Source: Planctomycetota bacterium (GTDB taxonomy: Bacteria > Planctomycetota > GCA-002687715 > DRQF01). From it: a DNA stretch of 50,728 nucleotides. Each line of letters begins with the position of its first letter. The first letter of the stretch is position 1. Where the stretch lies: contig JAZGFI010000197.1 of assembly GCA_036479435.1 (NCBI GenBank), positions 1 to 50,728 on the forward strand, in the 5' to 3' direction. The position numbers and the translations under genes are program-made. Below the pieces are notes generated by a model. The model saw only the letters and a list, made by a program, of their open reading frames with translations, did no database searches and was not told the DNA's origin. Below, piece after piece: positions 1 through 50,728 of this stretch.

Positions 1-17
1 AGCCAGCCCCGGTAAAT
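1..17. other. Putative cosN: 12-nt cohesive end AGCCAGCCCCGG (1-12) followed by TAAAT arm
   Basis: Joining the window end to its start gives ATTTA|AGCCAGCCCCGG|TAAAT, a dyad around 12 nt. TTTCGCTATTT at 22-32 resembles the lambda left end. Lies upstream of a lambda-type terminase. Confidence 0.7.
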
Positions 18-98
18 AGGATTTCGCTATTTTTGGGGCTCTAAATTACCTAGATAGGCTCAGTTCGCGCTCAGCCTGAAATCCGCTAGGTTTTAGGG

Positions 99-941
99 AT
101 GGAACCGGCAACCATCGGCAAAACAGAACTCGCCCGCTCCCTGGGAATTACCTCGGGTGCCGTCACGTCCGCGTGTCAAGGCGGAGGGTGCCTGGTGCCT
201 GCACTGACGCCTGACGGCAAGCGCTTTTTCCTCGAGCACATCGCGGTGCAGGCCTACATTGCGAAGCCCCGCGCACCCAAGGGCTCGCAACGCTCCGCGG
301 CGGCCTCAAAACCTGCAGCGAGCACAGCACAGCCCTCCGATCCGTTCGCGGCCGCCGCCAATCTTGCTACGGTGGGTGACGCCGGGGGCTGCAGGGCGGG
401 CCCGTCGGGTCCACCGGGCGTCGATTCGGCGGGCTCCACCCCTGTGGCTCCCGGCAGTTTGCGGGTCGAGCTGCCGCTGCCCAGGTCACCCCAGGAGCGA
501 AATGCTGAGGTCATGCTGTATGGACTGCAGCAATCGGCCGAGGGCTACCTGCCGAACGACCTCGGGGAGCTCGGCGCCATGACGCTGCGCGAGGTGGCGG
601 ATAGGTTTGGCACGCTCCCGGGGTTGTCCAGTGTGGTTAAAGCGCTTAAGGACCACTCGGCCATGGAGTGGCAGGAGACCAAGACAGCGGAACGCCGCGG
701 CGACCTCATCGAGCGACGGGTGCTCGAGTCTGTGTTCGTGCCGCTGATCGAGCTGGCGTTCAAGCGGTGCGTGGGTGAGGCGCCGCAGGCACTCACAGAG
801 CAGATCACGGCGCGAGTGCTGGCCGGCGGCACCGACTTCAAGGTGGACGTTGAGGACATCATACGGGGTGAGTACAGCAGCATTCTAAAGGGCTGCCAGC
901 GTTCATTCGCTGCGGAGCTGGAGGCGATGGGCGATGGATGA
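99..941 (+). CDS. terS: Terminase small subunit (Nu1-like)
   Basis: N-terminal HTH-like IGKTELARSLGITSGAVT, C-terminal AERRGDLIER; sits between cos and terL. Confidence 0.7.
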   Translation: MEPATIGKTELARSLGITSGAVTSACQGGGCLVPALTPDGKRFFLEHIAVQAYIAKPRAPKGSQRSAAASKPAASTAQPSDPFAAAANLATVGDAGGCRAGPSGPPGVDSAGSTPVAPGSLRVELPLPRSPQERNAEVMLYGLQQSAEGYLPNDLGELGAMTLREVADRFGTLPGLSSVVKALKDHSAMEWQETKTAERRGDLIERRVLESVFVPLIELAFKRCVGEAPQALTEQITARVLAGGTDFKVDVEDIIRGEYSSILKGCQRSFAAELEAMGDG

Positions 942-1158
942 GAGTGACATCGAAGAGATCAAACCGAGTTGCTACAACTGCGCGTTTATGCGTCGGCACA
1001 GTGGGCACCAGAGCAGCCCGGCACATTGCCACAAGAAGAGCCCGGCGGTGAACGACCACGGGAACGCCGTGTGGCCGCAGATCTACGTGAGTATGGGCTT
1101 CGATCAGGGTGACCCGTGGTGTGGTGATCACAAGTGGGGCGACGGCGATGCTGGTTGA
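934..1158 (+). CDS. Small Cys-rich phage protein
   Basis: CxxC...C...WP...WCGD pattern; overlaps the terS stop. Confidence 0.65.
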   Translation: MDESDIEEIKPSCYNCAFMRRHSGHQSSPAHCHKKSPAVNDHGNAVWPQIYVSMGFDQGDPWCGDHKWGDGDAG

Positions 1159-1174
1159 CACACACCTACCCCCC
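1148..1174 (+). repeat. Copy 1 of a 27-nt duplication of the terL 5' end (MLVDTHLPP)
   Basis: 23/27 identical to 1468-1494. Confidence 0.9.
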
Positions 1175-1455
1175 GGGAGTCGCGGTAGGGGTCTCTTCTC
1201 GGGACTCTGGCCAATCCCGCCAGTAGCTGCTACTGTCGAGCGCGCTCTTACGGGAGCTACTGGCCAAGCACCCCGCCACCTTCGGGTGCGAGATCGAGGT
1301 GCGATATCCAGTGTGGACCTAGGCGGCTGTCTAGCTTTCCTTGCTACGGGAAATGGAGCTAGACAGCCGCTTCGTTATCTGCCCGACATCCCATCCGGGG
1401 AGTCAGACAAACCCTGCGGCCTTCCCTTCAAAAGAGACCGCAGGGTTTGTCGTTC
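1175..1455. ncRNA. Candidate structured RNA / hairpin-rich insert
   Basis: Perfect stems 1219-1228/1255-1264, 1323-1336/1357-1370 and 1406-1419/1438-1451, plus shorter ones. Confidence 0.45.
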
Positions 1456-1467
1456 TCGGAGGCCACG

Positions 1468-3522
1468 GTGCTAGTTGACACGCACCTACCTCCCGACTTC
1501 ACCGTGCCGCCGAGTGACGCGAAGTTTCTGAGCGAGGTGATCCAGGGGCTCACGACCGAGCGGCTACGTATGAAGGTGAGCGAGTGGGCGGCGGAGAAAC
1601 GCTACCTGCCATCCGAGCTCACAGCGAAGCCCGGCATGTGGAGCAACCCATACACGCCGTATCTGGTCGAACCTATGGACTGCCTCAGCGCGGGTCACCC
1701 CGCGCGTAAGATTGTGGTCATGAAGGGCGCGCAGATCGGCGCCACCACAGGGCTTCTCGAGAACTTCATTGGTTACACGATCGACCATGATCCGAGCGGG
1801 TTCATCTATGTGTCTGCAGATAAGGATCTGACGAAGCTCGGCGTTGAGTTGAAGATCGACCGCATGCTGGATCACTCCGGGTTGCGGTCCAAACTCAGTG
1901 CACCCGACGGCGTCAAGACGAAAAAGAGCGGCGACACGGCCACACTGAAGCAGTTCCCGAACGGATTCTTACTAGCTGTGGGCGCACAGAATCCCGGCAA
2001 ACTCCGATCGACATCGTCGAAGAAAGCCGCACTCGATGAAGTCGACGGCATGCCTAGTCTCCTCGGACAAGTCGGCAAGGAAGAAGGCAGCCCGATCGCG
2101 CTCATCGAGAAACGCACCGATACCTACCACGACACCCGCAAGATTCTCTACCTATCGACGCCGCTCAAGATGGCGACGAGTATGATCTACCCGCTGTATC
2201 TGCAGGGCGACCAGCGGCGGTTTAACGTGCCGTGCACGCGGTGCAACCACTTCCAGCATCTTGATTGGCACGGCGTTTCGCTCAATGGCGATACGTATGG
2301 GATGGTGTTCGACTGGGACGAGCGCGGCAAGCTCATCGAGGAGTCGGTGGGTTATAAGTGCATCGCGTGTGAACACGTAATGCGCAATTACGACAAGACG
2401 ATTTTACTACCCGACGGCGAGTGGGTAGCAACCAGCGAGAGTCAAGAGGAAGGGTTGGTGAGTTTCCACATGCCCGCCTTTCTCTCTCCGCCCGGCATGT
2501 ATCCGTGGACGGGTTCAGTGCGTAAATGGTTCATAGCTTGGGACGTGCTTCAGGATAGGGTCAAGGACATTGACGCATATCAAGCATTTCGCAATCTCGA
2601 GGAGGGGCTGCCTTGGGAGGACCGCGGCGAGTCGCCCAAGTTCCAAGCTGTGCAGAGTCGCCGCCGTATGATCTACTCGGAGGGGGAAATCCCGAACGTA
2701 AAAATCATCGAGGAGACCGGGGCACCGGCCGTTCTCGTGACGGCGGCGGTGGACGTCCACAAGGATCGGCTGGATGTGGAAACGGTCGCATGGTGCCACT
2801 CGCGGCAGACGTACTCGATCGACTGGCTGCACTTCGAGGGCGATGTGGACGATATGAGCGATGAGGGCCCGTGGAACGAGCTCGAAAAGCTCATCGAGGG
2901 CCCCGGGTACACGGCAGACGACGGGCGCGTGTACCGCATCCAGGTGACCCTGATCGACGTGGGGTACGGGCAGAAAGTCGACCCGGTGTACCAGTTCGCG
3001 CAGCGCTACTCAACGGGCGTGATCCCTGTGATGGGCCGCAAGATGCCGCCCAAAGGCAGCTTGATTAGAGAGTTCCAGCAGTCCGAGTCCAAGACGGGGA
3101 ATATGCTGTACAACGTCACGGCGTCGCTCTACAAAGATCGCGTCGCGGCATGGATTCGCAAGGAGTGGAACGCAGGCATGCTGCAGCCGGAGGGAATGCT
3201 CAACTTTCCGCAGGATCGAGGGGACGACTATTTTAAGCAGTACGAAGCGGAAGAGAAAGTCGAGCTCATCGACGCGCGCACGAAGCAGCGCAAAGGATGG
3301 GAGTGGAGGCAGATCGGGCAACGGCCGAACCACGCGTGGGACTGCCGTGTGTATAACTCCGCGGCCTACGACATGATCGTGCTCGAGGTGTGTCAGGAGT
3401 TGCTCGAGCTGCCTAAGTTGGATTACGAGGCTTTCTCCAACTATGCGACGCCACGACAGAATTCCGCCGGCAAGTGGCTGGAAACGCCGTTCAGCTACCA
3501 CCCTGAGCAGGTTGTGGCGTAG
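1468..3522 (+). CDS. terL: Terminase large subunit, lambda GpA family
   Basis: W..TPYLVEPMD, MKGAQIGAT Walker A, ALDEVD Walker B, LSTP, VDVH and NHAWDCRVY; GTG start preceded by GGAGG. Confidence 0.95.
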   Translation: MLVDTHLPPDFTVPPSDAKFLSEVIQGLTTERLRMKVSEWAAEKRYLPSELTAKPGMWSNPYTPYLVEPMDCLSAGHPARKIVVMKGAQIGATTGLLENFIGYTIDHDPSGFIYVSADKDLTKLGVELKIDRMLDHSGLRSKLSAPDGVKTKKSGDTATLKQFPNGFLLAVGAQNPGKLRSTSSKKAALDEVDGMPSLLGQVGKEEGSPIALIEKRTDTYHDTRKILYLSTPLKMATSMIYPLYLQGDQRRFNVPCTRCNHFQHLDWHGVSLNGDTYGMVFDWDERGKLIEESVGYKCIACEHVMRNYDKTILLPDGEWVATSESQEEGLVSFHMPAFLSPPGMYPWTGSVRKWFIAWDVLQDRVKDIDAYQAFRNLEEGLPWEDRGESPKFQAVQSRRRMIYSEGEIPNVKIIEETGAPAVLVTAAVDVHKDRLDVETVAWCHSRQTYSIDWLHFEGDVDDMSDEGPWNELEKLIEGPGYTADDGRVYRIQVTLIDVGYGQKVDPVYQFAQRYSTGVIPVMGRKMPPKGSLIREFQQSESKTGNMLYNVTASLYKDRVAAWIRKEWNAGMLQPEGMLNFPQDRGDDYFKQYEAEEKVELIDARTKQRKGWEWRQIGQRPNHAWDCRVYNSAAYDMIVLEVCQELLELPKLDYEAFSNYATPRQNSAGKWLETPFSYHPEQVVA

Positions 3523-3539
3523 CGTGATACGCTCGCAGA

Positions 3540-3794
3540 ATGAATGTGAGCGATCTGCAGGCAGAGATTGTGACGACGCGGGCGATTCTGGACGCGATCA
3601 GTGCGGCTATTCAGGCGCTCGCAGATCCCACGATCAGTAGCTACACGCTCGACACCGGGCAGACTCAGCAGCGCGTCAGCCGCGAGAACTTGCCGCAGAT
3701 CTTGCAAGAGCGGCGCCGGTTGCAGAGTGATCTGTGTGCGCTCGAGAACCGCCTTACCGGGGCCGGTGTGACGAGGGGCCAGCCCCTATGGTGA
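3540..3794 (+). CDS. gpW-like head completion protein
   Basis: SYTLDTGQTQQRVSR motif; lies between terL and portal. Confidence 0.75.
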   Translation: MNVSDLQAEIVTTRAILDAISAAIQALADPTISSYTLDTGQTQQRVSRENLPQILQERRRLQSDLCALENRLTGAGVTRGQPLW

Positions 3795-5476
3795 GCCCGG
3801 TCGTCACCACCACACAGCCCGCCGGCGACCCGTTCTCGATGGCCGCCAAGCTAGCCGATCCGTTTTCATATTCCGCGTCAGTGGGCGGCTTCGGGGGTCG
3901 CGGCGGGCGAGACTTTGTGCGCAACTTCTGGGGCGGCGACAAGTTCCCCGGCGGCTTCGGTATCACCAAGATTGACGTTCTCGACTACTGGGAACTTCGT
4001 ACGCGTTCGGCGCAGTTGTTCCGGGAGAATCTCTACGCGCGAGGGCTGCTTCGGCGGCTCGTCACGAACGAGATCAACGTAGGGTTGACGCTCGAGGCTG
4101 AGCCCAACGACGAGCTGCTTTCCGATCTCACCGACGAGCAAGCCGAGGAGTGGGGCGAGTCGGTTGAGAATCGATTCGAGGTGTGGTCGAGCAACCCGAA
4201 GCTGTGTGATTACGAGGAGCGGCGGACGTTCGGCGAGCTCCAGCAGCATGCTCGCATGGAGGCGATGATCGAGGGGGATATTCTCGTTGTCCTGCGTATG
4301 GACAAACGGACGAATCTCCCAAAAATACAATTGATTCGGGGTGGGCGCGTGACAACCCCGTTCGGGGACGTGCCGCGAGACAAGTTGGCGCGGATCTCGA
4401 ACGGGGTTGAAGTGGACGATCGCGGCCGACACCTTGGGTTCTGGGTCGCCGATAAGTTCGGCAAGCACGATCGCATAGCGGCATTCGGGCCGCGTACGAA
4501 GCGGCGCATGGCGTGGCTCGTGTACGGCACCGACAACCGTAGCGATCAGGTACGTGGCACCCCGATACTCTCGCTAGTGCTGCAGTCGCTCAATGAGCTG
4601 GACCGGTATCGCGATAGCGAGCAGCGCGCCGCTACGGTGAATTCGATTCTGGCTATGTTCATCCAGAAGGACGTTCCCGGCGTCGGAACGTTACCTATCA
4701 GCGGCGGAGCGGTACGCAACCAGATCGTGCAGTCGACGGGTACCAACGGCGAGATACGAGAATTCAAGCAGGCCGATCAGTGGCCCGGCATGGTCATCGA
4801 AGAGCTGAACGTTGGCGAGAAACCGGTTAGCTTCGACACGAAGCGGCCGAACGCCAATTACCCCGAGTTCGAGGCGGCCATCATCAACGCCATTGCGTGG
4901 GCAAACGAAGTGCCGCCCGAGGTGCTAACGCTCGCGTTCAGTGCGAACTATTCCGCCAGCAAAGCGGCAATCAACGAGTTCAAAGCATATCTGACAAAGT
5001 TTCGCCGCGGGTGGGGCGTGACGTTCTGCCAGCCGATCTATATCGAATGGTTGATTTCGGAGACACTCGCTGGACGTGTGACCGCGCAGGGCTTCCTCGA
5101 GGCGTGGCGCAACCCGATGCAGTTCGACGTGTTCGGCGCATGGATACGCGCGGAGTGGGGCGGCCCGGTCAAGCCATCCATCGAGCTGAAAAAGGACGTC
5201 GAGGCGTACGGTGCGGCGATTGACCGAGGGTTCACGAATCACGACCGGGCCTCTAAAGATCTGTTCGGGCAGCGGTTCACGACCGTACAGAAGCGGCTGC
5301 TTAAAGAGCGGCGATTGATCCAGAAGAACAACGAAGCACTAGGAATCACTCCGCAAGGGGAGGCAGCCGGCGAGGGGCAGGCTGCTGGGGGAGCACTCGA
5401 CCCGAATACGGGAATGTCAGCGAGTCAATTTGACAATGTTGTCGAGTTGGTATCTGACGAACTTCGAGAGGCTTGA
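3788..5476 (+). CDS. Portal protein, lambda family
   Basis: LRTRS..L.REN, NGVEVDDRGR, QVRGTP, NYSASKAA. Confidence 0.93.
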   Translation: MVSPVVTTTQPAGDPFSMAAKLADPFSYSASVGGFGGRGGRDFVRNFWGGDKFPGGFGITKIDVLDYWELRTRSAQLFRENLYARGLLRRLVTNEINVGLTLEAEPNDELLSDLTDEQAEEWGESVENRFEVWSSNPKLCDYEERRTFGELQQHARMEAMIEGDILVVLRMDKRTNLPKIQLIRGGRVTTPFGDVPRDKLARISNGVEVDDRGRHLGFWVADKFGKHDRIAAFGPRTKRRMAWLVYGTDNRSDQVRGTPILSLVLQSLNELDRYRDSEQRAATVNSILAMFIQKDVPGVGTLPISGGAVRNQIVQSTGTNGEIREFKQADQWPGMVIEELNVGEKPVSFDTKRPNANYPEFEAAIINAIAWANEVPPEVLTLAFSANYSASKAAINEFKAYLTKFRRGWGVTFCQPIYIEWLISETLAGRVTAQGFLEAWRNPMQFDVFGAWIRAEWGGPVKPSIELKKDVEAYGAAIDRGFTNHDRASKDLFGQRFTTVQKRLLKERRLIQKNNEALGITPQGEAAGEGQAAGGALDPNTGMSASQFDNVVELVSDELREA

Positions 5477-5478
5477 AT

Positions 5479-5739
5479 ATGCCCCGCACGGTTATAGACG
5501 TTACGCCGGTCGATACGTGGATCGATCTTGGCGCCGGACATCAGGTCGTCAGCATACTGAAGCAAGGTGCCGGCGTATTGCGCTTGAACAACACGAACAC
5601 CGAACCGGCCGCTACGGATGGCGCCATCGTGATCGGGCAGGGGCGAGCGGATGACCAGTGGGGAAACACGTCCCCAACTGACACCGTCTATGTGATGGCA
5701 ACCGGTCTCGGCTGGGAAGTCACGACGGACCCGGCCTAA
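5479..5739 (+). CDS. Hypothetical virion protein
   Basis: Coupled ORF after the portal; beta-rich composition. Confidence 0.6.
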   Translation: MPRTVIDVTPVDTWIDLGAGHQVVSILKQGAGVLRLNNTNTEPAATDGAIVIGQGRADDQWGNTSPTDTVYVMATGLGWEVTTDPA

Positions 5740-6101
5740 TGGCTCTCCTCGACATCGAACGGTTTGCGGGTTACCTGGGCGGCTTGCTTAGCTTCGGCCC
5801 GCGCAGTGGTATCGCCCTGTACGACAGCACTGCAGTGAGCGCTGACTATCCGAATGTGGAGATACTCGGAGTTACGGATACGACCGCGCCTCGTACGATC
5901 ACGTTGCAGAGTGCGCAGATTGCGGTAGTGGGTTTTCTCTTCGAGATCAATGACGAGAGCGGCGGCGCTAATGTGCAAAACATCACGATCGACACCGAGG
6001 GGGCGCAGACTATAGACGGGGTGGCGTCAGTTAATATCACCGAAAATTTCGGTGGTGTTAGGTTTTACACGAACGGCTCGAACGTATTTAGCCGGACATA
6101 A
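5739..6101 (+). CDS. Putative fibre/decoration-associated protein
   Basis: TITL...INDESGGA...ITI...TIDG pattern typical of phage fibre domains. Confidence 0.6.
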   Translation: MALLDIERFAGYLGGLLSFGPRSGIALYDSTAVSADYPNVEILGVTDTTAPRTITLQSAQIAVVGFLFEINDESGGANVQNITIDTEGAQTIDGVASVNITENFGGVRFYTNGSNVFSRT

Positions 6102-6113
6102 GGGGCGCCGACT

Positions 6114-7343
6114 ATGGCCGGAAATACGAATGTGACGGACCGTATCCCCTCTCGGATCGCGCGCAACACGTTTGAAATTTTCACAATGAACGACTTTCCG
6201 GCCCCCGTTTCGAATGTGATCACGTTGGAGACCGGGGTCTACGTGCTCGCGGACAACCTGTCTACTCCTTGTTCATTCGACATCGCTCCAAATGCGATCG
6301 TCGAGGTGCTGGCGGCCGGTTTCGGTAAGCTCATTTTTTATACCGGCACCGGGACGATGTTCACGTCGACGGGTGGCTTGTTCCTAGGGTTGGAGCGGAT
6401 CAACCTTGATCTGAGCGGCAATGGCGCACAGCTCCTCGACCTCGATGGCCCCTCATTGCTGGTTCGGTTGATGAGAGCGGAATTCACCGGGACAGGTGGA
6501 GTGCTCGGAACTGTAGTAAACGCGGGCGAATCGGCGCTCTTGTCGATATCACAGTTCATCGACTTCGCTGATGGCTTTTCGTTTGATAGCTCTCCTCGGG
6601 TACAATTCGAAGATATCGAGTTCACCACGAACGACACAGGCTCTACGCCTGTCATTTCTACCGGATCTGGAGTCCCGGACTTCAATGCTGACAACCTGAG
6701 GTTCGACGCTGGGGTATCCGAGGCGCTGTTTGATATCGATCCAGCGCTCTCCGGCTCGGCCATCATCGATCATATCCACAACGAGAACGATTCGGACTTC
6801 TTTGCTGCGGGCAGCCTGGACGAGGCGGATCCCAGGGTTTTGGTGAGCACTTCGCCGCCTCAGAAGTCAAGCGCGAACAAGGCCGGGGGTTTCGTCAACC
6901 TGAACGGGACCGCGACTACGGGCATAGTGAATGGGGTATTTCAAGACTGCGTGTTCGGCACCGCAGGCGTTGCCCTGACTGAAACGGCCGATACTGAGCG
7001 CTGGCAGATGACAGACGAGATTAACGGGACGTTCGAGTTCCTAGGGGCATTCCCGTTCAATGGGTACATCAGCTCCGATATAGCCATTTCATCGTCCGGC
7101 GTTCTGACCGGTTGGCGGATCAAATACCTGATCGATGAGGGGAGCGGCTTCGTCGATCTCGACGACCTGGTCGAAATGCTTGTCTTCTCAGCGAATGCAA
7201 CTGGGACTGCATCGCATTTGCTCCCGCTTCGATGCGTACCAGGCACGCTCCTTAAGCCTCAGATAACGCGGGTCAATGGGGTCCAGGTTCCTACAATCAT
7301 GAATTACGTTATGAACGCTTTCGCGTCTCAGGGGGTCATCTAG
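6114..7343 (+). CDS. Acidic beta-rich putative fibre/spike protein
   Basis: 409-aa ORF rich in G/S/T/D/F, beta-solenoid-like. Confidence 0.6.
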   Translation: MAGNTNVTDRIPSRIARNTFEIFTMNDFPAPVSNVITLETGVYVLADNLSTPCSFDIAPNAIVEVLAAGFGKLIFYTGTGTMFTSTGGLFLGLERINLDLSGNGAQLLDLDGPSLLVRLMRAEFTGTGGVLGTVVNAGESALLSISQFIDFADGFSFDSSPRVQFEDIEFTTNDTGSTPVISTGSGVPDFNADNLRFDAGVSEALFDIDPALSGSAIIDHIHNENDSDFFAAGSLDEADPRVLVSTSPPQKSSANKAGGFVNLNGTATTGIVNGVFQDCVFGTAGVALTETADTERWQMTDEINGTFEFLGAFPFNGYISSDIAISSSGVLTGWRIKYLIDEGSGFVDLDDLVEMLVFSANATGTASHLLPLRCVPGTLLKPQITRVNGVQVPTIMNYVMNAFASQGVI

Positions 7344-7801
7344 TGGGGAAGCCTACCTTCGGCGTCGCGTATCGATTTCTCACAACCTTGACTTCGAAGG
7401 GTGGGGGTTCGCAGACGGATCCGACTATCGCGCCAGGAGACTTCCAAGTGTCAACCGCCTTTGGGTCCTTCGTGAATCTCGCGACACTTCCCGTCGTCGA
7501 GCCAGCGGGCGGCGCGCTTGTTCAGATCGATCTATCGGCGGCGGAAATGTCTGGAAATCGGATCACAGTTTTAGGAGTCGACTCAGCTGGTGACGAGTGG
7601 GCTGATGCTCTGATATTCATCGATACACCTGACGTCACGACCGTTGAGGTTTTTGATACGCTAACCAACGACTCGACGACAGTGGCTCAGCCTGACGGGT
7701 CTAGAATACTGACGATCTTCGAAGATGACGGAACCACAGTTAAGGCTAGAGTTCAGATCAGCGAAGACGGGCGGACTCGCACTCGATTGCCTCTAGTGTA
7801 G
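7343..7801 (+). CDS. Hypothetical virion protein
   Basis: Coupled ORF (TAGTG overlap) within the head module. Confidence 0.6.
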   Translation: MGKPTFGVAYRFLTTLTSKGGGSQTDPTIAPGDFQVSTAFGSFVNLATLPVVEPAGGALVQIDLSAAEMSGNRITVLGVDSAGDEWADALIFIDTPDVTTVEVFDTLTNDSTTVAQPDGSRILTIFEDDGTTVKARVQISEDGRTRTRLPLV

Positions 7802-7820
7802 ACTGGGGATAAGGGAAATC

Positions 7821-9065
7821 ATGATCAACGTAAACGGACTGTGGCTCATGGACGCGGGCTATTTTGAGTCGATGGCCGAAGGGTACACTCGGTTTGAAGT
7901 GGAACCCGAGCCGTTCCAAGCGTTCATCGAACGGGTGAGTGCTCGTGACGCGGGGCCGCGTTTCATCATGCAGGATGGCATCGCGCATATCCCGGTGATG
8001 GGGCCGCTCACGGTGGAACCCGAGGTGTTCTTTTCGATCTTCGGCGGGAGCGGCGGGACGGTATTCGGTGACATTGTGGCTGCGGCTCGAGAGGCCGACG
8101 CGGACCCGGAAGTGTCGAAGGTGATTTTTGAGATTGACAGCCCGGGCGGTAGCAGTGCGGGGTTCTTCGAGACGGCGAAAGCAATCCGCAACATGACGAC
8201 GCCGACCGAGGCCCACATCACAGATTTGGGCGCGTCAGCAGCCTTCGGACTCGCCGCGCAGACCGATCGAATCGTGGCGCAAAATCCCATGGCGCTGGTT
8301 GGAAGTGTGGGTGTTGTGACAAATCGGTTTGTGTCTGAGAACCGCGTCACGATCCGCTCAAGCGCGGCTCCGCTCAAGAATCCCGACGCCGGAACGCCCG
8401 AAGGCGTCGCGGCGATCCAGGCAGAGCTGGACGCGATACATACTGAATTCGTTCAGGTAATTGCGGATGGACGATCGAAAGCGACCGGGCAAACGGTGAC
8501 GGTAGAAACGATCAACAGTGACTTTGGGCGCGGCGCAGTGGTCACAGGGCGTGACGCACTTGCGGCAGGAATGGTTGATGCTATTGCTGACGCAACCGCG
8601 ACCGAGGGGGGCGGCCGGGCTCCGGCTGAGAATCCCCAAGCCAGCTCAACGGAGAAGAACACCATGGATCTCGAAATTCTCAAGTCGCAGCACCCCGATA
8701 TCTACGCCGCCGTGATGGCCCTCGGGCGCACTGACGGGCACACCGCGGGAGTCAAAGAAGAACGCGACCGCGTGAGCGCACACGTCATCGCCGCGAAGGC
8801 GTGCGGCGAGCAGGGCACTGCGATCGCAATGGGGTTCATCGACGACGGTTCCGACTTCAGCTCGCAGACCGTGCAGGCAACCTACATGACGGCGCGTGTC
8901 AACGGCTCCGACATCACCGCCCGCAACGACGATGACAACGACGCCAAGACGGGACCGGCCGCCACGAACGCCGGCGAGATCGAGGAGCCCGACGAGGACG
9001 CAAACACGATGGCAATTTTCGCGGAGGTTCGCGAGAACCGAGGGATGGCACCGATCAACGAGTAG
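7821..9065 (+). CDS. Prohead protease (S49/ClpP-like) with C-terminal scaffold
   Basis: IDSPGG, GASAAFGLA, VGSVGV, GMVDAI. Confidence 0.92.
   Translation: MINVNGLWLMDAGYFESMAEGYTRFEVEPEPFQAFIERVSARDAGPRFIMQDGIAHIPVMGPLTVEPEVFFSIFGGSGGTVFGDIVAAAREADADPEVSKVIFEIDSPGGSSAGFFETAKAIRNMTTPTEAHITDLGASAAFGLAAQTDRIVAQNPMALVGSVGVVTNRFVSENRVTIRSSAAPLKNPDAGTPEGVAAIQAELDAIHTEFVQVIADGRSKATGQTVTVETINSDFGRGAVVTGRDALAAGMVDAIADATATEGGGRAPAENPQASSTEKNTMDLEILKSQHPDIYAAVMALGRTDGHTAGVKEERDRVSAHVIAAKACGEQGTAIAMGFIDDGSDFSSQTVQATYMTARVNGSDITARNDDDNDAKTGPAATNAGEIEEPDEDANTMAIFAEVRENRGMAPINE
8664..9065 (+). CDS. Putative nested in-frame scaffolding protein (Nu3-like)
   Basis: Internal ATG (MDLEILKSQHP) preceded by GGAGAAG, after a flexible linker. 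Confidence 0.55.
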   Translation: MDLEILKSQHPDIYAAVMALGRTDGHTAGVKEERDRVSAHVIAAKACGEQGTAIAMGFIDDGSDFSSQTVQATYMTARVNGSDITARNDDDNDAKTGPAATNAGEIEEPDEDANTMAIFAEVRENRGMAPINE

Positions 9066-9080
9066 TGGGGAGGTTGCCGC

Positions 9081-9464
9081 GTGGCGGCATCGGAAATCAC
9101 CAATTCACGTGAGACAGTCGAGCTATTCGACATTGTGTATCGCTTGGGGGTGCAGCTCGCGAACGTCACCCCTTTCGGCACGCTAGTGGCGGGCACGATC
9201 CTTGCGCGTACTGGTGCGTTTCTTGTCCCCTACGACCCGGCGGGGGCGGGGGATATTACGGTACCCGTCGGTGTTCTCGGGGCGGATGTTGTCAACCCGG
9301 CGGCCGGGGGTCAGTTCATCGACATCCGGCATATCGTCGGCGGCGGTGTTCGGCGTGAGCTGCTTGATGTTTTCGGAGTCGGCGCAGCAACGGATATTGA
9401 CGTTGACGCGCTTCGGTCCGTTGGAATTATCCCAGTTGCCGTAAAGCAACTGCGGAAGACTTGA
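9081..9464 (+). CDS. Head decoration protein, paralogue 1
   Basis: AGTILAR, VGVLGADV, GIIP; position before the capsid gene. Confidence 0.75.
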   Translation: MAASEITNSRETVELFDIVYRLGVQLANVTPFGTLVAGTILARTGAFLVPYDPAGAGDITVPVGVLGADVVNPAAGGQFIDIRHIVGGGVRRELLDVFGVGAATDIDVDALRSVGIIPVAVKQLRKT

Positions 9465-9483
9465 AAAAGGGAGTGTACTAGAT

Positions 9484-9909
9484 ATGTCATCCTACCCGCT
9501 CGGTGGAAGTACCATCACAGACAACGACCGCGGCGCCGTCGAACTCTTCGACGTCGTGTACGACACCGATGTGTTCGTGCCGACCACGTCGGCCCGGCTC
9601 TACCCGGCCGGAACGCTGCTTGCTCGGCTGATCGCCGACGGCAAGTTGACGCCGTTCACGACCGACAACATTCCGGCCTCTTCCGACATCGTCGGCGTTC
9701 TCGGTTCGGACGTGCAGGCGGCGCTGCTTGCCGAGGTGAACTTGCGCTACATCGTGAGCGGTCAGGTGAAGCTCTCAAAACTGAGCATCGACGACACTTC
9801 AGCATCTGTGGTGATCACCGACGCGATCAAGGACGAGATGCGGCAGACTGGAATCATCCCGCTGAGTTCCGCTGAGCAAAGCCACTTCGATAACCCGAAC
9901 AACCCGTAA
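9484..9909 (+). CDS. Head decoration protein, paralogue 2
   Basis: AGTLLAR, VGVLGSDV, GIIP. Confidence 0.78.
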   Translation: MSSYPLGGSTITDNDRGAVELFDVVYDTDVFVPTTSARLYPAGTLLARLIADGKLTPFTTDNIPASSDIVGVLGSDVQAALLAEVNLRYIVSGQVKLSKLSIDDTSASVVITDAIKDEMRQTGIIPLSSAEQSHFDNPNNP

Positions 9910-9964
9910 GCCGTCGGTAGGCTGCTAGCGGAATCCATCAATTCCAACAGGGAGAACATCGGCC

Positions 9965-11041
9965 ATGGCCACAGAACTATTTCGCAAACAGATGATTTCA
10001 GCCTACCGCGAAATGCGGGAGGCCGAGCTCTTCCTTTCAGGCTTCTTCGACGTGCGGCCGGAGAACATCAGTGCGACCGAGAAGGTTGCGCTCGATGTGG
10101 TTCGCAACGACGAGCAGATTTCTCCCGTGGTGAATACCTGCGAGGGGCCGACGTTCAACACGAACGATAGGTTCACCACGAAGGAGTTTACGCCGCCGTC
10201 GATCAACGAGGCGATGCCCTTCGATTGCAAGCAGCTGCTCAAGCGGCAGCCAGGCGAGACCGAGTACGAAGCTACCAACACTTCGTTTCAGGCGTCGCTC
10301 GTCACGCAGGTACTGCAAGGCATGGTGCTGCTCGAGAACAAGATGCGCCGCAACCGCGAATGGCAGGCATCGCAGATCCTGCAGACAGGCGTCCTCACGC
10401 TGCAGGACGAGGACGGCAACGACGTTTACACCATCGACTATCAGGCGAAGCCTGGGCACTTTTTCGCCGCTTCCGTCGGGTGGGCCGGTGGTGCAGGTAC
10501 GCCGCTGATCGATATCGAGACCGCAGCCGATCTCATCCGTGACGACTCGTTGCAGGATGCAGACCGGTTGATTTTCGGAACGACGGCGTTCAACGGGTTC
10601 ATTCAGAACTCGAACGTGCAGGCGCAGCTCGACAACCGCCGGTTCCGCATCGGTGAGATCGCACCGGAACCGCGCGGGCAGGGCGCCAAGTTCATGGGTG
10701 TGATCAATATCGGCGCCTATCAGTTCGAAATGTGGACGTTCAACGGTCGCGGCATCGCGCCCGACGGGACTGCGGTCCGCTTCGTCGGAGTCAACAACTG
10801 CATTGTGATGGCCAGCTCGGCTCGGCTCGATACCGTGTTCGCGGGTGTTCCGCGGCCGGTGCCGATCGATCCGCGGTTCGCTGGGTTCCTGCCCGAGCGG
10901 ATCGCAGTTCCGGCGGCAGTCGACATCGCACCGAACATCTACGCGACGCAGAACGGCAAGCAGACGATTCTTGAGCTCGAATCTCGCCCGCTGTTGATCC
11001 CGACGGCAATTGACAGTTTCGCGACCATCGACGCTTCGTAA
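9965..11041 (+). CDS. Major capsid protein, lambda gpE family
   Basis: FLSGFF, RRNREWQASQIL.TG, LESRPLLIP; size and position. Confidence 0.92.
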   Translation: MATELFRKQMISAYREMREAELFLSGFFDVRPENISATEKVALDVVRNDEQISPVVNTCEGPTFNTNDRFTTKEFTPPSINEAMPFDCKQLLKRQPGETEYEATNTSFQASLVTQVLQGMVLLENKMRRNREWQASQILQTGVLTLQDEDGNDVYTIDYQAKPGHFFAASVGWAGGAGTPLIDIETAADLIRDDSLQDADRLIFGTTAFNGFIQNSNVQAQLDNRRFRIGEIAPEPRGQGAKFMGVINIGAYQFEMWTFNGRGIAPDGTAVRFVGVNNCIVMASSARLDTVFAGVPRPVPIDPRFAGFLPERIAVPAAVDIAPNIYATQNGKQTILELESRPLLIPTAIDSFATIDAS

Positions 11042-11077
11042 CCTCACGCCCCACGACCCCAGGAAGGACAAAGCGAC

Positions 11078-11587
11078 ATGCCCTACAAAGTTGCCCCCGG
11101 CAAAGCGGTGAACACCTTGCGCGGCGTGATCGACGCTGACGCGCAGAATCCAATCATCACCCCGGGAGACCTCCGGGATTTGAGGGAGGAAGGCGCGGAA
11201 GCGGCTGCGCTGGAGCGCATCGAGCAGCTGTTCGAGCGCGGTATTCTGGTGAAGGTAAGCGCGGACGAGATCGCCGCTGCCGCCGAGCAAAAGGCGAGAC
11301 AGAAGGCCGCCGCGGCGCAAGTCGCCGAGCAGAAGGCGCAGATCGAGGCGGACGTGGCAACTGCGGCTGCTGAAGCGGCGGCCACAGCGGAAGTCGAGAA
11401 GAAGGCCGCCGCCGCGGCCGCCGCGGAACAAGCGACCGAGGACGCCGCCGATGCGGCCGCAGCCGAGGACGCGCAGAACGCGGCGAGAGCCACACGCGCA
11501 GCTGAGGCCGAGTCCAAGACCGCGGCCGACCCGCTCAACCCGTCGGCCCACGCGGCCGCACCGGGCGGGGCTGAGAAGGCGGGCTAG
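11078..11587 (+). CDS. Ala/Glu-rich protein after the capsid gene (gpFI position)
   Basis: RBS AGGAAGGA; low-complexity helical tail. Confidence 0.7.
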   Translation: MPYKVAPGKAVNTLRGVIDADAQNPIITPGDLRDLREEGAEAAALERIEQLFERGILVKVSADEIAAAAEQKARQKAAAAQVAEQKAQIEADVATAAAEAAATAEVEKKAAAAAAAEQATEDAADAAAAEDAQNAARATRAAEAESKTAADPLNPSAHAAAPGGAEKAG

Positions 11588-11590
11588 TCG

Positions 11591-11998
11591 ATGAGTCTCC
11601 GGGTGCAGGCAGAAGCGGACCTAGCGGCCACGCTCGAGGCGCCCGGAGACTTCGGTTTCCCTCTGGTGCTGACGGACCCGAGCGGCACGCAGTCGCCCGC
11701 TGCGGGACAGCCCGGCGCGCTCAGTGGCCAAAGCGCCGACATCGGCACCCGGATTGATCCTGATACGGGCATGCCGGTCTCGGGGCGTACGTCGCACGTC
11801 GCACTGCGCATCTCTTCCCTTGTGACCGCTGGGTTCACGGATCTGCCCCGCGCGGTTGCGGACGCCGGTAGCGATCCGTGGATTGTGAGCTTCGAGGATC
11901 TCGCGGGCAACGAGCAAGCGTGGAAGGTGAAGAGCTCCATGCCTGATCGCACGCTCGGGCTAGTTACGGCTGAGCTCGAATTCTGGAAGACGCTGTAA
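11591..11998 (+). CDS. Head-tail joining protein
   Basis: Synteny; IDPDTG.PVSGR and PDRTLG motifs. Confidence 0.7.
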   Translation: MSLRVQAEADLAATLEAPGDFGFPLVLTDPSGTQSPAAGQPGALSGQSADIGTRIDPDTGMPVSGRTSHVALRISSLVTAGFTDLPRAVADAGSDPWIVSFEDLAGNEQAWKVKSSMPDRTLGLVTAELEFWKTL

Positions 11999-12717
11999 TG
12001 GCAGCCCCGCTTCCGTTTCTCATCGATAAAACGGACTCGTTCGAGATCGTGCGCGACCAGATCGTGAGCATTCTGGATGTAACGCAAGCCGATCAGGTGG
12101 CCAAAGCCACAACGGCAGGCAAACCCGATCCGTCAGAGTGGAAGCTGCGAGTATTCGCGGAGCGCTCCAATCCGTGGGAGCAATTCTTGAACGCCGCGAG
12201 TGATGCGGTGCCCGATCAATCCCCGATCGTGAACGTGTGGTACGACACGGGCGCGTTCGATAAGTCGGTGGGCGATGTTGTAAAGACCCAGCAACATGCC
12301 GCCGTGTACAACATCGACGTATACGGGTGGGGCATTGCGGCCGACGTTGCCGGGCCCGGCCACTCTCCAGGGGACGAGAGCGCGGCGCTGGTGCTGCAGC
12401 GTGGTATCAAATTCGTGCGAAACATTCTCATGTCAAGCGTGAACACGTATCTGCAGCTGAGGCCGAAGCCAGAGTCAGACGGCGACCCTCGAGTGTGGCA
12501 ACGGTGGATTCAGTCAATCACATCGTTCCAAGTGCAACTCGGGGATGATAGCGCGCACCAAGTCAACGGTGGGCGTATCGCGCTTGCTGTGACGTTCAAC
12601 GAGTTTTCGCCGCAGGGTGACGAGTCTAATCCGCTCGAACAGCTCGGCGTTGATATCAATCTGCCTGATTCGGGAACTCCCGATCCGGCCGTTGAAGTCG
12701 AATTCGATTACACATAA
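11998..12717 (+). CDS. Putative tail completion/terminator protein
   Basis: Synteny immediately before the sheath; LIDKTDSFEIVRDQI. Confidence 0.65.
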   Translation: MAAPLPFLIDKTDSFEIVRDQIVSILDVTQADQVAKATTAGKPDPSEWKLRVFAERSNPWEQFLNAASDAVPDQSPIVNVWYDTGAFDKSVGDVVKTQQHAAVYNIDVYGWGIAADVAGPGHSPGDESAALVLQRGIKFVRNILMSSVNTYLQLRPKPESDGDPRVWQRWIQSITSFQVQLGDDSAHQVNGGRIALAVTFNEFSPQGDESNPLEQLGVDINLPDSGTPDPAVEVEFDYT

Positions 12718-12729
12718 GGAGTTCCAGAA

Positions 12730-14214
12730 ATGGGCGTAGATCTTACAGCGCAAGCGCGAGTAGTGGGTATTGAGACCAACTTCCTCAACCTGCGCGGCGA
12801 CAACGTTTTTCTTCTTCCGCAGCAAGTCGGGTTGATCGGTCCCGGGTCGACGCTGGCAACCTATGCGCTCACCCCGGTGCAGTACACCACGGCGGCGGCC
12901 GTTGGCGCCGCGTATGGTACGGGCTCCCCTCTACACCTCGCAGCGCTGCAGCTTCTCCCATCCAACGGGGACGGACTCGGCACTGTGCCGCTCACCGTGT
13001 ATCCGCTGGACGACGCGGACGGGACTACGGCGGCTTCCGGCGACATCACAATGACAGGCACCACGCAGGCGGTTGCCACGTCCTATGTCGTCGACATTAA
13101 CGGGATCTTGTCGGCCCCTTTCACGGTCGACGTTGGGGACTCGTTGACGGAGATCGCGGCGGCGATGTCGACAGCCATCAACGGCAATACGGCAATGCCG
13201 GTCATCGCAACTCCCGCGGTGGGCGTCGTTACGCTCGTTGCCAAGTCGCTCGGTACGTGGGGTAACGACATTGACGTGCTCGTGCTTGGTGATGTGGATG
13301 CGAACATTACGATCACGGTGACGAACCCGACCGGCGGTGCAGGGAATCAGACGGTGCAGCCTGCGCTCGATCAGATCGTGACGAAGTGGGAAACCATGAT
13401 CGTCAGTTGCTTCGAGGCGGACGACATTACGAACGCTAATCTTTACGAGATTTGGGGTGAAGGTCGGTGGGGTGAACTGGTCAAAAAGCCGGCCGTTGTG
13501 TACAACGGGTCGAACGAATCGAGCACGGCCACGTTGGCGGCCATCGGCAACGCCCGGTTGACCGACCGCACGAACGTGCTGTTGCCGGCTCCGGGCTCGC
13601 GCAGCCTGCCGTGTCAGATTGCGGCCCGTGCGGTGGCCCGCGATGCGGTACTCGCGAACAATAACCCCCCGCGTGACTACGCCGGCCGGCAGCTTTCCGG
13701 GCTTCTCGTCGGGGTGGACTCTGATCAGTGGAATTATGCCCAACGCGATTTCCTGATCAAGGCGGGGATATCGACCACGATTGTGCGTGACGGTGTGGTT
13801 ACACAGTCGGATACGGTGACCTACTACCACCCGGCAGGCGAGGACCCGCCGGCGTTCCGATACGTGGTCGACATCGTCAAGCTGCAGAACGTGATTTTCA
13901 ATCTTGAGCTGATCTTCAATACGGATGAATGGGACGGAGCTCCGCTCATCCCTGACGATCAGGCGACAACGAACAAGAGCGCGCGCAAGCCGAAGGATGC
14001 AATTGCAGCCTCGAACACCATGATCGACGGTCTCGCGCTGCAGGCCATCCTCAGCAACCCGGCGGGAGCGAAGCCGCTCACGACGGCAACGATCGGAGTG
14101 AGCAACCCGAAGCGACTTGATGTGAGCGTGACGGTGCAGCTCAGCGGGAACGCGAATATCATCTCGATCGATTTGAACTTCGGGTTCTTCTTCGGCACTG
14201 CCGCGATCGTCTGA
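12730..14214 (+). CDS. Contractile tail sheath protein 1 (Mu gpL-like)
   Basis: YGTGSPLH, LVAKSLGTWGNDI, RDFLIKAGIST, DTVTYYHP, NPKRLD. Confidence 0.9.
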   Translation: MGVDLTAQARVVGIETNFLNLRGDNVFLLPQQVGLIGPGSTLATYALTPVQYTTAAAVGAAYGTGSPLHLAALQLLPSNGDGLGTVPLTVYPLDDADGTTAASGDITMTGTTQAVATSYVVDINGILSAPFTVDVGDSLTEIAAAMSTAINGNTAMPVIATPAVGVVTLVAKSLGTWGNDIDVLVLGDVDANITITVTNPTGGAGNQTVQPALDQIVTKWETMIVSCFEADDITNANLYEIWGEGRWGELVKKPAVVYNGSNESSTATLAAIGNARLTDRTNVLLPAPGSRSLPCQIAARAVARDAVLANNNPPRDYAGRQLSGLLVGVDSDQWNYAQRDFLIKAGISTTIVRDGVVTQSDTVTYYHPAGEDPPAFRYVVDIVKLQNVIFNLELIFNTDEWDGAPLIPDDQATTNKSARKPKDAIAASNTMIDGLALQAILSNPAGAKPLTTATIGVSNPKRLDVSVTVQLSGNANIISIDLNFGFFFGTAAIV

Positions 14215-14217
14215 CCG

Positions 14218-15741
14218 GTGGGGGTGCGCGCACAAGCAGCGGCAAGAGTGCTCGGGGTTGAGTCCCGTAGCTTTGTCGGATTGCGCGCGCCCCTAGCGCC
14301 AAACCTTCCTCAGCAGGTCGCCGTTTTCGGTCTCGGGAATAGGCGACAAGACGCACCCAACGATGCACTCCCCCTCGTGTACTCGGACGACCCGGTGCCG
14401 CTTACCTCTGTGTCGCAGGCAACGGCACTGTGGGGGACCGGTTCGATGCTTCAGATCATAGCGTCGAAACTCCTACCGAATATCGGGTCACTCCCCGTAA
14501 CTGTGTACCCTACCGTCCAGTCCGATGGGCTTGCAGTGCGAGCCGAAGTGGTGATCAAACTCGGGTTAAAGAATACTTCCGGCTTGAGCCCGAACGCGCT
14601 TACGTTCCGAGTTATCTCGGGCGGTGTAGCCGCGCCTCCGCGGTTCATCCCTCCCGGGCAGACTGACCTTCAGTTGCTCTTTGTCCTTGCAGTTGAGATC
14701 ATCGTCAGTGGGGACACGGGGCCGCTGCCTATCCAGTTCGGCAGTATCGTGGCCGGGGGTGTCCGGTGTCCCACGAAATGGGAGGGTAGCTCGGGCAACG
14801 GAATGCGAACGGAAATTGAGGTGCTCAGCGGTGATGACGGTGCGTTTGATATCGTTAGTGACTCGAGTACGGGTGGATCTGGCGGACCCACGCTGTTCTC
14901 CACGCTGGACAATATCGGCCAGAAGTGGGAAACGCTTATCGTAAACGGGTTCGGGCCGGTGGCCACGGACGTTGACGGCGGAACTTACATTGACGCTATC
15001 AAGGACTGGGGCGATGATCGGTGGGACGTGAACGAACCGCGGCCGGCAATGGTCGTCAGCGGGTATAACGTGGAGACTCCTCAAGCGGCGTTCCCGGTTA
15101 CTGCGCCCCACCAGTCGGATCGCACGAACGTGCTCATGAACGTGCCGGGCAGTATTGATCTGTTCGGGGGTATCGCCGCTTCGGCGGTTGCGGAAATCGC
15201 GAAGCGTGCGCAGGACGATCCGCCTCGAGACTACACGCGCACGCAGTTGCCGGACCTAATCCCGATCGAGGCGTTGCAGTTCTTCAGTTATGCCGATCGG
15301 ACCGTTTCGGTCGACCACGGTGTTGCGACGGTTCTCAATGTCGGAGGGGTGCAGGCGCTTGGGGATGTCGTGACGATGAACGTTACGCTTGACGGTTTCC
15401 GCGACGGCGTCGACATCGTCAAGCTGCAAAATATCATCTACCGGATTCGCCTGATTTTCGAGTCCGAGGAGTGGGAGGGGGCTCCGCTTGTCCCCGATGA
15501 GCAGCGTATCGCGACACTATCGGCCCGCAAGCCAAAAGACGCTGTCGCAGCTATCGCGCGCGAGGTGCAGGCACTAGCGCTGGACGCGATACTCAGCAAC
15601 CCCGAAAGTGCTATAGATTCCGTTTCGGCGAGTATCGACGGCGCGAACCCGAAGCGGCTGAACGTGTCGGTCACGGTCCAGCTATCGGGGAACGTGGGTA
15701 TCGTGTCTGTCGATTTGAACTTCGGACTCACATTTAGCTAG
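14218..15741 (+). CDS. Contractile tail sheath protein 2 (diverged paralogue)
   Basis: Shares KWET, DRTNVL, PPRDY, VDIVKLQN, SARKPKDA and NPKRL.VSVTVQLSGN with sheath 1. Confidence 0.85.
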   Translation: MGVRAQAAARVLGVESRSFVGLRAPLAPNLPQQVAVFGLGNRRQDAPNDALPLVYSDDPVPLTSVSQATALWGTGSMLQIIASKLLPNIGSLPVTVYPTVQSDGLAVRAEVVIKLGLKNTSGLSPNALTFRVISGGVAAPPRFIPPGQTDLQLLFVLAVEIIVSGDTGPLPIQFGSIVAGGVRCPTKWEGSSGNGMRTEIEVLSGDDGAFDIVSDSSTGGSGGPTLFSTLDNIGQKWETLIVNGFGPVATDVDGGTYIDAIKDWGDDRWDVNEPRPAMVVSGYNVETPQAAFPVTAPHQSDRTNVLMNVPGSIDLFGGIAASAVAEIAKRAQDDPPRDYTRTQLPDLIPIEALQFFSYADRTVSVDHGVATVLNVGGVQALGDVVTMNVTLDGFRDGVDIVKLQNIIYRIRLIFESEEWEGAPLVPDEQRIATLSARKPKDAVAAIAREVQALALDAILSNPESAIDSVSASIDGANPKRLNVSVTVQLSGNVGIVSVDLNFGLTFS

Positions 15742-15752
15742 GAGGCAACACC

Positions 15753-16133
15753 ATGGCCACAGGCGGCTCAATCGAAAGTATCGCATTCGAAGGTCGGTCG
15801 TTTTCAGTTCCCGCAGATGCAGATGCGGGTCGGAAGCTTGGCGGGTCGGAGAACGACGTGCAGGCGAACGGGGACGAAACCGCGCGTCTCATCAAGACTC
15901 GCGTAGCGTGGGGTCTTGCAGATCTGACGATCGCGATCGACGACGACACGGGCGACGCCGAGTTTCTTCAGGAACTTGCCGATCGAAACGGGTTTTTCTC
16001 CGTGACGATTACGTTTGCGTCGGGAAACATTTACCAGGGCACCGGGCAGCTCACCGGCGAAATGCCGACGGCGTCGCAGGCAACGACGGCGGCGATCAAC
16101 CTGATGGGTCAAGGAAGGCTCACGAAGCAGTAA
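15753..16133 (+). CDS. Tail tube protein
   Basis: 126 aa directly after the sheaths; RKLGG, TFASGNIYQGTG; strong RBS. Confidence 0.8.
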   Translation: MATGGSIESIAFEGRSFSVPADADAGRKLGGSENDVQANGDETARLIKTRVAWGLADLTIAIDDDTGDAEFLQELADRNGFFSVTITFASGNIYQGTGQLTGEMPTASQATTAAINLMGQGRLTKQ

Positions 16134-16151
16134 CGAAAGGAGGCCCCGGCA

Positions 16152-16583
16152 GTGGCCAAGAAAGACTCGAGTGTGAAGGTAGTTCTGGGGGTCGCGGAAG
16201 CTGAGTTCGAGCGGTTCGCGGCGTCATGGGATCTCGACACCGATACGGCGTCAATGGAGGAGGAGGACCGCAAGAGTTTCGAAGATCTGCAGCGAAAGCT
16301 CGTGCGGAAGATCGTCAGCGGTTCGCTCGCGATCGGGGACGACGGGTGCGCTACGTACACGCTCATGCACCCGAAGTCGGACGTACTGACGGAAGTCACA
16401 TTCTCGGTCCCGACCGGTGCGGCGGTTGTCGGATGGGACAAATACAAGGATCGGCAGAACGTGCACAAGCTGAACGCGTTCATGGGTGCGTGCACGAAGC
16501 AGGCACCGGCCACGTTCGCGGCTATGGACTTCCGGGATCTGAAAGTGTGTCAGGCGGTGGCGTTGCTTTTTTTGGCTTCGTAG
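16152..16583 (+). CDS. Tail assembly chaperone (G)
   Basis: Between tube and tape measure; ends with slippery T TTT TTG. Confidence 0.8.
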   Translation: MAKKDSSVKVVLGVAEAEFERFAASWDLDTDTASMEEEDRKSFEDLQRKLVRKIVSGSLAIGDDGCATYTLMHPKSDVLTEVTFSVPTGAAVVGWDKYKDRQNVHKLNAFMGACTKQAPATFAAMDFRDLKVCQAVALLFLAS

Positions 16584-16786
16584 CTTCCTGTATTGTTTTC
16601 CGCGGGAAGAATGGGGCGTGGGAGGAGAACGTTAGAGGGGTGCACGGGGTGTCGTTCATGCTCATGCAGATCTGTCGGGACTACCAGCAGTTGCCCCCAG
16701 TCCTTGAGCTCGATCTGCACGACATACGGTTTTGGTACGATGGGCTGCGAGCCGAGCTAATGGAGGTGCGCGGGAGTGGCGGGTAG
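16568..16786 (+). CDS. -1 frameshift extension of the tail chaperone (GT)
   Basis: Heptamer T TTT TTG at 16568-16574; -1 frame open to 16786 (MLMQICRDY...IRFWYDGLRAEL). Confidence 0.75.
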   Translation, partial: FFGFVASCIVFRGKNGAWEENVRGVHGVSFMLMQICRDYQQLPPVLELDLHDIRFWYDGLRAELMEVRGSGG

Positions 16787-18500
16787 GTTCTCGATCGAGG
16801 CTGTGTTCAAAGCCGTGGACAAGGTAACTCGCCCCGTGTCCCGCATGCAGTCGCGCGTCCAGAAAGCGACGCGTGGTATTAATCGAAGTCTCGACAAAAT
16901 GAACCGCAAGTTGCGCAGCATCGGGAAGAACGCCCGCGGTGCGTTTGGGGTGGCAGGGCTGGCGGGAGCAGTGGCTCTCGCTGGCGTCGCTATCGGCAGT
17001 GTGATTACGAAGGGCGCTGAGTTCGAACAGCAACTCGTTGGCGCCGCTTCCCGCTTCCCCGGGCAGATCAAGAAAGGCACAGCTGCGTTCGAGGAGCTAA
17101 ACGACCTCGCGCGGGAGCTTGGCGCGACAACCGAGTTCACCGCGACACAGGCAGCCGGCGGTTTGAATTTCCTCGCTAAAGCGGGATTCAGCGCACAGCA
17201 GGCTATGGCGTTGCTCCCGGGTATTCTCGACTTGGCGACCGCTGCGGAAATCGACCTTGCTCGCGCATCGGACATCGCGACCGACTCACTCGATGCGTTC
17301 GGGTTGCGGACTGGGGACGCCGCGCAGGACGCGAAGAACTTTGCGCGAATTTCTGATGCAATGGCCAAGACGATCAACACAGCGAATGTGGATTTGGAGC
17401 AGCTGTTCGAGACGATCAAGAACGGCGCGCCTGCCGCGCGCGCCGTCGGCGTTACGCTCGAGGATTTTCTAGCGTTTACGGGTGTTATTGCTGGCGCGGG
17501 GCTCAAGGCCGAGAAAGCCGGCGTAGCGCTCAAGAACGTTTTCCTCAAGCTCGCAGATAGGAAGGTGCAGAAGGATCTGCGGCGCCTCGGTGTGACCATC
17601 AAAGACAACGCGGGGGAAATTCTCGCATTCGACAAGATCATGACCGGACTCAATGAGGCGCTAGGAGATCGCTCCGGGCTGGAGAAAGCCGGGATCATCA
17701 ATGAGCTGTTCGGGCTGCGTGGTGTCACCGCAGTGACCAACGTTCTAGCGAAGGGCGTCGATGCGTTCATCGAGTATCGCGGCGTGATCATGCGCAGCGC
17801 GGGTGCCACGAAAGAACTCGCAAGGCTGTTGCGTGACACTCGGCAGGGTGAAATCAACACCATGAACGCCGCAATTGAGTCGCTGACGCTCACGTTTAGC
17901 AAGGCGAACAACGAAGGCATAAGCAAGATGATCGTAGGTATCACCGAGTTGACGCGAAAGATCGACGGCTACCTGCAGAACAACACACCACTAGCAAAGA
18001 ACGTCGGCATCTTCTTGGCAATCGCTGCAGCGGCACTCGTTGTCGGGGTTGTGTTCGCAGGCATCGCCGCCGCGATCGCATTTGTAGCCAGCTCTACGGT
18101 TGCGATCGGTGCGGCCGTTGTCGTCGCCACGGCAGCGTTCCTCGCGTGGCTGCTGCCACTCGATAGTATCCTGCAATGGTTCAAAGATTTTTTCGCGGCC
18201 GACTTCGAGGGCAAGATGCGGAAGCTCGGCGACAAGATGATTGACATTTTCAACCCGTTCACCGGTGGGCCCGCAGGCTTCATCGCACGTGGCGTGTTCA
18301 GCGGTCAGGAGTCTGAGGAAGCAGCCGGACCGGCTGCGCTTGACGGCCCTCGCGGCCCCGCCTCCCGTGCAATCGATGAGACAAGACAGACCAGCGAGGC
18401 AACGCTCACCGTGCGCGATGAGACCGGCCGAGCCGAACTCGAGCAGACGGGGCGAGCGCCCGGCACGGGTATCACGCTCGAGCCGTCAGGGGCGTTCTGA
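16776..18500 (+). CDS. Tape measure protein (TP901-type core)
   Basis: ARELGATTEFTATQAAGGLNFLAKAG; hydrophobic segment near the C-terminus. Confidence 0.92.
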   Translation: MAGRFSIEAVFKAVDKVTRPVSRMQSRVQKATRGINRSLDKMNRKLRSIGKNARGAFGVAGLAGAVALAGVAIGSVITKGAEFEQQLVGAASRFPGQIKKGTAAFEELNDLARELGATTEFTATQAAGGLNFLAKAGFSAQQAMALLPGILDLATAAEIDLARASDIATDSLDAFGLRTGDAAQDAKNFARISDAMAKTINTANVDLEQLFETIKNGAPAARAVGVTLEDFLAFTGVIAGAGLKAEKAGVALKNVFLKLADRKVQKDLRRLGVTIKDNAGEILAFDKIMTGLNEALGDRSGLEKAGIINELFGLRGVTAVTNVLAKGVDAFIEYRGVIMRSAGATKELARLLRDTRQGEINTMNAAIESLTLTFSKANNEGISKMIVGITELTRKIDGYLQNNTPLAKNVGIFLAIAAAALVVGVVFAGIAAAIAFVASSTVAIGAAVVVATAAFLAWLLPLDSILQWFKDFFAADFEGKMRKLGDKMIDIFNPFTGGPAGFIARGVFSGQESEEAAGPAALDGPRGPASRAIDETRQTSEATLTVRDETGRAELEQTGRAPGTGITLEPSGAF

Positions 18501-19741
18501 TGGGCTGGCAGGACCGACTCAAAGAGCCGTCGCTTACGGCGCCTTCGGGTGCGTCGATCGTGTTTCTCTACGAGAACGTCAAGAAGAGCTTTGATCGCAA
18601 GACTCGCGCGTTCGAGTTCCCAGACGCTGACGGTACGTTTGTACAGGATCTCGGACGGACCGGCCGACGGTTGCCGCTACGTATGATTCTCAGCGGCGAT
18701 GACTACGACATCCGCGCGAAGCAGCTCGACGATATGCTCGGTGAAACGGGGATATTCGTTCTCGTCCACCCGATCTACGGCACGTTCAACGTAGTTCCCT
18801 TCGGCACCGTCAGCCGGCGGGATGACCTCAAGACGCGCGGCAATCAAGCCGTGTTCGATGTCACGTTTTTCGAGACCAACGATCTGCTATTCCCGACTAA
18901 CGCGCAGTCCCCGGGTGACGACGTCATAGCCGCGATCACGGCGTTTAACGACGTGGGGCCCGCGGAATTCGAAGCGGTTCTCGACGTTGACACTGTGATC
19001 GAGGAGGCCTCACTGAAGGATCGGTACGAGTCCATTGTGGCGATTGCCAAGAGCGGGCTGCAGACAATCGCCAAGTCGAACGAGAAGATCGAACGTACGT
19101 TTGACACTGTGTTCGACTCGATCTCCCTGGGCGTCGATACGTTCATAGGCGATCCGCTCGCGCTTGCGTTTCAGACACAGATACTGATGCAGCTCCCAGC
19201 ACGCGCCGGCGCAGCGATCGGCGATCGACTCTCCGCCTACGGGGATCTGCTGACGCTGCTCACGACAGACGGCACTGTGTATACACCGAGTAACGATTCG
19301 CAGCCTGATAACGATTTCCGAAACGATTATCTGTTCGCGTCGAATCTACTGATCGGCGCTATCACGTCCGTCGTCGACAACGAGTTCGAGCTCAAGCCCG
19401 ATGCGATCACAGCGGCCGACGTCATCCTAGCGATGTGCGACGAGCTAAACGCGTGGAAGGATGACAATCTAGTATCGCTCGGAGCTGTCGATACGGGCGA
19501 GACGTACCAGCAAGTGATCGACGCTTGTTCGCTCACCGCAGGCTTCCTCGTTCAGATCTCGTTCAGCTTGAAGCAGGAGCGTTCACTCGTGCTCGACCGT
19601 CCGCGCTCGCCGATTGATCTCGAGTCTGAGCTGTACGGAACGGTTGATACGAATCTCGACCTGCTGATCAACAGTAACGAGTTGGTGGGCGACGAGTTCT
19701 TTGAGATCCCAGTGGGGCGGACGGTGGTCTACTACGTATGA
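18500..19741 (+). CDS. Mu gpN-like DNA circularisation/tail protein
   Basis: W.DRL, FEFPD.DG..VQDLGR, LVHPIYG. Confidence 0.85.
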   Translation: MGWQDRLKEPSLTAPSGASIVFLYENVKKSFDRKTRAFEFPDADGTFVQDLGRTGRRLPLRMILSGDDYDIRAKQLDDMLGETGIFVLVHPIYGTFNVVPFGTVSRRDDLKTRGNQAVFDVTFFETNDLLFPTNAQSPGDDVIAAITAFNDVGPAEFEAVLDVDTVIEEASLKDRYESIVAIAKSGLQTIAKSNEKIERTFDTVFDSISLGVDTFIGDPLALAFQTQILMQLPARAGAAIGDRLSAYGDLLTLLTTDGTVYTPSNDSQPDNDFRNDYLFASNLLIGAITSVVDNEFELKPDAITAADVILAMCDELNAWKDDNLVSLGAVDTGETYQQVIDACSLTAGFLVQISFSLKQERSLVLDRPRSPIDLESELYGTVDTNLDLLINSNELVGDEFFEIPVGRTVVYYV

Positions 19742-20964
19742 CTACGTATATCGTCGTTGAGGGGGATAGCTTTGAACGTATCTCCCGACTGAGTTATGGG
19801 AGCGACGAGCTCGCCAACGTCATCAAGAGCGCGAACCCGCAGGCAGCCGGCGGTCTTTCGCCCGGAATGACGCTCACTATTCCGGCCGTCGACGTGTTGC
19901 CCGGCCCGCTCGTCCCGCAGACGATTGCCGGGCGGCAGAATGAAGTCTCCATATCCATCAACGGTGAGGTGTTCCGGTTTTGGGAGACTATGCAGCTGCA
20001 ACGGTCAATCGACTCGTTCGATACGTTCATGCTTGACGCGCCGTTTGAGCCTACTAACCAAGTATTCGTCGATGCGTTCACCCCGTTGGGCTACAACCGG
20101 GTGGTTATAAATGTGGATGGCGACCCGCTGTTCAGTGGGTTCCTCGTCGACGTACCGACCGATGTAGGGCCGACCGAGGGCACCGTGCAGGCGACGGGGT
20201 ATGCGCTAGCGGGGCTGCTTAACGACTCCATGATGCCGAACACAGCGTACCCGGTTGAGTTCGACAACATGGATCTGCGCGACATCACGCTGTCGCTGAT
20301 CAAGCCGTTCGGGCTGACCGCTACGTTTACGTCAGACCCGGGGCCACAGATCGACCGTATCGCTATCGAAGAGCCCACGAAGGTGCTCCGGTTTCTAATC
20401 AACGGCGCGCAGCAACGCGGGCTGGTAATCGGCAACGATGTGCGCGGCATGCCTGTGTTCCAGAAGGCGGCCGCCGGGGCTCCGGTCGAAAACCTGGTGC
20501 AAGGGGAGTCACCCGTCACGAACGTAACCAACAATTTCAATCCGCAAAAATTCTACTCACACGTTACGGCGCTGACGCCGGCCACCATCGGCAACGACGG
20601 CTCTGCCTTCACCGTAGAGAACCCTCATCTACGCGGAGTCGTTCGGCCGTTCGTGTTTCGGGCGGTTGACACGTTCGGGGCTGACGCGGCGGAAGCGGCG
20701 CGAGCCAAAGCGGGCTTCATGTTCGCGAATGCGCTCAGCTACACCGTGAATGTTGCGGGGTGGGAGACTCGTAACGGCCTACGGTGGGCGGAGAACCAGC
20801 GGGTTAACCTGCTCGCGCCGCGTGCTATGGTCTACAGCAACTTCGAGTTTCTTATTCGCTCCGTGACGTTGTTCAGGGACGCGAACGAGGACCGCGCGGC
20901 GCTCGAGCTAGTACTACCTGGATCGTTTGAAGGGGTCATACCGGAGAGGCTTCCGTGGCAGTAA
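19738..20964 (+). CDS. Baseplate hub (Mu gpP/gp44-like) with N-terminal LysM-like domain
   Basis: YIVVEGDSFERIS...ANP...LSPGMTLTIP, followed by INGEVFRFW. Confidence 0.85.
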   Translation: MTTYIVVEGDSFERISRLSYGSDELANVIKSANPQAAGGLSPGMTLTIPAVDVLPGPLVPQTIAGRQNEVSISINGEVFRFWETMQLQRSIDSFDTFMLDAPFEPTNQVFVDAFTPLGYNRVVINVDGDPLFSGFLVDVPTDVGPTEGTVQATGYALAGLLNDSMMPNTAYPVEFDNMDLRDITLSLIKPFGLTATFTSDPGPQIDRIAIEEPTKVLRFLINGAQQRGLVIGNDVRGMPVFQKAAAGAPVENLVQGESPVTNVTNNFNPQKFYSHVTALTPATIGNDGSAFTVENPHLRGVVRPFVFRAVDTFGADAAEAARAKAGFMFANALSYTVNVAGWETRNGLRWAENQRVNLLAPRAMVYSNFEFLIRSVTLFRDANEDRAALELVLPGSFEGVIPERLPWQ

Positions 20965-21590
20965 GAGGTTTCATCGCAACCGTTCTTGACGTGTTTCGCA
21001 CCACGCGCGGTGGTGCACACGTGACCGACGTCAAGTGTGACCCGGGCGGCGGAGGCAACATCACTGTTGAGCAGATGGGTCCCCCTGGCGACGACTCGCC
21101 GCCGCTCCCTACCGACAGCGTGGGGGCGCTGCCGGTCGAGGGGAGTGGCCGAGTCGTCGCTGCAGGATACGCCGATCCGTTCAACCCGAGCGATCGGGAG
21201 CCCGGGGAAAAACGGCTCTACTCGCGGGACTCCAACGGCACCGTCAAGGCCGCCATCGTGCTGGACGGGGAGGGTAGTGTTACGGTGAAACACGCGGCGA
21301 CGGGCGCAGTCGTACAGCTGCAGGAGAACGGGCTGATCGTAGTCGGGGAGAGTGGCGGTGCGAGTGCGATATTCGATAACGCGAGCGGACTTGTGGTGCT
21401 AACCAGCGGCGCGCCCGGTGTGTTCGTCAACGGAACGAAGATCGACAGTAGCGGGAATATCCTACTCGCAGCCGGTGCCGACATCACCACAGACAGCATC
21501 GCCAGCCTCAATGCGCACCCACATTCACCCGGCACGTACAAGGACCACACGGGCGCAACAATCACCGGTTCGTCAGGGGGCCCGTCGTGA
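20955..21590 (+). CDS. Baseplate spike (Mu gp45-like)
   Basis: PPGDDS.P, PGEKRLYSRD, C-terminal SLNAHPH metal-binding motif. Confidence 0.85.
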   Translation: MAVRGFIATVLDVFRTTRGGAHVTDVKCDPGGGGNITVEQMGPPGDDSPPLPTDSVGALPVEGSGRVVAAGYADPFNPSDREPGEKRLYSRDSNGTVKAAIVLDGEGSVTVKHAATGAVVQLQENGLIVVGESGGASAIFDNASGLVVLTSGAPGVFVNGTKIDSSGNILLAAGADITTDSIASLNAHPHSPGTYKDHTGATITGSSGGPS

Positions 21591-22063
21591 GCAGCCAACA
21601 GAACGGCGACGTACTTCTGTTCATTCCCGCGTTTGTGGATACGAGCGGACCGGACGCGCTTCAGTTCACCGTTGAGCTGATCAACGGCGTGATATCCATG
21701 ACGCCCGCGTTCGAGACTGCGGCGGCACTGTCGCACTTTGGAGGGAACGCTAAAGACGATGGCGTGCCCGGCAACCCGAACACGTACTGGGGTAACCACC
21801 TCGAGACCGACCCGGCGTTTCAATACGTCAGCCGGCTACAGTTCGCACTCACGGCGCTGCCGGTGACGACGGCTAACCTACGGCTGCTCGAGGAGGCGGC
21901 TGCGCTCGATCTCGAATGGTTCCTGACGTCGGGCATCGCCGACACAGTGGAAGTCGAAGCGAGCATTCCTGGGCTTAATCGCGTTGACATCTCGGAGACG
22001 ATCACCGCGCAGGGTGTCGAGACGCAGTTCACATTCACCGAGAATTGGAAGGCTTCGATATGA
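21587..22063 (+). CDS. Baseplate wedge protein (Mu gp46-like)
   Basis: ETAAALSHFGGN, YWGN, LEWF; synteny. Confidence 0.75.
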   Translation: MSSQQNGDVLLFIPAFVDTSGPDALQFTVELINGVISMTPAFETAAALSHFGGNAKDDGVPGNPNTYWGNHLETDPAFQYVSRLQFALTALPVTTANLRLLEEAAALDLEWFLTSGIADTVEVEASIPGLNRVDISETITAQGVETQFTFTENWKASI

Positions 22064-23295
22064 GCCTAACTACACCCACAGTTGCGGACATCAACGCGCA
22101 GATCATCTCGCAGCTCGGGGCCTCCCTCAGTACGGTGATCCCGCTTCTCCCGAAAGCGTTCCTACGCGTGCTCTCCAAGACGCTCGCAGCTGTGTATATA
22201 CTGCTGTGGAAGTACGGCGGCTTCATCTTCCTGCAGACGTTCGTACGGACGGCGACGATCAAGGAAGTAACCATTAACGGGAAGCTGGTGAGCCCGCTCA
22301 AGGAGTGGGGCTTGCTCGTCGGACTGCCTGCACCCACTGCAGCAACGCAGGCGGAACTCACGATCACAATCACCGTGACCAATCAAACGGGGTCACTGCC
22401 CGCTGGGACGCAGTTCATTAACGCGGACAACGGCGTAACGTATCTGCTGCTCGGTGCTGTGCTGCTGGACGCGCCGACCAAGGTGGGCACGATCAGGGCC
22501 GCAGGCGATCAGGGCGGCGGCAATGGTGCGGGAGAGATAGGCAACCTCGAAGTCGGCGACATCGTCAGTTTCGCGAATCCGATTGCAAATGTGTTCCGCG
22601 ATACGGTGGTGGCGTCGCAGACCGCTGTCGGCGCCGACGAAGAGTCGACAGAGAGCTACCGGCAACGGATCATCGACCGGTTCGGGCGGCGGCCGCAGGG
22701 CGGCGCTCTGATCGACTACCGCGTGTGGGGTGGCGAGGACGCGAACATAGTCGCGATCTACCCCTATACGGGTGTCGTAGGGTCAGACCCGAACCGCCCG
22801 AACGGCCGTGTTGACGTGTTCGCTGAGTCGACGAACCCGCCCGATGGTATCCCCACCGGCCCGGAGCTCGACGGGGTGTTCGACGACATCGAGCTGGACG
22901 ACGCGGGGTTAGCTAGCCGTCGGCCGGCAAATGCGTTTGTCAATGTGTTCGCGATCACTCGGACATCGTTTACGGTAGTCGTAGCCGACGTGTCGGGCAT
23001 CGACATTAGCGAGCAGGCGGCGCTAACGCTCGAGATCGAATCGGCCGTCAGTCAGTTCTTTCGCGGCCGGGAGCCCTTCGTGTCGGGCGTTACCCTACCG
23101 CCGCGGACGGAGCGCATCACACAGGCTGAGCTGATCACGGTTGCGAGTTCGCTTATCTCCGAAGCGGGCGGCACGTTCCTTACGGCAACGATGGCTCTCA
23201 CCACGTTCCCTGCGGCCACGATCACAAATTACACGCTTGGCAAGGGTGAGAAGGCGAAGGCGGACGCGGCCAACGTCACTGTGGGCTACGTCTGA
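22060..23295 (+). CDS. Baseplate J-like protein (Mu gp47)
   Basis: GEIGNL, GADEESTESYRQRI, PQGGALIDY..W. Confidence 0.9.
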   Translation: MSLTTPTVADINAQIISQLGASLSTVIPLLPKAFLRVLSKTLAAVYILLWKYGGFIFLQTFVRTATIKEVTINGKLVSPLKEWGLLVGLPAPTAATQAELTITITVTNQTGSLPAGTQFINADNGVTYLLLGAVLLDAPTKVGTIRAAGDQGGGNGAGEIGNLEVGDIVSFANPIANVFRDTVVASQTAVGADEESTESYRQRIIDRFGRRPQGGALIDYRVWGGEDANIVAIYPYTGVVGSDPNRPNGRVDVFAESTNPPDGIPTGPELDGVFDDIELDDAGLASRRPANAFVNVFAITRTSFTVVVADVSGIDISEQAALTLEIESAVSQFFRGREPFVSGVTLPPRTERITQAELITVASSLISEAGGTFLTATMALTTFPAATITNYTLGKGEKAKADAANVTVGYV

Positions 23296-24017
23296 TGGCT
23301 TTTTTCCTCCGGCTATTCCAGCGTCTACTGCCGCTTGCGAAAGCGTGGCAGATCACGCTTGACACTACGATGCGGCAGTTCTTCGACGGGCTCACCGGGC
23401 TGCCGGACTCCGTCCGTACGTTCTTTGACGATCGGTTCGAGGACCGTGACCCGCAGACCACGCAGCAATTGGACGAGTGGGAGCAGCAGTTCGGGTTGCC
23501 GGCAACCGTCACCGTTGAGCAGGAGCGGCGTGATCGACTCGCAGCGGCATGGCAGGCGCTCGGCGGACAGTCGCCGCGCTACATCCAAGACACGGTGCAG
23601 GCTGACACAGACTTTGCAGATGTGTTCGTGCATGAGTTCTGGAGTGCGCGAACGACGCCGTCCGATGCGGCCCCGACGATACGCGACCCGATCGCAGATG
23701 CGGGGCTGACGAACACACCGGAGTTCTCATTTGTGTGCGACTCGGCTTTCCCGACCGTCTGCACGGCTAGCCCGTTCGGTCCGGTGTGTGGCGCCATATC
23801 TGTGGCAACGGGCTTTATCCTCGTCAACAAGGATGACGGCGTTTCGTACGGCGTCCCCACGAATGCGGATGACTTTCCGTACGTGCTTTATATTGGAGCG
23901 CAGACATTCCCCAATCTCGTGCAGATCCCTATCGGGCGGCGCGATGAGTTCGAAACCCTTCTACTCTCGATATGCCCGGGGCAGCAGTGGCTCGGGATGT
24001 TGGTTGAGTACGTATAG
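23295..24017 (+). CDS. Baseplate protein (Mu gp48/YmfQ-like)
   Basis: LLP..KAW, PQTT..LDEWEQQFGLP, GGQSPRYI. Confidence 0.85.
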   Translation: MAFFLRLFQRLLPLAKAWQITLDTTMRQFFDGLTGLPDSVRTFFDDRFEDRDPQTTQQLDEWEQQFGLPATVTVEQERRDRLAAAWQALGGQSPRYIQDTVQADTDFADVFVHEFWSARTTPSDAAPTIRDPIADAGLTNTPEFSFVCDSAFPTVCTASPFGPVCGAISVATGFILVNKDDGVSYGVPTNADDFPYVLYIGAQTFPNLVQIPIGRRDEFETLLLSICPGQQWLGMLVEYV

Positions 24018-24029
24018 AGAGGCGGCGCC

Positions 24030-25079
24030 ATGGCTAGAAACTTGAATACAGTCTACGGGGTGGCTCGTGCACCGATCGTCGCGGGGTATCCGTTCGGGCA
24101 GCCGATAGACGAGACAGGCGCAGGGACGGGATTCCCCCTCGCGGAGGAGTGGGTGCAGGACGTGCAGGGTTTCCTGCAAGCTCTCTTGCAGGAAGGGGCA
24201 CCGTCCGTCCCCGATGGCGTGGCGGAATCTACGGTGGCTTCGCAATACATGGCGAAGTTCAACGCACTGTTTCAGCCGCTCGGGCAGTCGCTACCATCGT
24301 CCACGCGCATCGATGGGCTGCGGATGGTTTGGGATTCGACCACAGCGTTTACCACCAATACAGGGGCGGCCCGCAACGCAGGTGACACGAAGGATTTGCT
24401 TGCTACTGCTGCTTTGCAGAAACTCGTAAATGCGACTTGGGTGCAAGGCAATATCCAAGGCGTGGTGCCCGATGCGATCTCGACCCCGCTTGCCGACGGG
24501 TGGTACCGGGTGTTTGTGGTCAACACACCGGTCGGTGTGGGCGATATTACGATTGACAGCGTGTCGAACGCGGCGAACTTTTTCGCGGATGTGAACGCGA
24601 TTGCAGCGGGATTCACCGACGCGACACTGTTCCGGCGGATCGGGTGGGTACGTATGGAGTCGGCTGCGATCAGAAAGTTCGCCACGACCGAAAGTGACCC
24701 ACGGCGGTTTACTTGGGACGTTACAAGCCATGACGTGAACAGCGTTGCGATAGGTCTCGTGTCCCGTACGGGACTTGTACTTGCGCGTGTTCCGCCGGAT
24801 GCTTTCTCCCGTGTATCAATGGCGGCTTTCACTACGTCTGCGGTGACGTCGGGTGTAGTACTGATTACGGAGCAGGAGCAAGCCGACACGGCGGCCGCGT
24901 TCAGTGCGAGCACGCTGGGCGCGATCAGCCTATCGGCGCCGGCTACAGTTCCGAGCGACCATGTGCACGGCGAGTGGAAAGTAGACAGCTCTAGTAATCT
25001 GTACGCGAGAGCGGGGATCGCGGGAACTTCGCTAGACATGTGGGTGGACGGCTGGCGCGATCCGGCGATAGCACCTTGA
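24030..25079 (+). CDS. Tail fibre protein
   Basis: N-terminal W..DVQG...G..PDG..E....SQY fibre anchor; FRRIGW. Confidence 0.75.
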   Translation: MARNLNTVYGVARAPIVAGYPFGQPIDETGAGTGFPLAEEWVQDVQGFLQALLQEGAPSVPDGVAESTVASQYMAKFNALFQPLGQSLPSSTRIDGLRMVWDSTTAFTTNTGAARNAGDTKDLLATAALQKLVNATWVQGNIQGVVPDAISTPLADGWYRVFVVNTPVGVGDITIDSVSNAANFFADVNAIAAGFTDATLFRRIGWVRMESAAIRKFATTESDPRRFTWDVTSHDVNSVAIGLVSRTGLVLARVPPDAFSRVSMAAFTTSAVTSGVVLITEQEQADTAAAFSASTLGAISLSAPATVPSDHVHGEWKVDSSSNLYARAGIAGTSLDMWVDGWRDPAIAP

Positions 25080-25105
25080 CGCCGGGGGATGAGCAAGGGG
25101 GGAGC

Positions 25106-25447
25106 ATGGCAGGGGAAGGGGAACGACTGGCGCGAATGGAGACGACGCTTGACCACATGGGCGACTCGCTAAAGGACGTGGCCAAGCATCTGGATCGTAG
25201 CAGCACTATGGCGGGGGAGTTCCGAGTAGAGGTATCGAACGCACTCACCGAGATAAAGACGAAGTTCGAGGGGCATGAGGAAGAGGACGAACGGCGGTTC
25301 AGTGACGCGGGGAAGCAGACCGATGCACTGGCTAAAACGCTTGGCGAGCTGATGTCAAGCCGCGTAGCGCTGGGCGCCGGGGGTGCCGGTGGTCTGGTTG
25401 CACTGGCTGCAGTGATAGACAGGATCTTCGGCATTCTGCCGGGGTAG
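25106..25447 (+). CDS. Coiled-coil protein with C-terminal hydrophobic segment (holin-like)
   Basis: ERLARMET start, one C-terminal TM-like segment; follows the fibre gene. Confidence 0.55.
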   Translation: MAGEGERLARMETTLDHMGDSLKDVAKHLDRSSTMAGEFRVEVSNALTEIKTKFEGHEEEDERRFSDAGKQTDALAKTLGELMSSRVALGAGGAGGLVALAAVIDRIFGILPG

Positions 25448-25460
25448 CAGAGGGGGACAT

Positions 25461-25922
25461 ATGGACAAGTGGCATCAAGGCAAGAAGACGAAAGCGACGC
25501 TCGCGCTCGCGGCACTCGTTGGGGTTCTGTGGGGGCTCGGATGGATCGACGGAGCGCAGGCTGAGCCGATGCTCACGCTGCTCGGCTTCACTGCGGTGGG
25601 CACGATGGCGGCGAAGGTCACGCGCACGGCAGCGGCTCGCGTGGCGGTTGTGTGTATGCTCGGACTGGGCGTCTCGGCGGCGCCCGCAAGCGCCGCTCCA
25701 CAGCTCGATCTGCTCGGGCTGTTCAACCTGGGGTTCGATGAGATCTCGATCGGCAACCCAGAGTGGGGCGCCGGTCTCGGCATCCGCCGCAAGCCCGGCA
25801 CGCTGATCACGATCGATGCGGAACCGACGGGCATTGATCTGCTCAAGCCGCTGTGCAAGACGCCGTGGGTCAAGGACCGCGTTACGTTCTTGTGCGCGGG
25901 GGATGAGTTGGCCGGCCTCTAG
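25461..25922 (+). CDS. Membrane protein, possible holin/lysis accessory
   Basis: GKKT followed by 2-3 hydrophobic segments. Confidence 0.6.
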   Translation: MDKWHQGKKTKATLALAALVGVLWGLGWIDGAQAEPMLTLLGFTAVGTMAAKVTRTAAARVAVVCMLGLGVSAAPASAAPQLDLLGLFNLGFDEISIGNPEWGAGLGIRRKPGTLITIDAEPTGIDLLKPLCKTPWVKDRVTFLCAGDELAGL

Positions 25923-26284
25923 AATAAATCCCAGTCGGACTCATTCTCGGCCGGCCACTGATCGGCCGCGCTGATATGGCCGTGCTCCTCGTGCGCGACG
26001 GGCTCGAGGTGGTACGCGTTACAGCATCCGCGGTTCCGGCACTCGCGAATGTGGTCGAGGTCGCATCCGTCGGGGATCGGGCCGCGCACGATCACATACG
26101 CGTAGCGGTGCGCCCGTACGCGGCCGCTCGGTACGCCCGGAAAATCCCACGCCACGAACCGCCCGTAGCCGAACGTGCGAGTCCCGGTGAACTCGATACA
26201 CGCGGACCCTGCGACCGGGCGCAGCTTCGACAGGAAGCGCGCCACGATCACAGGGTGGTCCCACGGTAGGCGGGGGAGGGGCAT
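25919..26284 (-). CDS. Free-standing HNH endonuclease
   Basis: CIEFTG...GYGRF...AHRYAY...GPIPDG..LDH..CRNRGCCN..HLE. Confidence 0.88.
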   Translation of the reverse strand: MPLPRLPWDHPVIVARFLSKLRPVAGSACIEFTGTRTFGYGRFVAWDFPGVPSGRVRAHRYAYVIVRGPIPDGCDLDHIRECRNRGCCNAYHLEPVAHEEHGHISAADQWPAENESDWDLF

Positions 26285-26366
26285 TGCTAGCGGGGCGTGT
26301 GGTACAGCACGTAGCCGAGCAGGGCGCCAACCAAAACAGATATCACGAGTACTGCACAGTACAACA

Positions 26367-26891
26367 TCACGATCCCCCTTTCTCTTCCGGCTTCGACTCG
26401 GTGTGGATCGCGAGGCACGCCGGACAAGTGGCGACCGTTGGGCCCCACCGAACGCCGTGAACACATGTGTCTGTTGAGCGTGGGCCCGCCTGCATGAGCG
26501 CAGCCTGCTCGATCTGATCGGCCTCGGCTGCGTACGCGCGACCGCGGGCTATTGTCCCCGTGCCGGTGCGCATCTCGGCCGCCGCTTTGCGAAGCGCAGT
26601 CAACGCCTGCCGCAGATGAGGGCTGAGCGTGGGCTTGGGTGCGGGGTCGCGGGGTCGCCAGTAGTCGTCATGCAGCTGACCCAGCATCTCCTGTAGCCAC
26701 TCCCGGACTACAGGGTCACACTTCTCCGTAGCATCGCGTAGATCCCCCGTGCCGTAGCGCGCAGCATACCGGCGCACGAAGTCGGCAGGTGTATAAGCGC
26801 CTTGTCTCTCGATGGCCTCATACCGAGCAGAGTGCAGGTGTCTGGCGATCAGGATGAGGTAGTCTTGGGTTTGCATTGCGGTGGTGGGCAT
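26367..26891 (-). CDS. Hypothetical protein
   Basis: RBS GAGGAG; C-terminal CVHG...CPAC. Confidence 0.65.
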   Translation of the reverse strand: MPTTAMQTQDYLILIARHLHSARYEAIERQGAYTPADFVRRYAARYGTGDLRDATEKCDPVVREWLQEMLGQLHDDYWRPRDPAPKPTLSPHLRQALTALRKAAAEMRTGTGTIARGRAYAAEADQIEQAALMQAGPRSTDTCVHGVRWGPTVATCPACLAIHTESKPEEKGGS

Positions 26892-26920
26892 GTCAGTTCT
26901 CCTCGTGGTGGGTTGGGTGG

Positions 26921-27100
26921 CTAGCGCCTATCCCGGATCAGGGCTAAGGCAGTCTTTGCCACCCACTGATCCCGTGCGATCAGATCGGCGTCACGCCGCG
27001 GTAATCCGTTCTCAGCAACCCACACCGCGGAGAGTATTTCCCGGTCAGATCGGATCAGGATGAGACGGCCAAAGGGGTCAACTCGGGTTGCTGCGGTCAT
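26921..27100 (-). CDS. Small hypothetical protein (59 aa, MTAATRVDPFGRLIL...)
   Basis: Read manually; RBS GAGGAG; directly downstream of the repeated promoter. Confidence 0.6.
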   Translation of the reverse strand: MTAATRVDPFGRLILIRSDREILSAVWVAENGLPRRDADLIARDQWVAKTALALIRDRR

Positions 27101-27132
27101 CGCGTGTTTCTCCTCGTTCTGGGTTGATGTCC

Positions 27133-27178
27133 CTATAATACCCGTATCGGAGAGAGGTGCAAGAACTTTATCGATTAT
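27133..27178 (-). promoter_or_regulatory. Putative early promoter, copy 1 (TTGCAC-N16-TATTAT)
   Basis: 45/46 identical to 42751-42796; both lie upstream of RBS-led - strand genes. Confidence 0.75.
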
Positions 27179-27301
27179 TTTCAGCCCCCGAAGAGACGCT
27201 CAGCGGAGTGCCAGCCGCACGAAGCGGCGAAAGCGATATTCCACGCCACCACTAGTGGCATGGTCACGGAGCGGATTGCTTTCAACAGATCAACCAGCAT
27301 A

Positions 27302-30300
27302 TCAGTCCTTCCTGTACCGGATGCCACGCCAGCCACCCGTGGCCCTGATTGGCCAGTCAGCACACCACGGCTCCCCTGCGCTGAGCAGCCGCTCCACCTC
27401 CTCGATCGACCCGCTGCCCACCCTCACCTCCACGTTGACCTCATCATGTGTGTGCAGCACCACCGGGTAACCGGCCGCCTCGACCCGCAGCATACCGCCC
27501 GCAAATATGTCGCGGGCCGTTGCCTGCACGATATTCTCGAAGGTTTTGGCGCCGCGGGTGTCAACGCGCACCCACGCCGTTTGGTGCTTCGGCGTCAGGT
27601 AGCTGAGTATCCGCTTCGCTTTGCCATACCAAATCCCGTCGCGTACGCGGGGGGCTCGGTACGGGATGCAGCGACCCGACAGCAGCCGGCAGTACAGCAC
27701 GTCATCGCGTACAAAGAACACGTGGCCTCGCACAGTGTGTTCGCTGCCCGGTTGGTCGACTGCTGCTATTGCTGCGTCTTCCAGCGCGTACCAGAAGTTG
27801 ATGATGGAGGGAGACTCGCGACGCCACGCCTTGACGCCTTCCTCGATCTCAGCGTCAACCATCCACTCGTCGGCGCCAAAGTTCTTCCACGCGTCTACCC
27901 AGCCTCCGAATCCACTGTTGTGGACGATCAGGTGACCCGAGTCGGTTTTAATCGTGAATCGGTTCCGTGGCCCCGCATGTGCAATGTCGTAGACGGTGTC
28001 GCAGCGTGTCAAGTTCTTTCTGCATCGCGCCGACACTTCGTTTGTTGAGCATGTTCTCACGTCGGGTGACGAACCGGATGTTCCCAGCTTCGTAATTTCC
28101 GTTGACGTCGATGCGGTCCATCTCGAGTTCTGGGCAGTCCCAGCCTTCCAGGGTGCGGACGTGCGCCAAGAATGGCTTCTTACTATCGCGCCACGCTTGG
28201 CACACTTCGATGCCTCTGCCGCCGTAGTTTCGGAACATTTTATTCCGCTCGTTATGGCAGCGGCCAACTGCAGCAGCGAGGCGGTTACATAGGCGACGAC
28301 GGTGGTCGTCTTCAGGCATAATGTCCGCATGACCCCAAAACATCTTGACGCCTTTAGCCGTTTTGCGTTTTGCGCAAACAGTGCAGCGGGTGCTCTTACT
28401 GCGCCGAAGGTTTGAGAAGCTGACTGCGTGTTCTGTCGCCCCACATGAGCACTGCACGATGATGAAGCGCTCACGCGAGCGGCACTCTGTACGGATAACG
28501 GTAAGTTCTCCGAACCGTACTCCAGGGCGCGGGTCAGGAAATTTCTGTTTGAAACGAGTTCGCTTGCCACCTTCCAAGAATGCCGCAAGCTGATCGGATG
28601 ATCCGGGGTCACTCGCGTACCATCCAGGTCGATCACGTCCCGCTCGCCCTTGTTGATCACACCCGCGTGTTCTACCCATTCGATTCCGTCCCATAATTCG
28701 TCGCCCAGTTGAACATCTGCGATTCGAGTGTAGCCCCGATTCGTGAGCACCAAAGTCTCTGCAGTAAAGCAAGCAAGCTCCGCGACCTTGCCTTTCTTTC
28801 GTAGAGGGTGGTGCATGCCGGTCTCACGCTTGTGCCGTGCGAACTCCTCGAAGGGGACACCGCTCGACTTGCTAGCAGACATCTCGTAGATCTTGCCGTG
28901 CGTACGGAACACCTCCATGCGCCACTCTTCGCCCGCAAGGAATGCAGCCACCACGGCTTCGATGCTGTCGAGATCCGCGCTGATCAGCTCGTTACCGGGC
29001 GCGGCTCGCAGAAACGATCGGAGGCACCCGGCAATCGCCGTGAGCGCGTCGCCCCATAGCAGCTCAACCGTATCGAGATCCCCCGACATGATCGCGGGCA
29101 GACACGCCTCGGCGGCATCGATGCCCCACTCAGCGGGCCGGCTACCGTGCGTAAAGCAACTCGGGCAGAACCACAACCCCGACCAGCGCACCGCGTCGCA
29201 GCTCGTGCAGCGTACGACATCGGGACCACCGGCCGGCAAGTTCTGTGGCTGCGCGCCGCCGCCGGCCCACCGCCACGTACGGCACGCGCCCGCGTACGTG
29301 TAGAGCCCGCGGATACGGTCATCTATCTCGCTCATCTCGAAGAGCATTGACGCCGTCTTGGTCACACTCTTGGACCCCATGACAACGCGAATGTCGAGCA
29401 CGCGGCGAACGTCCGGCGGTAAGTCGGCACGGGCGAGCAGGACCGGGAGCGAGTCCTTCGTGATCCCGTCGGGCGTTGCTACCCCGCGCGTAGCTAGCCA
29501 CGCCTTCATCGCATCGAGCTCGTCGGCCGTGCCTACTGCGCCGCCGGTGATCTGTGATAGCTCTGCGTGATAGCGTTTGGCTGCCTGTGCTATTATGCGG
29601 CGGGCCGCTAGCACTGCAGCCCGATCGCAGTACACGCCGCGGGCGTTGATGCGTTGATCGGCTAGAAACACCTCGGTCTCGAACGGCGACAGATCTGCGA
29701 GTCGCGCCGATACGTCATCTTCCGCAGCGATGTCGTCCAAGCAGTAGCTGTACAACCGCGCGAAGTCGTCGGGTGCGTCGGCCGGCGCGTAGCGCAGCCG
29801 CTTGTCCTTCTTGGTCGGGCTGCGCGGCTTGCTCACCTTGAGCATTACCCGGTGGCCCTCGGGGTCTTTACGGGCCGCGGTTTGGAGTGCCGCCGCGCAT
29901 GCCTCGAGCTTTCGCGGGAGTGTGGCCGAGCCCGCCTTGGCTGCCGTGTCTCGTATCTGCTCGATCGGAAGCGGGGGCCACCCCATGCGCGGAACACAGA
30001 TGTTCACCCACACGCAGAATTCGAAGAACGAGTTAACCGCTTCGACGAGTCCACCCCGGGTAATGTGTTCGAACAGCTCCACAGGGGGTGGGTCGCCTGG
30101 GTGCCACAGCCTGCGGCCCAGCCCATCCTTGAGATCGTAGGCAAGGCAGAGCACCTCGGCGCTTGGATGCTCGGTGTAACGCCACGCCCCCACGCCTTTG
30201 ATGCCGGGCTTGCCTTTCTTGAGCGGCTGCCACTTGCCGAGCTGCGGGTGCCACACGTAGCCGGCTTCGCTGTACGTCTCGAAGTCGATCGACGCGAGCA

Positions 30301-30373
30301 CGGTTGACACGCCGAGACCGGCGGGTAGCTGCTGGCCGTAGAGGTAGAACGCACAGGGGGTGACAGCCGTCAC
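27302..30373 (-). CDS. Family A DNA polymerase with 3'-5' exonuclease, intein-containing (1023-aa precursor, 738 aa spliced)
   Basis: IDFET exonuclease motif, TWRWAG..QPQNLP, ADLDSIE (A), RKKGKVAELA/SGFGG (B), ENIVQATARD, HTHDE (C). Confidence 0.95.
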   Translation of the reverse strand: MTAVTPCAFYLYGQQLPAGLGVSTVLASIDFETYSEAGYVWHPQLGKWQPLKKGKPGIKGVGAWRYTEHPSAEVLCLAYDLKDGLGRRLWHPGDPPPVELFEHITRGGLVEAVNSFFEFCVWVNICVPRMGWPPLPIEQIRDTAAKAGSATLPRKLEACAAALQTAARKDPEGHRVMLKVSKPRSPTKKDKRLRYAPADAPDDFARLYSYCLDDIAAEDDVSARLADLSPFETEVFLADQRINARGVYCDRAAVLAARRIIAQAAKRYHAELSQITGGAVGTADELDAMKAWLATRGVATPDGITKDSLPVLLARADLPPDVRRVLDIRVVMGSKSVTKTASMLFEMSEIDDRIRGLYTYAGACRTWRWAGGGAQPQNLPAGGPDVVRCTSCDAVRWSGLWFCPSCFTHGSRPAEWGIDAAEACLPAIMSGDLDTVELLWGDALTAIAGCLRSFLRAAPGNELISADLDSIEAVVAAFLAGEEWRMEVFRTHGKIYEMSASKSSGVPFEEFARHKRETGMHHPLRKKGKVAELACFTAETLVLTNRGYTRIADVQLGDELWDGIEWVEHAGVINKGERDVIDLDGTRVTPDHPISLRHSWKVASELVSNRNFLTRALEYGSENLPLSVQSAARVSASSSCSAHVGRQNTQSASQTFGAVRAPAALFAQNAKRLKASRCFGVMRTLCLKTTTVVAYVTASLLQLAAAITSGIKCSETTAAEASKCAKRGAIVRSHSWRTSAPWKAGTAQNSRWTASTSTEITKLGTSGSSPDVRTCSTNEVSARCRKNLTRCDTVYDIAHAGPRNRFTIKTDSGHLIVHNSGFGGWVDAWKNFGADEWMVDAEIEEGVKAWRRESPSIINFWYALEDAAIAAVDQPGSEHTVRGHVFFVRDDVLYCRLLSGRCIPYRAPRVRDGIWYGKAKRILSYLTPKHQTAWVRVDTRGAKTFENIVQATARDIFAGGMLRVEAAGYPVVLHTHDEVNVEVRVGSGSIEEVERLLSAGEPWCADWPIRATGGWRGIRYRKD
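27917..28771 (-). mobile_element. Intein (285 aa) in polymerase motif B
   Basis: Begins CFTAETLVLT, block B TPDH, block F VYDI, ends IVHN followed by Ser+1. Confidence 0.95.
27948..28694 (-). CDS. HNH-type homing endonuclease overprinted in the -1 frame inside the intein (start uncertain)
   Basis: GVRFGELTV, QCSCG, RC.N...YGGRGIEVC..W, MDRIDVNGNYEAGNIRFVT..EN..NKR. Confidence 0.88.
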   Translation of the reverse strand: MGRNRMGRTRGCDQQGRAGRDRPGWYASDPGSSDQLAAFLEGGKRTRFKQKFPDPRPGVRFGELTVIRTECRSRERFIIVQCSCGATEHAVSFSNLRRSKSTRCTVCAKRKTAKGVKMFWGHADIMPEDDHRRRLCNRLAAAVGRCHNERNKMFRNYGGRGIEVCQAWRDSKKPFLAHVRTLEGWDCPELEMDRIDVNGNYEAGNIRFVTRRENMLNKRSVGAMQKELDTLRHRLRHCTCGATEPIHD

Positions 30374-30576
30374 CCGTAGTAGACGCGCAGCAGAGACGTA
30401 CCGGTCAGCGACAACACCCCCACGAGGTAACCCCGCCAGAACGCGCGCCTCTTCGCCTTTCGGTGGTGCTCCTCAAGGTAGTGCCAGTTGGCAACGGGCG
30501 TGATGCGCACTCGTTTATCCGTTGACTCTTCACGTTCATCGAGTCGAGTGATCTCGGGTAGATCGCTATAGCCCAT
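30370..30576 (-). CDS. Small protein with C-terminal hydrophobic segment
   Basis: MGYSDLPEIT...; GTGA overlap with the polymerase start. Confidence 0.55.
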   Translation of the reverse strand: MGYSDLPEITRLDEREESTDKRVRITPVANWHYLEEHHRKAKRRAFWRGYLVGVLSLTGTSLLRVYYG

Positions 30577-30577
30577 A

Positions 30578-30799
30578 CTATTTCCCCGGTGCTGCGGGGA
30601 GCGGCATCCAGTGCGACACCTCGATAGGTATGTCGTTCCTACCTTCCCAACTGTGCATATCCATCTGAGTCTCGGGCACGAACCAACCGGTAGTGACCAG
30701 CGCACTCCATGAACGCTTATCTGTTCGGCCCGCCAGTCGGAACACGATGTACCAATCCTCGGCATCGGGTAGCCGCTCGTTCGAGTTGATCCAGTCCAT
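30578..30799 (-). CDS. DUF551-like protein
   Basis: MDWI...ERLP ... VSHWMPLP; RBS AAGGAG. Confidence 0.85.
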   Translation of the reverse strand: MDWINSNERLPDAEDWYIVFRLAGRTDKRSWSALVTTGWFVPETQMDMHSWEGRNDIPIEVSHWMPLPAAPGK

Positions 30800-30948
30800 G
30801 TGGTTACTCCTTGTGCACCGGGGGCGGCGGGCCGCCGGGGGATACCCGACGACCCATCACCGACAGCTCTATGCTGCTCGGCTATCCACCCCCGGCCGCT
30901 GCTAAGCGGGCAATGCGTTCGCTCCGTCAGCGCAGCGTTGCTCGTGTG

Positions 30949-31944
30949 TCAGAACGGAATGCCGGACGCGGCCGGTGGGTAGGGCAGCCCCGTTGCCGGA
31001 TTGATCACTGGCGCCTCAGCCACCGGCCATTGACCGGGCACCGGCACCGGCCCGGGTGCGGCAGTCTGCCCCGGCTGCAGGAACCCCGGAGCGGGGGCCA
31101 CTGCGGGTCCCGCGGGTACGCCGGGTACCATGACCCCAGGCGCCGCAGGAGGCCCTGCAACAGGTGTGGCCGGCTGAGGGGCCACCACGGGAGGCGCAAC
31201 GGCCCCCGGCATGGGAGGCGCGGCCACAGGGGGTGCGGCGACCGGTTGCGCGTACTGCGGCTGCGCAGGCAGGGGGGCAGGGGCGGGAACCCCCGGCGGC
31301 CCCATGGCAGGCTGCCCGTAGGGGGTGGGTACGGCCCCCGGTGCCCCCCAACCTACGGGCACGGGCTGCGCGCCCGGCGGGAGGGCTCCGCGGTTTGCGA
31401 AGGTCGCAGCCGGATCGGCGCCCGTTTGAATCTCGGCGCCGATGGCGGCAAGCATGATCTGCTCCGGGTTCATGTAGACGCCCGGCTTTGATCCTGGGCC
31501 GGTCTGCCCGTTGCCGCTCACCCCGAGGCCAACCTGCACGAAGTCGCCCCGCTTGATCGCTTTCGTGTTGACGATCTGTTGCGGCTGCGGCTGGTTGTCG
31601 TACACGCGGGGCGCGTAGCCCCCCTGGCATTTTAGAATCCAGCAGCCGGCGTACCCCTCGCGACCGGCGTACAGCGGTCCGTCACCGTCGGCGGCCTTCC
31701 ACGAGAAATCGGGCAAGTTCCATTCACCCCCCGGAAAGTCGAATTGCCCTTTTGCGCTGATCTGTGACCACATCTGGTCCCACTCGGGGCCCTTCGGAAT
31801 TGCGATGCCGATATACCATACTGTTTTCGGTTCGTTCTGGCGGTTGACGAGCGGCCGCCCCTGCTGGTCCTTGGTCTGCCCCTCAAAACAGTTGCCCTGT
31901 ACGAGTCGGCCGACCGGGGTCGTGAGATAAAGCGTCTCAGCCAT
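30949..31944 (-). CDS. ssDNA-binding protein (DUF2815-like) with Pro-rich tail
   Basis: TPVGRLVQG, K..DGD, GYAGCWILK, PGVYMN; C-terminal IPF. Confidence 0.8.
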   Translation of the reverse strand: MAETLYLTTPVGRLVQGNCFEGQTKDQQGRPLVNRQNEPKTVWYIGIAIPKGPEWDQMWSQISAKGQFDFPGGEWNLPDFSWKAADGDGPLYAGREGYAGCWILKCQGGYAPRVYDNQPQPQQIVNTKAIKRGDFVQVGLGVSGNGQTGPGSKPGVYMNPEQIMLAAIGAEIQTGADPAATFANRGALPPGAQPVPVGWGAPGAVPTPYGQPAMGPPGVPAPAPLPAQPQYAQPVAAPPVAAPPMPGAVAPPVVAPQPATPVAGPPAAPGVMVPGVPAGPAVAPAPGFLQPGQTAAPGPVPVPGQWPVAEAPVINPATGLPYPPAASGIPF

Positions 31945-33067
31945 TACGGAATACCTTCCTTGCTTCGTCGGGATCGATGCAAACGAGTTTCGCTGCGCCC
32001 TCCCGACGTTCTGTGAATAGGTCGATCATTTCGCGCGGGACGCCCCGCACCTCTGCTTGCTGCGGAGTTACCGGCTTTGCAGGCGTCGCGAGATCGACGC
32101 CCGACAGTAGGCCGAACGCGATTGTCTCCTCCGGGCTGCCGTGCGTCCACGATCGGTTGCTGAGTGATCGACGTTCCGCGTAGCCGGGCACGGGTGAACC
32201 GGCCCTGATACGGGCAATCGCCAAGCCCTCGAGCGCATCTTCTCGCGCGGTAAGTTGCTCCTTTGCTCGCCTGAGCAATTGCAACTCCCAAGCGATCTGA
32301 CGCTCATCGATCTCAACTGTGGTTGCCGTAGCGCTCGCGTCCATTGCCGCAAAACCTGCCGCCTGCAACGCCGGGCAGTGCGCCGCAGCTTTGCATTTGT
32401 AGCAGTGGCCGCCGGCACGCAGCGGCGGGTTCGGACCGCGCGCCAGCGCTGCAGCTTCAACCACTCGGTCGGCATAGGCGAGGAGTTGCTCACGGTCTAG
32501 CCTCCACACCTTCACAGGGTTACCGATTGCGCGGCCCCGCGGCTGCACGATCACGAGGTCAATCGTCTGTGTTTCTGGCCGCAGCATGCCCATGCCGTAG
32601 ATAACGAGCTGCCAGTTCTCGAATGCAGACACGGGGCGGTAGCCGAACTTGCCATCCGCCACAACGGCGTAGGTCACGTCCGGCGACTGCCAAGTGAGAT
32701 CCGCGCGGCCGCTCAGCTCCTGCACCCATTGGAACGCACTGAGCTTGTGTTCCCACAACATCGCGTGCAAATCTGTGTGGACGTAGCGCCACACGGCCTC
32801 GAGATACGTCGTGGCGTGCTCCACGAACTCGTCCGTGATGATCAGTCCGTTCTCAGGGCACTTCGCGCCGAGTAGATTACGCAGTTCGATCGCGGGGAAA
32901 TCGTTCCGCGGCGACCACGATATGAGCACTTGCTCGGCCGCCCAGTGGATCGCCTTCCCCTCCTCGGTAATCGGGTGAGTTTCCGATCGAGGGAACGGCG
33001 CTTCCATCTGGACGCTGCCGGGGCACGGAACCCACCGATTCGCACCGGAGGGGTTCAGCTTCAGCAC
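31937..33067 (-). CDS. DUF2800 / Cas4-like PD-(D/E)xK nuclease
   Basis: PSGANRWVPCPGS, EG..IH, GRAD, D.KFG, QL..Y, IVQPR, GGHCYKC....CP. Confidence 0.88.
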   Translation of the reverse strand: MLKLNPSGANRWVPCPGSVQMEAPFPRSETHPITEEGKAIHWAAEQVLISWSPRNDFPAIELRNLLGAKCPENGLIITDEFVEHATTYLEAVWRYVHTDLHAMLWEHKLSAFQWVQELSGRADLTWQSPDVTYAVVADGKFGYRPVSAFENWQLVIYGMGMLRPETQTIDLVIVQPRGRAIGNPVKVWRLDREQLLAYADRVVEAAALARGPNPPLRAGGHCYKCKAAAHCPALQAAGFAAMDASATATTVEIDERQIAWELQLLRRAKEQLTAREDALEGLAIARIRAGSPVPGYAERRSLSNRSWTHGSPEETIAFGLLSGVDLATPAKPVTPQQAEVRGVPREMIDLFTERREGAAKLVCIDPDEARKVFRNG

Positions 33068-33897
33068 TGGACGCCTCGCTGCTGCCCCGCGGCCTGCAGT
33101 CCCGCGTACACGACGGGTGCCTTCTCGGGCTGTGCGATCAGATCGTTCGACGTCTGCAACCCGGCCGCGATCATGACGGCGTTGATTGCTGTCCCCATCT
33201 CAGCCATTGCAGCCTCACCGCTATTGCCGGCAGCCGCAAGCAACGTCGACGCGAGTGAGATCGTCTCGGCCACGGTGGGCCCGATCGGATCGGGCGGCAG
33301 TGCGGGCTGCGTGGGGGCCACGGGTGCGGCGGCCCACGGCAACCCCGACGGTCCCGGCTGCGCCGCCTCGATCTGTGCAGCCAAAGTCTTATCGACGTTG
33401 CGCTTGTACCGCCACGAACCGTCAGCCACCTTCGTCTGCGCTTTCGTGTGGATTCGCTCGTCCCAGGCGCGTCCGTGCACATCGGTGCCGGGGGCAGCCC
33501 CACCGAGGCCGGCGGGCGCCGGCGGGCCGGGAGGTGCCGGGGCAGGCGTCGGGGGCGCAGGAGGTGCCGGGGGTGTCGGCGCAGCACCGGCCGCGAGCGG
33601 GTCGGGTGAGTCGGCGCCGGAGATCACTTCGACGTCCTCACCGGCGAAGAGCACTCCGGGGGGTGGAACCAGCGCCACCGTGGTACTCGGGCTCACAGCT
33701 ACCAGAGGTGCAGGGGCGACCGCCAGTGGGGTGTGGGGTGCTACGAACTCTATGTTGCCGGCGTTCTCCAGACCGGCCGGTGTGAACTCCGGCATTGCCT
33801 GCACCACCTTCGGTCCGTTCAACCGGTCGTCCAGCAATGCAACGTGCTCAGCGACACTGTGTAGATCCGGTCCCACGATTTCGATCTTGTAGCCCAT
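33061..33897 (-). CDS. Pro-rich replication-module protein
   Basis: D..G..WDERIH......ADGSWRYKRNVD; RBS GGAGG. Confidence 0.75.
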   Translation of the reverse strand: MGYKIEIVGPDLHSVAEHVALLDDRLNGPKVVQAMPEFTPAGLENAGNIEFVAPHTPLAVAPAPLVAVSPSTTVALVPPPGVLFAGEDVEVISGADSPDPLAAGAAPTPPAPPAPPTPAPAPPGPPAPAGLGGAAPGTDVHGRAWDERIHTKAQTKVADGSWRYKRNVDKTLAAQIEAAQPGPSGLPWAAAPVAPTQPALPPDPIGPTVAETISLASTLLAAAGNSGEAAMAEMGTAINAVMIAAGLQTSNDLIAQPEKAPVVYAGLQAAGQQRGVQC

Positions 33898-33946
33898 TGT
33901 ATTTTTCTCCTCCCGGGGTTGTTTGGGTTGCCGGGTCTGAGCGCGC

Positions 33947-33974
33947 AGGCTACACCATGGCAAGAGCAATGCAA
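33947..33974 (-). promoter_or_regulatory. Putative leftward promoter TTGCAT-N16-TAGCCT in the divergent intergenic region
   Basis: AT-rich gap between divergent operons. Confidence 0.4.
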
Positions 33975-33999
33975 GTTAATTTACTAACGGATTGACAAA

Positions 34000-34200
34000 A
34001 TGACTAAAAAGCAAGTGGTCGACTTTTTCGGAGGGACGCACGAGCACGTCGCGATTGCGCTGGGCATCGGGGCGAGCGCTGTGCAAGCGTGGCCGGACAA
34101 GCTGACGCCCCTGCTCGCCGACCGGGCGATGGGTGCAGCCGTCCGTACGAAAGGAGTAGACGCCGCGGTGAAAGCATTCCCAAGTCACACAGCCCCTTAG
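34000..34200 (+). CDS. Cro-like HTH regulator
   Basis: MTKKQVVDFFGG...VAIALGIGASAVQAWP. Confidence 0.85.
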   Translation: MTKKQVVDFFGGTHEHVAIALGIGASAVQAWPDKLTPLLADRAMGAAVRTKGVDAAVKAFPSHTAP

Positions 34201-34202
34201 CT

Positions 34203-35855
34203 GTGCCCACACTCCGGCCCTATCAAGCCCGGTTGTATGCGGATATAGCTACCGCTTGGGCTAATGGAATCCAAAACGTGCTCGCCGTCGCACCGACGGG
34301 CTCGGGCAAGACGGTTATATTCTCCGAGGTGATTGCGAATCACGTCGGCGCCGCGTGTGTGATCGCGCACCGGCAAGAACTCGTCTCACAAATCTCGATC
34401 AGTCTCACGCACGCGGGCGTCCGCCATACGATCATCGCGCCGCGCAAAGTCGTCAAGATTATCTGCCGGATGCAAGTCGATGAGTGCGGCGTCTGCCTGT
34501 ACGACCCGTCCGCGTCGGTCGCAGTCGCGGGTGTCGACACACTCGTGCGGCGCGGGCCGCGGCTCAACGGGTGGCGCGAGCAAGTAACCCTGTGGGTGCA
34601 GGACGAAGCGCACCACTTACTGCGCGAGAACAAGTGGGGCACCGCGGTTGAGTTGTTCCCTAACGCGCGGGGGTTAGGCGTTACTGCTACGCCGTGCCGT
34701 GCGGATGGTAAGGGCCTCGGGCGTGACGCTGACGGCGTGTTCGATCTGATGATCAACGGCCCGTCGATGCGGGATCTGATCGGCGAAGGGTTTCTCACCG
34801 ACTACACTATTTTCTCTCCGGGCTCTGATGTGGATACCAGTGCAGTGGCGATCTCAGATACCACAGGGGATTTTAACAAGTATCAACTGCGCGCAGCGGT
34901 TCGTAAGTCGCATCTAGTAGGCGGCGTCGTCGATCACTACATAAAGCACGCGGGCGGGCTGCGTGGCGTCACGTTCGCAACCGATGTCGAGACGTGTCAC
35001 GAGTTAGCCGCCGAGTACATCCGTAAGGGTGTACCGGCTGCAGCGGTATCGGCCAAAACACCCGAGGACACACGTAATAGCCTCGTGCAACGCTTCCGCC
35101 GTGGTGAGCTGCTGCAGCTGGTGAACGTGGATCTGTTCGGCGAGGGGTTTGATCTGCCGGCCATATGCTGCGTATCGTTCGCCCGGCCCACCCACAGTTA
35201 CTCAGTGTTTACGCAGCAATTTGGCCGGGCGCTGCGGTTGACGGACGGTAAGCACCGGGCAATTATCATCGATCACGTGGACAACGTCGTGAGGCATCAC
35301 GGACCGCCCGATTTGCCGCGCCCGTGGACACTGGACCGGCGGGAGCGGTCGGCGCGGGGCGCCCGTGACCCGGACATTGTCCCGCAGAAGGTTTGCATCT
35401 GGTGTACGCAGCCGTTCGAAGCCGTGTACAAGCTGTGTCCACATTGTGGCGAAGCTAACGAGCCCGGCCGCCGCGATGGCCCCGAGTTTGTCGAGGGTGA
35501 TCTGATCGAGCTGGACGCGGCCACGATTGCGGCCATGCGGCAGAACATCGAGCAGGTAGACGAGACGCCCGAGGCGTTGTTCCAGCGGCTCACCGCGCAG
35601 GGGTTGCCGGGCTATATGGCGGCCGGGCAGCGTAACCGGCGGACGGAGCTGCACGCAGCACAAGGCAACCTGCGGCAACTGCTCGCGCTGTACGGGGGGT
35701 TGCAGCACTCCCGGGGACGCAACGACTCCGAGGCGCAGCGGCGGTTCTACTTCCGGTACGGGGTGGATGTGATGACGGCGCAAAGCTACTCGCGCAAGGA
35801 CGCGGAGCAGCTGGCGTGCAAACTGATAGACGACATATCAAGGGGGGCGGCATGA
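34203..35855 (+). CDS. Superfamily 2 DEAD/H helicase with C-terminal Zn finger
   Basis: LRPYQ, PTGSGKT, DEAHH, TATP, EGFDLP, QQFGRALR, CxxC...CPHCG. Confidence 0.93.
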   Translation: MPTLRPYQARLYADIATAWANGIQNVLAVAPTGSGKTVIFSEVIANHVGAACVIAHRQELVSQISISLTHAGVRHTIIAPRKVVKIICRMQVDECGVCLYDPSASVAVAGVDTLVRRGPRLNGWREQVTLWVQDEAHHLLRENKWGTAVELFPNARGLGVTATPCRADGKGLGRDADGVFDLMINGPSMRDLIGEGFLTDYTIFSPGSDVDTSAVAISDTTGDFNKYQLRAAVRKSHLVGGVVDHYIKHAGGLRGVTFATDVETCHELAAEYIRKGVPAAAVSAKTPEDTRNSLVQRFRRGELLQLVNVDLFGEGFDLPAICCVSFARPTHSYSVFTQQFGRALRLTDGKHRAIIIDHVDNVVRHHGPPDLPRPWTLDRRERSARGARDPDIVPQKVCIWCTQPFEAVYKLCPHCGEANEPGRRDGPEFVEGDLIELDAATIAAMRQNIEQVDETPEALFQRLTAQGLPGYMAAGQRNRRTELHAAQGNLRQLLALYGGLQHSRGRNDSEAQRRFYFRYGVDVMTAQSYSRKDAEQLACKLIDDISRGAA

Positions 35856-36013
35856 TGGACGAGGCGCGGGACGTACTACTTATTAGGATCGGAGTAGCGC
35901 TGGCGGTGCTGTTTTGCGAACCCGCCGACAACCCGGTGGCTGTGGGGCTTCTCGATGCTGTAAAGGACCTCGAGAAGGCGATGAAAGACGCTGCAGCTGT
36001 GGGGCCCTCATGA
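35852..36013 (+). CDS. Small hypothetical protein
   Basis: ATGA overlaps on both sides. Confidence 0.55.
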   Translation: MMDEARDVLLIRIGVALAVLFCEPADNPVAVGLLDAVKDLEKAMKDAAAVGPS

Positions 36014-36525
36014 ACGCGCTAAACGACTGGGCGAGGCGCCACGCCATAAGCCCGACGGCTTGGGCAGAACTGAGGGCACTACTCGACGAAGCGCCAGCGC
36101 TCGTTGCGCCGCATCCAGGTGATAAGAGCGAGGGGGCGTCGCAGTCGGAGATACGCCTAGACGCCCCGCGCGTAGGCTGCGCACTGTGGCGTAACAATGT
36201 GGGCGTCGCGTTCGATCGCGACATGGTGCCGATCCGGTTCGGGCTGGCGAACGATAGCAAGCGGCTGAACGAGAACGTCAAGTCGAGCGATCTGATAGGC
36301 GTCTGCCCTGTGGTGATCACACAGTGGCACATCGGACGCACGTTGGGTGTGTTCACCGCTGTCGAGTGCAAGCGGCTTGACTGGCGGTGGCATGCTACGA
36401 AGCGGGAAACAGCGCAGCAGCGTTTCCACAATATCGTGCGCGCGGCCGGGGGTTACGCAGGCTTCGCCCGCAGTGCCCGCGAGTTTCGCGACATCATCAC
36501 ACCTAACGCGGTGAGTGTCGGATGA
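36010..36525 (+). CDS. VRR-NUC domain nuclease
   Basis: SE...Q, LWRNNVG, RFGLAN, SSDLIG, AVECK, Q..F. Confidence 0.88.
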   Translation: MNALNDWARRHAISPTAWAELRALLDEAPALVAPHPGDKSEGASQSEIRLDAPRVGCALWRNNVGVAFDRDMVPIRFGLANDSKRLNENVKSSDLIGVCPVVITQWHIGRTLGVFTAVECKRLDWRWHATKRETAQQRFHNIVRAAGGYAGFARSAREFRDIITPNAVSVG

Positions 36526-38900
36526 TCCCCGACGAGCTACCGCCCGCGCTTGCCGCATTCGCCGCATACCCACAGTTCATCGTTTGGAAGTTTGTACCGC
36601 AGCCCGAGGGTGTCAAAGACAAGAAAGTTCCAATCGATCCAGGCACGGGTGCTGCGTGCAACCCACACGACGCGTCGAACCAGTTCACGTTCAATGACGC
36701 GCGGGACAACGCGCGGTCGCTCGGGTTGAACGTTGGGTTCGCCTTCAACGCCGTTGACCCGTTTTTCTTTGTCGATGTGGACAACGCGTTGCGTGACGGG
36801 CAGTGGTCCGATGTGGCCCAGTGGGTGTTCGCCTCGTTCCCGGGCGCCGCGTTCGAGGTGTCGGCCTCGGGTAAGGGTTTTCATCTGTTCGGTCGGTACG
36901 AGGGGGCATTCCCCGAGCACGGCAAGCGACGCGACGACATCGGGCTGGAGTTCTACGATACGGTGCGGTTCGTCGCATTCACATTCGACTCGATGCAGGG
37001 CGACGGGAACTTACCGTTCAACGGGTACGTTGAGCAATTCACCGCGGCTGCGTTCCCCCCAAAACCCACTGCCGAGCTCGGTGAGTGGGTGGAGGCCGGG
37101 CCGGTGCCGGCCGCCCGTCCTATCACAGACGACTCGAAGCTAATCGCACGGATGTGCGCGCCGACGCTGCGACTCGGGAACAAGGCGCAGTTTGCAGACT
37201 TCTGGAGTGCCGACGTGGATCGGCTGGCCGCGGCGTTCCCCCGGCAGTCCGAAGAGAAGGAATTCGACGGGCAGTCGGCCGATCTGTCGATGGCCTCGAT
37301 ACTCGCGTTCTGGACCGGAAAGGATCTCGCGCGCATTGAACGGCTCATGCGTGCCTCAGGTTTCTACGCGCTCCGCGCGTGGAAGTGGGACCCGCGGCCC
37401 GACTACCTGCAAAAAACTATCCTGATGGCGTGCGCGAGTTGCACAGGGGTGTACGGGGCAGAGTCCGCGCCGACTGCAGCCGAGGCCGCGCCGCGAGTCG
37501 CCGCACCCACGGTTGGGTACGCGCTCATTGCGGCCGATCGGTTCCCAGAGTTCTTCTCCGGCTGCACGTACGTGATCGGCCGCAACCGTGTGCTGATGCC
37601 GAACGGTGAGTTTCTTGGTAGCGAAGCGTTCCGCGCGCATATGGGCGGGCGGAAATTCGCGATGGAAATGGATTGCTCAGATGACACAGACAACGCGTAC
37701 AAGGCGTTCACCGAGTCAAGAGCGTGGCCCACGGCGCGGCCGCAAGTGTGGTCGACAACGTTTAAACCGCAGGACCCGCCGGGCTCGAGGTACAACGCGC
37801 GAGGTGAGATTGATCTCACCGGTACAGGCGCCGTAAACACATATGTGACGCCGCTCGATGTCGTCAGTACCCCCGGTGACGTGACGCCCTTCCTTGACTT
37901 ACTGTCCCGGCAGCTCCCCGATGCGCGCGACTTCCAAATACTCCTATCGTGGATGGCTGCGATCATTCAGTACCCGGGGTGTAAATTCCAGTGGGCCCCC
38001 GTGATGCAGGGCGTACCGGGAAACGGCAAAACCTTCTTAGCCGTGATGCTCGCGCGGGCTGTCGGTGCACAGTACGTGCACACGCCGAACTCAGGGGACC
38101 TCGACAACAAATTTAACGCGTGGATCGAAAGCAAAATACTGATCATCGCTGATGATGGCGACATGAAAAAACAAGGCATCATAGAGCGGCTAACCCCTAT
38201 GATCACGAACCCGCGGATCGAAATCCAAGGCAAAGGCGGAAACCAATACACGGGGGAGAACTGTGCAAACTTTATTTTTATCATGAATGACAAGGACATG
38301 ATACGCAAGACACGCGACGACCGGCGGTTCGCGATCTTCCACACTGCACAGCAGTCTACCGACGATTTAATCCGTGACGGAATGGACGCGGCCTACTTCG
38401 TGCAGCTCGATCGGTGGTTTAAGGCGGGTGGCTTCGCGCACATCACCCACTACCTGCAGAACTACCAGATAGCCGAGGAGTTCAACCCGACCACACTTGC
38501 GCAGCGTGCACCGATGACCAGCTCGACACAGTCTGCTATCGAGGAGAGCCGCAACACGCTCGAGCAGACCATCCAAGAGGCGATCGAGCAGGGCGCCCGG
38601 GGCTTTATGGGCGGATGGGTGTCGAGCAAGTGGCTCAGCCTGCGACTCGAGCGGCACAAGCGTAGCGGGCCCAGGGCTAACGCAAAGGCGCTCAAGGCCG
38701 TCGGATACGTGCCGCACCCCTCATTACACGGAGGGCGGTCACCGGTGGCCATTGCTTGCGACGAGGGGACAAAGTCGCGACTCTACGTCAAGGCGGATTC
38801 GATCCAGTCCAATATCGACGGGCCGCAAGTGGTCGAGGCCTACATTCGAGCGCAGAACGCAACGGCGCCAGCGACGGGGAGCGCACTCCATGGATCTTGA
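36522..38900 (+). CDS. Primase-polymerase fused to a DUF5906/SF3-like helicase
   Basis: KVPIDP, VDVD, EVSASGKGFH, QSADLSM...LAFWTG, GVPGNGKT, DDRRF. Confidence 0.9.
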   Translation: MIPDELPPALAAFAAYPQFIVWKFVPQPEGVKDKKVPIDPGTGAACNPHDASNQFTFNDARDNARSLGLNVGFAFNAVDPFFFVDVDNALRDGQWSDVAQWVFASFPGAAFEVSASGKGFHLFGRYEGAFPEHGKRRDDIGLEFYDTVRFVAFTFDSMQGDGNLPFNGYVEQFTAAAFPPKPTAELGEWVEAGPVPAARPITDDSKLIARMCAPTLRLGNKAQFADFWSADVDRLAAAFPRQSEEKEFDGQSADLSMASILAFWTGKDLARIERLMRASGFYALRAWKWDPRPDYLQKTILMACASCTGVYGAESAPTAAEAAPRVAAPTVGYALIAADRFPEFFSGCTYVIGRNRVLMPNGEFLGSEAFRAHMGGRKFAMEMDCSDDTDNAYKAFTESRAWPTARPQVWSTTFKPQDPPGSRYNARGEIDLTGTGAVNTYVTPLDVVSTPGDVTPFLDLLSRQLPDARDFQILLSWMAAIIQYPGCKFQWAPVMQGVPGNGKTFLAVMLARAVGAQYVHTPNSGDLDNKFNAWIESKILIIADDGDMKKQGIIERLTPMITNPRIEIQGKGGNQYTGENCANFIFIMNDKDMIRKTRDDRRFAIFHTAQQSTDDLIRDGMDAAYFVQLDRWFKAGGFAHITHYLQNYQIAEEFNPTTLAQRAPMTSSTQSAIEESRNTLEQTIQEAIEQGARGFMGGWVSSKWLSLRLERHKRSGPRANAKALKAVGYVPHPSLHGGRSPVAIACDEGTKSRLYVKADSIQSNIDGPQVVEAYIRAQNATAPATGSALHGS

Positions 38901-39363
38901 GCTTTGGAGGTACAACGGGGGGACTGACGCAACACTCGGGTTCCTAATGGTTGCGCGCGTAGCTTCGTGGCAGTTCGCGTGCTTTACGTGTGAGGACGAG
39001 CACCGTGCACAGAAGGTGCACGGGGAGACGCGCATTCCGGCCGGCCGGTATCAGATCAAGCTACGGACCGAGGGAGGCAGGCACGCACGCTACAAGACAG
39101 CGTTCCCGCTGAGCCACGTCGGCATGCTGTGGCTGCAAGACGTGCCGGGCTTCGAGTGGGTCTATATCCACATTGGGAACGACGACGACGATACGCTCGG
39201 GTGCATCCTAGTCGGTGAGGATCGGAACGAGACGCTGCGGAACGTCCAGCGGTCTCGGACGGCCTACAGCAGGATCTATCGGGAGATTGCCGCGGCGGTT
39301 GAGCGGGAAGGCGTGTGGATCACGGTGCGCGATCTGGACCGGCCGCAGCTGCCTCACCCGTAG
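38890..39363 (+). CDS. DUF5675-like protein (candidate lysin)
   Basis: T.G.L...CFTCED...ETRIPAGRY...VPGFEWVYIHIGN...DTLGCILVG. Confidence 0.8.
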   Translation: MDLELWRYNGGTDATLGFLMVARVASWQFACFTCEDEHRAQKVHGETRIPAGRYQIKLRTEGGRHARYKTAFPLSHVGMLWLQDVPGFEWVYIHIGNDDDDTLGCILVGEDRNETLRNVQRSRTAYSRIYREIAAAVEREGVWITVRDLDRPQLPHP

Positions 39364-39371
39364 ACACACAA

Positions 39372-39421
39372 TAGCCCCCGGCGCGCACAGGGTGGATAAG
39401 GGGAGCGCGCGTCGGGGGCTA
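39372..39421. terminator. GC-rich hairpin between convergent operons
   Basis: 15-bp stem 39372-39386/39407-39421 (one G-U on the + strand); no U-tract. Confidence 0.55.
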
Positions 39422-39423
39422 CC

Positions 39424-39645
39424 TTACGGGGATGTGTGTAGCCGCTTTCTTACCATTTCGTGCAGCTCTCCGCCTCGGGAACGGTGGTATTTCTCGCACC
39501 GCTTGGTGAGTGCCGCGCTTTCATCGTCGGTCAAGAACACTACGATTCGGTTCAACCGTAGTCCGTCCGTGGTGTTCCCTACACCGCGGTTGGCCGGTAC
39601 GTGGCCTTTCGGCCGCCCTACCCGGCCCTTTTTCTTTGCTGCCAT
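39424..39645 (-). CDS. Small basic DNA-binding-like protein
   Basis: GRPKG AT-hook-like motif and an RHH-like IVVFLTDDE segment. Confidence 0.6.
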   Translation of the reverse strand: MAAKKKGRVGRPKGHVPANRGVGNTTDGLRLNRIVVFLTDDESAALTKRCEKYHRSRGGELHEMVRKRLHTSP

Positions 39646-39694
39646 CTGCTGCCCTCTCTATGGGTGTCGCTGGGTTTAGGTTTGGTTCCGGGGT

Positions 39695-39961
39695 TTATCC
39701 GGCGGGCTCCACATTCTCTGGGAACCCCTTGACGTCCATCGGATTGGACTGCACCAGCTCGAGCCGCAGGATGTCGAAGCACCGATCTACTGACCGGCCG
39801 TCGTGCACCTCTGTTTGCGACGCTAGCCAGATCGTGTCACAGCCCGTCAGGTGTCGACTGTGCGTCGTGACGATGCCCTCGAATCCGGTGATCTCATCTT
39901 TGGCGAGGTCGCCGATCTGCAATTCGCTGCCGGGTATGTGTAGCTTCGTTCTCGTGTACAT
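39695..39961 (-). CDS. Hypothetical phage protein
   Basis: IGDLAKDEITGFEGIVT...LTGCD; RBS GAGGA. Confidence 0.75.
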   Translation of the reverse strand: MYTRTKLHIPGSELQIGDLAKDEITGFEGIVTTHSRHLTGCDTIWLASQTEVHDGRSVDRCFDILRLELVQSNPMDVKGFPENVEPAG

Positions 39962-40003
39962 GTCTTTCCTCTCTTGGGTTTCGCGCCCGCCGGTATGGCG
40001 GCG

Positions 40004-40342
40004 CTAGGAGCCTACGTAGTCGTTACGCCGGATGAGCTGCACGAGCGTCCGGGGGATTGCCGCCTCATCGATCAGGACTCGGACGTTCCGATGGACACCC
40101 CAGTACGCACCCTCCGAGTGAAGGCTTCGGAACCGGATATCAAGATCGTCTTCGAGGATCATCACGTGCATGTGCTCATCTGGATCGATCAGTACCCGAC
40201 GGTGCTGGCCAAGCTTACCCTCCAGGTCGATCAGACGGTCGAGAAGGCGCTTACAGTGGTGCTGACTCGCCCCGATGATCAGAACGCTCGTGCACCGGGG
40301 TTGTTGCAGCGCCGTCTTGAGCATCGCGTCTGTCTTACCCAT
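40004..40342 (-). CDS. Hypothetical protein with degenerate P-loop-like motifs
   Basis: MGKT...VLIDEA. Confidence 0.5.
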   Translation of the reverse strand: MGKTDAMLKTALQQPRCTSVLIIGASQHHCKRLLDRLIDLEGKLGQHRRVLIDPDEHMHVMILEDDLDIRFRSLHSEGAYWGVHRNVRVLIDEAAIPRTLVQLIRRNDYVGS

Positions 40343-40598
40343 GACACTCCACCGTGTGCCCCAAGGCCACTAGGACCCGGGCTAGCTGCCCGTCGTTGCC
40401 GATGATGAAATGGTATGGGGGCTCGATCTCGTCGAGGGTGTCTTCGAGTAGCCTACAGATCCGTTTCGCCAAGCCCGGCGCTTCGCTCGTTTGGATGTCG
40501 GATAAGCTGTCCGTATTGTGTATTAGGTGTAGCACCGACGCTTCGAGTGCAGCCGTGACGAATGCTTTGACAGCGGGGGACACGTCTGCACTACTCAT
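40335..40598 (-). CDS. Hypothetical protein
   Basis: RBS GGAGG; coupled ORF. Confidence 0.6.
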   Translation of the reverse strand: MSSADVSPAVKAFVTAALEASVLHLIHNTDSLSDIQTSEAPGLAKRICRLLEDTLDEIEPPYHFIIGNDGQLARVLVALGHTVECHG

Positions 40599-41026
40599 GG
40601 TGTCCCTCCTGGGCTCGACGTTTCGGTTCTGAGATCCTCCCCGCGCTCGAAGGCGTCGGCCATCTTGTGGTAGGTGGCGGCGAGTTCTCGCATGGCGTCA
40701 GGGCAGACGGATCGGCCTGCAGAAAGCCCCGACGCATGCGCGTCCAGATCGACCGCAGCCTGGCGTAGCGCTGTGATGGCGTTGGGGAACTTGGCTAGGG
40801 CGCGGCCTACGGCATGTTTTGTCGAGCTTGCGATCCCCCGCCCCGATGCATCGAGGATCAAACAGGAGTCAGTATCGAAGCGCCACGGTGCGGGCGGCAG
40901 CTTCTCTCGGTTGCTGGGCTGCTGCTCGTTCAGCAGGGTTTCGATGACCTCGCGGCTTACGTGCGTCGAGTTCTCGGCGCTTAGCATCCTGCGTACCGCC
41001 TCTGCGGCTAGCTCTCGGTTATTCAT
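40595..41026 (-). CDS. Hypothetical protein, paralogue B
   Basis: MNNRELA...LNEQQPSN...LPPAPW; RBS GAGGAG. Confidence 0.7.
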   Translation of the reverse strand: MNNRELAAEAVRRMLSAENSTHVSREVIETLLNEQQPSNREKLPPAPWRFDTDSCLILDASGRGIASSTKHAVGRALAKFPNAITALRQAAVDLDAHASGLSAGRSVCPDAMRELAATYHKMADAFERGEDLRTETSSPGGTP

Positions 41027-41438
41027 GGTGGGGCTCCTCGCCGCGCTCGATCGAATCGGCGAGGGCGCGATGGGTGGTGGCGAGATCACGGAAAGGGTCT
41101 CCGGAGTTACGGCTCACGCACGCGATCGCGGCGGCGTCCAGGTCTGCCGCCGCTTCCCGCAGCTCTGCGAGTGCCTCCGGCAACCGTGCGACGGTGTGTG
41201 CGGTGCGCTCCGTTAGGACATGTGCGACGACACCTTGCTTTGAGTGCACTGTATGCCAGCCGTGCCGATCACCTGGCCACAGCGACACCAACCAAGGGGC
41301 AGGTGGTAGTGTGGGCGGTGCTTGGTTGCTCGGTTGCTGCTCGTTCAGCACCGCTTCGACGATACATGCGGCCCCTTTCGCTTGGCCCGGGTGCATCAAC
41401 TTCTTGACGATCGCTTTGGCTAGCTCTCGGTTATTCAT
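41019..41438 (-). CDS. Hypothetical protein, paralogue A
   Basis: MNNRELA...LNEQQPSN...LPPAPW; RBS AAGGAG. Confidence 0.7.
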   Translation of the reverse strand: MNNRELAKAIVKKLMHPGQAKGAACIVEAVLNEQQPSNQAPPTLPPAPWLVSLWPGDRHGWHTVHSKQGVVAHVLTERTAHTVARLPEALAELREAAADLDAAAIACVSRNSGDPFRDLATTHRALADSIERGEEPHHE

Positions 41439-41631
41439 GGGGCTCCTTATTGGGTTCAATGCGTGTTGTCTGTCCGTTCGTGTCGATCCAAAGCAACCCA
41501 GCGTGATCCCACACATCCTCTTTGCAGATCATCCCGCAGTCGCCGCAGTGGTAGACGTTGAAAGCCCAATTGCCGCCGGGGTTATCGTCAGCGATCACCA
41601 GCGTCATGTCGGAACCGCACGTACACCGCAT
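41431..41631 (-). CDS. Small Zn-ribbon protein
   Basis: CTCG...CGDCG; RBS AAGGAG. Confidence 0.7.
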   Translation of the reverse strand: MRCTCGSDMTLVIADDNPGGNWAFNVYHCGDCGMICKEDVWDHAGLLWIDTNGQTTRIEPNKEPHE

Positions 41632-41643
41632 CTGTAGGGCTCC

Positions 41644-41742
41644 TTAGTAGGCGTCGTACAGATACAGCGCGGACCATACCGCTACAGCACTGACGACGAG
41701 GCATAGCAGTGTCATGAGGATGTCTAGCCGTCGGTCCTTCAT
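41644..41742 (-). CDS. 32-aa membrane peptide
   Basis: Read manually: MKDRRLDILMTLLCLVVSAVAVWSALYLYDAY; RBS GGAG. Confidence 0.45.
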   Translation of the reverse strand: MKDRRLDILMTLLCLVVSAVAVWSALYLYDAY

Positions 41743-41900
41743 CGGTTCTCCAATTCAGCCGCAGCCGTGTCGTACTCTCTGGCACCGGCGGGCATGCCGC
41801 ACTCGCGGAGCCGTACCGCTGCGTCCTGTATCGCAGCCACAGCTAGCTCGGGCGTCACGTGCAGCTGCAGATAGTGCTCGATGATCTCTTCGGCACTCAT
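41739..41900 (-). CDS. 53-aa hypothetical protein
   Basis: Read manually: MSAEEIIEHYLQLH...; coupled on both sides. Confidence 0.5.
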   Translation of the reverse strand: MSAEEIIEHYLQLHVTPELAVAAIQDAAVRLRECGMPAGAREYDTAAAELENR

Positions 41901-42490
41901 CACGGCTGCTCGCTCAGGTATTCACGGAGTTTCGCCAACTGCCATTCTTGTTCGGCGTCCCCGGCGGCGGCCCTGGCGGCGTCCCCGGCGGCGTCCCCGG
42001 CGGCGTCCCTGGCGGCGGCCCCGGCGGCGGCCCTGGCGGCGACCCAGGCGGCGGCCCCGGCGGCGACCCAGGCGGCGTCCCCGGCGGCGACCCAGGCGGC
42101 GTCCCCGGCGGCGTCCCTGGCGGGGACCCAGGCGGCGTCCCCGGCGGCGTCCCCGGCGGCGTCCCCGGCGGCGTCTAGCTCCTCTGCGCTAGCTGCACCC
42201 TCGGCGAATCGTCGCACGACATCAAGCGTCGCCTTCGGCGTCCAGTCGCACCCATCGGGAGCCACCCACAAGTGAGCGACGTGCTCTGCGAAGTCTGCCG
42301 CGAGCAGCCGTACCTCACGTTCGGGGATCACTTCAGGGCGCAGCAAAACCCAAAATCGATCCGACATCAGTATGTCTAGGTCGAGCACCTCTAGCGGCGT
42401 CATGCTTTCTTGGCCGGCTACGATCACGTCAATCTCTTCCGTGGTGTAGCAAGGTTCCCAGCTGTTGAGCTGTGCTCTTGTGATATCCAT
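41900..42490 (-). CDS. Protein with AA(G/R/W)(D/V/A) tetrapeptide repeats
   Basis: RLLAADFAEHV...RRFAEG.AS.EEL followed by repeats; RBS AGGAG. Confidence 0.8.
   Translation of the reverse strand: MDITRAQLNSWEPCYTTEEIDVIVAGQESMTPLEVLDLDILMSDRFWVLLRPEVIPEREVRLLAADFAEHVAHLWVAPDGCDWTPKATLDVVRRFAEGAASAEELDAAGDAAGDAAGDAAWVPARDAAGDAAWVAAGDAAWVAAGAAAWVAARAAAGAAARDAAGDAAGDAARAAAGDAEQEWQLAKLREYLSEQP
41953..42175. repeat. Degenerate 12-nt tandem repeat (GGCGGCGTCCCC-like)
   Basis: Directly visible; encodes the tetrapeptide repeats. Confidence 0.9.
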
Positions 42491-42501
42491 TTGTCAGTCT
42501 C

Positions 42502-42723
42502 CTAAGGCGTCTCGATGCCGAATGCATCGCAGAGTTGCGCAACGCAGCGTTCGATTTCGGCTCGTGCGTGTGGGTTGGTCTCGTTGGTGACGTTGTGATG
42601 CCAGCGGTGCGCTAGTGCGGTGGCTTTCTGCTCTACGATCTCGTTCGCGTGCTCGTAGGCTACCGCCGCGGTCGTCTCGCACGAGCGGTCGTTAAAGGCT
42701 ACTGCGTCGCGTAGTTCTTTCAT
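42502..42723 (-). CDS. Hypothetical protein
   Basis: RBS AAGGAG; first gene after promoter copy 2. Confidence 0.65.
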   Translation of the reverse strand: MKELRDAVAFNDRSCETTAAVAYEHANEIVEQKATALAHRWHHNVTNETNPHARAEIERCVAQLCDAFGIETP

Positions 42724-42750
42724 CGGTGGGGCTCCTTGTGAGTGGCAGGG

Positions 42751-42796
42751 CTATAATACCCGTATCGGACAGAGGTGCAAGAACTTTATCGATTAT
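42751..42796 (-). promoter_or_regulatory. Putative early promoter, copy 2
   Basis: 45/46 identical to 27133-27178. Confidence 0.75.
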
Positions 42797-42818
42797 CTCA
42801 CGCAGGTGTGCCCCGCTC

Positions 42819-43544
42819 TCACTCCTCGATCCCCGTCTCACCGCCCCAGTCGAGCACTTGCCCGACGAGCTCGTGCAGGCTGCGAGGCTCGCTCAGATCC
42901 CGCGCGCCGTCGTCGCTGTCCTGGGGACTCTCGGGCACCCCGAGACCGCAGTCGTGGTCCGCGTGAGTGGCCTCGGTGGGCAACCGATCGAGTCGCCGGC
43001 CCGTTCGTGCGTGCCACTCGGTGAACGTCTCCTGGGGTGGCTCAGGGCCTGGGAACGCGTCGGGCTCGTCCAGTAGCAGCGGGTGGTCTGTGGGCCCCCC
43101 GCTCGGCCCCACCACAGCTACGCCGGGCGTGCCGCCTACGCCGGCACGCATGCGCTCCGCGGTCTCTTCGCTGCCACACATGACGAGAAAACCGCCCGTC
43201 ACACCGCAATCCTCACGCAACACCCGGGCCGCCTCCATGATGTCTGCGGCCAGCATGGCGGACGTCGCTCCGATGCGGTGCCCGCGTTCGGGCATCGGGC
43301 CGCGAGGTTGCAGCCGCCATGCGGCGGCCGTGCGTTCGCGGAAATCGCTGTCGCACTCACCGGGGGCGTGACGTAGCCCGAGTTCGATGGCCCACCGCTC
43401 GAGTTCGATATAACTCGTCGCCTGCGCGAGATCCGCCGCGCTCGCGGTGTACGAGACACAAGCGAGATCGATGCACTGCGGGCAGAAAGCGCCGGTCGCG
43501 CCGGCAGCCGGGTAGGGACAGGCGCGTGTCATGCAGTCAGCCAC
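42819..43544 (-). CDS. Hypothetical protein
   Basis: Coupled ORF; Cys-rich N-terminus. Confidence 0.5.
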   Translation of the reverse strand: MADCMTRACPYPAAGATGAFCPQCIDLACVSYTASAADLAQATSYIELERWAIELGLRHAPGECDSDFRERTAAAWRLQPRGPMPERGHRIGATSAMLAADIMEAARVLREDCGVTGGFLVMCGSEETAERMRAGVGGTPGVAVVGPSGGPTDHPLLLDEPDAFPGPEPPQETFTEWHARTGRRLDRLPTEATHADHDCGLGVPESPQDSDDGARDLSEPRSLHELVGQVLDWGGETGIEE

Positions 43545-43849
43545 TACGAGTCCAGTTGATAGAGGATCGGGCCGCTGCGGGCCTTCTCGACCGCCTCGTC
43601 CATCAGCTCATCAACCCGCTCGGCCGAGAGCCCCGCTTGACGAGTACGGATGATCTGGTAGCGCTCCCACGCCAGCGCACACTGTGTGAACCGGTCGAGC
43701 GGCACGGCTACGCTGATCTCTTCGGGCGCGTCCATTGCCAGATAGTGCTTTGCGAGTAGTGCGGCCAGCTGCAGGGTGTCTGCGGGGTCGGCTGCATCCG
43801 GATACTCGAGCATGGCCTTAAGGGCTAGGGCTATCTGCTTGGTGCTCAT
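43544..43849 (-). CDS. Hypothetical protein
   Basis: RBS GGAG; ATGA overlap. Confidence 0.6.
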   Translation of the reverse strand: MSTKQIALALKAMLEYPDAADPADTLQLAALLAKHYLAMDAPEEISVAVPLDRFTQCALAWERYQIIRTRQAGLSAERVDELMDEAVEKARSGPILYQLDS

Positions 43850-44484
43850 CGGGTTATCTCCGTGTCGGTGGTAGCTTCAGCCAGTCGGCGGGTGCGCACT
43901 CGCTCGAATTGCCGGCGAAAGCGAGTCCGCTCGCTCCGTGTCGGCAGGTCAGCCTCGAACTGATCGGCGAGCGCGGCGAACGACTCGTTCTCGAATACGC
44001 TGGCTGGTAACTGCTCGATCAGGGGTTCGAGCTCGTCTAGTAGGGTTCGTTTGCTAGTCATTGCTGTGTGCCTCTCATTCTCACGTATCAGTGCAACGTT
44101 AGCCGCAACGAGCGCAGCCACACACTCTTGGGCGCTAGGGTGTGGGCAGTCGCCCGTGCCACACCCGGTCCACGTTTCGTCTACGGCGAGGGCGGCGGTT
44201 AGCTGCGCCTGTAGCGACGTGGCTTGCGATCGGTAATCCTCGGCCGACCCTTTCAAATGTTCGAAGTCTTCTTGCAGTCTTGAGTACGAGATGCGGAGGC
44301 ACCTAACAACCTCTAGATTTTGGCCGATCCAGTTCAGCAGATGCTGGGCCGTCGATAGGCCGGGTGTGCCGGTGGCGCGTAGTGCCGTCGCTAGCTCACG
44401 CTGCAGCCGTTCGATTGCCTGCCTGTCGGCGGCCCGTCCGGTCTGTAGCCGCTCGATCTCGGCGCGGGGAAATGTGACTACCAT
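43846..44484 (-). CDS. Coiled-coil hypothetical protein
   Basis: RBS GAGG; helical, with CGTGDCPH motif. Confidence 0.6.
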   Translation of the reverse strand: MVVTFPRAEIERLQTGRAADRQAIERLQRELATALRATGTPGLSTAQHLLNWIGQNLEVVRCLRISYSRLQEDFEHLKGSAEDYRSQATSLQAQLTAALAVDETWTGCGTGDCPHPSAQECVAALVAANVALIRENERHTAMTSKRTLLDELEPLIEQLPASVFENESFAALADQFEADLPTRSERTRFRRQFERVRTRRLAEATTDTEITR

Positions 44485-44496
44485 TGTGCCACCTCT

Positions 44497-45033
44497 CTAG
44501 ATGTGCAAATCGCATCCGACCGCCCAGCATTGGCCGGCCTTGTCGAGCATTTCCACGAACTGCTCACGCCACTCTCCCTCGCCTTTCTCATCGCTCGAGG
44601 TGCCAAACCAGCCCATCTCTCCTCGCTGGTTCCACCCTCCGCCGAGGTCTACGGCCGCGAAGGGGAGCCTCTTGTCGCCCTGGTGAACGAGCTTCTTCAG
44701 GGTCTCGGCGTCAATGATGTTGTTGGCAACCTCGTGGTGTTCAGCTCCGAAGTTGAACCCCGGCCGATGATCCCCCTGAAGCCAGCCGTCCCAGCGGCCA
44801 CCCACCACCCACCAGTCCCACTGGGATTTCGGGTTGTAGGTGAGAACGCCGACCCCCTCGCACCAGCACTCTGGGTCGTCGCCGCCTTGCTCGCTCGACT
44901 TACAAACGCAGTCATACGGCGGAACCTCTAGATTTTCGTCATAGAGCGCAAGCGACTTTTCGATGTGAGCCTCGATTGCTGGATAGTTCTCCAGCTCGCG
45001 AGGTACCAGCACTACGCATGAGAAATGTGACAT
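44497..45033 (-). CDS. Conserved-looking phage protein
   Basis: MSHFSCVV...YNPKSQWDWWVVGGRW...GEMGWFG...CDLHI. Confidence 0.8.
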   Translation of the reverse strand: MSHFSCVVLVPRELENYPAIEAHIEKSLALYDENLEVPPYDCVCKSSEQGGDDPECWCEGVGVLTYNPKSQWDWWVVGGRWDGWLQGDHRPGFNFGAEHHEVANNIIDAETLKKLVHQGDKRLPFAAVDLGGGWNQRGEMGWFGTSSDEKGEGEWREQFVEMLDKAGQCWAVGCDLHI

Positions 45034-45038
45034 TGCAC

Positions 45039-45860
45039 CTACTCCAACGGCTTGAGCTGACAGCCGACGACGATGTTGAGGTCTTGCACATCCACGGGGC
45101 CGTTGTTGTTGAGATCGGCGCGCAGTACCTCGGCCCAATTCTTGCGGGAGTAGCCGCGCCGTAGCGGGTCGGTGACGGGTGTGGCCGCGGGCAGCCCGAG
45201 GGCCGAGCGCACCGTCTCGTCACTGTAGGGCGCGTTCAGATCCGTATAAGCCATCATGCGCCCTGCGTCACTGTCGCCGTAGAGCACACCGTTTTGCCAT
45301 ATCAGCTGCGCCATCCAGTGTGCCCCGGGACCGAGTGACTTCTCTCGGACGGAGACGATAAATATCATCCCGTAATAGGCCGGCTGGATACCGAAAGGTT
45401 TGAAATGCCATAGGTTACTCTCCCGCCACAGCTGCGCAGGGTGGTCGAGGCTGTACGCCGTATACAACTCACTGGCATTTTCTGTCGGCCGCATTTGCCA
45501 TGTAACAGCAACGTTTACTTGCTCCAGATACTCAGGCGGTATGCTCAACTCGAACGTGATCTCACCGTTCACGATCTGCAACGTCTCGGCCTTTGACTCA
45601 CAGCTGCCCGAGTGGCCGAGGAAATTGCGAACTACCGCGTTGATGTCGGTCATTGCGACCACACCGTCGGGCACCACATCAGCACGTTCGCACTTCGAGT
45701 ACAGGATCAGCGGCACGTCAGCTTGAAGGCGGAAATACTCAGAACACGTATGTGTCGGTACGATTTTGCCGTAAACGAGCGGCGGATCGGTGAGTGAGTT
45801 CTGTGCCACGGCGGCCGCGGGTAACGTGAGGACGAACAGTAGTAGCAGTAGGGCTTTCAT
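45039..45860 (-). CDS. Secreted protein with two dockerin/EF-hand-like motifs
   Basis: Signal peptide MKALLLLLFVLTLPAAAVA; ADVVPDGVVAMTDI and ADLNNNGPVDVQDL; RBS AAGGAG. Confidence 0.7.
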   Translation of the reverse strand: MKALLLLLFVLTLPAAAVAQNSLTDPPLVYGKIVPTHTCSEYFRLQADVPLILYSKCERADVVPDGVVAMTDINAVVRNFLGHSGSCESKAETLQIVNGEITFELSIPPEYLEQVNVAVTWQMRPTENASELYTAYSLDHPAQLWRESNLWHFKPFGIQPAYYGMIFIVSVREKSLGPGAHWMAQLIWQNGVLYGDSDAGRMMAYTDLNAPYSDETVRSALGLPAATPVTDPLRRGYSRKNWAEVLRADLNNNGPVDVQDLNIVVGCQLKPLE

Positions 45861-45888
45861 GTGGTTCTCCTTTGGTGTGTGATGGGCC

Positions 45889-46206
45889 TCATCTCTTATA
45901 ACTCCACATGACGTCACGCCCCGTGGTCGCTGTAGCCTTCCACCCGGGGCGCCGTGCGAACTCTACGACTTCGATCAGGGCAGGCAGTAGATCTATCGCC
46001 ACGTCGGATAGGCAGTCGTCTTGGTGCGCCCCTGCGATCTGGTAGATGAGTGCGGTTGCCTGTGGACCGCGGATCATCACACAGTCACGGCCACGAGTCG
46101 GCTCTCCGCTGCTGTGCGGTCCGTCGTGGTGATCGGGGAGCACACAACCACCCTCTCTGTACTTGATCCACTGGTTGCAGGGGTATGTCTCGTCGGTGTT
46201 GCTCAT
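45889..46206 (-). CDS. Hypothetical Cys/His protein
   Basis: C...CVLPDHHDGPH; ATGA overlap. Confidence 0.55.
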   Translation of the reverse strand: MSNTDETYPCNQWIKYREGGCVLPDHHDGPHSSGEPTRGRDCVMIRGPQATALIYQIAGAHQDDCLSDVAIDLLPALIEVVEFARRPGWKATATTGRDVMWSYKR

Positions 46207-46607
46207 CGCCACAGTCTCCTAAGCGCATCGTAAAGCAGCTTTTCCGCTAATCTGAGGTTGACATCACCTGCAACAGACGCCCCCTCTACGCCGCGCATGC
46301 GCGCCATGGCCTCCCGCATCGTGTCGCGCACAGCATCCAGCCGCTGCAGGTTGCACGCGTTGCAGTGCTCGGCGCAGCAGGGCGGGTCGTGCTGGCACTC
46401 GCGCAGATCGGCAGGCTCCAAGAGGGTGTGCGCTGAGCCGTCTTCCTCGTGTCCGAGGACTCCGGTGCACCGATATTCGTAGGCCAGGTGCTTGCAGCGG
46501 CTGACAGGCTGAGGCGACACTGCTGGCTGCGGCTCGCACACACTACACGTATCACGCGGGAACGTGTTGAGCGCTCCACACGTCGGGCACCTCCACGGAT
46601 AACCCAT
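46203..46607 (-). CDS. Multi-Zn-finger hypothetical protein
   Basis: WRCPTCG..N...C..C (RanBP2-like) plus further Cys/His clusters; RBS GGAGG. Confidence 0.6.
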   Translation of the reverse strand: MGYPWRCPTCGALNTFPRDTCSVCEPQPAVSPQPVSRCKHLAYEYRCTGVLGHEEDGSAHTLLEPADLRECQHDPPCCAEHCNACNLQRLDAVRDTMREAMARMRGVEGASVAGDVNLRLAEKLLYDALRRLWR

Positions 46608-46807
46608 ATCAACCGTCCCTCCGTGCGTAAGGCTCCAATCGAAACCGCTCCTTTGGGTTGCCGCGTCTCCACCTCGACAGCGCTGTGCGACCCTCTGCAC
46701 GTGTATCACAAGCCGTTGCCCAAGGGTGCCACGTGCCCCCGTCTAGCATCTCGACGACCCATAGCAGAGAGCAGTCGCGGGGCGGCCCTGCGTAAGCGGG
46801 TATGGCG

Positions 46808-47206
46808 CTACCCATTACTCGGATACTCCTTTACCGGTATGCCGGCCGCCACGCAACGGCGCATGCAGTCACGTGTGCCCTGGCTGTCGCCGATGGGGAA
46901 GGCTAGGCAGATGTCGGCGCCGGCGTCCACCATCAGCTGGTTACGCTTGGGGCCGGCGCTGCGGCCGTGGGTGGCCCAGTCGGCTGTGTACTGCTGGACG
47001 CTATATCCCGCGGCACCAGCGAATCGTGTTGCAATGCTGTCCGCGCCTGCGGCACCTCCAGTGATGATCGTGATTGGTCGGGTGATCGCTTCATCTGTGG
47101 TGACCGCGTCAGCGATCGCAACCATGATCGGGTGACCCCTGCGATAATGCCGACTGCCTGTCACGATGATTCGATAGGGCTCGCCTGACCGTATGGCGTT
47201 ACTCAC
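46808..47206 (-). CDS. SLOG/YspA-like (DUF2493) protein
   Basis: RIIVTGSR, GGAAGADSIA, ADW..HGRSAGPKRNQLMV, AFP...SQGT. Confidence 0.88.
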   Translation of the reverse strand: MSNAIRSGEPYRIIVTGSRHYRRGHPIMVAIADAVTTDEAITRPITIITGGAAGADSIATRFAGAAGYSVQQYTADWATHGRSAGPKRNQLMVDAGADICLAFPIGDSQGTRDCMRRCVAAGIPVKEYPSNG

Positions 47207-47417
47207 TCGGATCCTCCCCAGTCAGCAGCCCGTAGACGACCAGCACCGCGACGAGCGCAACGGAAATCGGGCCTAGTGCGATGGCTGCTACGCGCGCATG
47301 ATTTAAAATGTCAGGGTTGTACGCGCCCGCTTCGTCTCCGCTCGTGATCGCCCACCCCATCAGGAGCACCCCGAGCGCGTAGATCAGCCCGCATATCGTG
47401 AAGTCTAGCCCTGTCAT
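47199..47417 (-). CDS. Small two-TM membrane protein
   Basis: Two hydrophobic segments; RBS GAGGAG. Confidence 0.6.
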   Translation of the reverse strand: MTGLDFTICGLIYALGVLLMGWAITSGDEAGAYNPDILNHARVAAIALGPISVALVAVLVVYGLLTGEDPSE

Positions 47418-47974
47418 AGTGGGCACTCCTCGTGCGGGTGGTCGCTCATCAGCTCGTCGAAGCGTCTGGTAAACAGCCACCACGCTGGCCACGGGGGCCG
47501 CCCGCGCGAAATCTTCTCCGGGTACGGTTCCCAGGGTAGGCGGTAGAACTCCCACTCAGGCGCACACAGGTCGCGCCCCTCTGTGACGAGCGCGCGTCGG
47601 TCGGCCTCTTTGACGCTGGCCGGCGTCTCTTCGGACAGGCCGAAGCGAGCGTAGATAGCACGCTGCAGGGGCGTCTCTATCGCCTGATAGTCGGGTAGCC
47701 GCTGCTTGATGGGCTTCGGCACGTCAACGAGATACGCCTCACTAGCGTCGTGCAGCAGCCCATACAACGCATCCGCTTTGTCACACGCCAAAGACACGTA
47801 TACCGAATGCTCGGCGATGCTGTAAAACTCCCTCGTGTGCCCGCCGAAACGGCACTGCATCGCTAAAGCGTGCGCGATGTCGTCGACGTCTATCTGATCG
47901 GGTTGTGGGTCGAGAAACTCAACGATCCGGCCCGATGCGGTCATGATAGTCGGCGCATGGTCATAGCTCGTCAC
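47414..47974 (-). CDS. HD-domain phosphohydrolase (YfbR-like 5'-deoxynucleotidase)
   Basis: DIAHALA..CRFGGH...YSIAEHS, LLHDASEAY..D...PIK, ADRRAL.TE. Confidence 0.9.
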   Translation of the reverse strand: MTSYDHAPTIMTASGRIVEFLDPQPDQIDVDDIAHALAMQCRFGGHTREFYSIAEHSVYVSLACDKADALYGLLHDASEAYLVDVPKPIKQRLPDYQAIETPLQRAIYARFGLSEETPASVKEADRRALVTEGRDLCAPEWEFYRLPWEPYPEKISRGRPPWPAWWLFTRRFDELMSDHPHEECPL

Positions 47975-48177
47975 TGTGGGCACCCCTCGTGCGGATGGTC
48001 GCCGACGGGCTCGTCGCACCCGGTGCACGTGCGGCGCGGGGGGCTGATCTCGATGCGCTGCGTGGGGCGTCGCATGCGCGCCTCGATACGCAATGCCACC
48101 CACACGTTCCACGCCGCCCCGAGGAGGCACAGCGCGATGAATACCCACAGTCCTACCTCAATTACCCACGGCATCAC
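47971..48177 (-). CDS. Small membrane-anchored protein
   Basis: N-terminal TM segment; coupled. Confidence 0.55.
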   Translation of the reverse strand: MMPWVIEVGLWVFIALCLLGAAWNVWVALRIEARMRRPTQRIEISPPRRTCTGCDEPVGDHPHEGCPQ

Positions 48178-48404
48178 CGTTCTCCTCTCATAAAGGGCGC
48201 AAGGAAATCCTCCGCGGTACGCTCTTGCTTATACGCAGCCAACATAGCGGCGCGCATAGCCGGTATCGGGTCTGACCCCGATGGCCCCGGCTGCGACGCC
48301 TTCCACACCGTCACCCGTCGTGGCTCGGGGTTGCCGAGGTGCAGCGACAAGAGCGCGACGGCTGCACCCACACCTTTGATAAAGCGTCGTCTGCTGAGCA
48401 TCAC
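48174..48404 (-). CDS. Small protein with twin-arginine (Tat)-like signal
   Basis: SRRRFIK followed by hydrophobic GVGAAVALLSL. Confidence 0.6.
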   Translation of the reverse strand: MMLSRRRFIKGVGAAVALLSLHLGNPEPRRVTVWKASQPGPSGSDPIPAMRAAMLAAYKQERTAEDFLAPFMRGER

Positions 48405-48622
48405 GGCAGCGCTCCATCAGAAACGAGTATAGTTACGATCAGAACTACGGTAATGCATAGCGACAGGGCGCACCCAACCTGTGATAGCCAAGCGCCCCAA
48501 AATTGGGCGTCGTTGTCCAGGGGATTAGACTTCAAACTCTCCTCGAACGCGTCCTCCGCTATGAGCGCCCAACAGCCGAACACCACGGTCAGTATCGCTG
48601 AGCCAGCTAACCACAGCATCAC
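48401..48622 (-). CDS. Small two-TM membrane protein
   Basis: Two hydrophobic segments; RBS GGAGG. Confidence 0.6.
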   Translation of the reverse strand: MMLWLAGSAILTVVFGCWALIAEDAFEESLKSNPLDNDAQFWGAWLSQVGCALSLCITVVLIVTILVSDGALP

Positions 48623-49047
48623 TCACCTCCCTTCTGTAGGAACTCACCGCAGCCCTCGTTGTGCCAGCGGTCGATGTGGTCGTGCGTCTTCCGGCAGACA
48701 CCGACGCCGCCCGGCGGGTGCGTCTCGTACTGGTAGAGCCAGAAGTGACAGCCGCTACACGGGCCGAGCTGTGGGAGGTCGTGGACCTCACGGATCTCAC
48801 CGGGCTTGTGGTGTAGCGCGACCGGGCCGGCGGCGTAGTCGTGGTCGCCTGCATGACCGACCGGGCGAGCGCAGCGGTACGTGGCGCCGGCTACTGCACG
48901 CGTCTCAGCACACTGCGTGGCGCCGGCTGCGAGCAGAGGCTTGCCGGGGTATGCGTGCTCAAGCTCCTTATGGTTGTCAACCTGCCGCATGCAGCGCACG
49001 TCTCGAGTCGGGTGGCGCAAGGTGCACTGTGTGTCACCGGGCATCAC
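48619..49047 (-). CDS. Cys/His-rich hypothetical protein
   Basis: YRCARPVGHAGDH, CSGCHFW...CGEF; RBS GGAGG. Confidence 0.65.
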   Translation of the reverse strand: MMPGDTQCTLRHPTRDVRCMRQVDNHKELEHAYPGKPLLAAGATQCAETRAVAGATYRCARPVGHAGDHDYAAGPVALHHKPGEIREVHDLPQLGPCSGCHFWLYQYETHPPGGVGVCRKTHDHIDRWHNEGCGEFLQKGGE

Positions 49048-49220
49048 ACACCTCCTGACGCTGCGTCTCGGGGGGGTCGCTCAGGGGGGAAGGCGATTAA
49101 AACCCCAATTAGCACAGCTGCCAAAACCGCACAGCCAATCACGAACGCGTCGAGTCCTCGGGATAGAGCGCGCAACTTCTCTTCTTCAGTGCACCACCGC
49201 AGCAGGGTGTCACGAGTCAT
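49044..49220 (-). CDS. 58-aa membrane protein
   Basis: Read manually: MTRDTLLRW...FVIGCAVLAAVLIGVLIAF; coupled. Confidence 0.5.
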   Translation of the reverse strand: MTRDTLLRWCTEEEKLRALSRGLDAFVIGCAVLAAVLIGVLIAFPPERPPRDAASGGV

Positions 49221-49429
49221 CACTCATCTCCCTGCCGCTGTGTCTCGGCCTCGGTCAGCAGGCGCAGGGCGTCGCGGAACTCAGGGCCGGCGAACGCGGT
49301 CATGCGGGTCAGCTCGGTCTCGAGCCCTGCGGCAACAATCTTGGTTTGAGGTGTGCCCGTTGCGCGCGACATGATCCGGAGGCGCAATGCGAGCGGGGCG
49401 GGTAAGCGGACGTGGTCTGTGTTGTTCAT
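49220..49429 (-). CDS. Ribbon-helix-helix-like regulator
   Basis: HVRLPAPLALRLRIMSRATGTPQTKIVAAGL; first gene of the early operon. Confidence 0.65.
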   Translation of the reverse strand: MNNTDHVRLPAPLALRLRIMSRATGTPQTKIVAAGLETELTRMTAFAGPEFRDALRLLTEAETQRQGDE

Positions 49430-49509
49430 GGGGGCACTATTGCACGTCTGCACACACAGTTCAACCCCTAAAATAGGAATCGCTACTTAGCGCCCGCGGG
49501 ACGCTATAA

Positions 49510-49782
49510 ACTACTGGGCCACTACTGGGCCACTACTGGGCCACACTACTGGGCCACCTACAACCCCCCGTTTCTATTACTCTTATTCTTTAAATGGCCC
49601 AGTGGCCCAGTAGTTGAGGGGGTCAGGGGCTGTGAGGGCTTAAATAGCGTACGGTAATTATGGAGCGTAAATAGGCGCCGTGTAGGATCAGAATGGGCAA
49701 CTACTGGGCCACTGGGCCACTTGGGTTGTAACCATGTGGATATGCTCAGGAAAGAGTGGCCCAGTAGAAGTGGCCCAGTAGT
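49510..49782. repeat. Array of ten ACTGGGCCA-core repeats (6 direct, 4 inverted); candidate replication origin
   Basis: ACTACTGGGCC x4 at 49510-49555, further copies to 49782, AT-rich spacer. Confidence 0.85.
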
Positions 49783-49833
49783 TTGTCTCTCTGCTGGCGG
49801 AGCCTAAATAGGGAAATAGCGTATGCTCTACAA

Positions 49834-50592
49834 ATGGCCTTTGTGACGATGGATGACAAGGATTTGAAGCGATTCGAACGGGATCTGAAGCAATTCCGGA
49901 TCCGGGCGTACCCGTTCGCGACGAAAGACACGGTCAACCGCTCCGCGTTGATGGGGCAGAAGGAAGCTCGCAAGGAGATCGAGAAGCGGATGATCCTCCG
50001 CAACTCGCGCACGCTGGGGGGCATCCGGGTCGAGCTTGAGCGACGGCTGCAGGTGAACAAGCAGCACGCCGTAGTGGGGTCGATCGATCCGTGGATGGAA
50101 GGGCAGGAGTTTGGCCGCACGGATCGCAAGGGTGGCAAGGTGGGCGTCCCCATACCAACCGGTGCGGCTACGGGTGAGGGGGAGAACGTCCAGGTGAGAC
50201 GCCGTCTCCCGACGCGAGCCAATGCGGTGCGCAACATTGAGCTGGACAAGCGCAAGAGGGGGCGGCGGTTCGGCAGGCGCGTGACCAACCGCAGGCAGAA
50301 GAACAAGCTTACCGTTATTCAAGCCATACGCACCAAGAGAAAGTACGCGTACATGGATCTCGGGTCGGTCAAGGGCATCTTCCGGATCACTGGGCGAGTC
50401 AGTCGTAGAGGGGGTGGGGTTACCGGTGTGCGAATCAAACGGGTGATCAATCTCTCGAACCGAACGGTCGTGATCCCTGCGAACCCGTGGCTCCGGCCAG
50501 CAGTGGACCGCGTGCAGAAGCGAATGCCCGGGATCTATCGCAAGGCGCTCAAGCAGCAGCTCATCAGGCATCGCCTATTTCGCCCTAAATAG
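49834..50592 (+). CDS. Basic virion morphogenesis/tail-completion-like protein
   Basis: PFAT..TVN..A, RN..T...IRVE, QEFG, PWLRPA. Confidence 0.7.
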   Translation: MAFVTMDDKDLKRFERDLKQFRIRAYPFATKDTVNRSALMGQKEARKEIEKRMILRNSRTLGGIRVELERRLQVNKQHAVVGSIDPWMEGQEFGRTDRKGGKVGVPIPTGAATGEGENVQVRRRLPTRANAVRNIELDKRKRGRRFGRRVTNRRQKNKLTVIQAIRTKRKYAYMDLGSVKGIFRITGRVSRRGGGVTGVRIKRVINLSNRTVVIPANPWLRPAVDRVQKRMPGIYRKALKQQLIRHRLFRPK

Positions 50593-50692
50593 CGACGGTG
50601 TTCTGTGTTATGAATACCGAGGGCTAGCGTGCTGCGCTACAGACTCAACGTGTTGACTCTCCCACTGCAGTGTAGCTCTAGCGCTATTTAAC

Positions 50693-50699
50693 GGGTCCT
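50693..50699 (+). other. cosQ-like GGGTCCT
   Basis: Same heptamer as lambda cosQ, 29 nt before the putative cosN cut. Confidence 0.6.
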
Positions 50700-50728
50700 G
50701 TAGCGCTCTGTAGCCGCCGAGGCATTTA

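Follow-up and report, generated by a model that had tools for sequence, protein, structure and literature searches.

The window, the whole stretch of 50,728 nucleotides analysed here, is one contig of a draft assembly of 299 contigs. By its sequence, the region 27302..30373 of the minus strand is a phage DNA polymerase gene carrying an intein of the self-splicing type. The precursor matches three PHROGs families named 'DNA polymerase' (phrog_17, phrog_10285 and phrog_7766, E-values from 4e-74 to 2e-36), and a Pfam DNA_pol_A match located just upstream of the insertion site reaches 30.1 bits, below the cut-off of 34.3. The features found in the polymerase frame (frame A) are the following:

27302..30373, minus strand: precursor ORF of a family-A DNA polymerase, 1023 aa with the intein counted, ending with the stop codon 27302-27304
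28772..30373, minus strand: N-extein, 534 aa, C-terminal end ...GKVAELA (from the junction and intein-free homologues)
27917..28771, minus strand: intein, 285 aa, Cys1...His-Asn followed by Ser+1 (from the alignment, the AF2 model and Foldseek)
28496..28771, minus strand: N-terminal splicing lobe, residues 1-92, blocks A (Cys1) and B (TPDH), pLDDT 92-95
28007..28495, minus strand: linker, residues 93-255, stop-free and predicted to be disordered, pLDDT 25-47
27917..28006, minus strand: C-terminal splicing lobe, residues 256-285, VYDI...HN, pLDDT 92-93
27305..27916, minus strand: C-extein, 204 aa, starting with SGFGGW (phrog_10285 and phrog_7766 span residues 820-1023)

The nearest polymerases, those of Acinetobacter phage Scuro (52% identity to the N-extein by tblastn) and of Shewanella phage SppYZU01 (50%), are devoid of intein. 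Both read GKVAELASGYQGG uninterrupted at the junction and therefore support the boundaries of the intein, an in-frame insertion whose removal restores this conserved host sequence. Joining the exteins at GKVAELA|SGFGG, in what we take to be motif B of PolA, gives a predicted spliced polymerase of 738 aa. A megablast search of the polymerase gene against phages gave no match, and Rfam (positions 27300-30400, E up to 1) detected neither a group I intron nor any other RNA. The polymerase ORF, the 285-aa intein, its splicing residues and the 738-aa product proposed by an earlier, sequence-only reading of this DNA were all recovered on re-analysis.

The residues expected for splicing are present in frame A. 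Cys1 is invariant in the 11 aligned inteins and in all 14 loci compared below, block B (T-x-x-H) reads TPDH at intein residues 55-58 with T55 and H58 invariant among the aligned inteins, VYDI occupies residues 259-262, and the terminal H284 and N285 are also invariant. At +1, the window (SGFGG) and locus L003 have Ser, and the remaining 12 loci have Cys. These residues point to a class-1-type intein, and splicing of the precursor is predicted. From sequence alone, the Pfam Vint and Hint_2 and the TIGR01445 matches stay below their cut-offs. The AF2 model of frame A has a predicted Hint fold with a disordered linker of about 160 residues. Among the rows listed by Foldseek for this model, the 32 best by E-value (ranks 1-42 of the list, E from 2e-3 up to 0.12) are inteins or other Hint-family domains, 29 of them with a probability of 0.95-1.00. 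They include the Ssp DnaB, DnaX, gp41-1 and RecA mini-inteins, Vint, hedgehog autoprocessing domains and BIL domains.

A second frame of the same strand (+2, equivalent to -1; frame B) is open from 28772 to a TAA at 27948-27950, giving 243-274 codons, and contains the following features:

27948..28679, minus strand: endonuclease-like ORF, 243 aa, starting at a conserved ATG (B codon 31) and closed by the TAA at 27948-27950
28359..28532, minus strand: beta-barrel module, frame-B residues 50-107, with C77, C79, C99 and C102 invariant in 31 sequences, pLDDT at least 90
28038..28337, minus strand: His-Me (beta-beta-alpha-metal) nuclease-like domain, frame-B residues 115-214, from invariant columns, profile and AF2

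Another frame-B ATG lies at 28692-28694. The translation contains the motifs GVRFGELTV, CSCG, YGGRGIEVC..W and DRIDVNGNYEAGNIRFVT..EN..N; the stop at 27948 and these HNH-type motifs had already been pointed out by the sequence-only reading, and all of them were found. Frame B matches three PHROGs families named 'HNH endonuclease' (phrog_374, phrog_3377 and phrog_2081, E-values from 5e-36 for phrog_374 to 1e-18), which contradicts the absence of any HNH match in this frame that the same reading had envisaged as an argument against itself. Searches of Pfam (E up to 1) and NCBIfam gave no family. A frame-B profile searched against the PDB gave two weak matches, to I-HmuI (E 0.074) and PacI (E 0.35), both on the DRID..Y..N.R motif.

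The AF2 model of frame B has a mean pLDDT of 83, mostly 90 or more for residues 50-230, and disorder is predicted over the ~50 N-terminal residues of the protein begun at the ATG. The Cys4 beta-barrel that follows, presumed to be a DNA-binding or zinc module, is tandemly repeated in the free-standing relative P0001, and structure comparison relates it to Tudor, KOW and CarD-like rows with middling scores (Z 4-5.5). With the whole model, Foldseek gave no PDB match at E up to 0.001, and its top rows, above this value, are chromo and Tudor domains aligned on the N-terminal barrel. In the nuclease-like domain, the residues of interest are D188-R189, Y196, N200, R202 and N212, with strands 186-189 and 201-204 and a helix 206-212 modelled at a pLDDT of about 97. 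Sixteen columns are invariant in the 31 aligned sequences, including those of a PacI-type D-R...Y...N.R motif. Tyr196 and N200 are invariant, and N212 is found in at least 90% of the sequences, N200 and N212 answering to the structural Asn and the metal-binding Asn/His of the helix. Where strand 1 ends, the general-base His is absent, all 31 sequences having an Arg (Arg189) there. PacI (PDB 3ldy/3m7k), which belongs to group 20 of His-Me fingers, likewise lacks this His, whose role is taken over by a loop Tyr (PMC5714182). Frame B resembles PacI, as described there, by a predicted beta-beta-alpha-metal core devoid of general-base His, by the loop Tyr and by the D-R...Y...N.R motif, which aligns; VIA-align superposes PacI (3m7k_A) and the frame-B model over 80 residues with an rmsd of 3.0 and a Z of 5.1, in the middling range. 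However, PacI is a restriction enzyme whose N-terminal part differs, and the similarity is marginal (E 0.35) and does not establish membership of that group. Overall, the models predict that frame B encodes a folded PacI-like His-Me nuclease, whose nuclease activity is proposed by analogy with PacI since the canonical catalytic His is absent.

A tblastn search with frame B retrieved 776 phage records. In the 15 best loci by score, and in the partial locus ranked 20th, the nuclease match is nested in a long ORF, in a register one base downstream. Lower-scoring loci are mostly devoid of a long ORF spanning the match. The 14 full loci that were compared share 50-72% nucleotide identity, apart from one pair at 95%, and include the finished isolate genomes of Salmonella phage Ent2, Pseudomonas phage MR14 and Vibrio phage 97.13. 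Frame A has 0 stops in 14/14 loci, and frame B stays open between codons ~30 and ~275. The third frame contains 13-38 stops, even in loci with 45-49% GC (17 over the intein of the window). All 16 nested loci (one duplicate and two partial ones included) have no stop in the frame corresponding to A. Of 128 free-standing relatives whose matches span 120 codons or more, only one has no stop there, the median being seven; in this single relative (L091), the open frame corresponds to a RecT gene's upstream run-on. When the B codons of the window were resampled according to the codon usage of the exteins, frame A received 5.8 stops on average, compared to 0 observed in the linker region, and was open in 0/1000 trials. 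Permuting the ORF's own synonymous codons left it open in 54/1000. Over all loci, synonymous resampling predicts 2.2-9.2 stops in frame A per locus, with an open frame in 0-35 per 1000 trials.

Codon-position identities computed over 78 locus pairs reveal which frame is constrained in each part of the element. For positions 1/2/3 of frame A, they are 0.62/0.70/0.39 in the N-terminal lobe and 0.71/0.81/0.42 in the C-terminal lobe. The wobble is thus at A position 3 in both lobes, whose frame-A protein identities are 0.36-0.53 and 0.54-0.74, respectively. In the centre, identities are 0.57/0.64/0.35 in the B register, compared to 0.63/0.36/0.56 in the A register, so that the least conserved position is A position 2, i.e., B position 3. 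This wobble pattern indicates purifying selection on frame B. The linker encoded by frame A, with an identity of 0.13-0.38, about equal to that of the non-coding frame, is therefore not conserved as a protein. In the centre of the closest pair (L002 and L084), 17 synonymous and nine nonsynonymous differences are counted in frame B, versus nine and 23 in frame A. The GC content of the centre by codon position matches the phage coding pattern in frame B. Constraint thus acts on frame A in the splicing lobes and on frame B in the centre, where A is merely kept stop-free. Between these parts, both frames appear to be constrained:

28502..28591, minus strand: transition zone, frame A residues 61-90, identity flat at 0.46-0.56 in both registers

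In the subgroup of the window, both translations of this zone are conserved (SWK.A..L.SN...L..AL in frame A and FLEGGK.TRFKQK in frame B). The maintenance of both frames, and more generally the coding of an intein and of an endonuclease gene by the same DNA, had been advanced by the sequence-only reading. They are supported by the frame relation, the two frames being open in 14/14 loci, by the switch of the wobble from A position 3 to B position 3 and by the matches to HNH PHROGs.

Compared with the frame-B protein of the window, identities are 36-50% for the 10 nested rows of one alignment (A2) and 47-56% for the three phage rows of another (A1). Among Jersey-like phages, megablast found 379 records matching the 600-nt N-extein flank and 165 matching the Ent2 intein DNA, a count that strongly diverged inteins would escape. 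These 165 GenBank records show that the element occurs in cultivable and widely used phages. The polymerases of SETP13 (733 aa) and K1ind1 (698 aa), the two Jersey-like cases that were checked directly, are intein-free. Such intein-free alleles in close relatives fit mobility. The window's own assembly has a single copy and no empty allele. The inteins of site a are scattered among those of site b in the tree of Hint domains and in that of nucleases. The two trees are only broadly alike, L008 and L010 swapping place, with a resolution too weak to claim either co-divergence or exchange of modules. A scan of viral contigs with a single protein gave no relatives; alignment-based scans found them.

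Neither a promoter nor a terminator was found in the interval 27800-29100 and, with no promoter-like site inside the gene, the polymerase mRNA probably also serves for the nuclease. B codon 31 is a start codon in 14/14 loci (ATG in ten, GTG in three and TTG in one), and in eight of them frame B is last interrupted by a stop shortly upstream of it, at codons 23-29. It should be emphasized that this start is partly forced, since any codon ending with A, G or T before the TGG of the Trp conserved in frame A creates one. The two ATGs of the window arise from TTA-TGG and GAA-TGG (in the phage codon usage, TTA accounts for 2.2% of Leu codons and GAA for 25% of Glu codons). In five loci, GGAGG or AGGAG lies 5-7 nt ahead of an ATG at B codon 33. 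The sequence resembling a Shine-Dalgarno before the ATG of the window is weak (GGGA at 9 nt). These features suggest internal initiation at the ATG, GTG or TTG codon. A -1 slip of the ribosome between the N-terminal Hint lobe and the nuclease core would instead produce a fusion of the N-extein, the N-terminal lobe and the nuclease, ending at the B stop and possibly released by N-terminal cleavage. Frame B is indeed the -1 frame of A, and the disorder predicted for the first ~50 residues of the ATG-started protein would suit this route. Furthermore, a heptamer of the X_XXY_YYZ type (AAATTTC) lies in the window immediately ahead of the nuclease core, at A codon 77, and heptamers also occur in L001 (codon 76) and L012 (codon 75). 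However, no slippery heptamer is common to the loci: any heptamer is found in only four of 14, these are non-homologous and differ in sequence, and one of them lies at codon 41. Since the slip also leaves unexplained the start codon shared by all loci and the strong pairs of ribosome-binding sequence and ATG found in five, we regard it as quite unlikely.

Two compensating sequencing or assembly indels could have put an ordinary in-frame endonuclease out of frame, and the window does come from a 299-contig draft. However, the frame offset is identical in 14/14 independent and divergent loci, finished Ent2, MR14 and 97.13 genomes included, which is incompatible with sequencing errors. A frame A that is stop-free far beyond chance is also unexpected from an artefact. 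Furthermore, no in-frame form was found among five longer relatives (427-2000 aa), these being either multi-module nucleases standing on their own or fusions to unrelated domains rather than canonical inteins, nor among 12 long frame-B ORFs from distant matches, which have no Hint domain, although finding none among longer proteins is weak evidence. The homologues do not show the nuclease in frame, so the compensating errors considered by the sequence-only reading are contradicted and their probability is negligible. Hardly more credible is a double shift, in which ribosomes would pass from A to B and back to A to give a canonical intein with an internal nuclease domain. The B-coded domain does lie between blocks B and F, the usual place of intein endonucleases, but this is geometry only. 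If this were the main route, the stop-free centre of frame A would be needless, yet it is found in 16/16 loci; neither junction has a conserved slippery site and the B stop falls inside block F. Finally, the frame-B ORF could be a relic or have been repurposed in a vertically inherited intein that has lost homing. This would agree with the missing catalytic His and with the single copy of the window's assembly, where no empty allele allows a comparison. Against it, the ORF is intact in 14/14 lineages despite protein identities of 36-50% (10 nested A2 rows), its wobble pattern indicates purifying selection, its 16 invariant columns include the PacI-type motif, presence or absence of the element varies among close relatives, and site-a and site-b inteins are interspersed in the trees. 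A relic therefore appears very unlikely.

We consider it highly probable that an intein in motif B of a phage PolA has its homing-endonuclease gene written in the +2 (-1) frame of its own DNA. Frame A would encode two Hint lobes and a linker of about 160 residues without conserved sequence or structure. Since this linker is kept stop-free, the precursor is presumably translated through it and would be spliced to the 738-aa polymerase. Frame B would encode a separate protein of about 243 aa, made of a disordered N-terminal extension lying over the Hint N-lobe, one Cys4 beta-barrel DNA-binding module, a PacI-like His-Me domain with an Arg in place of the general-base His and an invariant loop Tyr, and then a C-terminal helix. 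It would be translated by internal initiation on the polymerase mRNA, from a start codon overlying the conserved LWDGxEWV. This protein would cut intein-free polymerase alleles, and repair would then copy the whole element in. The element may originate from the invasion of a mini-intein by a free-standing nuclease gene of a widespread phage family. The dose of nuclease may be uncoupled from polymerase expression, as the sequence-only reading suggested. It is improbable that nuclease synthesis is mechanically tied to polymerase translation, by -1 slippage or by a throttled internal start. With slippage, the fusion of Hint-N and nuclease would borrow the splicing lobe for DNA binding or self-release; with throttling, ribosomes elongating in frame A would limit the internal start. 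In both variants, the N-terminal extension of the nuclease (~55 residues) would be a de novo product of overprinting, laid over the splicing domain. Such an element would amount to a built-in means of controlling dosage and not to two genes merely sharing DNA.

Inteins are usually taught as single polypeptides that ensure both splicing and homing. The preferred reading, an overprinted and separately translated nuclease gene, would mean that these functions are separable into overlapping genes and that this arrangement can last over deep divergence (identity of the nuclease frame down to 36%). Salmonella or E. coli with Jersey-like phages would constitute a tractable system for the expression of an embedded homing-endonuclease gene. 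It bears on whether separate translation lowers the cost of an intein to an essential polymerase, and on whether free-standing nucleases make new mobile inteins by invading mini-inteins.

According to two preprints, inteins with an overprinted endonuclease are a kind already described, and this architecture was previously reported for other nuclease families and host genes. Gosselin, Arsenault and Gogarten (bioRxiv 10.1101/2025.01.02.630785) describe, in actinobacteriophages, inteins whose endonuclease VII-like homing endonuclease lies 'in reading frame 3 relative to the intein', and propose that a free-standing endonuclease invaded an intein, horizontal transfer being ongoing. As in their account, the two genes found here share one strand, with an identical frame offset, and the in-frame middle has no recognisable structure. 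However, their nuclease is endonuclease VII-like (IPR004211), whereas frame B is PacI-like and has no Pfam match; their survey concerns PhagesDB actinophages, in which the polymerase described is Pol III alpha, so that host genes and phages differ. Compared to what that text gives, the ORF found here starts ~55 codons inside the N-terminal lobe and ends inside block F. Phillips, DeSimone and Gogarten (bioRxiv 10.64898/2026.09.14.751524) report a cyanobacterial dnaX intein with a LAGLIDADG homing endonuclease in the +2 frame. They propose the secondary invasion of a mini-intein and credit Gorbalenya 1998 with the first proposal of alternate-ORF endonucleases in inteins. Their element resembles ours by a +2 ORF over a disordered in-frame linker between the lobes, frame-dependent selection, a sporadic distribution and intein-free alleles. 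It differs by its cyanobacterial host, its dnaX location and its LAGLIDADG nuclease, as opposed to a phage polymerase and a putative His-Me nuclease, and 'HNH' occurs 0 times in that text. All traits of the class defined by these preprints are present here: an out-of-frame ORF between the lobes, an open host frame, purifying selection on the second frame, a disordered linker and sporadic intein-free alleles.

The comparison also extends to ShiLan, where an HNH-type gene likewise occupies the third frame of an insertion devoid of stops in the host frame, with an internal start a few codons into the insertion. Unlike the element found here, in which Hint lobes flank the overprinted gene, the ShiLan insertion has no splicing domain and stays in the protein. 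Canonical bifunctional inteins such as PI-SceI, and the in-frame HNH phage inteins cited by the 2025 preprint, also have their nuclease between blocks B and F. However, it is there a domain of the intein produced 1:1 with the host protein, whereas a separate product is predicted here. Among papers outside subscription, searches for this PolA/PacI-like lineage brought up only these two preprints and the one on ShiLan, with no account of the lineage itself, and 'Salmonella' has 0 occurrences in the ShiLan paper.

The nuclease ORF is unannotated in all three annotated records that were opened (MR14, Ent2 and Ijeoma), and the depositors of Ent2 described the polymerase intein as encoding splicing domains only. 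The stop-free linker thus enters databases as meaningless protein and, because it matches phrog_93 'endonuclease', the whole polymerase is named 'endonuclease' in at least one record.

The complete 50.7-kb contig (C197, GC 61%) encodes a terminase, portal, sheath, tape-measure and baseplate proteins, a helicase, a primase, an exonuclease and a single-strand-binding protein. This full tailed-phage structural and replication gene set is binned in a 5.47-Mb bacterial assembly of 299 contigs. On re-reading of the window sequence, all the statements of the sequence-only reading about the polymerase ORF, the residues of its intein and the motifs of a second frame proved correct. The polymerase frame is hereafter called frame A and the second frame, frame B.

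Polymerase, intein and endonuclease-related features of the window
27302..30373, minus strand: DNA polymerase precursor ORF, 1023 aa (phrog_17, E 4e-74; Pfam DNA_pol_A below cut-off)
27917..28771, minus strand: intein, 285 aa, between ...GKVAELA and SGFGGW... (Cys1, TPDH, VYDI, terminal His-Asn, then Ser)
28772 down to the TAA at 27948, minus strand: open frame B (+2 = -1), carrying the HNH-type motifs
25922-26464, minus strand: free-standing HNH endonuclease gene, 181 aa (Pfam HNH_3, E 7e-8; phrog_826, E 7e-20)
35914-36522, plus strand: 203-aa ORF between the helicase and primase genes (phrog_93 'endonuclease', profile positions 310-438)

A tblastn search of GenBank phages with the frame-B ORF retrieved 776 records, headed by Vibrio phage 97.13 (55.7%), Pseudomonas phage MR14 and many Salmonella Jersey-like phages, and in the best records the overlying gene is annotated as a DNA polymerase or as an intein-containing precursor of one. 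The nuclease match is two bases out of register with the annotated polymerase CDS in MR14 and Salmonella phage Ent2, and shows the same offset relative to a 1192-codon open frame in the unannotated record of 97.13. Scans of viral and genome contigs seeded with alignments supplied further loci. The 15 top-scoring loci are all nested in a long ORF whose register lies one base downstream, as is the partial locus L017 (rank 20), and most lower-scoring loci stand alone, as ORFs of about 170-300 codons; PHROGs confirm 10 of the long ORFs as DNA polymerases. In the 14 full loci (window, L001-L004, L006-L013 and L084), whose inteins share 46-72% nucleotide identity except for the L002/L084 pair (95%), frame A never contains a stop, even at 45-49% GC, and frame B is always open between codons ~30 and ~275, with 13-38 stops in the third frame. 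The second frame is therefore kept open across homologues, as had been proposed. The intein of L084, from a Taishania pollutisoli (Bacteroidota) assembly, is 95% identical in DNA to that of Ent2, so this locus looks more like a stray phage contig than a Bacteroidota prophage.

Three controls addressed chance. When frame-B codons were redrawn according to the extein codon usage of each locus (1000 trials per locus), 2.2-9.2 frame-A stops were expected per locus and frame A was open in 0-35 trials (0 for the window); the more lenient permutation of the ORF's own synonymous codons left it open in 0-257 trials per 1000 (54 for the window). As a natural control, the frame equivalent to A is open in only one of 128 free-standing relatives (matches of at least 120 codons, shorter ones excluded; median seven stops) compared to 16 of 16 nested loci, including one duplicate and two partial loci. 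Taken together, these sequence comparisons confirm that the out-of-frame layout is due neither to sequencing error nor to chance. The sole open free-standing relative, L091, was rejected as an overprinted case: its open frame is the upstream extension of a RecT gene.

Conservation switches frame along the intein. Mean identity to the window was calculated over the 12 other loci, excluding the near-duplicate L084. In frame A, it reaches 0.36-0.53 for residues 1-90 and 0.54-0.74 for residues 256-285, but between these lobes (0.13-0.38) it only equals that of the non-coding frame (0.14-0.34); in frame B, the conserved stretch runs approximately between residues 76 and 270 (0.23-0.67). Codon-position identities follow the same switch.

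Nucleotide identity at codon positions 1/2/3 in 78 pairs of loci
N lobe, register A: 0.62/0.70/0.39
Centre, register B: 0.57/0.64/0.35
Centre, register A: 0.63/0.36/0.56
C lobe, register A: 0.71/0.81/0.42
Frame-A residues 61-90, either register: flat, 0.46-0.56

The most variable position of the centre is thus the second of frame A, and the flat profile at residues 61-90 is the pattern that double constraint would give. Furthermore, in the centre of the closest pair (L002 and L084, 49 differences), codon changes are 17 synonymous and nine nonsynonymous in frame B compared to nine and 23 in frame A, and the GC content of the window centre at frame-B positions (0.57/0.46/0.65) follows the phage gene pattern (0.64/0.47/0.73). 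Since identity and codon-position pattern both switch frame, amino-acid selection acts on frame A in the splicing lobes only, the centre being selected merely for openness, and on frame B in the middle. Together with the controls on open frames, this supports the proposal that both frames are maintained.

Structure models agree with this partition. The frame-A intein model (alignment of 11 sequences) has a pLDDT of 92-95 at residues 1-92 and 256-285 and of 25-47 at residues 95-253. The best 32 of the Foldseek matches listed for it (ranks 1-42) all belong to inteins or to other domains of the Hint family (probability 0.95-1.00 in 29 of the 32, E from 2e-3), including the Ssp DnaB, DnaX, gp41-1 and RecA mini-inteins, a Vint domain, hedgehog autoprocessing and BIL domains. 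The 243-aa frame-B protein, modelled from the conserved ATG (alignment of 31 sequences), has a mean pLDDT of 83 (<50 for residues 1-27, mostly at least 90 for residues 50-230). It comprises a beta-barrel with four cysteines invariant in the alignment (C77, C79, C99 and C102), then a helical region, a beta-beta-alpha unit (strands 186-189 and 201-204, helix 206-212) and a C-terminal helix. Given these modelled extents, the folded parts of the two proteins would overlap by only about ten codons at each end, and each frame would mostly be read where the product of the other is predicted to be disordered.

The identification of frame B as an HNH-type endonuclease-like ORF is supported by strong matches to PHROG families named HNH endonuclease (phrog_374, E 5e-36); Pfam and NCBIfam models gave no match. 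A profile of the 31 relatives found only marginal matches in the PDB, I-HmuI (E 0.074) and PacI (E 0.35), both on the motif D-R-I-D-x-N-G-N-Y-E-P-G-N-x-R. Foldseek returned nothing clear with the frame-B model, and another structure comparison retrieved PacI (Z 5.1, a value rated middling; rmsd 3.0 over 80 residues). The position of the HNH general-base histidine is an arginine in all 31 sequences, which also share Y196, N200 and R202 without exception and vary little at D188 and N212. According to the available text on PacI, this enzyme also lacks the histidine, whose role is taken by a loop tyrosine (PMC5714182), and this tyrosine aligns with Y196 in the HMM alignment. Because of these parallels and the shared motif, we consider frame B as a candidate PacI-like His-Me nuclease. 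Its free-standing relatives, common in phages and prophages, start at the G-x-R-F-G-x-L-T-V core. In some of them the N-terminal module G.RFG.LTV...CxCxCG...SCGC is repeated: P0001 (metagenomic, 609 aa) has it five or six times in tandem, along with two nuclease-like domains, which points to a modular family. The 181-aa HNH gene, which shares the strand of the polymerase gene and lies about 840 bases beyond the stop codon of the latter, belongs to a different family.

Codon 31 of frame B is a potential start in all 14 loci (ATG in 10, GTG in three, TTG in one). The last frame-B stop lies just upstream, at codons 23-29, in eight loci, and five have an extra ATG two codons later (codon 33), with GGAGG or AGGAG 5-7 nt ahead of it; the Shine-Dalgarno-like sequence of the window is weak. 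The frame-A sequence beneath the starts is the conserved motif LWDGxEWV, whose tryptophan codon partly forces them. The starts of the window derive from TTA-TGG and GAA-TGG, TTA representing 2.2% of the leucine codons and GAA 25% of the glutamate codons of the phage. Since no promoter-like site was found inside the polymerase gene, the simplest reading is that frame B would be translated from the polymerase mRNA. Passage of ribosomes from frame A into frame B by a -1 slip appears improbable: although the window has an AAATTTC heptamer at frame-A codon 77, any such heptamer occurs in only four of the 14 loci and none are homologous. The dual-coding interpretation is supported by open frames, frame-specific conservation, structure models and HNH PHROG matches.

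The polymerases nearest to that of the window, those of Acinetobacter phage Scuro (52%, 786 aa) and Shewanella phage SppYZU01 (50%, 806 aa), lack the intein and read GKVAELASGYQGG uninterrupted across the insertion site. The 15 bases on the N-extein side (window 28772-28786, GTCGCGGAGCTTGCT) are identical in Scuro, against only 52% identity between the proteins; a conserved target site or simply motif constraint could account for this. In the Jersey-like group, megablast against GenBank found 379 records matching the 600-nt N-extein flank of Ent2 compared to 165 matching its intein, and direct checks confirmed intein-free polymerases in SETP13 (733 aa, i.e. 1032 minus 299) and K1ind1 (698 aa). 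Related inteins are inserted at one of two points, separated by four codons: GKx|C(E/Q)L (L001, L002, L084 and L010) and GKxxxLx|(S/C)G (window, L003, L004, L006-L009 and L011-L013). The Hint-lobe and nuclease-core trees are broadly congruent and differ in detail, from which we draw no conclusion; in both, the GKx|C inteins are scattered among the others, which suggests repeated shifts of the insertion point.

The general layout, an out-of-frame nuclease in an intein, is already in print. The available text of a 2025 preprint (Gosselin, Arsenault and Gogarten, bioRxiv 10.1101/2025.01.02.630785) describes actinophage inteins in which an endonuclease VII-like gene lies 'in reading frame 3', as well as antisense LAGLIDADG and VSR-like genes, and proposes that free-standing endonucleases invade inteins. 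That of a 2026 preprint from the same laboratory (bioRxiv 10.64898/2026.09.14.751524) reports a +2-frame LAGLIDADG gene under frame-dependent selection in a cyanobacterial dnaX intein and credits the first proposal to Gorbalenya 1998. The ShiLan paper, as far as its available text goes, concerns an out-of-frame HNH without splicing domains, whereas in the window splicing lobes flank the out-of-frame gene. The available passages of these papers do not mention inteins in the family-A polymerases of Jersey-like phages or their relatives, and our search, mostly of literature outside subscription journals, found no description of them. The element is thus of a recently described kind, but its nuclease family and host gene are new.

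None of the three annotated records inspected (MR14, Ent2 and Ijeoma) annotates a separate nuclease ORF, and the depositors of Ent2 describe its polymerase intein as 'encoding splicing domains' only. The 203-aa ORF matching phrog_93 has no Pfam family. Ten of the 11 loci tested have a frame-A intein that matches positions ~3-290 of this profile, the unconserved linker included, which suggests that phrog_93 was derived from precursors containing inteins. The name 'endonuclease' is given to the entire 1032-aa polymerase precursor of Salmonella phage Ijeoma (1108-4206), probably via phrog_93.
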